64,000 bases of DNA from Somniosus microcephalus (lineage: Eukaryota), in the NCBI GenBank assembly GCA_052327205.1, contig CM126211.1, positions 8,246,001-8,310,000 of the forward strand, given 5' to 3'. Below the pieces are notes generated by a model. The model was given only the letters and a program-made list of their open reading frames with translations. It was not told the origin of the DNA and ran no database searches. The position numbers and the translations under genes were made by a program. Of this stretch, positions 1 to 64,000 are shown one piece after another (position 1 is the stretch's first letter; each line of letters starts with the position of its first letter).

Positions 1-76
1 CTCTGTGTAAGTTTTGTAAATCGGCTTCTGACCTTAATAATGGACCTTAATGTATATGTGTATTTGAAGTGGATGA

Positions 77-235
<159 letters not shown>

Positions 236-989
236 TGATTCCCATTTTATGCTGTAAATTTAAAGGCGCGGTGTCACTTATTGGCGGAGATTAATTAAGG
301 GCCAGTTCAGTTCCTGAAACAGCCGATTGCTACGGCTATCTCATTAGCTGCCGGGAAGCTTTGCAATGCAGTTTTCTTGCGAATCTGGCAAAAAAGCCCC
401 ACCCACCGGGCCGGGGCTTTCTCCTCCTTGACCTCAGCACACACTTGGGGAAACACATCCTGTACGGGGAACGTCGGGTGTGGGACTACGAGAGAGCGGA
501 GAAAGATGAGCATAGTCTTGTGTTTCTAATTTGAATTCTGCGCTTGTGCTCTGCCTCTGGAGCCTGTTTACCTGTTCTCTGTATGGTTTGGTCTGCTTCA
601 CATGGAGGATGCACAGAAAGGCAAGGTATCATCTCCTAATCTGTTTCAAGTGAAGAATAACTGAATTCCTCTGAAATTTCTAATGGGGGAGCGCCAGTGG
701 ATTGGCCGCTCTCCTCTGGGTAAGGCACAGGCAGGGTACAATTGCTGTTATATCTCATTTCACATGGCGATTTCACAAAAGATATAATGAATACAGTTAC
801 ACCCAGGGTCCCACTAACTGGAGCAAACAGGAGTGCAGCGTCAGAGAAGGAGAGGATACAGGTGGGTGCTTAACATTGTGAAAGTAATTGCAGGTTGACA
901 AGGCCACAAGCAAAGCAACAAAGCACTGGGCATCTTTTCCAGAGGGATAGAATTGAAAAGCGGAGAAGTTATGTTAAACTTGTATCGAA

Positions 990-1345
990 CCTTGGTTAGA
1001 CCACACTTGGAGCACTGTGCACAGTTCTGGTCTCCACATACCTTGGATAGACCACACTTGGAGCACCGTGCACAGTTCTGGTCTCCACATACCTTGGATA
1101 GACCACACTTGGAGCACCGTGCACAGTTCTGGTCTCCACATACCTTGGATAGACCACACTTGGAGCACCGTGCACAGTTCTGGTCTCCACATACCTTGGA
1201 TAGACCACACTTGGAGCACTGTGCTCAGTTCTGGTCTCCACATACCTTGGATAGACCACACTTGGAGCACTGTGCTCAGTTCTGGTCTCCACATACCTTG
1301 GATAGACCACACTTGGAGCACTGTGCACAGTTCTGGTCTCCATAT
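990..1345. repeat. 51-bp minisatellite x7, from CR1 ORF2
   Basis: Translates as 7x [17 protein letters not shown]. Confidence 0.95.
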
Positions 1346-2033
1346 AGAAACATAGAAGATAGGAGCAGGAGTAGGCCATTCGGCCCCTCGAGCCTGCTCC
1401 GCCATTTAATAAGATCATGGCTGATCATCCAAATTCAGTACCCTGTCCCTGCTTTCTCCCCATATACCTTGATCCCTTTAGGCTCAAGAAATATATCCAA
1501 CTCCTTCTTGAATATATTTAATGAATTGGCCTCAACTGCCCTGTGTGGCAGAGAATTCCACAGGTTCACCACTCTCTGGGTGAAGAAATTCCTCCTCAAT
1601 TCAGTCCTAAATGGCTTACCCCTTATCTTTAGACTGTGACCCCTGGTTCTGGACTCCCCCCGCCATTGGGAACATCCTTCCTGCATCTAGTCTGTCTAGT
1701 CCTGTTAGAATTTTATAAGTTTCAATGAGATCCCCTCTCATTCTTCTAAACTCCAGCGAGTATAAGCCCAATCGACCCAATCTCTCCTCATACGTCATTC
1801 CTGCCATCCCAGGTATCAGTCTGGTGAATCTTCGCTGCACTCCCTCCATGGCAAGAACATCCTTCCTCAGATAAGGTGACCAAAACTGCACACAATACTC
1901 AAGGTGTGGTCTCACCAAGGCCCTGTACAACTGCAGCAAGACATCCTTGTTCCTGTACTCGAATCCTCTCGCTACGAAGGCCAACATACCATTTGCCTTC
2001 TTTAACCGCCTGCTGCACCTGCATGCTTACCTT
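1346..2033 (-). mobile_element. 5'-truncated CR1, same subfamily as 28862-32272
   Basis: ORF 1616..1987 is nearly identical to the C-terminus of ORF 31174..32181. Confidence 0.9.
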
Positions 2034-2378
2034 CAGCCATGATCGCATTGAATGGCGGCGCAAGCTCGAGGGGCCGAATGGCCTACTCCTGCTCCTATCT
2101 TCTATGTTTTTATAAGGTGATCTTTAAAATTATGAAGGGGTTTGATAGGGTATACGCACCACAGGGAGTGGTTGAGGTGAATGTCAGAGATGCATTTATG
2201 GGGATGCTAGATAAACACATGAGGGAGAAAGGAATCGAAGGTTATGCTGATAGGGTGAGATGAAGAGGGGTGGGAGGAGGCTCGTGTGGAGCATAAACAC
2301 CGGCACGGACCAGATGGGCTGAATGGCCTGTTTCTGTGCTGTAGACTCGATGAGTTTGTAAAAGTTTGCACGAGCTAG

Positions 2379-2492
<114 letters not shown>

Positions 2493-3170
2493 TAACTTAG
2501 CAGCAACGCATCTCATCAGAGGAAGTGCTGCGTTTGGTGACTGCGATGAAGTCAATGTGCAGCTGCATGCCTTCATCTCCCTGGTGCTGTAACACATGCT
2601 GTGTATTGTGTTCCTGTCAATGGTGTCCTGTGCAGAGTGAATAATGGTGTAACACGCTTTATGTCCATTCATTGCATTCATTTGTGTTTTGTTTGTTTGT
2701 TTGCTTTCGATGTGTTCTGGTTTCCCTCGAGCACCCACAGCGAGATGTCACGGTGCGGGTTTGATGTGTTCCGTCGTCATTGGTGACCAGGCTGGGCAGG
2801 GATTTGATCTCCAAGGAGTTGGGCCATTCCCATTTCAGGTCCATTTCTTAGACAAGTTTAGGTCATCAGAGAGTTTTAAAAAAACTTTAAAAGTAAAACA
2901 TTTCCTTCCTATTACAGAGAAATGTATCGTAAGAGTTGAATTTACCTTTGCCTATTTATCTCTCGCTCGGAAGTTTTTCTGTATTTAATCCATTAATTGA
3001 GTTGGGTAACAAAGCGTTTACATTGCAAAGACTATTCCTCGTAGAATGACTTGCAAAAAGTGTAGAGATTGAAGTTCTGGAGCTTTTAATTTTTAAACAA
3101 GTAGAAACTTTTACAAATCTATCTTTACAGTGTTACAAACCAGTTTGGATTGCCTGTAACTTGTGTTTAG

Positions 3171-3386
<216 letters not shown>

Positions 3387-3619
3387 TAAATATTCATTCA
3401 CAGGATGTGGGCCCGTTCCTAGTTGCCTAGAGAAGGTGGCGGTGAGCCGCCTTCCTGACAAGCTGGGCCATTTCAGAGGGCAGTTAAGACTCCACCATGT
3501 TGTTGTGGGTCTGGAGTCGCATATCGGCCAGACCGGGTAAGGGCGGTAGATTTCCTTCCCTAAAGGGACATTAGTGAACCAGGTGGGTTTTTACGACAAT
3601 CCTGTAGATTCATGGTCAC

Positions 3620-3814
3620 TGATGTAAGAAAACTACTAGGCACTTGGTCTAAGCATTAAACAAAGCTTTAATCAACTGTTTTACAACATGGAGGTCTAGT
3701 TGTGTCCTTCACTAGTTCCTGTTAAGAATGTCCTGCGCAAGCTGGGCCCGTGCCTGAGTATTTATACTCTCCCTGGACAGTGCCACCTAGAGGCCGCTCA
3801 GTTGATTCACGTCA
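3620..3814 (-). mobile_element. Solo LTR (195 bp) nested in a SINE
   Basis: TGATGT...ACGTCA ends, TSD GTCAC on both sides; TATAAATA and ATTAAA on the minus strand. Confidence 0.85.
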
Positions 3815-4228
3815 GTCACCATCACTGATACTGGCTTTTTATTACCAGATTTATTTAACTAACTGGATTTAAATTCCCCAGTTGCCGTGGTGGGATTTGA
3901 ACTCATGTCTCTGGTTCAGGCCTCTGGATTACTAGTCCAGTAACATAACCGCTGTGCTACCCGTCCTGTAAATGGTGCCCTGAAACGTTCTGATAAATGT
4001 CACTTCGGTCTGTAGCAGTGATCATTCTTTGGGCGTGGTGTGCGCTCCGTATAGAGATCGTCGAAGAGATGTCCTGTGAGAACTGGCAAAGCAGCGTGGG
4101 GAGGCCATCAGTGGCACCCTGGTCCTTGGCGACAGACAGCAACCCCGTAAACCTGGATGACACCTTGCACCCTCCGCAAACTTCAGCTCATCCAAATCTC
4201 TGCTGCCCTGTGTCCTAACTCGCACCAA

Positions 4229-4532
4229 GTGGCATAGTGGTTAGCACTGTTGCCTCACAGCGCCAGGGACCCGGGTTCAAATCTGGCCTCAGGCGACTGT
4301 CTGTGTGGAGTTTGCACATTCTCCCCGTGTTTGCGTGGGTTTCCACCGGGTGCTCCGGTTTCCTCCCACAGTCCAAAGATGTGCAGGTTAGGTTGATTTG
4401 GTTGATTTGGCTATGATAAATTGACCCTTAGTGTTAGGGGATTAAATACGTGGGGTTACGGGGATAGGGTGATATGTGTCGGTGCAGGCTCGATGGGCCG
4501 AAATGGCCTCTATCTGCACTGTTGATTCTGTG
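4229..4532 (+). mobile_element. HE1-type V-SINE inserted in an L2 fragment
   Basis: tRNA-like head, V-domain TGTGTGGAGTTTGCACATTCTCCCCGTG...GGTTTCCTCCCACAGTCCAAAGA; AAGT at both junctions. Confidence 0.88.
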
Positions 4533-5102
4533 AAGTCCCGTTCACCCATCGCCCCCTGTGCTCACTGCCCCATGTCCTAACTCGCACCAAGCCCCGTTCA
4601 CCCATCGCCCCCTGTGCTCACTGCCCCGTGTCCTAACTCGCACCCAGTCCCGTTCACCCATCGCCCCCCTGTGCTCGCTGACCTACACTGGCTCCCGGTC
4701 CGGCAACGCCTCGATTTTAAAATTCTCATCCTTGTTTCCAATTCCTTCCATGGCCTTGGCCCCTCCCTATCTCTGTAACCTCTTACAGCCCCACAACCCT
4801 CCGAGATCTCTGTGCTCCTCCAATTCTGGCCTCTTGCGCATCCCCAATTCCCATCGCTCCACCATTGGTGGCCGTGCCTTCAGCTGCCTGGGCCCCGAGC
4901 TCTGGAATTCTCTCCCTAAACCTCTCCGCCTCTCTCTCCTCCTTTAAGACACTGCTTAAAACCCACCTCTTTGGCCTGTCCCAATATCTCCTTCCGTGGC
5001 TTGGTGTCAAAGTTTGTTTTATAATCGCTCCTGTGAAGCGCCTTGAGACGTTTTACCTCGTTAAAGGCGCTATATAAATGCAAGATGCTGTTGTTGTTGA
5101 CC

Positions 5103-5570
5103 GTGTCAGCCGTGGCTCAGTGGGCAGCACACTCGCCTCGGGGTCAGAAGGTCATGGGTTCAAGACACTCCAGAGACTTGAGCACAAAATCTAGGCCGAC
5201 ACTCCAGTGCAGTACTGAGGGAGTGCCGCACTGTCGGAGGTGCCGTCTTTCGGATGAGACGTTAAACCGAGGCCCCGTCTGCTCTCAGATCCTGTAAAAG
5301 ATCCGACGGCCACTACTTTGAAGAAGAGCAGGGGAGTTCGCCCCGGTGTCCTGGGGCCAATATTTATCCCTCAACCGAAATCACTAAAACAGATGATCTG
5401 GTCATTGTCACATTACTGTTTGTGGGAGCTTGCTGTGCACAAATTGGCTACTGCGTTTCCCACATTACAACAGTGACTACACTTCAAAAAGTACTTCATG
5501 GGCTGTAAAGCGCTTTGAGACGTCTGGTGGTCGTGAAAGGCGCTATAGAAATGCAAGTCTTTTCTTTCTT
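5103..5570 (+). mobile_element. DeuSINE (SacSINE1/AmnSINE1-like), full length; further copies about 21930-22400-, 50490-50950-, partials 24720-24870-, 36320-36580-, 57910-58025+
   Basis: tRNA-like head (GGCTCAGTGG...GGTTCAAG), Deu core CAGTACTGAGGGAGTGC...CCAATATTTATCCCTCA, tail GGCGCTATAGAAATGCAAGT shared with L2. Confidence 0.85.
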
Positions 5571-5934
5571 TACAAGGCTCGGTGTCAAAGTTTGTCCGGT
5601 AATGCTCCTGTGAAGCGCCTCGGGATGCTTTACCACATTAAAGGCGCTAGATAAATGCAAGTTGTTGTTGACAGTGCCTCACTGCTGCCTCACCGTGAAA
5701 CCGAAGGTTGTGAATTCCCCCAGCTCTCCTGCAAAGGGCGGCAATCACCTCACTCATGCGTGCCCCGCACCCCCCCCCCCCCCCGCTGCAACCTGACTGA
5801 TATCACGGAGACCGGCTGTGGCTGCCTGCGATGAGTGTTTACTGCGGTGAGCGTTTACTGCGGTGATTACCTGCAGAGCCGCAGAGAGAGCGGTGCGAGC
5901 AGATGGCCGAGACCACAGGACCAGTAGAAGGAAT

Positions 5935-6790
5935 CGTCTTGATTTCTATAGCGCCTTTCACGGCCTCCCTAAAGCGCTTTACAGCCAATGAAGTACTTTA
6001 TGAAGTGTAGTCACTGTTGTAATGTGGGAAACGCGGCAGCCAATTTGTGCACAGCAAGCTCCCACAAACAGCAATGTGATAATGACCAGATAATCTGATT
6101 TTGTTATGTTGGTTGAGGGATAAATATTGGCCCCAGGACACCGGGGATAACTCCCCTGCTCTTCTTCGAAATAGTGGCTGTGGGATCTCTTACATTCACC
6201 TGAGGGGGCAGACGGGGCCTCGGTTTAGCATCTCATCCGAAAGACGGCACCTCCGACAGTGCGGAGCTCCCTCAGTACTGCCCCTCCGACAGTGCGGCGC
6301 TCCCTCAGTACTGCCCCTCCGACAGTGCGGCGCTCCCTCAGTACTGCCCCTCCGACAGTGCGAAGCTCCCTCAGTACTGCCCCTCCGACAGTGCGGCTCT
6401 CCCTCAGTACTGCCCCTCCGACAGTGCGGCGCTCCCTCAGTACTGCCCCTCCGACAGTGCGGAGCTCCCTCAGTACTGCCCCTCCGACAGTGCGGCTCTC
6501 CCTCAGTACTGCCCCTCCGACAGTGCGGCGCTCCCTCAGTACTGCCCCTCCGACAGTGCGGCGCTCCCTCAGTACTGCCCATCCGACAGTGCGGCGCTCC
6601 CTCAGTACTGCCCCTCTGACAGTGCGGCTCTCCGTCAGTACTGCCCCTCCGACAGTGCGAAGCTCCCTCAGTACTGCCCCTCCGACAGTGCGGCTCTCCC
6701 TCAGTACTGCACTGGAGTGTCAGCCAGATTTTGTGCTCAAGTCTCTGGGGTGGGACTTGAACCCACGACCTTCTGACTCAGAGGCGAGAA
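5935..6790 (-). mobile_element. DeuSINE containing a 33-bp tandem array (about 14 units, 6250-6710)
   Basis: Unit CCTCCGACAGTGCGGCGCTCCCTCAGTACTGCC. Confidence 0.88.
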
Positions 6791-7451
6791 ATTGACAGGT
6801 TTGGATCAGCCACCCATTTTACACCCTGTCCGGTTTACTTTCCATCACAGTCACAGTAATTTATTTGGAGACTGGTTTGATGTTTGCAGTAATAGGACAG
6901 TTTATAGACATATAAATATATTTCATTGGTATATTTATAATTTATACTAGACAGTGTATGATGCATACACTGACTAGCGGATAACCAAATACAGTAGTAG
7001 GAAAGTATTTACAGTAGTGATGATGGAGATATGGTTCACAAGACTACATTTTGCGGAAAAAATAATCATTATTATACACAGAGGTCAGAACTAGGGGTCA
7101 CAGTCTCAGGATAAGGGGTCGGCCATTTTAAACTGAGATGAGGAGAAATTTCTTCACTCAGATGGCTGTAAATCTTTGGAATTCTCTGCCCCAGAGGGCT
7201 GTGGAGGCTCAGTCATTGAGTATATTCAAGGCTGAGATCAATAGATCTTTGGACTCTAGGGGAATCAAGGGATATGGAGATCGGGCGGGAAAGTGGAGTT
7301 GAGGTCGAAGATCAGCCATGATCTTTATTGAATGGCGGAGCAGGCTCGAGGGGCCGAATGGCCGACTCCTGCTCCTATCTCTTATGTTCTTATTTTATAC
7401 AGAGAAATGACCCTTAAGAGCTAACTGCTTAAATTGGGTAGGTTGTGTTGA

Positions 7452-7772
<321 letters not shown>

Positions 7773-8062
7773 TGATACCGGGGCTAAAAGGGTTAAATTA
7801 CGAGGACAGGTTGCACAGAATAGGCTTGTATTCCCTCACGTATAGAAGATTGAGGGGTGAGCTGATCGAGGTGTTTAAGATGATTAAAGGAGTTGATAGG
7901 GTAGAGAGAGGGAAACTATTTCCTCTGGTGGAGGGAGTCCAGAACAAGGGGGCAGAACCTTAAAATTAGAGCCAGGCCGTTCAGGGGCGATGTCAGGAAG
8001 CACTTCTTCACACAAAGGGTGGTGGAAATCTGGAACTCTTTCCCCCCCCCCCCCCCCCCCCC

Positions 8063-8487
8063 CAAGCTTTCGGAGCGCTGCTCCTTCATCAGGTGAAGTG
8101 GAGAGATGCATAAAGACACAGCTTATATAGTCAGAGAATAATGCCAGATGATTACAGGTAATCTTTCTAACTGCCATTTATCACACCTCATTGTTCTTTG
8201 ATGTAATGTTTTCCTGACTGACCTGTTTGGACACCATTCACACCTTTGATTGCTGTGATTATCTCTCTGCCGAGGTGTGATAAATGGCAGTTGGAAAGAT
8301 TACCTGTAATTATCTGGCATTATTCTCTGACTATATAAGCTGTGTCTATAGGCATCTCTCCACTTCACCTGACGAAGGAGCAGCGCTCCAAAAGCTTGTG
8401 ATTTCAAATAAAGCTGTTGGACTATAACCTGGTGTTGTGTGACTTCTTACATTTGTCCACCCCAGTCCAACACCGGCATCTCCACAC
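8063..8487. mobile_element. Penelope-type terminal sequence forming a 127-bp inverted repeat
   Basis: 8063-8189 is the near-perfect reverse complement of 8272-8398; each arm carries CTGAYGAAGGAGCAGCGCTCCRAAAGCTT. Confidence 0.75.
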
Positions 8488-8592
8488 CATGACCTTATTG
8501 AATGGTGGAGCAGGCTCGAGGGGCCGAATGGCCGACTCCTGCTCCTTTTTTCTGATGTTCTTATTGCGATAGGGCCGGTGGTGCACGTCACT

Positions 8593-8828
8593 CAGGGTCG
8601 CCAACTCTGGTTGGACATATTCCTGGTGGTTTCATCACATGATCTCCCACCTCCAATAATTTTTATAACTGATTAAAAAAAAGTGTTAAAACAAAATGGG
8701 CGAAAGGCACAATTTTTTTAAATGCCCCTTGTGCTCTTTCTCCCCGGGCTTTGCTGGCAGCAGTGTCCGAGTGATTAACTTTTAATTCCTGGAGACTCCA
8801 GGGTAATCCTGGAGGGCTGGCAACCCCA
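8593..8828. mobile_element. Non-autonomous DNA transposon (AGGGTYGCCAAC termini, hAT-like); related copy about 48020-48415
   Basis: CAGGGTCGCCAAC...GCTGGCAACCCC ends; internal sequence shared by both copies. Confidence 0.55.
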
Positions 8829-8859
8829 GCAGAGTAATCCCATCTAGGGCATCAATTTT

Positions 8860-9360
<501 letters not shown>

Positions 9361-10876
9361 TAGGCCTGCTTTTATCTTTCAAACCAGGAGGAAATAGTTT
9401 GGTGAAATATAATGGCCCAGAATTTTGCTGGAGTGGGGAATCTTGCGGTGTGGCACGTTAGTTAGACTTCTTCCCTCGCACTTCAGCTCAAATATAATTT
9501 GCTCTGTAACTTGCTGGGAGTGCGAGCTACTAACAGCGCAGCGAGGGCAACAGGGCATCTGGGACCTCGGTGAACGACGGGACCAACAGTCTATCTCCTT
9601 AACCCATGAGATTTAAGGACTGAGAAAGAAACAGAGGAAGGACGGAGAAGGAAATCGGGTGAATTAGAGTCAAATCGGGTAGAGAAAGAGAAATAAAGAG
9701 AGGGAAAGAAAGATTAGATTAAGGGAGAAGGAGAAAAAGAGACAAAGAAAAAGTAAGAAAAAATTTATTTAAAATTTCAAATGTTAAAAATCTCTAAATA
9801 ATTTACTACCTGTTAGAATGAGACTCCACGGTATAAATTATTCCCTTTCTGGGCCGGAGTGTTTGCGTGGCATTTGAGGAACATAAAACTGGCTCATCCC
9901 CAAATTGAATTAATCACCGCGGCGAGTTCCTGCCAATCGTGCCCGTTTGCGGGCCTTCGATGAGGCTCTTAAAATTAAGCTGTTTATTTTAGGTGCAAAG
10001 ACACTAATAGGCCCTTTTTAAAAGCTTTTAAATATTTAAAATATATTTAATTTACCAAGAAACTGATTAATGTGCACCGAGGAAATGGTTCAGTACAGTT
10101 TTTTTTTAAAGTAATTTTCAATTATTTGATGTCCGGTTACTCACGAGTGAGGGACTGGACAACTCTGATTTAAAATGTTTATTTTTGGTGATAAACCCAT
10201 TTTCAGCCGTGTTAATCAAACTGCCCCAGGTCACCGCTCTTAAACACATCAGGGAGCACTGTTTAATGCAAAATAAACTATTCTGTTCGCAAAGGTTGCG
10301 CAGGTCCGGGGAGGATTTCGCGTTTGTGATTACGCACGTGAGTTTACGCGGAAACGTGACCCGTAACTTCACTCCGGGAAAACTAGCGCAATTTGCTCCC
10401 GGATTGCGGAAACTCTACCCCCCTGTTATTCTTTCTACCGAAGACTGGTAAGAACAAAAAAAAAATGGTCAGCGGTTGTTTTGAGCACAGACTGATTGCT
10501 GACGTGAGTTAACAAAAAGCATTTGCGTTTTACGCGCATTATCTTTGCTCACACTATCACTAATGATGATCAACATTTACCACTGTAGGGTTTGGCAGAG
10601 GAGTCAAGTAAATAGGATCAATTACAGAACCTTTATGTAGGGCCCATCTAGGCAAGTACTTACCATTCATGGTACTTCTTACATACGGAGTTTTCTTTCT
10701 ACGAGCAGTGGTTGGTTGACAATTTTGTTAGAAATATTCACCAGAGGAGATCTTCACTCATTCGTTTGTGAGAGCACTACCCATTGTGACCACTGGATTC
10801 ATGTTGTTGCTGTTGCTTGTTAATTATTCACGTGATTTGATATCAAACAAAACTATCTAACTCCATATGCAATTCA

Positions 10877-11320
10877 CTTACGTGGAGAGACTGGAGAAGC
10901 TGGGGTTGTTCTCTAGAGCAGAGAAGGTTAAGGGGAGATTTAATTGAGGCGTTCAAAATCATGAAGTGTTTTGATAGAGTAAATGAGGAGAAATTGTTTC
11001 CAGTGGCAAAAGGGTCAATAATCAGAGGATACAGATATAAGGGGATTGGCAAAAGAACCAGAGGGGAGATGAGGAGATGTATTTTTCAACACAGCGAGTT
11101 GTTGTGATCTGGAATGCGCTGCCTGAAAGGGCGGTGGAAGCAGATTCAATAATAACTTTCAAAAGAGAATTGGATAAATACTTCAAGGGGAGAATTATGT
11201 AGGGCTATAGGAAAAGAGCAAGGGGGAGTGGGATTTATTGGCGAGCTCTTTCAAAGAGCCGGCACAGGCATGATGGGCCGAATTACCTCCTTTTGTGCTG
11301 TATCATTCTATGATTCTATG
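10877..11320 (+). mobile_element. CR1 3' fragment, one of many (also about 7080-7390+, 7750-8045+, 14105-14375+, 15210-15640+, 15777-16230-, 22410-22690-, 33830-34330-, 34590-35005+, 38875-39405-, 49830-50210+, 51370-51900-, 52345-52770+, 52850-53360-, 57225-57510-, 57511-57872+, 58490-58705-, 60432-61265-, 61610-62090+)
   Basis: Recurrent 'LEQRRLRGDLIEVFKIM...WNALPERAVEA' frames and GGGCCGAATGGCCT 3' stem-loop. Confidence 0.85.
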
Positions 11321-11905
11321 AAATATTTTTGACCCCAGAAAGCAGAAAATTCTGGAAATACAGAGCAGGTCCATCAGTATCTGTAAATGGAAACCACAGG
11401 TTAATGTTTCTGGTGTAGCCCCGTCATCAGTACTGGAAACTGTGGGGGTTAAGCACGGCCCTTTTTAAAAAATTAATTCACGGGATGTGGGCGTCGCTGG
11501 CAAGGCCGGCATTTATTGCCCATCCCTAATTGCCCTTGAGAAGGTGGTGGTGAGCCGCCTTCTTGAACCACTGCAGTCCGTGTGGTGAAGGTACTCCCAC
11601 AGTGTGTTCAGGAGGGAGTTCCAGGATTTTGACCCAGCGACGATGAAGGAACGGCGATATATTTCCAAGTCAGGATGATGTGTGACTTGGAGGGGAATTT
11701 GGAGATGGTGGTGTTCCCACGCGCCTGCTGCCCTTGTCCTTCTAGGCGGAAGAGGTCGCGGGTTTGGGAGGTGCTGCCGAAGAAGCCTTGGCGAGTTGCT
11801 GCAGTGCATCTTGTCGATGGTGCACATGAGGACCATATGCCATAAAAGGAGCGTGTTTATCTTCCCGGTTTAGTTCTGACCAAGATCCTTTTTTGAAGAC
11901 ATTGA

Positions 11906-12163
<258 letters not shown>

Positions 12164-12197
12164 TAACCACCTCAATAGAAAGTCTCTGATTCACAGT

Positions 12198-12598
12198 GGG
12201 GTACGGTAGCATCGTGGTTATGTTACTGGGCTAGTAATCCAGGGGCCTGCACTAATGATCCAGAGACGTGAGTTCAAATTCCACCACGGCAGCTGAGGAA
12301 TCTAAATTCAGTTAATTAAATAAATCTGGAATAAAAAGCTAGTATCAGTGATGGTGACCATGAAACTACCGGATTGTCGTAAAAACCCATCTGGTTCACT
12401 AATGGCGTTTAGGGAAGGAAATCTGCTGCCTTTACCCGGTCTGGCCTATATGTGACTCCAGGCCCACAGCAATGTGGTTGACTCTTAACTGCCCTCTGAA
12501 AAGGCGGCTCACCACCACCCTCTCAAGGGCAATTAGGGATGGGCAATAAATGCCTTGCCAGCATGCCCACGTCCCGTGAATGAATAATGAAAAAAAAA
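12198..12598 (+). mobile_element. tRNA-derived SINE sharing its 3' tail with the 8860-9190 LINE family; second copy about 3385-3960 minus
   Basis: A/B-box-like head (GGTAGCATCGTGG...GAGTTCAAATTCC) and tail AAGGGCAATTAGGGATGGGCAATAAATG. Confidence 0.75.
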
Positions 12599-13858
12599 CC
12601 TCAGTCAGACATGAGGGCAGAATGGTCTTGCCTTGCCAATGTCCATTTCTGGTGCTATTGCAGACCAGCCAACATTGAGAATCGGGTGTTAAGGGGCCAT
12701 CCACCTTCTAAAAGCAGTGACTAGTGACACTGTATCTGAACTCGGGAGTGTTGGTGCTGTCTGCCCCGCACTTGAAACATTCACCTTTAACATTCACCTA
12801 AAATGGACACTCGCTTAAATCAGCCAAAATGCGATGATCATTTTCCATTTGCATTAATGGCTGATCTTCTACCTCATCCCCGCTTTCCTGCACTATCCCC
12901 ATATCCCTTGATTCCCTTAATATTTAAAAATCTATCGATCAACGGTTTGAAGTAGCCAGATCGATACTAAATCAGGAGGTTTTTCTTTGTCTTAGCCTTG
13001 TGGCTTCTGACTACCATAAAAGGGGGCCTTTTTGAAACCTTGCTGATGGCGGTGTCCAAAGTCGTGACGTTTTTCTGTTCTATTTCTGACTACTTTTATC
13101 AACAGGCAAAAGCCTATAGTATGCGGTTACCCTTGCCTGTGTCTTTGTCACCACCAGACTCCACTCCTCCAACGCTCTCCTGGCCGGTCCACCAACTTCC
13201 AACCCTCTGTAAACTTGAGCTTATCCAACACTCAGCTGCCTGTTCTCTGCTCGTTGATCTACACTGGCTCCCGGTCCGGCAACGCCTCAATTTAAAAAAT
13301 CTCATCCTCGTGTTCAAATCCCTCCATGGCCTCGGGCCTCTCCCTATCTCTGTAATCTCCTCCAGCCCTACAACCCTCCGAGATCTCTGCGTTCCTCCAA
13401 TTCTGGCCTCTTGCGCATCCATTGACGGCCGTGCCTTCAGCTACCTAGGCCCTAAGCTCTGGAATTCCCTCCCTAAACCCCTCTACACCTCTCTCCTCCT
13501 TTAAGACGCACCTTAAAACCGACCTCTTTGACCAAGCTTTTGGTCACCTGCTCTAATATCTCCTTCTGTGGCTCGGTCAAATTTTGTCTGATAACAGATC
13601 GGAACATTTGCAGGGCTGTGGGGAAAGAGTAGGGGGGAGTGGGGCTAATTGGAGAGCTCTTTCAAAGAGCTGGCACAGGCACGATGGGCCGAATGGCCTC
13701 CTTCTGTGCTGTAAGATTCTATGATTCTATAACACACCTGTGAACCGCCTTGGGACGTTTTACTACGCTATCTAAATGCAAGCTGTTGTTGTTTTATGAA
13801 TGGCTGGGTTTTTTATTCCATTAGTCGACATGTCCAAAGTTCGAAGTGGCCAAGCTAA

Positions 13859-14083
<225 letters not shown>

Positions 14084-14504
14084 TAATAATTTCAATCTCT
14101 TCAACTAGAAAGACTGAACAGGCGGGGGCTCTTTTCTCTAGAAAAGAGAAGGCTGAGGGGTGACCCGATAGAGGTCTTTAAGATTATGAATGGGTTCGAT
14201 AGGGTAGACACAGAGAAGATGTTTCCACTTGTGGGGGAGACCAGAACTAGGGGCCGTAAATATAAGATAATCACTAATAAATCCAATAGGGAATTCAGGA
14301 GAAACGTCTTTACCCAGAGAGTGGTGAGAATGAGGAACTCGCTACCACAGGGAGTGGTTGAGGTGAAGAGCATAGTAAAATCATTTATATTATTATTTAA
14401 TAATTTTCCAGCAATCATATTACCGTGATGCTAATTTTAAATCTGGGGCAAAAAAACTGCATACAATAACGTGCTTCTCTTGCCTGCAACAATCCAACTT
14501 TCCA

Positions 14505-15192
14505 GATGAGTTAGCATGCAGGTTCAGCAAGTACTCAAAAAGGCAAATGGAATGTTGGCCTTTATTTCAAGGGGGTTGGAGTATAAAAGTAGGGAAGTCC
14601 TGCTACAACTGTACAGGGTGTTGGTGAGACCACACCTGGAGTACTGCGTACAGTTTTGGTCTCCTTATTTAAGGAGGGATATACTTGCATTGGAGGCAGT
14701 TCAGAGACGATTCACTCGGTTGATTCCTGAGATGAAGGGGTTGACTTATGAGGAAAGGTTGAGCAGGTTGGGCCTATACTCATTGGAATTTAGAAGAATG
14801 AGAGGTGATCTTATTGAAACATATAAGATACTGAGGGGGCTCGACAAGGTAGATGCAGAGAGGATGTTTCCCCTCGTGGGGAAATCTGGAGCTAGGGGGC
14901 ATAGTCTCAGAATAAAGGGTCGCCCTTTTAGAACTGAGATGAGGAGGAATTTCTTCTCTCAGAGGGTCGTAAATCTGTGGAATTCTCTGCCCCAGAGAGC
15001 CGTGGAGGCTGGGTCATTAAATACAGTTAAAGTGGAGATAGACAGATTTTTGCAAGATAAGGGAGTGAAGGGTTATGGGGAGTGGGTGGGGAAGTGGCTT
15101 TGAGCCCAAGATCAGCCATGATCTTATTGAATGGCAGAGCAGGCTCGAGGGGCCAAGTGGCCTATTCCTGCTCCTATTTCTTATGTTCTTAT
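14505..15192 (+). mobile_element. 5'-truncated CR1 (ORF2 C-terminus and 3' tail)
   Basis: ORF 14516..15103 with RPHLEYCVQFWSPYL and FFSQRVVNLWNSLP. Confidence 0.9.
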
Positions 15193-16311
15193 GAGTACAG
15201 GAACTAGTGGCGAGACTGGAGAAGCTGGGATTGTTCTCCTTAGAGCAGAGAAGGTTAAAGGGAGATTTGATAGAGGTGTTCAAAAATCATGTCGGGTTTT
15301 GTTAGAGTAAGTAAGCAGAAACTGTTTCCAGTGGCAGGAGGGTCGGTAACCAGAGGACACAGATTGAAGGTAATTGACAAAAAATCCAGAGGGGAGATGA
15401 GGAGATTTTCTTTACGCAGCGAGTTGTTGTGATCTGGAATGCGCTGCCTGAAAGGGCGGTGGAAGCAGATTCAATAGTAACTTTCAAAAGGAAATTGGAT
15501 AAATACTTGAAAAGGAAAAATTTTCAGGGCTATGAGGAAAGAGCAGGGGGAGTGGGACTAATTGGAGAGAATCTTTCAAAGAGCCGGCACAGGCATGATG
15601 GGCCGAATGGCCTCTTTCTGAGCTGTATCATTCTATGAAGTGCCATGAATCTGAGATCATGACGATATTGAAACTGTGAATGTGTGACATTAAATTCCAG
15701 TGCTCCAAAACTGGAAGCACTAAATTTAAAAATATATTTTTAACATTGTGCTTCTATCTTCCTTTCATATGATCTCGGAACATAGGAACAGGAGGAGGCC
15801 ATTCAGCCCCTCGAGCCTGCTCCGCAATTCAATTAGTTCATCGCTGATCTGTATCTTAACTCCATCTACCCGCCTTGGTTCTGTAACCCTTAATACCCTT
15901 ACCCAACAAAACTCTATCAATCTCAATTTTGAAATTTTCAATTGACCCCCAGCCTCAACAGCTTTTTGGCGGGAGAGAGTTCCAGATTTCCACCACCCTT
16001 TGTGTGAAGAAGTGCTTCCTGACATCACCCCTGAACGGCCTGGCTCTAATTTTAAGGTTCTGCCCCCTTGTTCTGGACTCCCCCCCACCAGAGGAAATAG
16101 TTTCTCTCTCTCGACCCCATCAACTCCTTTAATCATCTTAAACACCTCGATTAGATCACCCCTTAATCTTCTATACTCAAGGGAATACAAGCCCAGTCTG
16201 TGCAACCTGTCGTGATTTAACCCTTTGTTCTGCTCCATATAAAACATGATATGAGACAACTAAAGTAATTTTCTAGCAGATTTGCTCATTTTTCATTTAT
16301 ATTTATAATAA

Positions 16312-16962
<651 letters not shown>

Positions 16963-17081
16963 TAAAAAAGATTTCCAAGGATGATACCAGAATTGAGAGG
17001 TTATCACCATCAGGAAAGTCTGAACAGGCGGGGGCTCGTTTCTCTAGAAAAGGGAAGGCTGAGGGGTGACCTGATAGAGGG

Positions 17082-17295
17082 TGATGCGCCATCAATTACT
17101 CATAAAAGACTCAGAGTTAGAAGAGTAACTAAAGGCTTTTATTAACAACAGAATGGAGGTCTGCCTCGCGTGGTCGACCAGTCCAGGATACAAAGGGCTG
17201 GGGAGCAGTCACCTTTATACTAGGACTTGTGGGAGGAGTCAGCCGAGGCATGTCCAGGCATGTACACAGTGGAATACAAACAGTGGTTTACCACA
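17082..17295 (-). repeat. 3' LTR (214 bp), preceded by a polypurine tract (about 17296-17310)
   Basis: Sense strand reads AAACAAGGGGTGAA|TGTGGTAAAC...CATCA. Confidence 0.95.
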
Positions 17296-19766
17296 TTCAC
17301 CCCTTGTTTAAAATTGAGTCCAGCGGGGTGAAGTGTATTAAAAGTTAGTGTATTGGAGTCTCTCCGGAGGTCTTGTCTGCCGCTGTGATCGGCGTGGCGA
17401 CGGCAGGGGTAGTGGAGCTTCCGGCGTCGAGTCCTGCGTGGGCTGTGGCACAGGCGTGTCGTCCTCGTAGATGTCGAGCGGGTCGCGGGGCCCAGGCCTG
17501 CCGTCTGCTGGGGCTGGATATCGGATCGTGGGGGGGGGGGTGGTAGTGGGTAGTGGGTTACTGCGGCCCCCGAGGGTGCAAGGTCTCTTATGGAGACTGT
17601 GTCCTCCCGCCCGTCCGGGTATGCGATGTAAGCATACTGGGGGTTGGCGTGGAGGAGGTCGACCCTCTCGACCAGGGGGTCCGTTTTATGGGTCCTCACG
17701 TGTCTTCTCAGTAGGACCGGCCCTGGGGACGTCAGCCATGGCGGTAGCGATGTGGACTTCCTTGGGAAGACAAACATTTTCTCATGAGGGGTGGCGTTAG
17801 TGGCAGTGCAGAGCAGTGACCGAATAGAGTGGAGCGCATCGGGGAGCACATCCTGCCAGCGGGAGGTTGGAAGGCCCCTAGACTTTAAGGCTAGCAGGGC
17901 GGCCTTCCAAACTGTCGCATTTTCTCTTTCCACCTGTCCGTTCCCCCGGGGGTTGTAACTGGTGGTCCTGCTTGTGGCAATACCCCTAGTTAGCAGGTAC
18001 TGACGGAGTTCGTCGCTCATAAACGATGAGCCCCGGTCGCTATGGATATAGCTGGGGAAGCCGAACAGGGTGAAGAGGTTGTTCAGACATTTAATGACCG
18101 TGGCACTGGTCATGTCCGGGCAGGGGAAGGCAAACGGGAAACGGGAGTACTCATCAATAATATTGAGGAAGTACACATTGCGGTCGGAGGAGGGAAGAGG
18201 CCCTTTAAAATCAACGCTCAGGCGCTCGAAGGGGCGAGTGGCTTTTATTAGGTGGGCCCTGTCTGGTCTATAAAAGTGCGGTTTGCACTCAGCGCAGACT
18301 TGGCAGTTCCTGGTCATGGTCCTGACCTCCTCAATAGAGTAAGGCAGGTTGCGGGCCTTGATGAAGTGGAAGAACCTGGTGACCCCCGGGTGGCAGAGGT
18401 CATTGTGGAGGGCCCGCAGTCTATCGATCTGCGCGCTGGCGCAGGTGCCACGCGATAGCGCATCTGGGGGTTCATTTAGCTTCCCGGGCCGGTACAAGAT
18501 CCCGTAGTTGTAGGTGGAAAGTTCGATTCTCCACCTCAAGATCTTGTCATTTTTGATTTTGCCCCTCTGCTTGTTGTTAAACATAAAAGCAACTGAACGC
18601 TGGTCAGTGAGCAGGGTAAATCGTTTTCCGGCCAGGTAGTGCCTCCAATGACGCACAGCCTCCACAATCGCCTGGGCCTCCTTCTCAACAGCGGAGTGTC
18701 TGGTCTCCGGGCCTTGGAGGGTTCGTGAAAAGAAGGCCACGGGTCTCCCCGCCTGATTGAGGGTAGCGGCCAGGGCAAAGTCGGACGCGTCGCTTTCCAC
18801 CTGGAAGGGGATGGATTCGTCCACTGCGTGCATGGTGGCTTTGGCAATGTCCTCCTTGATACGGTGGAAGGCTAAGCGGGCCTCTGCCGTCAAGGGAAAA
18901 GAGGTGGACTTGATCAGCGGATGGGCCTTGTCCGCATAGTAGGGGACCCACTGGGCATAATAGGAGAAAAACCCTAGGCACCTCTTCAGGGCCTTGAGGC
19001 AGTGGGGCAGTGGAAGTTCCATAAGGGGACGCATCCGGTCGGGGTCGGGGCCGATGACTCCGTGTTCCACAACACAGCCAAGGATGGCGAGGCGGTTTGT
19101 GCGGAATATGCACTTCTCCTTGTTATATGTCAGGTTTAGGAGTTGGGCGGTGCGGAGGAATTTTTCGAGGTTTGCGTCATGGTCCTGCAAGTCACGGCCG
19201 CAGATGGTCACATTGTCCAGATATGGGAAAGTGGCCTGCAACGCATTTTGATCTACCATCCGGTCCATCTCCCTTTGGAAGACGGAGACCCCGTTGGTGA
19301 CGCCAAAGGGAACCCTAAGGAAGTGATAGAGGCGGCCGTTTGCCTCAAAGGCAGTGTACTGGCGGTCCTCAGGGCGGATGGGGAGCTGGTGGTACGCTGA
19401 TTTCAGGTCAATGGTTGAGAAGACGCGGTACTGCGCGATCTGGTTGACCATATCAGCTATACGGGGGAGTGGGTAGGCGTCCAGCAGGGTGTAGTGATTT
19501 ATTGTCTGGCTGTAGTCGATGACCAGGCGCTGCTTCTCGCCGGTCCTAACGACCACAACCTGGGCTCGCCAGGGGCTGGTGCTGCCCTCAATAATCCCTT
19601 CTTTCAGGAGCCGCTCCACTTCGGTTTTAATGAAAACCCTGTCCCCGGCACTGTATCGCCTGCTCTTTGTGGCGATGGGCTTACAGTCGGGGGTGAGGTT
19701 AGCAAACAGTGGTGGGGGGGGGTGACTCTGAGTGTGGAGAGATTGCACCTGGTGCGCGGCGGGCAA
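17220..19766 (-). CDS. Gypsy pol (RT-RNase H-integrase)
   Basis: RT motifs SPW, DLKSAYHQ, PFG, YLDN; RNase H DAS...EKEA...TDQ...DALSR; integrase HHCC (HNDLCH...CQVC) and D-D-E (VDF, SDRG, VERE). Confidence 0.95.
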   Translation of the reverse strand: MPAAHQVQSLHTQSHPPPPLFANLTPDCKPIATKSRRYSAGDRVFIKTEVERLLKEGIIEGSTSPWRAQVVVVRTGEKQRLVIDYSQTINHYTLLDAYPLPRIADMVNQIAQYRVFSTIDLKSAYHQLPIRPEDRQYTAFEANGRLYHFLRVPFGVTNGVSVFQREMDRMVDQNALQATFPYLDNVTICGRDLQDHDANLEKFLRTAQLLNLTYNKEKCIFRTNRLAILGCVVEHGVIGPDPDRMRPLMELPLPHCLKALKRCLGFFSYYAQWVPYYADKAHPLIKSTSFPLTAEARLAFHRIKEDIAKATMHAVDESIPFQVESDASDFALAATLNQAGRPVAFFSRTLQGPETRHSAVEKEAQAIVEAVRHWRHYLAGKRFTLLTDQRSVAFMFNNKQRGKIKNDKILRWRIELSTYNYGILYRPGKLNEPPDALSRGTCASAQIDRLRALHNDLCHPGVTRFFHFIKARNLPYSIEEVRTMTRNCQVCAECKPHFYRPDRAHLIKATRPFERLSVDFKGPLPSSDRNVYFLNIIDEYSRFPFAFPCPDMTSATVIKCLNNLFTLFGFPSYIHSDRGSSFMSDELRQYLLTRGIATSRTTSYNPRGNGQVERENATVWKAALLALKSRGLPTSRWQDVLPDALHSIRSLLCTATNATPHEKMFVFPRKSTSLPPWLTSPGPVLLRRHVRTHKTDPLVERVDLLHANPQYAYIAYPDGREDTVSIRDLAPSGAAVTHYPLPPPPPRSDIQPQQTAGLGPATRSTSTRTTRLCHSPRRTRRRKLHYPCRRHADHSGRQDLRRDSNTLTFNTLHPAGLNFKQGVNVVNHCLYSTVYMPGHASADSSHKS

Positions 19767-21172
19767 TTTGGAAGCTGCTGGCTGCGGACTGTGAGTGGGG
19801 GTAGGGGTCCACCGTACGCCATCGTAACACTTTTAAGGTGGCATTGAAAATCTAACCCCAGCAGGACGGCAGCGCAGAGGTCAGGCAGGACCAGAAGTTT
19901 AAAATGATCGTACATGGTCCCGTCTACTACGAGTGTCACCACGCAGTAGCCGCCGATGTCCGCCGACTGGGACTCGGAGGCCATAGAAATCCGCTGTTGC
20001 GCAGGCAGGACTGGGAGAGAGCAACGCCACACTGTGTCGGGGTGGATGAAGCTCTCCGTGCTCCCAGAGTCAAAAAGGCAGATTGTATCGTGACCATTTA
20101 CCTTAATGTCCATTGTGGAACTGGCCAGTTGGTGCGGTCTCGCTTGGTCCAGTGTAACGGATGCCAGCGTAGGGGTCAGTGTGTCGCTGCGGGTATCAGA
20201 TGAGGCGGTGTCGGGGGCCTGCTGCGTCCCGGCTGTCGTCCAAGATGGCGGCGTCCATGATCCCCATGTGGCTGGAGGCGTCCAAAATGGCTGCTGTACC
20301 GGTGATTTGCACATGGCCGGGGAGGTCCAAGATGGCGGCCCGCATGGCCCACACGCGGCGCTGCTGGGGTTCGGGGTGGCTTTGGCCCTGCAGACGCTAG
20401 CGTAGTGTCCCTTCTTCCCGCAGCCCGAGCAGATCGCGTTTTTCGCCGGGCAGCGCGCTCTGGGGTGTTTTGCCTGGCCACAGAAGTAGCATTTCTGGCC
20501 TTGGGGCACTGCTGTCTGGCCTTGGGACACTGCTGCAGTAGTTGGGCCGTTGTTGGGGTGTGGCTGGGGTGGCACGGCGCTATGAGGCGGTCCTACCGTG
20601 TCCCAGGCTGTCATTCCCCGCGGCGTCCACGGTGCAGAGGAGTAGGCATCCATGCCCTGGTAGGCTGCATCCAACGATAGTGCGAGTTCAGAGGCCTTGT
20701 TGAGGTCGAGGTTACTCTGCTCCAACAGTCGCTGTCGGGTGTAATTGGATCTGTGGCCCGCTACAAAAGCGTCCCGGATAAGTTCCTCTGTGTACACGGC
20801 GGCCTTTACATCCTTACAACCACAGGCCCGGCCAAGCACAGACAGTGCCTGAAGGTATTCCACGGTCGATTCCCCAGGTTGTTGTTTACGACTCCCCAGG
20901 AGGTGCCTGGCGTACACTTCATTCACTGGGCGCGTGTACTGGTCCTTGAGGAGCTTGATGGCGTCCGCGTACGAGGTCGCGTCTTGGATGACCGAGTACA
21001 CTCGGTGGTTCACTTTGGAGGTCAGGACATCCAGTTTGTCCTCGTCCGATTTGATTGCTTCGGAGGCGGTCAGGAATTTTTCGAAACACTTAAGCCAGTG
21101 AGTAAACTTGGTGGATGAGTCCGCCTCCCGATGATCTAAGTCCAGGCATGCTGGTGTGAGGATCTTCTCCAT
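19604..21172 (-). CDS. Gypsy gag-protease ORF (522 aa)
   Basis: Two CCHC knuckles (CYFCGQAKHPRARC, CSGCGKKGHYASVC) and aspartic protease motif LFDSGS; shifts out of frame at a C9 run (19714-19722). Confidence 0.92.
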   Translation of the reverse strand: MEKILTPACLDLDHREADSSTKFTHWLKCFEKFLTASEAIKSDEDKLDVLTSKVNHRVYSVIQDATSYADAIKLLKDQYTRPVNEVYARHLLGSRKQQPGESTVEYLQALSVLGRACGCKDVKAAVYTEELIRDAFVAGHRSNYTRQRLLEQSNLDLNKASELALSLDAAYQGMDAYSSAPWTPRGMTAWDTVGPPHSAVPPQPHPNNGPTTAAVSQGQTAVPQGQKCYFCGQAKHPRARCPAKNAICSGCGKKGHYASVCRAKATPNPSSAACGPCGPPSWTSPAMCKSPVQQPFWTPPATWGSWTPPSWTTAGTQQAPDTASSDTRSDTLTPTLASVTLDQARPHQLASSTMDIKVNGHDTICLFDSGSTESFIHPDTVWRCSLPVLPAQQRISMASESQSADIGGYCVVTLVVDGTMYDHFKLLVLPDLCAAVLLGLDFQCHLKSVTMAYGGPLPPLTVRSQQLPNCPPRTRCNLSTLRVTPPHHCLLTSPPTVSPSPQRAGDTVPGTGFSLKPKWSGS

Positions 21173-21195
21173 TATAAAAATGTTGTTAATAAAAT

Positions 21196-21430
21196 TGATG
21201 CGCTATCAATTACTCATAAAAGACTGAGAGTTAGAAGAGTAACTAAAGGCTTTTATTAACAACAGAATGGAGGTCTGCCTCGCGTGGTCGACCGGTCCAG
21301 GATACCAAGGGCTGGGGAGCAGTCACCTTTATACTAGGACCTGTGGGAGGAGTCAGCCGAGGCATGTCCAGGCATGTACACAGTGGAATACAAACAGGAC
21401 AAACAGGAATACAAACAGTGGTTTACCACA
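21196..21430 (-). repeat. 5' LTR (235 bp) with TATAAA box and AATAAA
   Basis: Matches 17082-17295 except for about 5 substitutions and a 21-bp internal duplication (ggaatacaaacag repeat). Confidence 0.95.
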
Positions 21431-24400
21431 GAGGGCTTTAAAATTATGAAGGGGTGTGATAGGGTAGACATAGAGAAGATGTTTCCACTTGTGGGAGAGA
21501 CTAAAACTAGGGACCATAAATATAAGATAGTCACTAATAAATCCAATAGGGAATTCAGGAGAAACTTCTCTACCCAGAGAGTGGTGAGAATGTGGAACTC
21601 GCTACCACAGGGAGTGGTTGAGGTGAATAGCAGAGATACATTTAAAGAGAAGCTCGATAAACACATGAGGGAGAAAGGAATAGAAGGATATGCTGATAGG
21701 GTGAGATGAGGAGGGGAGGGAGGAGGCTCGTGTGGAGCAGAAACACCGGCATGGACCAGTTGGGCCGAATGGCCTGTTTCTGTGCTGTACATTCAATGTC
21801 ATTCGTGTATATGGCTCAGTAAAGCAATAGCTTTCTTTAAGTATAGGGCGGCAGGGGAGTGGAACTAATTGGACAATTCTTTCAAAGAGCCGGCACAGGC
21901 ACGATGGGCCGAATGGCCTCCTATTAAAAGAAAGACTTACATTTATATAGTGCCTTCCACCACCTCAGGATGTCTCAAAGTGCTTTGAAGCCAATGAAGT
22001 ACTTTTTGAAGTGTAGTCACTGTTGTAATGTGGGAAACGCAGCAGCCAATTTGCGCTCAGCAAGCTCCCACAAACAGTAATGGTGATGATAACTAGATCA
22101 TCTGCTTTTGTTATGTTGGTTGAGGGATAAATATTGGCCCCAGGGCACTGGGGGAGAACTCCCCCCCTGCTCTTTTTCGAAATAGTGCCATGGGATCTTT
22201 TACGCTCACCTGAGAGAGCAGACGGGGCCTCGTTTTAACGTCTCATCTGAACGACGGCACCTCCGACAGTGCAGCACTCCCTCAGTACTGCACTGGGAGT
22301 GTCAGGTTAGATTTATGTGCTCAAGTCTCTGGACTGGGACTTGAACCCACGACCTTCTGACTCAGAGGTGAGGGTGCTGCCCACTGAGCCACAGCGGACA
22401 AAAATGGAACGTACAGCACAGAAACTGGCCATTTGGCCCAACCAGTCTGTATTGGTGTTTAGACTCCACACGAATCTCCTCGACATTCCATCTGCCTCAT
22501 CTCAGCCTTTCAGCGTATCTTTCAATTCCCTTTTATTTCGCGTACTCATCCAGCTTCCCCTTAAATGTATCGATACTATTCGCCTCAACCACTCCCTGTG
22601 GTAGCGAGTTCCACATTCTCACCACTCTCTGGGTAAAGAAGTTTCTCCTGAATTCCCGATTGGATTTATTAGTAACGATCTTATATTTATAACAACAACA
22701 ACTTGTATTTATATAGCGCCTTTAACGTAGTAAAACATCCTAAGCAGTATCATAAGACAAATATTTGACACCGAGCCACATAAGGAGAAATTAGGGCAGG
22801 TGACCAAAAGCTTGGTTTTAAGGAGCGTCTTAAAGGAGGAAAGAGGGGCAGAGAGGTTTAGGCAGGCAATTCCAGAGCTTAGGGCCGAGGCAACAGAAGG
22901 CACGGCCACCAATGGTTGAGTGATTATAATCAGGGATGCTCAAGAGGGCAGAATTGGAGGAGCGCAAGATATCTCTGGGGGGGGTGGGGGGGTTGTGGGG
23001 CTGGAGGAGATTACAGAGATAGGGAGGGGCGAGGCCATGGAGGGATTTGAAAACAAGGATGAGAATTTTGAAATCAAGGCGCTGCTTAACTGAGAGCCAA
23101 TGTAGGCCAGCGAGCACAGGGGGGGGTGATGGGTGAACAGAACTCGGTGCGAGTTAGGACACAGGCAGCCGAGTTTTGGATGAGGATTTCAGCAGCAGAT
23201 GAGCCCCTAGTTTTGGATTCTCCCACAAGTACGTGCTGTATCATTCTGTGATTCTTTGATAAGAAAGCAACGCACCTCGGCTGAGAAGCAATGTTCGAGG
23301 TACCAGTGAAAGGAATGAGAAGCATGGATAGCGTCTTAAACTGAGCTGCAGGAACTGCCATAATACTGGGGGAAAAGCTTTCAAAATTCACTAAACTCTG
23401 AATGTAATATGTGAAGGAGCAGAGGAGCAGGAATGGCTTTTTTCTGCATGAGCTACCTCGTCAATAGCCTTGTGCAGTGACACCGCCATGATAATTGGAC
23501 TGTCATTTTTAACGAGCTGATAGAATAAAGTTAGTGTGAAGCTCAGTGGAAACGCAGTACTAGAGCAACGGAGCCAAGCAATCCGCAAAAACCTCTTTTG
23601 ATAAGTGTTCCAGATTTTTTTTCTGAACTCATTCAATATGCTCGCCAAGGCTTGTTCGGCAGCCCCCCTCCCCCTTCACCCCCCAAACCCACGACCTCTT
23701 CCACCTAGAATATGCTTTGGTCAGGGTTATGCACAGTTCATGATTCTATGAACTATTTAACAGAATTTTTAACAACACTGGTTTAAATGGTTCCTGAGGA
23801 CACGGTTTTAGGCGCGAGTAACTGCAAATAAGAATCACACTTCCACAGTTGCCATGGTATCAGTCAACATCCTGGTACTATTTTATCACAAGACAGCCAG
23901 CAGGTATGCATGACTGCTCTCTTGACTAGTTTCTGGTACTTTATGGCAGTGTGACCACACATTGGACCAATCAATAACAAGTCTTCTTCGGCAGCACCTC
24001 CCAAACCCGCGACCTCTTCCACCTAGAAGGACAAGGGCAGCAGGCGCATGGGAACACCGCCACCTCCAAGTTCCCCTCCAATTCACACACCATCCTGACT
24101 TGGAAATATATCGGCCGTTCCTTCATCGTCGCTGGGTCAAAATCCTGGAACTCCCTCCCTAACAGCGCTGTGGGAGCACCTTCACCACACGGACTGCAGT
24201 GGTTCAAGGCAGCGGATCACCACCACCTTCTCAAGGGGCAACTTGGGATGGGCAATAAATGCTGGCATTGCCAGCGACGCCCACATCCCGTGGATGAATT
24301 TAAAAAAAAAATTATATCGGAAATCCAGACAACAAATTGGATGTAACAAAGGTTTCAGAGATGTATTAGGGGGTTAGACTATAATGGGTAATTTAAGGAC

Positions 24401-24994
24401 ATTTATAGCTCGCAAAAAATATAAAAAATCAATTGTAATTTCTAAATGCTTGCTAAAATTAAAAAAACTTTGCACTTAAGCCACTTAAATAACACATAAA
24501 CGTTCTTTTCCCTGTCTGAATAACATCAATTATAAAATTGAAAGGCTGGTTATATTGCAGACTGCACTGTGAATGTAAAGTATGTCACTAGGCATTGCAT
24601 TTCCAGTATATGTTGCAGCCTCTTCGATACAGTGAATCATAGCAGAAGACAATAATATGTTTAGGCAAGTTTTACAGGCTACTGGTATTATTAGCTGCTG
24701 CATTTGTATAAAGAAATACAGATTTGCATTTATATAGCGCCTTTCACAATCTCAGGACGTCCCAAAGCACTTTACAGCCAATAAGTACTTTTTGAAGTGT
24801 AGTCACTGCTGTAATGTAGGAAACGCGGCAGCCAATTTATGCACAGCAAGCTCCCACAGACAGCAATAACCAGATAATAGGAACATAAGAAATAGGAGCT
24901 GGAGTCGGCCATTCGGCCCCTAGAGCCTGCTCCGCCATTCAATAAGATCATGGCTGATCTTCAACCTCAACTCCACTTTCCTGCACTATCCCCA

Positions 24995-25206
24995 TGACAT
25001 GAATCAGTCATTCATGAAAGAAAGACTTATGAAATAATACAGAGCGGCCTGCAGGTGGCGCTGTCCAGTGAGTATAAATACTCTGGCACGGGCCCAGCTT
25101 GTGCAGGACATTCTTAACAGGAACTAGTGAAGGACACAACTAGACCTCCATGTTGTAAAACTTTGTTTAACGCTTAGACCAAGTGCCTGGTAGTTTTCTT
25201 ATGTCA
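24995..25206 (+). mobile_element. Solo LTR (212 bp), same family as 3620-3814, nested in a CR1 3' end
   Basis: TGACAT...ATGTCA inverted ends, TSD CCCCA; reverse-complement match to 3620-3814. Confidence 0.85.
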
Positions 25207-25406
25207 CCCCATATCCCTTGATTCCCTTAATATTCAAAAATCTATCGCTCTCTGTCTTGAATATACTCAACGACTGAGCCTCCACAGCCCTCTGGGGTAG
25301 AGAATTCCAAAGATTCACCACCCTCGGAGTGAAGAAATCTCTCCTCATCTCAGTCCTAAATGGCCGACCCCTTATCCTGAGACTGTGACCCCTGGTTCTA
25401 GACTCT

Positions 25407-27187
25407 GGGCTGGATTTTGCCAGCGGAGGAGGGATCGCAGCGGGAGAGGTGGTTGGTGGGGTCCGGTCCCGCTCCCGGCTCCAGCCCGCTCTGTGAAAAG
25501 GATTTTCCGTTACTAGGACTTGTTAGGCCCGCCCTGCGGGGTTCCCAGCCAATTAAAAGGAAGCAGGTCTGATGACGTCAATTGATGACGCGTCATCAGC
25601 CAGTTTCCTTAAAGGGGCCATGTCCACATTCATTTTGACAGTTGTGGTGTCAGTGTTCTGCAGCATTGAGGTGCTGCAAACACTGACGAGCACTGCACAG
25701 AGCGGCACGGCTAAACCCAGGCTCTCCCATAACTCCCTCCGTATGTTTATGGAGGGAGTCACAGCACGCAGGGAGGTTCTCTTCCCTTCCCATGAGCAGA
25801 AGAGACCTCCCCAGGAGACCAACGCAGCCTGGTTGCACATTGCACAGGAGGACACAAGCAGGGATGTCGTCAGGAGGACCAGGCTGCAGTGGCGCAAACC
25901 TTTCAATGATCCCAGTAGACCACAAAACGTTACTGCCAAGCCACACTCAACCTCATCCTGCTGTGCCACTCATCACATCCCCATCACTCTGCCTTCCCTA
26001 CCCTACTCCTGCACATCCTTACTCACACCACTTACCTTGCACCTCCACCCATCCCTCTCTATCCACATTATCACTTCCCCATCTCACTAGCCACTCCTCA
26101 CACTCACCCTCATCCTAGTGCAAGCATACCAACTAACACACAAGGGTAGGCACTTGGGTGTTTTATGCAATGGTCATGTACATTTTCTGTTAATGTGTTG
26201 TCGAACATTTAAATCTTTATTTTCAACACTTTGCCTTATTGTACAGATCTGTGCTCACCTTTGGAAGTGTCTTAGTGAGTTGCAGTGAATGTTGAGACAT
26301 ACCAGTACCCCCCACAATGGTGATGAGTGTGTAAGGAATGGCTTGGGCATTATAGGGATGCTTTATGTTGCTGGTGTGGGGTGGTGTCAACCTGGCGCAT
26401 CATGTAGCAGCCAGGGTGTACAGCGTCAAGTGAAGTAAATCTGGCCATGGTGAGGCCTTCGCTGGCCTCCCAGGCAGCAATGTGCTCGGGTGCTGATGTC
26501 CTGTGTCCTGTACAGGTAATTGCAGAGAAGGTTGGTACTGTTGTTGGTGATGTTGGTGTGCCTGGTGATGTTGGTGTGCCTGGTGCTGTTGGTGTTGGGG
26601 CTGATCGTGGAGGGATTCAGAGGACCAAGGTGAGATTTTTTCAAGGGCACCGATGTTGCTGGAATAGATGGCAGCAGAAGTTGAGATGACAGAAGCGATC
26701 TGTCAATGATGAGAGAGCTTGCTCCAAGGAGGTGACAGTGGATAGAGAGTTTACTCCAAACACTTCCAAACTGCATAAAGCTCAAAAGTCTCTTTCAAGT
26801 CCTGAAGGCTCAAGCTTCTGACATTGGAAAGTGAACAGCTGTGAAATGGTAGCTTTTATACCACTTTTGCAGCTGTCAGCTATTCACAGCAAAGGGGAGA
26901 CATAGAGAACCCGACCTACTTACCTGACATGATCTCCGAATGAAGGGAACCCAGTTAAAAATGTGGTAAAATAGAAATAGGCTGGCAAAATAGTTGGTAA
27001 CAAGCACTTGAGTATCTTAAGTGCCTCCCCCGCCGCTTGGTGTCGGGTCTGTTCTGAAATCACAGACCCGACACTCTGGAAGCTTACATGGAGGCGGGTT
27101 CGGAGCGGGTTCCCAACCTGCTGTCAATCATTTCAATTTTGACAGTGGACCCACCTCCAAACTCACCCTCTGAGCAAAATCACGGCC
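25407..27187. mobile_element. PIF/Harbinger remnant: Myb/SANT exon (+, about 25700-25915) and transposase-like C-terminus (-, about 26425-26520)
   Basis: Imperfect TIR GGGCTGGATTTTGC / GCAAAATCACGGCC; 'KPRLSHNSLRMFMEGVTARREVLF...AWLHIA...RRTRLQWRKPFND' fits a Myb/SANT-like DNA-binding domain. Confidence 0.72.
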
Positions 27188-27485
27188 TCTGTTTTTTTTT
27201 AGTCATGTTGGTTGAGGGATTAATATTGGCCAGGACAGCAGGGATAACTCTTCTTCGAAATAGTGGCCATGGGATCTTTTAGGCCCATCTGAGAGGGCAG
27301 ACGGGTCCTCGGTTTAGCGTCTCATCCAAATGACTGCACCTTCAACAGTGTAGTACTCCCTCAGTACTGCCCCTCCGACAATCCGGCTCTCCCTCAGTAC
27401 TGCCCCTCCGACAGTGCGGCGCTCCCTCAGTACTGCCCCTCCGACAGTACGGCGCTCCCTCAGGATTGCCCCTCCGACAGTGCGG

Positions 27486-28800
27486 TGTCGAGCTTCTTGA
27501 GTGTTGTTGGAGCTGCACTCGTCCAGGCAAGTGGAGAGTATTCCCTCACACTCCTGACTTGTGCCTTGTAGATGGTGGAAAGACTTTGGGGAGTCAGGAG
27601 GTGAGACACTCGCAGCAGAATACCCAGCCTCTGACCTGTTCGTGTTACCACAGTATTTATGTGGCTGGTCCAGTTAAGTTTCTGGTCAATGGTGACCCCC
27701 AGGATGTTGATGGTGGGGGATTCAGCGATGGTAATGCCATTGAATGTCAAGGGGTGGTGACTGTCGCTTGTTGTAGATAGTCATTGCCTGGCACTTCTGT
27801 GGCGCGAATGTTACCTGCCACTTATCAGCCCAAGCCTGAATGTCGTCCAGGTCTTGCTGCATGCGGGCATGGACTGCTTCGTTATCTGAGGAGTTGCGAA
27901 TGGCACTGAACATTGTGCATTCATCAGCGATCATCCCCATCTCTGACCTTATGTTGGAGGGAAGATCATTGATGAAGCAGCTGAAGATGGTTGGGCCTAG
28001 GACACTGTCCTGAGGAACTCCTGCAGCGATGTCCTGGGGCTGTGATGATTGACCTTCAATCACCACAACCATCTTCCTTTGTGCTAGGTATGACTCCAGC
28101 CAGTGGAGAGTTTTCCCCCTTATTCCCATTGACTTCAGTTTTGCTAGGGCTCCTTGATGCCACACTCGGTCAAATGCTGCCTTGATGTCAAGGGCAGTCA
28201 CTCTCGCCTCACCTCTGGAATTCAGCTCCTTTGTCCATGTTTGGACCAAGGCTGTAATGAGGTCAGGAGCCGAGTCGTCTTGGCGGAACCCAAACTGGGC
28301 ATCAGTGAGCAGGTTATTGGGTGAGTAAGTGCCGCTTGATAGCATTGTCGATGACATCATCCATCACTTTGCTGATGATTGAGAGTAGACTGATTGGGTG
28401 GTAATTGGCCGGATTGGATTTGTCCTGCTTTTTGTGGACAGGACATACCTGGGCAGTTTTCCACATTGTCGGATAGATGCCAGTGTTGTAGCTGTACTGG
28501 AACAGCTTGGCTAGACATGCGGCTAGTTCTGGAGCACAAGTCTTCAACACGATAGCCGGGATGTTGTCAGGGCCCATAGCCTTTCCTGCATCCAGTGCGC
28601 TCAGCTGTTTCTTGATATCAATTGGAGTGAATCGAATTGGCTGAAGACTGGCTTCTGTGGTGGTGGGGACCTCAGGAGGAGGCCGATATGGATCATCCAC
28701 TCGGCACTTCTGACTGAAGATGTTGCAAATGCTTCAGCCTTGTCGTTTGCACTCACGTGCTGGGCGCCACCATCATTGAGGATGGGGATATTCATGGAGC
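27486..28800 (-). mobile_element. CR1/L2-superfamily LINE RT fragment (different family), frameshifted
   Basis: ORFs 28314..28700 (KAMGPDNIP, NYHPISLL) and 27722..28360 (QFGFR, LDIKAAFDRV, GVPQDSVLGP). Confidence 0.88.
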
Positions 28801-28861
28801 CTTATTGCTGGTGAATTTCTCATTGTCTAACGTTGGTACACTTTGGTGCGGTACAGTGAGG

Positions 28862-31800
28862 TGAGGCTACCTATATCGTGGTGCATATAGGTACCAACGA
28901 TATAGGTAAAAAGCGGGATGAGGTCCTAAAAGTGGAATATAGGGAGTTAGGAGGTAAATTAAAAAATAGGACCTCAAAGGTAGTAATCTCAGGATTGCTA
29001 CCAGTGCCACGTGCTAGTCAGAGTAGAAATAGAAGGATATTTCAGATGAATACGTGGCTAGAGGAATGGTGCAAGGGGGAGGGATTCAAATTCCTGGGAC
29101 ATTGGAACCGGTTCTGGGGGAGGTGGGACCAGTTCAAACCGGATGGTTTGCACCTGGGCAGGGTCGGGACCGATGTGCTTGGGGGAGTGTTTGCTAGTGC
29201 TCTGGGGGAGGGTTTAAACTAAAATGGCAGGGGGTTGGGAACCTGAGCAGGGGGACAGAGGAAAGGGAAACAAGGATAACAGCAAAAGATAGGAAAGAGA
29301 AAAACAAAAGTGGCAGTCAGAGAAATCAACGGTTTAAATCAAACATGACCACAGTAAATAATAATTCTAATAGGTCTAAGAGCGTTAAAAAAACAAGCCT
29401 GAAGGCCTTGTGTCTTAATGCGAGGAGCATTTGTAATAAGGTGGATGAATTAGCTGTGCAAATAGAGGTAAACGATTATGATTTGATTGTGATTACGGAA
29501 ACATGGCTCCAGGGTGGCCAAGGCTGGGAACTCAACATCCAGGGGTATTCAATATTCAGGAATGATAGGCATAAAGGAAAAGGAGGTGGGGTAGCATTGC
29601 TGGTTAAAGAAGGGATTAACACAATTGTAAGGAAGGATATTAGCTCTGATGATGTGGAATCTGTATGGGTAGAACTGAGAAATACCAAGGGGCAAAAAAC
29701 GTTAGTGGGGGTGGTATATAGACCTCCAAACAGTAATGCGGAGGTTGGGGATGGCATTAAAAGGGAAATTAGAGAAGCGTGCAATAAGGGCACAGCAGTC
29801 ATCATGGGTGACTTTAATCTACATAATCTACTAACCAAATTAGTAACAATACTGTGGAGGAGGAATTCCTGGAGTGTTTAAGGGATGGTTTCCTGGACCA
29901 ATATGTCGAGGAACCAACCAGAGATCAGGCCATCTTAGACTGGATATTATGTAACGAGAAAGGATTAATTAGCAATCTTGTTGTACGAGGCCCCTTGGGT
30001 CGGAGCGATCATAATATGATCGAATTCTTCATTAAGATGGAAAATGAAGTAGTCGACTCAGAAACTAGGGTCCTAAATTTAAATAAAGGAAACTACGATG
30101 GTCTGAGGTGCGAGTTCGGTAGGATTGATTGGGGAATGTCACTCAAAGGGTTGACGGTGGATAGGCAATGACAAACATTCAGAGACCGCATGGATGAACT
30201 ACAGAATTTGTTCATCCCAGTTTGGCATAAAAATAAAACAAAAAGGTGACTCAACCGTGGCTAACAAGGGAAATTAGGGATAGCATAAGATCCAAGGAGA
30301 GGACATATAAATTGGCCAGAAAAAGCAGTAAACCTGAGGATTGGGAGCAGTTCAGGATTCAACAAAGGAGGACAAAGGGATTAATTAAGAAAGGGAAAAT
30401 AGAATATGAGAATAAGCTTTCAGGGAACATAAAAATTGACTGTAAAAGCTTTTATAGATATGTGAAGAGAAAAAGATTGGTGAAGTCAAGCGTAGGTCCC
30501 TTGCAGTCAGAATCAGGGGAATTTATAATGGGGAACAAAGAAATGGCAGACCAATTAAATACATGTTTTGGTTCTGTCTTCACAAATAACCTCCCAGAGA
30601 TGTCGGCGAACATAGGGTCTGATGAAAGGGAGGAACTGAAAGAAATCAGTATTTGTAGGGAAATGGTGTTAGGGAAATTGATGGGATTGAAGGCCGATAA
30701 GTCCCCAGGGCCTGATAATCTACATCCTAGGGTACTTAGGGAGGTGGCCCTGGAAACAGTTGATGCTTTGCTGATCATCTTCCGGTATTCGATAGAATCT
30801 GGAACAGTACCCATGGATTGGAGGGTAGCTAATGTTACCCCACTATTCAAAAAAGGTGGTAGAGAGAAAACGGGGAATTACAGACTGGTAAGCCTGACTT
30901 CGGTAGTGTGGAAAATGCTAGAGTCCATTTATAAAAGATGTAATAGCAGAGCACTTGGAAAACAGTGACAGGATTGGACAAAGTCAACATGGATTTACAA
31001 AAGGTAAATTGTGCTTGATTAATCTACTGGAATTTTTTGAGGATGTAACTGGTAAAATAGATAAGGGAGAACCAGTAGATGTGGTGTATTTGGACTTTCA
31101 GAAGGCTTTCGATAAGGTCCCGCATAAGAGATTAGCGTGTTAAGTTAAGGCACATGGGATTGGGGGCAAGGTATTGACTTGGATAGAGAACTGGTTGGCA
31201 GACAGAAAGCAAAGAGTTGGAATAAACGGGTCTTTTTCCGAGTGGCAGGCAGTGACTAGTGGGGTACCGCAAGGATCGGTCCTTGGGCCCCAGCTATTCA
31301 CAATATATATTAATGATCTAGACAAGGGAACTAGATGTAATATCTCCAAATTTGCAGACGACACAAAGCTGGGTGGGCGTGTGTGCTGTGAGGAGGATGC
31401 CGAGAAACTCCAGGATGATTTGGACAGGTTGGGTGATTGGGCAAAAGCATGGCCGATGCAATATAACGTGGATAAATGTGAGGTTATCCACTTTGGTGGC
31501 AAAAACAAGAAGGCAGATTATTATCTGAATGTCAATAGATTGGGAAAAGGGGAAGTGCAACGAGACCTGGGTGTCCTTGTGCACCAGTCGCTGAAGGTAA
31601 GCATGCAGGTGCAGCAGGCGGTTAAGAAGGCAAATGGCATGTTGGCCTTCGTAGCGAGAGGGTTTGAGTACAGGAACAAGGATGTCTTGCTGCAGTTATG
31701 CAGGGCCTTGGTGAGACCACATCTTGAGTATTGTGTGCAGTTTTGGTCGCCTTATCTGAGGAAGGATGTTCTTGCCATGGAAGGAGTTCAGCGAAGATTC

Positions 31801-32272
31801 ACCAGACTGATACCTGGGATGGCAGAAATGACGTATGAGGAGAGATTGAGCCGATTGGGCTTGTACTCGCTGGAGTTTAGAAGAATGAGAGGGGATCTCA
31901 TTGAAACTTATAAAATTCTGACAGGACTGGACAGACTAGATGCAGGAAGGATGATCCCGATGGTCGGGGAGTCCAGAACCTGGGGTCACAGTCTAAGGAT
32001 AAGGGGTAGGCCATTTAGGACAGAAATGAGGAGGAATTTCTTCACCCAGAGAGTGGTGAACCTGTGGAATTCTCTACCACAGAAGGCAGTAGAGGCCAAT
32101 ACATTAAATATATTCAAGAAGGAGTTGGATATATTTCTAAGGCTAAAGAGATATGGGGAGAAAGCAGGGACCGGGTACTGAATTTGGATGATCAGCCATG
32201 ATCTCATTGAATGGCGGAGCAGGCTCAAGGGGCCGAATGGCCTACTCCTGCTCCTATCTTCTATGTTTCTAT
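28862..32272 (+). mobile_element. Near full-length CR1 (HER1-like) LINE, degenerate: ORF1 SGNH-esterase part and ORF2 APE-RT
   Basis: ORF1 'HIGTNDIG...DGLHL'; ORF2 'LNARSI...ITETW', 'GRSDH', 'KSPGPD', 'SGVPQGSVLGP...KFADD' broken by stops and frameshifts; CTATGTTT-type tail. Confidence 0.93.
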
Positions 32273-32503
32273 GAATCGGTTACGCTGCCTGATTGTGCTG
32301 ATTCACGGGAGATTTCACCTCCAGGCTTTTGCTAACCAGATTGCGCGGAAACTCGGCCAAGCGGGCAGATTCTGGGCGCAATTTACGGATTGCGCCCCTA
32401 GTGGAGACTCCAGGTTACCGTCTTTTGTTCTTCCAGGGGTTGTAAGAATCAAATATCACGACCACAGCCCAGTGTGCCAGTGGATTCACTTTCTGACTCG
32501 CCT

Positions 32504-32800
32504 GTGGCATAGTGGTTAGCACGGTTGCCTCACAGCGCCAGGGACCCGGGTTCAAATCTGGCCTCGGGCGACTGTCTGTGTGGAGTTTGCACATTCTCCC
32601 TGTGTCTGCGTGGGTTTCCTCCGGGTGCTCCGGTTTCCTCCCACAGTCCAAAGATGTGCAGGTTAGGTTGATTTGGCTATGATAAATTGACCCTTAGTGT
32701 TAGGGGATTAAATACGTGGGGTTACGGGGATCGGGTGGGATATGTGTTGGTGCAGGCTCGATGGGCCGAAATGGCCTCTATCTGCACTGGTGATTCTGTG
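32504..32800 (+). mobile_element. HE1-type V-SINE, near-identical to 4229-4532
   Basis: Direct sequence match; ends 41 bp upstream of the NALCN exon at 32842. Confidence 0.88.
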
Positions 32801-32817
32801 ATATTTTACTTGCCTGA

Positions 32818-33177
<360 letters not shown>

Positions 33178-35159
33178 TAGGGACAGATGACCAAAAGCTT
33201 GGTCAAAGAGGTGGGTTTTAAGGAGCGTCTTAAAGGAGGAGAGAGAGAGGTGGAGAGGTTTAGGGAGGGAATTCCAGAGCTCAGGGCCCAGGCAGCTGAA
33301 GGCACGGCCGCCAATGGTGGAGCGATGAAAATCGGGGGATGCGCAAGAGGCCAGAATTGGAGGAGCGCAGAGATCTTGGAGGGTTGTAGGGCTGGAGGAG
33401 GTAACAGAGATAGGGAGGGGCGAGGCCATGGAGGGGTTTGAAAAGAAGGACAAGTGTCCTTATTGGTCTGTGGTCTGCAAGTTGTGTAAAAACTTCAGAA
33501 CATGGATTGCTGCATTTGCTGGGTTTCCCAGTCTTGATGAACCCACCAAGACATCATTGCCACACTGCCGCTTATCCGTAAAAATAGACAGACGTATTCG
33601 AATTAAGGAGAATCTGTAAGTCCAGTCAGTCACCCTCCCCAGACCCGGAACCAACACAGCTGAAGGCACCCTGTGATCAACTGAGTGAAATGGAGGTCCC
33701 AACACCCTACTGCCCCTCTAAGCCTCCCCATGGAAATTTTGCCCACAGCTATCCAATGTGTCCTTGATTCACCTTCCTGCCCACCATGGAAAGTCAACCA
33801 TCCCTTCCAAAGCTTACTGCCATCCAGATCTATAGAATCATAGAATGGTTACAGCACAGAAGGAGGCCATTCGGCCCGTTGAGCCCGTGCCGGCTCTCTG
33901 CAAGAGCACTTCAGCTAGTCCCACTCCCCCACCCTTCCCCCGTAGCCCTGCAAATTTTTTCCTTCAGATACTTATCCAATTCCCTTTTGAAAGCCATGAT
34001 TGAATCTGCCTCCACCACCCTTTCAGGCAGCGCATTCCAGATCACAACCACTCGCTGCACAAAGAAGTTTTTTTCCTCATGTTGCCTTTGATTCTTCTGT
34101 GTCCTCTGGTTCTCAATCCTTCCGCCAATGGGAACAGTTTCTCTCTCTCTACTCTGCCTAGACTCCTCATGATTTTGAACACCTCTATCAAATCTCCTCT
34201 CAACCTTCTCTGCTCCAAGGAGAATAGCCCCAGCTTCTCTAGTCTATCCATGTAACTGAAGCCCCTCATCCCTGGAACCATTCTCGTAAATCTTTTCCGC
34301 ACCCTCTCTGAGGCCTTCACATCCTCCCTAAAGAACTGTGAATGATCCTCAGTGTATGCATCGGCAAGAACCATTTAGTCTGTTATGTACCACGGCCAAT
34401 GCCATTTTTTTTTAAATTTGCTCCTGGGATGTGGGTGACACTGACGAGCTAATATTTATTGCCTGTCCCTAGCTACCCCGAGGGCATTAGGAATTACGGT
34501 GTTCAAGTTTCCACTTTGGGCGCAATCGGGAAATTGCATCCAAAATGCGCTTGGAATTGCACTGGTTAAGTCAGGCTTCAGATTTCCGCTAAAAAGGCTG
34601 GGGTTGTTTTCTTTGGAACAGAGGAGGCTGAGGGGAGATTTAATTGCGGGTTATAAAATTATGAGGGGCCGGATAGAGTGGATAGGAAGGACCTATTTCC
34701 CTTAGCAGAGAGGTCAATGACCAGGGAGCATAGATTTAAAGTAACTGGTAGAAGGATTAGAGGGGAGTTGAGGAGAATTTTTTTCACCCAGAGGGTGGTG
34801 GGGGTCTGGAACTCACTGCCTGAAAGGGTGGTAGAGGCAGAAACACTCATCACATTTAAAAAGTACTTGGATATGCACTTGAAGTGCTGTAACCTACAGG
34901 GCTACGGACCGAGAGCTGGAAAGTGGGATTAGGCTGGAGAGCTCTCTGTCGGCCGACACAGACACGTTGGGCCGAATGGCCTCCTTCTGTGCCGTAAACT
35001 TCTATGATAAAATTAATTTGCATAATCACAAACGTAAAATCTCTCATGAACCAGCCCAACGGGCAGCGTCATAGAAGGTAATCGTTCCTTTTTTCTTTCC
35101 GTTAACAAGTATTCCCTGATGTGTTTAAGAGCGGTAACATGACACAGTTTGATTAACAC

Positions 35160-35500
35160 AAAAGCCAAATACTGCGGATGCTGGAATTCTGAAACAAAAA
35201 CAGACAATGCTGGAAACACTCAGCGGGTCAGGCAGCGTCTGCGGAGAGAGAAACAGAGTCGACGTTTCGGGTCGATGACCCTTCGTCAGAACTGGAAGAG
35301 ATTTAACAGCTTATGAGCGAGTACAGAGGCAGGGAAAGGAGGGAGGGGAGGAAAGAACAAAAGGGAAGGTCTGTGATAGGATGGAGGGCAGGAGAGATTA
35401 AATGACAAAAGGGATGCTGGTGCGAGGCAAAAGGAGATGGTAACGGGACAAGTAAAGAGACAAAGGATGGGTCTAAAGGAGGTGCAAATGTCAACAGCAG
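35160..35500 (-). mobile_element. Penelope terminal-repeat fragment
   Basis: Matches 37490-37620 (AAATACTGCGGATGCTGGAA...GACGTTTCGGGTC). Confidence 0.8.
35256..35295 (-). ncRNA. Minimal hammerhead ribozyme motif (Penelope type)
   Basis: Minus strand CAGTT-CTGACGA-A-GGGTC-ATC-GACCC-GAAA-CGTC-GACT: intact CUGANGA/GAAA core, 5-bp stem II, palindromic stem III. Confidence 0.65.
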
Positions 35501-35711
35501 AATCATCACCAGCAATACTATCATTCTGCTTTTAGTAGTTAATCGCTGTTAATTTAGTATCATGACCACTGGGCCAGCATTCCCACATTGCATAATTCAG
35601 TATAAAGTTTGATTTATGGTGGCACACACAGTCATTACCAGGGAAAGTGCGTCTGCCCGCTGATTACTCTCCCTGTTGATTATGATATAGTGATTGCTCG
35701 CTTGGCTATAA

Positions 35712-35912
<201 letters not shown>

Positions 35913-37489
35913 TGAACAACATTGCAAAAATAACCAAAAAAGGTCATTTCACAAGGGAAAAAAAAATCCCAAGTCCTCCCACAGGGACAGCTGGCTCTAG
36001 AGTTGGCATTTCGCGACACGGTGCTGCAGCAGTGGTAGAATACGACGCCCCAGTCAGTGACCTCGGATTTGCGGACAGGGGCTTCCCACGGGGGCCAATG
36101 CCTCCGATTCGCAAATAAAATGCCTGCGCCTACCTGGTGGTTTCGGGAGGTACGGAGACTCGCGGTCCTGGGGCCTCCCCGGGTACCCGCGGGTAGGAGT
36201 CCGGGTACCCGCGGGTAGGAGTCCACGTACCCCAGGGAGCGCAGGCGGATCGCGAGCGCCCCTGGGATCACGTGGACCGGTCCCACGAATGACGGATGGG
36301 AATCCCCATTCATGCTTATGAAAAGAAAGACTTGCATTTCTATAGCGCCTTTCACGACCACCAGATGTTTCAAAGCGCTTTACAACCAATGAAGTACTTT
36401 TGAAGCGTAGTCACTGTTGCAATGTAGGAAACGCGGCAGCCAATTTGCGCACAGCAAGCTGCCACACACAGCAATGTGATAATGACCAGATCATCTGTTT
36501 TAGTGATGTTGGTTGAGGGATAAACATTGGCCCCAGGACACCGGGGAGAACTCCCCTGCTCTTCTTCGAAATAGTGCCATTCCTTATGTACGGAAACCCC
36601 ATAAGCATGAATAGGAATACCCCCAAAAATACACCTAGACATCAAATAATTTTATTTTTAAATCGCATATTAATTAAAATGGCATTTAACTAAATATTTA
36701 AAACAAAAATTAAATTTATTTTGAAAAATAAATTTACATATTTTAAAGGGGCTAAAAATAAACTTAGCTTATTTCACAGGTTTTTAAATGTATAAATTAT
36801 TGATAAACTGTTATTTTTCTGTATTTTTAAAACTCTTACACTTGCCAAGGCAGGCCTTGCTCCTGCTGTTACGAGGCATAAGAATTTCACGGGCATTCGC
36901 TGGGCAAAAGCCCAACTCTCCGCCCGCGGAGGCCCTTTTCCCGAGGATGCGGAAAATTCTTGACCGATCGCGAGTTCCGGGTTTTAGCGTACGCCTGAAC
37001 CCGGAGCTTGCGCGGCCCCTCATGGGCGCGTGCGCACCTCGTACACACCCGTAGGGGGCCGCAAATTAGGGCCCATTACTTCCATGGTGAATGGTGAATC
37101 CGAGTGGTTCCATTGAGCAAATGGTGACAGTTGGAAACAATGGTTTGTTCTCCGAACACACGGCATCATGGGGCAGAGAAAGACCAGCTGGTCCATCGAG
37201 CCGGCCCCACAGCTCGATGGTCACAGCCTCGTGACTGGACACTTCCGTCCCACCACCATGTGATGGCCTGGGAGAGGCGAGAAACCCAGGTCCAATAAGG
37301 GAAAACTTCCTCGCCAACCCCCTCGAAACCAGTCCAGGAGATCTCACGGACCAAGTGTTAGCATAAATCCACTTGCCTTCCATATGATGTGATCTCCGCC
37401 CCAGTCAGGGACCAGTCTAGATCCAGAGGCTCGCCACTTCCTGGCAAATGAAGAACCACCCAACATCCAGACTCTTCCTACTCTTACGA

Positions 37490-38459
37490 TAGCAAAATAC
37501 TGCAGATGTTGGAAATCCGAAATAACAACAGAAAATGCTGGAAAAACTCAGCAAGTCAGGCAACATCCGTGGAGAGAAATTTGAGTTGACGTTTCGGGTT
37601 TGACCCTTCTTCAAAACTGGAGAGAAAAGGAACTAGATCGAAGGCAGGGCTGCGATCGGACAAAAGAATAAAAGAACCAAAAGAAGTAAAAGAGATTAGA
37701 AGCTAGACGAGATGGTAATAGGCTGTGATTAGGTGTAAAGTGTACTGACAGGGCAAAAGATAGCTGCCAGGTGTGAGAGAGAAACAAAAGGAAAGGGGGG
37801 GGGGGGAAAGGAAAGGAGTGGAAAAATATAAGTGAAAATGAAATAGGGGCCGAGGTTATGATCTGAAATTGTTGAACTCGATATTGAGACCGGAAGGCTG
37901 CAGAGTGCCTAATCGGAAGATGAGGTGCTGTTCCTCGAGTTTACGTTGAGCTTCCGTGGAACAATACAAGAGGCCAAGGACGGTGAGGTCCGAGTGGGAA
38001 TGGAGCGGTGAATTGAAATGACAGGCGACCGGAAGCTCGGGGTCACCCTTACGGACTGAAAGGAGGTGTTCCGCAAAGCGGTCACCCAATCTGCGTTTGG
38101 TCTCCCCAATGTAGAGGAGACCGCATCGTGAGCAGCGAATACAGTATACTAGATTGCGAGAAGTACAAGTAAATCGCTGTTTCACCTGGAAGGGGTGTTT
38201 GGGGCCCTGGACAGTGGGGAGGGGGGAGGTATAGGGGCAGGTGTTACATCTCCTCCGCTTGCACGGGAAGGTGCCAGGCGAAGGGGAAGGGCTGTTTGGG
38301 GTGATAGAGGAGTGGACTAGGGTGTCTCGGAGAGAGCGGTCCCTGCGGAATGCTGAAAGGGGAGGGGAGGGGAAGATACGTTTGGTGGTGGGATCACTTT
38401 GGAGGTAGCGGAAATGCCGGAGGATGATCCGTTGAATGTGGAGGCTGGTGGGGTGAAAC
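37490..38459 (-). mobile_element. Penelope-like element 3' part: GIY-YIG endonuclease and terminal repeat
   Basis: ORF 37856..38185 'LVYCIRCSRCGLLYIGETKRRLGDRFAEH...GLN'; upstream linker 'FHPTSLHIQRIILRHF'. Confidence 0.92.
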
Positions 38460-39612
38460 TCTTACACCGTTTAAATTATCTCGCAGGAAAGGAGAGAGGG
38501 AGGGATATTCGGATGCTCGCACAGGAGCAAAATTGACATGGGTCTGCAAACTGGTTACCCGACAACCTTCTCGACTGAATAATGGTGTTGTGGTGTGGAC
38601 AGAGACCGAGAAAAAACCTGAAGCGTGGTGTTGGACTTTCCCCATCTCTACTCCGTCTGGGCACAGGTCAGGCAGAGCGGGTTCAAAGTGCACACAGGTC
38701 AGGCAGAGCGGGTTCAAAGTGCACTCTGCCTGACGACCTGAAACCGCCTGGATTCGGGTCGCGAACCTTGGCCCCAACACTCCCCCGAATAGAGGGGGTA
38801 AAAATACAGGCCGAGGGTTTGACGGCCACTTGCTTCGGGGCTTCTGGCTGCTGTGTAATAACAGCGGTCCCTAATCATACAATCCTACAGCACAGAATGA
38901 GGCCATTCGGCCCATCGTGCCTGTGCCGGCTCTTTGAAAGAGCTCTCCAATTAGTCCCACTTCCCCCTGCTCTTTCCTCATAGCCCTGTGAATTTCTCCT
39001 TCTCAAATATTTCTCCAATTCCCTTTTGAAAGTTACTATTGAATTTCCTTCCACCGCCCTTTCAGGCAGCGCATTCCAGATCACAACAACTCGCTGTGTT
39101 TTTAAAAAAAAAAAAAAAAAAAAAAAATCCTCATCTCCCCTCTGGTTCTTTTGCCAATTACCTTCAATCTGTGTCCTCTGGTTACCGACCCTCCTGCCAC
39201 TGGAAACAGTTTCTCCTTATTTACTCTCTCAAAACCCCTCATAATTTTGAACACCTCGATTAAATTTCCCTTTTAACCTTCTCTGCTCTAAGAAGAACAT
39301 CCCCAGCTTCTCCAGTCTCTCCACATAACTGAAGTCCCTCATCCCTGGAACCGTTCCAGTAAATCTCCTCTACACCCTCTCCAAGGCCTTGACATCCTTC
39401 CTAAAGAAGGCTATGCTGATAGGGTGAGATGGAGAGGGGTGGGAGGAGGCTGGTGTGGAGCATAAACACCGGCACGGAGCAGATGAGTCAAACGGCCTGT
39501 TCCTGTGGTGTAAAATTCTGTCATTCTGTGTTTATTAGGAGTTACTTGCATTACGTTTAGCAATTATTCTAAAAAGTCCGCTGCACTGGCTCACGGACTT
39601 GATTGAAGATAA

Positions 39613-39840
<228 letters not shown>

Positions 39841-39919
39841 AAGGTAGAAAGGTGGAGGACACTCGGAAGGTGGTAGGTTGATGGTGTGACTGCTTTCCTA
39901 GTTAATAATAAGTTTCTGT

Positions 39920-40457
39920 CCATGGTCTCTAAATTGTCAGACTGCTTGTCCGACATCCAGTTCTGGATGAGCAGAAATTTTCTCCAATTAAATATTGGGA
40001 AGACCGAAGCCATTGTTTTCGGTCTCCGCCACAAACTCCGTTCCCGAGCCACTGACTCCATCCCTCTCCCCAACATCTGTCTGAGGCTGAACCACACTGT
40101 TCGCAACCTTGGTCTCATATTTGACCCTGAAACGAGCTTCCGACCACATATCCGCAGCATAACTACGACTGCCTACTCCCACCTCCGTAACATCACCCGT
40201 CTCCACACCTGCCTCAGCTCATCCGCTGCTGAAACCCTCATCCATGCCTTTGTTACCTCTAGACTTGACTATTCCAACACACTCCTGGCTGGCCTCCCAC
40301 ATTCCACCCTACGTAAACTTGAGGTCATCCAAAACTCAGCTGTCCGTGTCCTAACTCGCACCAAGTCCCGTTCGCCCATCACCCCTGTGCTCGCTGACCG
40401 ACATTGGCTCCCGGTTAAGCAACGCCTCGATGTCAAAATTCTCATCCTTATTTTCAG
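39920..40457 (+). mobile_element. L2 LINE ORF2 fragment immediately after the NALCN stop
   Basis: ORF 39886..40473 'LSDIQFWMSRNFLQLNIGKTE...HAFVTSRLDYSN', a typical L2 RT C-terminus. Confidence 0.88.
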
Positions 40458-40460
40458 ATC

Positions 40461-43400
40461 AAGAGAGGTTTAGGCAAGGAATTCCAGAGCTTAGGGCCCA
40501 GGCAGCTGAAGGCACGGCCACCAATGGTGGAGCGATTATTATCAGGGATCCTCAAGAGGGCAGAATTGGAGGAGCGCAGAGATCTCGGAGGGTTGTGGGG
40601 CTGGAGGAGATTACAGAGATAGGGAGGGGCGAGGGCCACGGAGAGATTTGAACACAAGGATGAGTCGTTGCCGGACCGGGAGCCGTTGTACGTCAGCGAG
40701 CACAGGGGGTGATGGGTGAACGGGACTTGGTGTGAGTTAGGACACGGGGCAGTGAGCACAAGGGGTAATGGGTGAACGGGACTTGGTGTGAGTTAGGACA
40801 CGGGGCAGTGAGCACAGGGGGTGATGGGTGAACGGGACTTGGTGTGAGTTAGGACACGGGGCAGTGAGCACAGGGGGTGATGGGTGAATGGGACTGGGTG
40901 TGAGTTAGGGCCCGGGGCAGTGAGCACAGGGGGTGATGGGTGAACGGGACTGGGTGTGAGTTAGGACACGGGGCAGTGAGCACAGAGGGTGAGGGGTAAA
41001 CGGGACTGGGTGTGAGTTAGGACACGGGGCAGTGAGCACAGGGGGTGATGGGTGAACGGGACTCGGTGCGAGTTAGGACAGGGGGCAGTGAGCACAGGGG
41101 GTGATGGGTGAACGGGACTTGGTGTGAGTTAGGACACGGGGCAGTGAGCACAGGGGGTGGTGGGTGAATGGGACTGGGTGAGAGTTAGGGCCCGGGGCAT
41201 TGAGCACAGGGGGTGATGGGTGAACGGGACTGGGTGTGAGTTAGGACACGGGGCAGTGAGCACAGAAGGTGAGGGGTAAACGGGACTGGGTGTGAGTTAG
41301 GACACGGGGCAGTGAGCACAGGGGGTGATGGGTGAACGGGACTCGGTGCGAGTTAGGACAGGGGGCAGTGAGCACAGGCGGTGATGGGTGAACGGGACTG
41401 GGTGTGAGTTAGGACACGGGGCAGTGAGCACAGGGGGTGATGGGTGAACGGGCCACCGTGCGAGTTAGGACACGGGGCAGTGGGCACGGGGTGATGGGTG
41501 AACGGGACTTGGTGCGAGTTAGGACACGGGGCAGTGAGCACAGGGGGTGATGGGTGAACGGGACTGGGTGTGAGTTAGGACACGGGGCAGTGAGCACAGG
41601 GGGTGATGGGTGAACGGGACTTGGTGTGAGTTAGGACACGGGGCAGTGAGCACAGGCGGTGATGGGTGAACGGGACTTGGTGCGAGTTAGGACACGGGGC
41701 AGTGAGCACAGGGGGTGATGGGTGAACGGGACTGGGTGTGAGTTAGGACACGGGGCAGTGAGCACAGGGGGTGATGGGTGAACGGGACTGGGTGTGAGTT
41801 AGGACACGTGGCAGTGAGCACAGGGGGTGATGGGTGAACGGGACTGGGTGTGAGTTAGGACACGGGGCAGTGAGCACAGGGGATGATGGGTGAACGGGAC
41901 TGGGTGTGAGTTAGGACACGGGGCAGTGAGCACAGGGGGTGATGGGTGAACGGGACTTGGTGCGAGTTAGGACACGGGGCAGTGAGCACAGGGGGTGATG
42001 GGTGAACGGGACTGGGTGTGAGTTAGGACACGGGGCAGTGAGCACAGGCGGTGATGGGTGAACGGGACTTGGTGCGAGTTAGGACACGGGGCAGTGAGCA
42101 CAGGGGGTGATGGGTGAACGGGACTTGGTGCGAGTTAGGACACGGGGCAGTGAGCACAGGGGGTGATAGGTGAACGGGACTTGGTGCGAGTTAGGACACG
42201 GGGCAGTGAGCACAGGGGTGATGGGTGAACGGGACTGGGTGCGAGTTAGGACACGGGGCAGTGAGCACAGGGGGTGATGGGTGAACGGGACTGGGTGCGA
42301 GTTAGGACACGGGGCAGTGAGCACAGGCGGTGATGGGTGAACGGGACTGGGTGTGAGTTAGGACACGGGGCAGTGAGCACAGGGGGTGATGGGTGAACGG
42401 GACTTGGTGCGAGTTAGGACACGGGGCAGTGAGCACAGGGGGTGATGGGTGAACGGGACTGGGTGTGAGTTAGGACACGGGGCAGTGAGCACAGGGGGTG
42501 ATGGGTGAACGGGACTGGGTGTGAGTTAGGACACGGGGCAGTGAGCACAGGGGGTGATGGGTGAACGGGACTTGGTGCGAGTTAGGACACGGGGCAGTGA
42601 GCACGGGGTGATGGGTGAACGGGACTGGGTGTGAGTTAGGACACGGGGCAGTGAGCACAGGGGGTGATGGGTGAACGGGACTGGGTGTGAGTTAGGACAC
42701 GGGGCAGTGAGCACAGGGGGTGATGGGTGAACGGGACTGGGTGCGAGTTAGGACACGGGGCAGTGAGCACAGGGGGTGATGGGCGAATGGGACTGGGTGT
42801 GAGTTAGGACACGGGGCAGTGAGCACAGGGGGTGATGGGTGAACGGGACTTGGTGCGAGTTAGGACACGGGGCAGTGAGCACAGGGGGTGATGGGTGAAC
42901 GGGACTTGGTGCGAGTTAGGACACGGGGCAGTGAGCACAGGGGGCGATGGGTGAACGGGGCTCGGTGTGAGTTAGGACACGGGGCAGTGAGCACGGGGTG
43001 ATGGGCGAACGGGACTGGGTGTGAGTTAGGACACAGGGCAGTGAGCACGGGGTGATGGGTGAACGGGACTGGGTGTGAGTTAGGACACGGGGCAGTGAGC
43101 ACAGGGGGTGATGGGTGAACGGGACTCAGTGTGAGTTAGGACACGGGGCAGTGAGCACGGGGTGTTGGGTGAACGGGACTGGGTGTGAGTTAGGACACGG
43201 GGCAGTGAGCACAGGGGGTGATGGGTGAATGGGACTGGGTGTGAGTTAGGACACAGGGCAGTGAGCACAGGGGGTGATGGGTGAACGGGACTTGGTGCGA
43301 GTTAGGACACGGGGCAGTGAGCACGGGGTGAGGGGTGAACGGGACTGGGTGTGAGTTAGGACACGGGGCAGTGAGCACAGGGGGTGATGGGTGAACGGGA

Positions 43401-45348
43401 CTGGGTGTGAGTTAGGACACGGGGCAGCGAGCACAGGGGGCGATGGGTGAACGGGACTGGGTGCGAGTTAGGACACGGGGCAGTGAGCACAGGGGGTGAT
43501 GGGTGAACGGGACTTGGTGCGAGTTAGGACACGGGGCAGTGAGCACGGGGTGAGGGGTGAACGGGACTGGGTGTGAGTTAGGACACGGGGCAGTGAGCAC
43601 AGGGGGTGATGGGTGAACGGGACTTGGTGTGAGTTAGGACACGGGGCAGTGAGCACGGGGTGAGGGGTGAACGGGACTGGGTGTGAGTTAGTACACGGGG
43701 CAGTGAGCACAGGGGGTGATGGGTGAACGGGACTGGGTGTGAGTTAGGACACGGGGCAGCGAGCACAGGGGGTGATGGGTGAACGGGACTTGGTGCGAGT
43801 TAGGACACGGGGCAGTGAGCACAGGGGGTGATGGGTGAACGGGACTGGGTGTGAGTTAGGACACGGGGCAGTGAGCACGGGGTGATGGATGAACGGGACT
43901 CGGTGTGAGTTAGGACACGGGGCAGTGAGCACAGGGGTGATGGGTGAACGGGACTGGGTGTGAGTTAGGACACGGGGCAGTGAGCACAGGGGGTGATGGG
44001 TGAACGGGACTGGGTGTGAGTTAGGACACGGGGCAGTGAGCACAGGGGGTGATGGGTGAACAGGACTGGGTGTGAGTTAGGACACGGGGCAGTGAGCACA
44101 GGGGGTGATGGGTGAACGGGACTTGGTGCGAGTTAGGACACGGGGCAGTGAGCACGGGGTGATGGGTGAACGGGACCGGGTGTGAGTTAGGACACGGGGC
44201 AGTGAGCACAGGGGGCGATGGGTGAACGGGACAGGGTGTGAGTTAGGACACGGGGCAGTGAGCACAGGGGGCGATGGGTGAACGGGACTTGGTGTGAGTT
44301 AGGACATGGGGCAGTGAGCACAGGGGGTGATGGGTGAACGGGACTTGGTGCGAGTTAGGACACGGGGCAGTGAGCACAGGGGGCGATGGGTGAACGGGAC
44401 TTGGTGCGAGTTAGGACACGGGGCAGTGAGCACAGGGGGTGATGGGTGAATGGGACTGGGTGCGAGTTAGGGCCCGGGGCAGTGAGCACAGGGGGTGATG
44501 GGTGAACGGGACTGGGTGTGAGTTAGGACACGGGGCAGTGAGCACAGGGGGTGATGAGTGAACGGGACTGGGTGCGAGTTAGGACACGGGGCAGTGAGCA
44601 CAGGGGGTGATGGGTGAACGGGACTCGGTGCGAGTTAGGACACAGGGCAGTGAGCACAGGGGGTGATGGGTGAACGGGACTTGGTGCGAGTTAGGACACG
44701 GGGCAGTGAGCACAGGGGGTGATGGGTGAACGGGACTGGGTGCGAGTTAGGACACGGGGCAGTGAGCACAGGGGGCGATGGGTGAACCGGACTTGGTGCG
44801 AGTTAGGACACGGGGCAGTGAGCACAGGGGGTGATGGGTGAACGGGACTGGGTGTGAGTTAGGACACGGGGCAGTGAGCACAGGGGGTGATGGGTGAACG
44901 GGACTGGGTGCGAGTTAGGACACGGGGCAGTGAGCACAGGGGGTGATGGGTGAACGGGACTTGGTGCGAGTTAGGACACGGGGCAGTGAGCACGGGGTGA
45001 TGGGTGAACGGGACCAGGTGTGAGTTAGGACACGGGGCAGTGAGCACAGGGGGCGATGGGTGAACGGGACTTGGTGTGAGTTAGGACATGGGGCAGTGAG
45101 CACAGGGGGTGATGGGTGAACGGGACTTGGTGCGAGTTAGGACACGGGGCAGTGAGCACAGGGGGCGATGGGTGAACGGGACTTGGTGCGAGTTAGGACA
45201 CGGGGCAGTGAGCACAGGGGGTGATGGGTGAACGGGACTCGGTGTGAGTTAGGACACGGGGCAGTGAGCACAGGGGGTGATGGGTGAACGGGACTCGGTG
45301 TGAGTTTGGACACGGGGCAGCCGAGTTTTGGATGAGCTGAAGTTTATG
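40461..45348 (-). mobile_element. L2 fragment with an internally amplified 56-bp unit; other L2 3' fragments about 4180-5095+, 13150-13790+, 22690-23185-, 33070-33445-
   Basis: L2 sequence on both sides of the array ('GGRAFSCLGPKLWNSLP' at left, GAGTTTTGGATGAGC at right). Confidence 0.85.
40695..45320. repeat. 56-bp G-rich minisatellite, about 83 copies, L2-derived
   Basis: Unit AGTGAGCACAGGGGGTGATGGGTGAACGGGACTGGGTGTGAGTTAGGACACGGGGC, with 54-55-bp variants. Confidence 0.97.
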
Positions 45349-45771
45349 CTATTAAAGGCGGAAATGAGGAGTTCCTGAAATAGAAGAGGGCAGAAGACCT
45401 TTGTGGAAGAGTTCCGAAGGTAGGACATCTGCTCTGCTTCTCAGGTGCTGGTGAACAAGGAAGAAAGGGAGAGGCGCCTCAGTGTGTTTCATGACCTGCC
45501 CTGCTGAGCATAAGAACATAAGAAATAGGAACAGGAGTCGGCTATTCAACCCCTCGAGTCTGCGCCGCCATTCAATAAAATCATGGCTGATCTGATCTTG
45601 GCCTCAACTCCACTTCCCTGCCCGCTCCCCATCACCCTCGACTCCCCTGTAGTTCAAAATGTGGAGCTTCATTCATCACTGGTCTATAGCCCTAGGGGTG
45701 AGGGAGATGGCAGTCAGCGCTAGTGCCACCTCCCTCTGGTTGGCATGAGCGATAATCTCCAAAGAGATTTA

Positions 45772-46459
45772 GGCCTAGAAATTCACTAGCCTTAGCGCCG
45801 CTTTTGAGGCGCTAGAGGGACTAGCGCCAGAGTTATGGCCAGTTGAAAAATTCCCTGGGGCCCTAAAGCGGCGTTGCACCGGTAGCGCTGCGCCGGCACC
45901 GATGACGTCATCGGTGTGCGCAGCATCCCGGTTGCCATGCCGACGGGCCCCAGCGCCGAAATTCAGTTGCGGCCGCCTCGCCCGTGGCAGCCGCAACTAA
46001 GACTCTGGCAACAGAGTCCAACATGTGTTTGCGCCGGCGCATTAAAGGCCCCGCGGCGGCCGGCCGCTTTCCCGCCGGCCGCCTGCCCGCAGCTCCCTCC
46101 CCGGACTTCTACACCCCGCCCCCCCCGGAACAGATGCAAGCCCGGCACTTGTCCGAGGTGCCGGGCTCATTTTTAAACAGATTTGCGCGGGCCGCGGCCG
46201 GGTGCAGGCAGCTCCTCCTTAATGGAAGGAGGAGGCCTGCACTTCCCCAGCCTGCCGCACCGCATCGGGTGCCGCAGCGCCGGAATTGCGGCGCTAAACG
46301 GCAGTGAGCGCCCTTTTCCAGGCGCTAACACCGTTCAGTAGCGCCGGCAGCCGTTTGGGCGCGGCGCTACTGAATTTTTCGCGCGCGCAGGGGGACTTAG
46401 CGCCGGCACTAACTTCCGGCGCTAAAGCCCTGGCTAAGCCAAAACCCAATTTCTAGGCC
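45772..46459. mobile_element. Harbinger/Tourist-type MITE (GC-rich)
   Basis: Perfect 12-bp TIR GGCCTAGAAATT and TTA TSD on both sides; empty-site copy at 47167-47267. Confidence 0.9.
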
Positions 46460-46462
46460 TTA

Positions 46463-47166
46463 GGGTTTCATGTACCCAGATCACTAAAATGTAGTAGTCA
46501 GGTACAAAAAAATAATCAAAAGGGCTAATGGAATGCTGGGCTTTATATCTAGAGGACTAGAGTACAAGGGGGTAGAAGTTATGCTGCAGCTGTACAAAGC
46601 CCTGGTTAGACCACACCTGGAGCACTGGGAGCAGTTCTGGGCACCACACCTTAGGAAGGATATACTGGCCTTGGAGGGAGTGCAGCGTAGGTTTACCAGA
46701 ATGATACCCGGACTCCAAGGGTTAAGTTACGAGGCGAGATTACACAAATTAGGGTTGTATTCCCTGGAATTTAGGTGGTTAAGGGGTGATCTGATCGAAG
46801 TTTTCAGGATATTAAGGGGAACAGATAGGGTCGATAGAGAGAAACTATTTCCGCTGGTTGGGGAGTCTAGGACTAGGGGGCAGAGTCTAAAAATTAGAGC
46901 CAGACCTTTCAGGAGTGAAATTAGGAAACACTTCTACACACAAAGGGTGGTAAAAGTTTGGAATTCTCTTCCAAAAGCAGCAATTGATGCTGGGCCAATT
47001 GTTAATTTTAAATTGGAGATTGATAGCTTTCTGTGAACCAAAGGTATTAAGGGATATGGGCCAAAGGCGGGTAGATGGAGTTAAGTCGCAGATCAGCCAT
47101 GATCTCATTGAATGGCGGAATAGGGTCGAGGGGCTAAAAGGCCTCCTCCTGTTCCTATGGTCATGA
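46463..47166 (+). mobile_element. 5'-truncated CR1
   Basis: ORF 46533..47036 with CR1 ORF2 C-terminal motifs. Confidence 0.88.
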
Positions 47167-47661
47167 AGCCCTAGGGGTGAGGGCGTTGGCAGTCAGTGCT
47201 AGTGCCACCTCCCTCTGGTAGACATGAGCGATAATCTCCAAAGAGATTTAGGGGTCCATGTACCCAGCCCCCAAGAATTCCCTTTGACCCTTCACAAACC
47301 TGAATGATCCAGTGTCCTGACAATAAACGTGTGTGTGTCTATATTTGTGCTTCTCAAGGTGAGGAAGCAAAATATCAGGGAGCGGCGAAGATGTTCAACG
47401 TTGCACCAGGCCAGGAAACGGCATCAAATATCCTTCAGGGTGGAAGCTGCCCCTTCATTGCCCAGATGCTGCACTCGCCCCAGCCTCAGCAGAGCATTGC
47501 CGACCGCACCAACAGAACCTCCTCAATCTTTTTGTACTATTTGATCTTCTGGACCTTGCCAAATGTTTGCGGGGGTGGGGATGTTTGAGTTATCGGTTCA
47601 TCTCCAGAAACATTTAATGAGATCATGGCTGATCATCCAAACTCAGTACCCTGTCCCTGCT

Positions 47662-47793
47662 NNNNNNNNNNNNNNNNNNNNNNNNNNNNNNNNNNNNNNN
47701 NNNNNNNNNNNNNNNNNNNNNNNNNNNNNNNNNNNNNNNNNNNNNNNNNNNNNNNNNNNNNNNNNNNNNNNNNNNNNNNNNNNNNNNNNNNNN
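47662..47793. other. Assembly gap (132 N)
   Basis: Run of N flanked by CR1 tails. Confidence 1.
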
Positions 47794-48735
47794 GGAGACT
47801 GTCCAAAGAGGGGAGCGGGGAAAGAGCGGGACTGATTGGAGAGCTCTTTCAAAGAGCCAGCACAGGCACCATGGGCCGAATGGCCTCCATCTGTGCTGTA
47901 CAATTCTATGATTTTCTTCTCACTTGGATCATTTATTAGCCGTCAGAACAAGAAACACGTCTGCTTAGCTTTAAAGATCGGGGACAGAGTTACACCACCA
48001 CAGGATTGTACTTGGACAACAGGCGATGCCAACTCTGGTTGGCCACATTCCTGGAGGTTTTATCACATGACCTCCCGCTTCCAATCGCCCCGCCCCCACA
48101 CTCTCCCGCCATTGGTCGCCCGACATGCCCATCCTCGCGGCGCCTCACCCTCCCCGCGGCCAATCGGAAAGCAAACAGACTCTTCGTTGCTCGGATTGGA
48201 TGAATCTTGCCCATCAGTCAAACAGACTTTTTATCCCAACCATCTCCAATATTTTTTGTAACTAAGAAACGAAGGTGTTCATAGAAGATGAAAGAAAGAC
48301 TTTATTTTATTGCCCCTGTGATTTTTCTCCCCGGGGTTTTTGCTGGCAGCCGTGTCCTGGAGATTAATCTTCAATTCCTGGAGACTCCTGGGCAATCCTG
48401 GAAAGTTGGCGATCTTAAATTGGCTATTGTCCGCCTGAGTAGATTGACGTCAAGTTACTGGCATTCAGATTTGATGCAGAGCTTAACCCCGAGTTTTATC
48501 AATGATTGGTGTGCTTTGCTGCCCTCTGCTGTGAGATTCTGTGAAATGCAATATCTTGAGAAATCACAACCAAAAGGGAAGATGTCTGCAATGTATATGC
48601 AGGCAGTGGTGAATAAGCCATATTCAGTGAGGATCAACCCTTACTTAACAACTAGTGGAATTTGCATTTTCATTCTCGTAACCGTATTGGATGTAAAAAC
48701 TATTTGTAGAAATGTCAGTGGCTCGTACAAAGATA

Positions 48736-48892
48736 TATGTATGAGTGTGTGTGTGTGCGCGAGTGAATGTGTGCGCGAGTGAATGTGTGCGCGAGTGAAT
48801 ATGTGTGCGCGTGAGAGTGAATGTGTGTGTGAGAGTGAATGTGTGTGTGTGAGAGTGAGTGTGTGTGTGAGTGTGAATGTGTGCGTGTGTGA
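48736..48892. repeat. Compound (TG)n / GAGTGAATGTGTG microsatellite
   Basis: Visible directly. Confidence 0.9.
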
Positions 48893-49171
48893 GTTTGTCA
48901 GTTAGTTATAACCACTCTTGGATTCTAGTACATCAGTGTGAGTAAGCTGAAATTGCAATATGCTGTGCCTTTACTCAATCTTCATGTCTGGGCTAAAACA
49001 TTTTCTGATTTGCAGAAGAATATGCCAAGTGAATATTTCCAATTGTTTCCATGGTATTGTACACTTACCCACACTTGTTCACTGTCGGTTCCTCTGTTTA
49101 CTGTGTGTTTCCTACATTATTGCCATTGCTAATCAGGACATTGTGAGTGTTAAAGTTTAAATGGAACCATC

Positions 49172-49184
49172 AATAAAGATTAAA
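49172..49184 (+). terminator. Candidate NALCN poly(A) signal (AATAAA followed by ATTAAA)
   Basis: Ends a largely TE-free, AU-rich UTR-like block (about 48420-49200) and is followed by a T-rich tract; earlier AATAAA hexamers at 45574 and 47322 are alternatives. Confidence 0.45.
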
Positions 49185-52100
49185 TGCTTTTTATTAAATT
49201 GCGTAGCATTGGATTAATTTTTACCAATGTCAAGTTGGTGCTAAAGTGGACCTTTAAAATAATCCAGTAAGGAGATTAGACGCAAGTCTATTAAACGGAT
49301 AACTACATGCAAATGAGCCCCTACCAGCTCAACTCTGCGTGAATTATTACACAAGAGACTTTGTGACTCTCTAACTGTGAAATATATTCATGAAGTTGGT
49401 TAGTCATCAGTTTCGGAGCAACAACAGAGAAACAACAACTTGTTCTTACAAGGTGATGGGGGAACTTGCATTTCTAATGTGGCATTTCATATCCTTAGGA
49501 CTTCCTGAAACCATTCACAGCCAGTGAGTTGCTTTCAAAGTGTATTCGCTGTTTTGTACGCAAGTCGAAGCCAATTTTCACAGATGAACGGCTGGTTAAT
49601 TTGTTTTTTGGAGATGTGGAATGATTATAAACGATAGCCAGGATACGTCCACTACGCGTCTTCGAATAAGTGCCGCGGGATTTTTGTGTTTTAAATCCAT
49701 CTAAACAGGCAGATGGAGCCTCAATTCAACATCTGATTCCAAAAACAGCGTCACCCAACAATACAGTCGTCCCTCAGTACTGCACTGAATTGTTGGATGA
49801 GATTAAATCTAAGAAGTCAGTTTTGAAAGATTAAGGGGTGATCTAATCGAGGTGTTTCAGATGATTAAAGGAGTTGATTGGGTAGATGGAGAAACTATTT
49901 CCTGTGGTGGGAGGGTCCAGAACAAGGGGGCAGAACCTTAAAATTAGAGCCAGGCCGTTCAGGGGTGATGTCAGGAAGCACTTCTTCACACAAAGGGTGG
50001 TGGAAATCTGGAACTCTCTCCCCCAAAAAGCTGTCGAGGCTGGGGGTCAATTGAAAATTTCAAAACTGAGATCGATAGATTTTTCTTGGGTAAAGGGCAT
50101 TAAGGGTTACTGAACTAAGGCGGGTAGACGGAGTTAAGATACAGATCAGCCGTGATCTGATTGAATGGTGGGCCAGGATCGAGGGGCTGAATGGCCTCCT
50201 CCTGTTCCTGTGAGGCTCACCTAAAACCCGAATCTATTGCAGGATCCAGAAGTGAAGAGTTTGCAAGTCAGAGACATGGGGGGAGGGGGGTGGGGGAATT
50301 TTCATCTTCACCGCTCCATGAATTGGCAAAGGTGAACATTTCCCCGTGGAACCAAGTTTGCGGCACAGAAGGATGCCATTCAATCCACCATGTCAGTGCC
50401 GGCTCTTTGCTAGAGGAATTCAAACTAATCCCACTGCCTCGCTCTCTTCCCGTGGCCCTATACCTTCCCTTGTAGCATTCAAAGAAAGGAAGAAAGTCTT
50501 GCATTTCTACAGCGCCTTTCACGACCACCGGACGTCCCAAAGCGCTTTACAGGCAACAAAGTAGTTTATGTGCAGTCACTGTTGTAATGTAGGAAACGCA
50601 GCAGCCAATTTGCACACAGCAAGCTCCCACAAACAGCAATGTCATAATGACCAGATAATCTGTTTTAGTGATGTTGACTGAGGGATAAATATTGGCCCCA
50701 GGACACCGGGGAGAACTCCCCTGCTCTTCTTCGATATAGTGCCACGGGATCTTTTACGTCCACCTGACAGAGCAGACGAGGCCTCGGTTTAACATCTCAT
50801 CCGAAAGACGGCACCTCCGACAGTGCAGCACTCCCTCGGCACTGCACTGGGAGTGTTAACCCTAGAATTTACGCTCAAGTCTCTGGAGCGGGACTCGAAC
50901 CCATAACCTTTCTGACTCAGAGGCGCGGGTGCTGCCCACTCAGCCACAGCTGTCAGACCCCCTCGCCAGACATATCGAATGTATTTCCTGTGCCCTATCT
51001 CCCATCACCTTTTAAATTTCATTTGAAACTCATCGTGATTGAAGAGCTTTGTCGCAGCTTGTGGCTTAAGAGTGCTGCTCAATCTGCTGTGGTGTGAACT
51101 GCGGTTAATACTACAAAAAGCCCCCAGTCAAAATAAACCGTTTTAAATCAGATAACCTGTGGATTCAGAGCCAAGTCAACTATAAAATCGTATATCATTT
51201 TAAGGAGACACTGTTTCATCAGAGCAATGAGGCAGTAATCCACAGCAAAGGTATTAAGTCCTGCCTGCTCACTGTATGTGAAATAGGATGATGCAAAGAC
51301 AGCGAATGCAGGCTTGATTTACCTTCAGCAGCACTGAATACTCTGATTGAAAAACTGACCGAAGATTACCTAGAATTTACAGCACAGAAACAGGCCATTC
51401 GGCCCACCTGGTCCGTGCCGGTGTTTCTGCTCCACACGAGCCTCCTCCCACCCCTCTTCATCTCACCCTATCAACATATCCTTCTATTCCTTTCTCCCTC
51501 ATGTGTTTATCGACCTTCCCCTTAAATGTATCTATACTATTCGCCTCAAGCATTCCCTGTGGTAGCGAGTTCCACATTCTCACCACTCTCTGGGTAAAGA
51601 AGTTTCTCCTGAATTCCCTATTGGATTTGTTAGTGGCTTTTATATTTATGGCCCCTAGTTTTGGTCTCCCCTTCAAAAGTGGAAACATCTTTACATCTAC
51701 CCTATCGAACCCTTTCATAATCTTAAAGACCTCTATCAGGTCACCCCTCAGCCTTCTCTTTTCTAGAGTAAAGAGCCCCCGCCTGTTCAGTCTTTCCTGA
51801 TAGCTATAAGCCCACAGTTCTGGTGCCATCCTTGTAAATCCTGTTTGCACCCACACCAGTGCCTCTCTATCCTTGTTGTAATATTGCAGAACAGAACTAG
51901 GCACAGATGTCCTGCTGTGTTCCCTAATAACATAGTGGTAAATTTTTCAAACCATATTTCAAGTTCCTAGGAAATGTATGAACATTGGTGGTAATTTTTG
52001 AATGCTGCTGGGCTCGGTCCGCTTTTAATATTCTGATTTGAATTGAAGTACGCGTGTGGCTATTGCACATAATAACACAGAGGATTAACAACAGTGAATT

Positions 52101-53399
52101 AATTGTCGTCCTGTGCACATACGCATCTGTACGTGATACCGAGAAAGACACTAGGCTTCAAGAAGTACAAAACAATCTGACTGCACATGTCTGATTATGT
52201 GACAGTTTCCATAGCGGCACATGGCAGATCACAAGAAAGAAATACTTAAAAGCAGAAAGGATTATACCGGCTGCTGAAGCACGGTGAGTCCCAACCGAAC
52301 TGCTGCTTCACGGATTTGGCAATATAGCAGACACGCTTACAAAAGTACAGAGATTGGAGAAGCTGTGGTTGTTCTCCTTTGAGCGGAGAAGGTTAAGGGG
52401 AGATTTAATAGAAGCTTTCAAATTTATAAGGGGTTTTGATAGAGTAGACGGGGAAACTTGCCACTGGCAGGAGGGTCAATAACCCGAGGACACAGATTTA
52501 AGGTGATTGGCAAAAATGCCAGCGGGTGAGATGAGAATTTTACTTACGCAGCAAGTTGTTGTGATCTGGAATGCGCTGCCTGAAAGGGCGGTGGAAGCAG
52601 ATTCAATAGTAACTTTCAAAAGGGAATTGGATCAATACTTGAAGGGAAAAAATTTGCAGGGCTCTGCGGAAAGAGCAGGGGGGGAGTGGGACTAATTGGA
52701 GAGCTCTTTCAAAGAGCTGGCACAGGCACGATGGGCCAAATGGCCTCCTTCTGTGTTGTATCATTCTATGAAAATAAGATGGGATATCACTTTTAGACCT
52801 AAAGGAGGATATGCTACCCAAGACTATTAGCGCTTCCCGAGTCACCTTACAATCATAGAATGGTTACAGCACAGAAGGAGGCCATTCGGCCCATCGAGCC
52901 CGTGCCAGCTCTCTGCAAGAGCACTTCAGTTAGTCCCACTCCCCCGCCCTTTCCCCGTAACCCTGCAAATTTTTTTCCTTCAGCTACTTATCCAACTCCC
53001 TTTTGAAAGCCACAATTGAGTCTGCCTCCACCACCCTCTCAGGCAGTGCATTCCAGATCCTAACCACTTGCTGCGTAAAAAGGTTTTCCCTCATGTCGCC
53101 TTTGGTTCTTCTGCCAATCACCTTAAATCTGTGTCCTCTGGTTCTCGACCCTTCCGCCAATGGGAACAGTTTCTCTCTATCTACTCTGTCCAGACCCATC
53201 ATGATTTTGAACACCTCTATCAAATCTCCTCTCAACCTTCTCTGCTCTAAGGAGAACATCCCCAGCTTCTCCAGTCTATCCACGTAACTGAAGTCCCTCA
53301 TCCCTGGAATCATTCTCATAAATTTTTCCTGCACCCTCTCCAAGGCCTTCACCTCCTTCCTAGAGTCCGGTGCTCTCTGAAAATTATATGACGTTCTAT

Positions 53400-54000
53400 T
53401 ATGGTGTCAGTGGGCAGCACTCTCCCCTCTGAGTCAGAAGGTTGTGGGTTCAAGACCCGCTCCAGAAACTTGAGCACCAAATCTAGGCTGACACTCCAGT
53501 GCAGTACTGAGGGAGCGCCGCACTGTCGGAGGGGCAGTACTGAGGGAGCGCCGCACTGTCGGAGGGGCAGTACTGAGGGAGCGCCACACTGTCGGAGGGG
53601 CCGTACTGAGGGAGCGCTGCACTGTCGGAGGGACAGTACTGAGGGAGCGCCGCACTGTCGGAGGGGCCGTACTGAGGGAGCACCGCACTGTCGGAGGGGC
53701 AGTACTGAGGGAGCGCTGCACTGTCGGAGGTGCCGTCTTTTGGATGAGACGTTAAACTGAGGACCCATCTGCTCTCTCGGGTGCATGCAAAAGATCCCAC
53801 GGCCACTATTTAGAACAACAACAGGAGAGTTCTCCCCGGTGTCCTGGGCCAATATTTATCCTTCGATCAACATCACTAAAACTGATTATCTCTGGTCATT
53901 ATCACATCGCGGTTTGAAGTGCACAATTTGGCTGTTGCGTTTCCGAGGAAATGCCTTGGGACATCCTGAGGTCGTGAAAGGCGCTGTGTACTTTTTCTTT
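53400..54000 (+). mobile_element. DeuSINE containing a 33-bp array (about 7 units)
   Basis: Same unit, opposite orientation. Confidence 0.85.
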
Positions 54001-54602
54001 TATTGAGCCATTGAAATATATGTAAAATAAATTGTCATTAAAATTAATGTAATTTCTTGGAGGAAGCTCATTTCACAACCTGTTATTGATGGTTCTTGCT
54101 CCTGCCTTGCGATTCGAATGAGGACAGGCAAATCCCATCAGCCAGGCACTATGTGCCTTCATTAATCAACAGATCCAACACGCGAATCTCCTTGTAACTG
54201 GCCTACTGACCAATACCACTTTCTGAATACAGTAGATGGGCAAAACGTGTCCAAAAGCTGACTGCATGTTTTTGCGAATCAGCGTTTTTAAAAAATATTG
54301 AAACACTGTGATATGCTATGGCTCCCATTGAACACTTGTCTCTGTTTGGGGAGGGGGTCAGCACGTGCTGTACACCGTGAACCTGATGGTTGTTGCATCA
54401 GCTGTTGGCAATTGTTGGATTTGTAGTTTAAGAACAGAAATGTTCCTGTAATATTGTTTCTATGCCAGTAAATGTCACTGTTGCCCTTTATAAATCACAT
54501 TGCGACCGTTTCAATCTAAGTATTCGGACAATATTGGATGAATTTTTTTAAATTTGTGGTTTGATGCTCATCTGATGCTGTTAGCAGGTTGTAGAATCAT
54601 GT

Positions 54603-57223
54603 GGGCTAGAAATTCGTTATAGCCAAGAAATGGGCAGCGTTTAGACTAAAAATGGTTAAGTAGCGCCAGTTGAAAATCGTCTAGGCTGCACGCAAAATTC
54701 GTCTTCATTCCTCATTACAATGATTGCAGTCATGATTCTCGTCTAAAAGTTCAAGCTCATTGGCGTTACACTGAAAAGATAGACCAATATCGGGGGCAGT
54801 CTAAATGCAAGTATTGATTGCTACCGGCTTTTTTCACTACTTAAAGGGGAGGTCCATTGATGCTGCAGCCCCTCATTCTCAGCATTGTTGGGTGTGCAGC
54901 TGCCTCAACAACCACAAGAAGGACAAGGAGAAGGAACATTTATTTACAAATCCTGATGGCAGATCTCTGCCCCAGGGAGAGAGCCCGGGGGTTTTCCGAG
55001 GATGCTTTGGAGGCATTGGTTTTAGCGCTGGAGAGAAGGCAGGCGGTCCTGTACCAACAGGCAGGAGGCCCTCGCCACAAGTCTGCCAGACTATGTGGAG
55101 GAAGTAGCACACCACGTCATGGGCAGCACTGTGATCCCCAGGACCCACACAGAGTGCAGGAAGAAGTTTAACAACCTCACACAGGTGGTCAGGGTGAGTG
55201 AAGGTTTCAACAAATGCTACATGCCACGATCTGTACCACAAGCTTCACACACTGCCCAAAGCACCACATCCCCAGCACTCACCCACCAACAATCTCTACC
55301 TAGCAACACTCACACCCACATCTCACACCTTGCACACAATGACAGCTATTCAACTATGGCAGGCACAAGGGTCATTATTTATTAGAATTCATGTAATATG
55401 TGTGATATGTTTATAGATAAATTTATTACGTGTGTTTGGAATATTTTGTGGTCTCTCTCCTTTCACCTCTGTGCCCAGGAAGATTGTGATACGTCATGAG
55501 ACAGGGATTGTATGATGGGGATGTGGTGAGCTACGGGGATCTGGGGTTTCATTCATGCGAGTCGGAGTCTGATGAGACGGTCACGGACAGCCCGTCTAGA
55601 AGGCCGATTGTCTTGCTGCCTCCACCCTTCCTCCTGTTCTTCCTCATCTTCCTCCTCGTCCTCTTCCTCCTCCTTTTCCTCGTCCTCCTTTTCCTCATCC
55701 TCATCCTCGTCCTCCTCCTCCTCCTCCTCGTCCTCGTCCTCCTGAGGTAATCCCACAATCCCACCACCCCCATGACTGTGAGGAAGTGTTGTGAGCAGAA
55801 AAATTTAACAAATAATGGAGTGACTTCTGCACTTGAATCAATACTTCCTGTCACCAAAAAAACTTGAAATAACTAAAGAGAGCTGTTTCAGTTGCAGGAA
55901 ATAGCAAACAGGCACTGAAAACATAAGAAATAGGAGCAGGAGTCGGCCATTTGGCCCCTCGAGCCTGCTCCGCCATTCAATAAGATCATGGCTGATCATC
56001 GCCCTCAAATCCACTTTCCCGCCCAATCTCCATATCCCTTGATTCCCCTAGAGCCCAAAAATCTATATCTCAGCTTTGAATATACTCAAAGACTCAGCAT
56101 CCACAGCCCTCTGGGGTAGAGAATTCCAAAGATTCACAACCCTCTGAGTGAAGAAATTCCTCCTCATCTCGGTCTTAAATGGCTGACCCCTTATCCTGAG
56201 ACTATGCCCCCTAGTTCTAGACACTCCAGCCAGGGGAAACAACCTCTCAGCATCTACCCTGTCAATCCCCCCTCAGAATCTTGTATGTATCAATGAGATC
56301 ACCTCTCATTCTTCTAAACTCCAGAGAGTATCGGCCCAATCTACACAATCTCTCATCACAGGACAGCCCTCTCATCCCAGGAATCAATCTAGTGAACCTT
56401 CGGTGCACCGCCTCCAAGGCAAGTATATCCTTCCTTAGATAAGGAGACCAAAACTGTGCCCAGTACTCCAGGTGTGGTCTCACCAAGGCCCTGTACAATT
56501 GTAGCAAGACTTCCTCACTCTTATACTCCAACCCCTTTGCAATAAAGGCCAACATGCTATTTGCTTTCCTCATTGCTTGATGTACCTGCATGCTAGCTCT
56601 CTGTGTTTCTTGCACGAGGACACCCAAATCTCTCTGAACACCAACATTTGAAAGTTTCTCACCATTTAAAAAATATTCTGTTTTTCTATTCTTCCCACCA
56701 AAGTGAATAACCTCACATTTCCCTACATTATGCTCCATCTGCCACCTTACTGCCCACTCACTCAGTCTATCTATATCCCTTTGCAGACTCTGTGTTCTCC
56801 TCACAGCTTACTGTCCCACCTAGCTTTGTATCAGCAGCAAACTTGGATACATTACACTCGGTCCCTTCATCTAGACCATTAATGTAGATTGTAAATAGCT
56901 GAGGCCCCTGCTTGGAGCTGATTGGGGATGGTACCTTTAAACATCGTTGCTGCAGCTTGCTTCCTGCTGGTAGACGCCAGCTCTCTCCGTCGTTGTTCTG
57001 CGCTGCCGTTAAGGTAAGTGAATGTAACAAAGTTGGGAGATTGGATGTCCAGTGAGCGTTGCACACTCACTGACGTCACGCTCTCCATGATGGTGAGGTC
57101 CCTGGCAATCGAGTTTACCGGCAGAGCTGGAACCGGCTTCAGCTGCCGTTACAGCTGTCAACGGCGTTTTACTGCCATCTTGTGGCATTAACATGTGGCG
57201 CAAACCACATGAATTTCTCCCCC
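54603..57223. mobile_element. PIF/Harbinger remnant: frameshifted Myb/SANT exon (+, about 54975-55193) and acidic transposase tail (-, 55553-55745)
   Basis: TIR-like GGGCTAGAAATTC / GAATTTCTCCCCC; 'RERARGFSEDALEALV...RTHTECRKKFNNL'; 'EEEE...RAVRDRLIRLR*'. Confidence 0.72.
55920..56907 (-). mobile_element. 5'-truncated CR1 inserted in a Harbinger remnant
   Basis: ORFs 56262..56804 and part of 56767..57066 carry RT C-terminal motifs. Confidence 0.88.
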
Positions 57224-59676
57224 ATAGAATCTTACAGCACAGAAGGAGGCCATTCGGCCCATTGTGCCTGTGCCGGCTCTTTGAAAGAGCTCTCCAATTA
57301 GTCCCACCCCCTGCTCTTTCCCCAGAGCCCTGTAAATTTATCCTTTTCAAGTATTTATCCAATTCCCTTTTGAAAGTTATTACTGAATCTGCTTCCACCG
57401 CCCTTTCGGGCAGCGCGTTCCAGATCACAGCAACTCGCTGCGTAAAAAAAATTCTTCTCATCTCCCCTTTGGTTCTTTTGCCAATTACCTTAAATCTGTG
57501 TCCTCTGGTTATCAACTATTTCCTCTGGTGGGGGGAGTCCAGAACAAGGGGGCAGAACCTTAAAATTAGAGCCAGGCCATTCAGGGGTGATGTCAGGAAG
57601 CACTTCTTCACACAAAGGGTGGTGGAAATCTGGAACTCTCCCCCCCAAAAAGCTGTTGAGGCTGGGGGTCAATTGGAAATTTCAAAACTGAGATTGATAG
57701 ATTTTTGTTGGGTAAGGGTATTAAGGAATACGGAACCAAGGCGGGTAGATGGAGTTCAGATACAGATCAGCCCTGATCTAATTGAATGGCGGGACAGGCT
57801 CGAGGGGCTGAATGGCCTCCTCCTGTTCCTATGTAATAGGCTCGAGGGGCTGAATGACCTCCTCCTGTTCCTATGATGCAGCTGCAATGTGGGCCTCAGG
57901 AATATTAATAAATTGGCTGCCGCGTTTCCCACATTACAACAGTGACTACACTTCAAGAAGTACTCCAGTGGCTGTAAAGTGCTTTGGGACGTCCGGAGGT
58001 TGTGAACGGCGCTGTGGAAATGCAACTCAGTTTGTTTCGGCCTGGTGCTCCTCTGGTGCTGCCTGATTAATCGGTCTTCCCTCACACCCTCCCGCTGCTC
58101 CTCTTCACCATTCACGTCATTAAAAGTGGGCTTCCCATTGTACGGCCCTCAGACCCTAGCTCAGTGATTCTTTTGCTTGGAACGCTTTCCAAGACGATAC
58201 ACAATGTAGGGGGAGGCTTGCTGGGTACATAAGAGTGAACAGGTTTGCAGTGCGTCCCAATATCTGGCCAAAGGTTCTCCACAACAATCTCGGTGGGCAG
58301 TTTCCCTACAACAAAAGACTTCTGCCTTGATAAACCGGCCCTGGACAGATAACATCACCCCATCCTAACTCTGACATTTGCACGTGGCTGCCTCGGTGAG
58401 GATGGGTTGCTTCTTCAACTTGCCCTGAAACTGAATGGAATTTCTGCCAGGGCGAATCACCAGTGGAAGTCTGGCGTAAATTACATAGAATTACATTGAG
58501 TCTACAGCACAGAAACAGGCCATTCAGCCCATCTGGTGCATGCCAGTGTTCATGCTCCACACCAGCCTCCTCCCACCCCTCTTCATCTCACCCCATCAAC
58601 ATAACCTTCTACTCCTTTCTCACTCATGTGTTTATCGAGTTTCCCCTTAAATGCATCTATGCTCTTCGCCTCAACCACTCCCTGTGGCAGCGAGTTCCAC
58701 ATTCTAAACACTTGGGTATAAATTGGCCCTTTTGGAAATCCCTTGCCCCACAAAGGTGCAAATCTTGACTCGCATCTACCCCTCCCCTCCCCTTCCCCAA
58801 CCAACCCAGGAATTTCGGGGCCTAATTGTTTCGGGAGCGTGGCACATTCTCAAAACACTGAAATTAAGCTTTTGGTGCGTCTTATAAAAAGTGAGCAGAA
58901 AGGTCCCCATGGTGTCAAATGATGCTTCGTGGCCCTCTTGTGGGCTACCAAGACCACTTGGAAACGCAGCGTCAGGTTTATACGGCCACTGTCGCCTTGC
59001 CCCAAAGCAGAGACCGAATCGCGACAATAAGAAAACGGCAGCATAATTGCACCCGCAGGGATTTGGTCGCTTTGTCCTTGGAAGATGGGAAGCTGCGACA
59101 AAACCTTTGCGGGAGCTATTTCCAGCTGGTCGTACTCGCGCACTGCGGAGCAAAGCAATCTCAGAGACAGATGATCCTTTGCTGGGCTTTATTGTGAGTC
59201 GGGGCTCGCTTCACGGGTAGTCTGGTTGCTGAAGTCTTCTAGTTGCACATTTGTGTTTTCAAAGTCAGTAGGGAGCGACTTCCGTAAATTTCCAAGACAC
59301 TTGCACCGTGCGGGGAAACTCTCGGAGCGTCATGCCGTTATCACTTTATTTTATGAAACCAATAATTCCTTGTGGGTGTGGAGATTCCAGGGTCTCCAAT
59401 GTGAATCCCAAATATCAGGCACTTGCAAATTGGCTTTTGGAAATGTGCAGTTCAATCGTACGGCTGAATGTGAACCCGTCCGCCTTTGTGAGGAGGATGG
59501 AACTCACCTCCATGAAAACATCTTGAAATAGTGGAGGTGACAGATGGAGAGATAGGAGGGCAGTTTGGTTTGATGATCTGCAGCCTGCTCAGGAAGGTTC
59601 ATGAGCAACTTGAAGGACCACAGAATATTGGTTATTCAACTCAAAGCTTCTGACCAGGGAAGATGTTAGAATCTAT

Positions 59677-60431
59677 GGGCTGGATTTTACCAGCCCTGAG
59701 GTGGGACTGCTGGGAAAATGGGAAAAATTGGGAGCGGGACACGCCTCCGAAACATCTTCCCGGGAGGCGGGTCCCCGAGTCGCACAGGGACCCGTCTCCT
59801 CGAGGCGGGAAGGGGATTACAGCCAATTAACTGCCTGTTAACAGGTCATTAACAGACAGTTAAGAGGCTTTTCACCATTTTACGCCTGCAATTGCGGGCT
59901 TCCCGACGGCTGCGAACCTCGCCAGGGTCAGCGAGGTGAGCAGTGGGTCTGCGGGGTCGTAATGTCAGCTGTAGAGGTGAGTGATGGGTGCAAGTGTGGA
60001 CAGGTAAGTATGAGAGGTGAGTGTAAAGTGTTGGAACAAATTTCCTTACCTTTGCTTCTTTCTGCAGGCTTCAACCTTTGAGGATCCGGAGGTGCCTCAT
60101 CTCAACGGCAGAGATGACAGAATAGCTGCTGCATTCTCAGATGCAGCAGCCATCTGCTTTCTGCTGAGAAGAGCGGTCTTGGTGAGCCTGTGTGCAAGGG
60201 CTCACCTTAGAACAGAGATGGTCAGTGTTTGACAGCTGTTCAAAGCTATCAAACGCTGACGTCATCTGTCACCGGCTTTCCATAATTGGCCGGTAAGCCC
60301 GCAGGGGTGGGCTTAACAAGGCCAATCAAGGTAAAATAGCGTGGGTTGGTTAGACATCGCTGCGAGTGGGACTGAAACCCGGATACCAGGAGTCCCGCCT
60401 CCAGCACGTCTCCATTGAGAAAATCCAGCCC
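59677..60431. mobile_element. Non-autonomous Harbinger-like element
   Basis: Perfect TIR GGGCTGGATTTT...AAAATCCAGCCC, same terminus as 25407. Confidence 0.75.
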
Positions 60432-62284
60432 ATAGAATTGTACAGCGCAGAAGGAGGCCACTCGACCCATCGTGCCTGTGCTGGCTCTTTGAAAGAGCTT
60501 TACATAGGATTACATAGGATATACAGCACAGAAACAGGCCATTCGGCCCAACCAGTCCATGCCGGTGTTTATGCTCCACTCGAGCCTCCTCCTGTCTTTC
60601 CTCATCTAACTCTATCAGCGTAAACCTCTATTCCCTTCTCCCTCGTGTGCTTGTCTAGCCTCCCCTTAAATTCATCGATACTATTCGCCTCAACCACTCC
60701 CTGTGGGAGCGAGTTCCACATTCTCACCACTCTCTGGGTAAAGAAGTTTCTTCTCAATTCCCTATTGGATTTCTTGGTGACTATCTTATATTGATGGCCT
60801 CTAGTTTTGCTCTTCCCCACAAGTGGAAACATTCTCTCTGTATCCACTATCAAAACCTCTCATAATTTTAAAGACCTCAATTAGGTCACCCATCAGCCTT
60901 CTTTTTTCAAGATTAGTCCCACTTCCCCGCTCTTTCCCCATATCCCTGCAATTTTTTCTCCCTCCAGTATTTATCCAATTCCCTTTTGAAGGCTACGATT
61001 GAATCTGTCTCCACCGCCCGATCAGGCCGCGCATTCCAAATCCTAACCACTCACTGCGTAAAAAGTTTTTCCTCACGTCGCCTCCAGTTCTTTTGCCAAT
61101 CACCTTAAATCTGTGTCCTCTGGTTATCGACCCTTCCACCATTGGAAACAGTTTCTCATTTACTCCATCAAAACCCTTCATGATTTTGAACACCTCTATC
61201 AAATCTCCTCTTCGCCTTCTCTGCTCTAAGGGGAACAATCCCAGCTTCTCCCGTCGATCCACGTAACCATTCTAGTTAAAGCAGTGGAAATGGTGATTCA
61301 CCAACACCTCACGGCTGCAGCCAAATCTTTCACTAAAAGAGTATTGCTTGTAAAAAAATAATTTTACACTTGGGCCCTATAAAAGACCCGGCTTATATCG
61401 AGGTCCATAGCTATCGACTGCTTCATAAGAACATAAGGACATAAGAAATAGGAGCAGGAATAGGCTGTGGACTGAGAGATAAGCCGGGTCATTTATAGAC
61501 TACTTGATAGCTATGGAGGTTTAGGCGATAAGCTTCTGCCCAGTTACTCCAATCAATACATTTGCTGTTTTTGGGTCCAATTTTAAATCATGACAGTACA
61601 AGCAAATGAAACAGTACAGGGAGATTTACTAGAATGGTGCCAGGGATGAGGGACTTCAGTTACGTGGAGAGACTGGAGAAGTTGGGATTGTTCTCCTTAG
61701 AGCAGAGAAGGTTAAGGGGAGACTTAATAGAGATGTTCAAAATCATGAACGGTTTTGATCGAGTAAATAAGGAGAAACTGTTTCCAGTGGCAGGAGGGTC
61801 GGGAACCAGAGGACACAGATTGAAGGTAATTGGCAAAAGAACCAGAGGGGAGATGAGGTGAATTGTTTTTACGCAGCGAGTTGTTGTGATCTGGAATGCG
61901 CTGCCTGAAAGGGCGGTGGAAGCAGATTCAACAGTAACTTTCAAAAGGGAATTGGATAAATACTTGAAGAGGAAAAATTTACAGGGCTCTGGGGAAAGAG
62001 CAGGGGGAGTGGGACTAATTGGAGAGCTCATTCAAAGAGCCGGCACAGGCACGATGGGCCGAATGGCCTCCTTCTGTGCTGTGTGATTCTATGATAATAA
62101 TCGTTGAATATTCCACATGTTTCAGGTGGGACAAGGGCACTAAACTGTTCCTGGGAATAGCGGAGTCGGACACTATCTTGTCCTTTGCCCCAGAGCAGAG
62201 ATGTACTTTTGTTAGGAGGGGCTGCCTCCCATAGTCGGGTGAGTTACTAGTGACCAGCCTCAGTGTAAGTTATAAAAGAAAAAA

Positions 62285-63180
62285 AAGACTTGCATTTATA
62301 TAGCACCTTTCACGACCACAGGACGTCCCAATAAAGTAATGTAGGAAACACAGCAGCAAATATGCGCAGAGCAAGATCCCACAAACAGCAATGTGATAAT
62401 GACCAGACAATCCGTTTTTCTAGTGATGTTGTGTGAGGTATAAATATTGGCCCAGGTCACCTCCCCTGCTCGTCTTCAAAATAGTGCTGTGGGATCTTTT
62501 ACACCCACATGAGCAGAGCAGACGGGGGCCTCGGGTTTAATGTCTTATCAAAAAGACGGCACCTCTGACAGTGCAACGCTCCCTCAGTACTGCCCCTCCG
62601 ACAGTGCAGCGCTCCCTCAGTACTGCCCCTCCGACAGTGCAACGCTCCCTCAGTACTGCCCCTCCGACAGTGCAGCGCTCCCTCAGTACTGCCACTCCGA
62701 CAGTGCGGCGCTCCCTCAGTACTGCCCCTCCGACAGTGTGGCACCCCCTCAGTACTGCCCCTCCGACAGTGCAGCGCTCCCTCAGTACTGCCCCTCCGAC
62801 AGTGCGGCGCTCCCTCAGTACTGCCCCTCCGACAGTGCGGCGCTCCCTCAGTACTGCCCCTCCGACAGTGCGGCGCTCCCTCAGTACTGCCCCTCCGACA
62901 GTGCGGCGCTCCCTCAGTACTGCCCCTCCGACAGTGCGGCGCTCCCTCAGTACTGCCCCTCCGACAGTGTGGCGCCCCCTCAGTACTGCCCCTTCGACAG
63001 TGCGGCGCTCCCTCAGTACTGCCCCTCCGACAGTGCGGCGCTCCCTCAGTACTGCCCCTCCGACAGTGCGGTGCTCCCTCAGTACTGCCCCTCCGACAGT
63101 GCGGCACTCCCTCAGTATGACACTGGGAATGTTAGCCTGGATTTTGTGCTCGAGTCTCTTGTTGAGGGATTTGAACGCAC
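62285..63180 (-). mobile_element. DeuSINE containing a 33-bp array (about 17 units, 62563-63118)
   Basis: Same unit; accounts for the repetitive ORFs in 62499..63329. Confidence 0.88.
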
Positions 63181-63547
63181 AACCTTTGCTACCCACTTTT
63201 TTTTTTATTATGTTAATTATTGAACATAAAGAACATTTACAACATCGTGATCATTCCATTTTATCATTCAAATCCATTCCGCCGCTCTGCACAGCCATTC
63301 CTCCACCACATATTAATATCAAAACCTGAAGTTTAATTTGTCTCCCTTAACATATATTAAATCGATTGTACTTTAAAAATTGATCGTAAAATACTATCTT
63401 TAAATTCCTTTCTGAATAAAACATCCAGAGCCTTATAATGATCTTTTAGCTTATATTTAAAATACTCTTAGATTGTTTCTCCTCCCCTTAAAAAAAGAGC
63501 ATTCCTTCTTTGCACAATCACGAATCTAGACAAACTGAACATTGAAA

Positions 63548-64000
63548 GGGAGAAATTGAGTATCGCCCCATTGGGGCGCAATTATTGGCCGGGCACAAAG
63601 TTTAGTGCCTGGCACTAATTATTGCCTCTGACTACAAACTTGGCTTCCATTGCCCCTGGAAGTGACTGGAGCGCTAAATCAGGCGCTACACACCTCTTTT
63701 AAGGCGCAAAGGCCGAGGAGCGAGGCGCTACCTCAGAGCGCGGGCGAAGCTCATGTGATGTCAGTCAGCAATGGAACACAGACACACTGGCACCGGCCAG
63801 TTCTTAAAGGGGAGGGTCGATCTTGCTCTCCATCCACACCCTGCTCATTGTAGCCTTGAATCTCGGCCTGGAGAGACCTGGACATCAAATCTGCTGGAAA
63901 GAACAATGGAGAGGCCCAGGGAAAGAGCTCAGAGTTCAGCCCCCACAGTCTCTTCTAAATCAATACAAGGAAGATCAAATCAAAATGAACCTGCAAAGTG
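63548..64000 (+). mobile_element. Probable left end of another Harbinger-like element
   Basis: GGGAGAAATTG terminus and 'MERPRERA' start resembling the Myb gene near 54975. Confidence 0.45.

Follow-up and report, generated by a model that had tools for sequence, protein, structure and literature searches.

A Ty3/Gypsy clade of sharks and marine relatives with a putative primer-binding site complementary to its own LTR: covariation evidence for probable self-priming

The DNA analyzed here, 64,000 nt of Somniosus microcephalus (GCA_052327205.1, contig CM126211.1, positions 8,246,001 to 8,310,000; hereafter the window, in whose numbering positions are given), contains a complete Ty3/Gypsy element on the minus strand (17082-21430), flanked by a 5-bp target duplication and devoid of a chromodomain, in which the sequence next to the 5′ LTR is complementary to a segment of the LTR itself. 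Covariation between the two strands and a fixed register to the LTR end strongly support the view that reverse transcription is started by the element's own RNA rather than by a tRNA, in a Tf1-like manner, and we regard such self-priming as quite probable. The features of the element are as follows.

21431..21435, minus strand: target-site duplication CCCTC, 5′ copy, read from the sequence
21196..21430, minus strand: 5′ LTR, 235 bp, TG...CA, delimited by the second LTR and the flanking duplication
21328..21333, minus strand: candidate TATA box TATAAA, with an inferred start near 21303 (TATA kept in own-genome families B and E; ramp in RNA run X7)
21251..21264, minus strand: LTR arm, the predicted self-primer, with 3′ end at 21251 and predicted cut at 21251/21250 (14/14 Watson-Crick pairs with 21194-21181; covariation)
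21252..21257, minus strand: AATAAA, candidate poly(A) signal within the arm; no other occurs in the LTR stretch 21196-21400
21200..21250, minus strand: predicted inner stem formed by 21250-21237 and 21215-21200, which would stack on the duplex directly behind the predicted cut (fold; similar stem in relatives)
21195, minus strand: one-base spacer from LTR end to primer site (matches duplication-verified LTR ends; 16 of 17 paired families)
21181..21194, minus strand: putative primer-binding site complementary to the element's own LTR (sequence, shuffles, covariation)
19604..21172, minus strand: gag-protease frame with two CCHC knuckles (translation) and aspartyl protease (Pfam)
17220..19832, minus strand: pol frame with RT, RNase H and integrase in Gypsy order, no chromodomain (Pfam)
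17296..17309, minus strand: polypurine tract, whose final AA directly precedes the TG of the 3′ LTR (AA likewise in relatives)
17082..17295, minus strand: 3′ LTR, 214 bp, with a second arm copy and no adjoining primer site (from the sequence)
17077..17081, minus strand: target-site duplication CCCTC, 3′ copy, read from the sequence

Assignment to Ty3/Gypsy is based on the order PR-RT-RNase H-IN, the TG...CA LTRs, the polypurine tract and the target duplication; Pfam recognizes protease, RT, RNase H and integrase, and the best relative of solved structure is Ty3 Gag-Pol (E 1e-57). No chromodomain is matched by Pfam in the element and none is listed for 120 homologues. An Rfam search over 17000-21500 gave 0 matches at E up to 1. 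The window copy has a frame break between protease and RT. Its LTRs are 97.5% identical over 202 nt, and their ends are fixed independently by the second LTR and by CCCTC duplicated on both sides; the 5′ LTR is 21 bp longer than the 3′ LTR, with a local duplication near its start (21398-21430). The gag N-terminus is 100% identical in 150 of 150 scored genomic matches, and the family is large and young. The closest named homologues come from rays and sharks (78-83% pol identity), followed by those of a sea anemone and many metagenome proteins (58-67%); the search of viral contigs yielded no relative, and the protein Atlas search returned generic gag clusters only. One shark protein named as a lipid transporter (P0126) has this gag and an RT domain and is probably a gene model with an insertion.

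The first-pass annotation, made from the letters of the window, had claimed that the element lacks a tRNA primer-binding site and that its leader is complementary to the LTR segment holding the poly(A) signal, and both claims hold. Read on the minus strand, the 5′ LTR ends CATCA at 21196 and is followed by a leader of 23 nt (21195-21173) and the gag ATG at 21172; no TGG occurs in the leader near the LTR end, where a tRNA-primed element would have one 0-5 nt after the LTR. Positions 21194-21181 are the exact reverse complement of 21264-21251, with AATAAA at 21257-21252, and the complement exists at the 5′ end only, as had been stated, the second arm in the 3′ LTR having no primer site beside it. 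Self-primed elements are recognized in sequence by at least 10 bases complementary to the 5′ LTR and starting 0-5 nt after it; here there are 14 nt at an offset of 1. A match of at least 14 nt was obtained in 0 of 2000 leader shuffles and at 0 of 423 other places in the window, the best being 12 in both tests. The pairing is real, and it is not a product of chance.

Folding of the 5′ region, also proposed in the first-pass annotation, gives a z-score of -3.16 for 151 nt, and whichever of four start sites is assumed, the predicted pair probability of the 14-bp duplex is 0.95-0.99 at both 37 and 15 °C. A second hairpin had been described across the U5/leader junction; its 7-bp version is present as letters (21211-21193), but its predicted probability is no more than 0.001 once the 14-bp duplex can form, and the 8-bp version relies on a base from the 3′ LTR, which the leader does not follow. 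Predicted pairing in the window copy reaches the gag AUG, a property that carries no signal in the clade (positions 15-39, p = 0.053; positions 19-43, p = 0.80).

Compensatory change between leader and LTR, the principal check that the first-pass annotation had suggested, is found both within the family and across families. Within the family, copies were selected by gag (30) or solely by base 13 of the site (30 with A and 30 with G), and the arm was read afterwards. An arm G is paired with a site C in 28 of the 30 gag-picked copies; the arm has T in 29 of 30 copies with A in the site, and C in 28 of 28 scored copies with G in the site, as well as, by eye, in two more that the script had skipped. 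One pair therefore occurs in three Watson-Crick forms (G-C, U-A and C-G) across three subfamilies, for which exact junction counts in the genome are 1879, 2155 and 1591 (about 5,600). T in the site is restricted to 6 junctions, 5 of them in a single local cluster; the three examined have C in the arm, which is a mismatch, and this form did not spread. The three subfamilies are told apart by 20 columns in an alignment of 74 copies; of these columns just two fall within the 14-mers, and they are the partner columns. It should be noted that the three-state pair represents two evolutionary events, not thousands, and it would agree with selection for the pairing as well as with a primer that is copied into the site. 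Ty3, according to the available text of PMC7472051, does not copy its primer, which would favor selection if the present clade behaves alike. The pair may thus serve as a natural test between a site inherited from the RNA, as described there for Ty3 (PMC7472051), and one copied from the primer, as in retroviruses.

Two side observations were made on these copies. A sister family is present among the site-A loci (L202, L205 and L211), sharing the LTR end and 12 primer-site bases, with 13 contiguous pairs and a gag that starts with a short repeated peptide extension. At one locus among L214-L243 the sequence around the junction is perfectly complementary over 49 nt, the pattern expected of an LTR inverted head to head.

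The comparison across families drew on 93 loci from metagenomes and MAGs, of which 31 have a match to the gag N-terminus and most others are fragments, together with 40 loci of the element's own genome and 20 longer stretches; at an 80% gag threshold, 20 families had enough upstream DNA (L039 and L043 were dropped for having too little). At least 11 contiguous pairs are present in at least one copy of 17 of these 20 families, with Watson-Crick pairs only in 16 and one G-U in L073, and two further families recognized by LTR detection have 14 and 12, giving 19 of 22 scorable families with 11-18 contiguous pairs, in letters that differ between families. No duplex was found in the other three (L090, L099 and L102a), which look degraded or truncated. 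In a blind test with one representative per family and a fixed 45-nt leader, own pairs reach 12 nt in 13 of 19 families, versus 1 of 342 swaps. In register, positions 1-12 of 16 families comprise 190 Watson-Crick pairs out of 192, where one copy per family was chosen for pairing and positions 1-11 are 16/16 by construction; with partners swapped, the mean is 7.5 of 12, and none of 240 combinations attains 12 of 12. In three more distant Gypsy loci (31-34% pol identity), which probably represent one family, the site is of the TGG type and self-complementarity is just 5-7 nt; a quick tree sets them apart from the clade on a long branch (support 100), a thin control of three loci in a tree built without the window copy, L117, L118, L179 or any chromovirus sequence. 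Judged from these alignments, the pairing is a real feature of the whole clade. Gypsy elements of this kind also occur in bacterial genome bins (L111-L123), and two proteins named as bacterial integrases (P0013 and P0042) belong here; host DNA in the bins is the likely source.

Besides its letters, the duplex has a constant position. The LTR ends, as set by the second LTR and the target duplication, are followed by one spacer base and then by TTT, and the duplex begins 1 nt from the LTR end in 16 of 17 families (two in L055, and also two in L061), while the loop between arm and site varies from 23 to 65 nt, a combination that points to the geometry of a primer site. A C stands directly after the arm in 14 of 16 families, the base after the arm makes a Watson-Crick pair with the spacer in 0 of 16, and the polypurine tracts end in AA before TG. 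Right after the arm a stem is predicted, with a mean pairing of its first four bases of 0.69 in 16 families (above 0.5 in 13), compared with 0.44 after a full shuffle of the loop and 0.38 with those bases fixed and the loop shuffled.

In the mechanism that we propose, the RNA would fold to bring the arm onto the primer site, RNase H would, as in Tf1, nick it just 3′ of the arm between AAA and GCC, at the foot of the predicted U5 stem, and the resulting 3′ end would be extended through U5. Tf1 likewise has an RT with RNase H and a U5 stem beside its cut, the stem being a predicted one in the present element. By analogy with retroviral end formation, the two-base overhang would consist of one spacer base and one retained primer A, mirroring the AA left by the polypurine tract. 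Both priming and cleavage are proposed from the sequence and the predicted fold; they appear likely, with an RNase H domain present in the element. The first-pass annotation had also considered poly(A)-type cleavage as the source of the primer. The poly(A) nuclease cuts about 10-30 nt after the hexamer and would therefore leave an unpaired 3′ end, which makes this source unlikely. With the primer ending at the hexamer, a poly(A) cut 10-30 nt farther on would instead leave just enough repeat for strand transfer. A primer made by splicing was considered as well, since many arms have AG after a T-rich tract, and was rejected: the AG and the 1-3 preceding bases are paired, and no such joint appears in the RNA reads.

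Priming by a tRNA was assessed against 16 distinct host genes (Lys, Cys, Ile, Gly, Arg and Ser; 4 groups of loci), a partial comparison as the Rfam tRNA search gave almost only tRNA-Cys; the best contiguous match of the leader is 6 nt and internal. The one candidate with some resemblance is the anticodon arm of host tRNA-Ile(AAU), for whose motif there are 146 genomic matches and which pairs with 10 of the 14 site bases, 6 of them contiguous (9, by eye, in a few of the listed variants); a fragment of it could prime the site much as half-tRNA-Ile priming is described for Bianca copia elements (PMC6317226). Its duplex, however, has -2.9 to -3.0 kcal/mol against -12.7 for the LTR arm, and its register would begin 2 nt too far from the LTR end. 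Above all, the site follows the arm in its letters through three states and 19 families, which argues against any fixed tRNA and makes the tRNA-Ile fragment a scarcely credible primer. The genome also has tRNA-Cys genes in tandem at about 1.59-kb spacing (G000:C24:42905000-43160000).

In another reading, the arm of the 3′ repeat, belonging to the same RNA or to a co-packaged one, would prime the site in place of the 5′ copy. The arm is identical in both LTRs and finishes with a run of three or four A's at the candidate poly(A) signal; at one locus (L178) the arms of both LTRs agree with each other but the site is that of a different subfamily, an expected outcome of recombination between co-packaged RNAs. 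Two points speak against this reading: the 5′ arm lies just 23-65 nt away and is predicted to occupy the site with a probability of 0.95-0.99, and the recurring stem within the loop fits a local fold; the literature searched contains no precedent for a 3′-arm primer. We consider it very doubtful and retain the 5′ arm as the probable primer.

Self-priming from the 5′ arm may take two forms, depending on the start of the transcript. If transcription starts upstream of the arm, near 21303, the primer would be internal, as the first-pass annotation supposed in placing the partner inside R rather than at the cap; if it starts in or at the arm, the primer would be the first 11-14 bases of the RNA, a strict Tf1 type. 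TATAAA starts at 21333, 69 nt before the arm (about 65 in the first-pass annotation), and in three of four families scored from the element's own genome it precedes the end of the arm by 82, 85 and 102 nt, whereas most relatives of invertebrate type have no TATA-like motif upstream, which would suit a start at the arm. So would the initiator-like G at position 10 (14 of 16 families) and A at position 11 (10 of 16). The pairing, however, extends beyond 11 nt: pair 12 is kept in 15 of 16 families and pair 13, which also covaries within the family, in 13 of 16, and the last base paired at the outer end is in most cases T, which is poorly suited as a first transcribed base. Own partners pair better than swapped ones over positions 12-19 (permutation p < 0.0001) and weakly over 15-24 (p = 0.02), and the loss of any pairing signal past position 19 speaks again for the strict form.

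RNA runs X7 and X8 come from a related organism, and their reads mix thousands of copies. In X7, with the usual stranded library assumed, the sense class climbs before the arm (78 reads at 21298-21303, 170 at 21262-21267) as the antisense class declines; the ramp begins at about 21297, and polymorphisms cluster at 21300-21308. Run X8 is ambiguous, and in neither run was a sharp start or end called in the 3′ half of the LTR. Pairing beyond 11 nt, the position of the TATA box and the X7 ramp point faintly to a partner inside R, and a primer internal to the transcript, unlike that of Tf1, is in our estimate a little better than an even prospect; the strict Tf1 form, itself a variant of self-priming, seems rather unlikely. 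Two further features of these data may be mentioned. In U3 (21300-21400) antisense-class reads exceed the sense class two- to threefold in X7 and X8, and one contig of run X1 skips 111 nt (21270-21382) with GT..AG on the plus strand, antisense to the element.

The overlap of the arm with a polyadenylation signal had led the first-pass annotation to suggest that the duplex silences the 5′ poly(A) site, and for the window element this is what folding predicts: at 37 °C the probability that the hexamer is unpaired is 0.01 at the 5′ end but 0.86-0.88 at the 3′ end. The same duplex would thus hide the 5′ hexamer as a side benefit. Hiding the signal could even be its sole function, as in the polyA hairpin of HIV-1 (PMC2645353), with priming left to something else. 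TAAA is present in the arm of 15 of 16 families, but a canonical hexamer (AATAAA or ATTAAA), which is held in the stem of the window element, is found in 9 of 16; the other 7 arms have GTTAAA, TTTAAA, GATAAA, GGTAAA or AATTAA and keep the duplex nevertheless, as does L061, which has none of these. Masking does not need a partner one base from the LTR end, and the leader, just 15-38 nt long in most families, has no room for another primer site. At 15 °C, moreover, the 3′ hexamer is predicted to be mostly closed too (0.18 unpaired) in RNA running through the LTR end, and 66 and 218 reads do run past that end into varied flanks, as host read-through would, with no poly(A) ends among the read ends listed for the runs of the related organism. 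A duplex that serves masking alone is improbable, whereas masking as a second role, one that is not conserved, is plausible on these predictions.

To our knowledge, self-priming has been proven only for Tf1 and is usually tied to chromoviruses. The literature, in the text available, links it to Tf1/sushi elements, Tcn1 and TAR (PMC3601003, PMC6317226, PMC4600332, PMC8556966, PMC3286476, PMC7175516, PMC6934838, PMC2864245, PMC6238403, PMC7472051), with Tf1 as the precedent (PMC7175516, PMC4600332). As in Tf1/Tf2 of Schizosaccharomyces pombe, Tj1 of S. japonicus and the Tf1/sushi chromoviruses, a primer site complementary to the LTR, with a core of about 11-14 nt, lies beside the 5′ LTR in place of a tRNA site (for Tf1, PMC7175516, PMC4600332). 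Unlike Tf1/sushi elements, the present ones have no chromodomain, a gag with two CCHC knuckles, LTRs of 214-235 bp and an arm ending in a poly(A)-signal-like TAAA; the primer of Tf1 is described as bases 1-11 of the transcript, whereas here it is probably internal. Plant Tcn1 (Gypsy) and TAR (copia) were predicted to be self-primed by the same rule of at least 10 bases 0-5 nt after the LTR (PMC6317226), but belong to other lineages and hosts, and the available text of that source mentions no overlap with a poly(A) signal for them. Short LTRs, a 5-bp duplication, mostly one long frame and marine animal hosts are shared with the Mag lineage and the Cigr-1 clade (PMC3286476, PMC6238403); mosquito Mag elements, in contrast, are reported to use tRNA-Leu, -Ser or -Arg (PMC3286476). 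The AAUAAA within a 5′ RNA structure recalls the polyA hairpin of HIV-1 (PMC2645353). That hairpin is present in both repeats and the HIV-1 primer is a tRNA, whereas here the partner strand is the primer site and exists at the 5′ end only.

Searches for the RT motif in the supplements of PMC6238403 and PMC8556966 gave no match, and a term search of PMC2774666 found nothing. No description of self-priming in this clade was found in the literature searched, whose coverage excluded subscription journals and Repbase Reports. The size of the element presumably fits that of Cigr-1 of Ciona, which, like the MolGy clade, was compared by description only. Repbase reportedly lists self-primed Gypsy families of a sea anemone and a sea urchin, without a chromodomain, in which the 5′ end of the internal region pairs with the LTR, and these may be the present clade. 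If so, the basic observation is already on record as annotation, without a covariation test or the question of an internal primer. The new elements here would be the three-state pair, the fixed register, the limitation of masking to part of the clade and a first hint of an internal primer.

If a second Gypsy clade is self-primed, one that numbers thousands of young copies in a vertebrate and has marine metagenome relatives, priming without a tRNA would be common among animals. Such elements are overlooked by annotation tools built to expect a tRNA site. They would presumably also escape tRNA-fragment silencing, which is aimed at the primer site (PMC7472051). For an internal primer, the RNA would in addition have to be cut within its length, leaving behind a long fragment with the cap, a step not known for Tf1. 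It is intriguing to hypothesize, tentatively and with less than even confidence, that this widespread animal Gypsy clade came to prime without a tRNA independently of Tf1, using a primer that is excised within the repeat, some 50 nt after the cap, and ends exactly at the hexamer, so that one duplex of 12-18 bp would make the primer, fix the cDNA end, hide the 5′ signal and leave a 10-30 nt handle for strand transfer.

Two tandem arrays elsewhere in the window complete the description: a short one with units of about 48 bp lies just past the 3′ LTR (16580-16900), and a G-rich 56-bp unit forms an array of about 79 copies from 40535 to about 46000.
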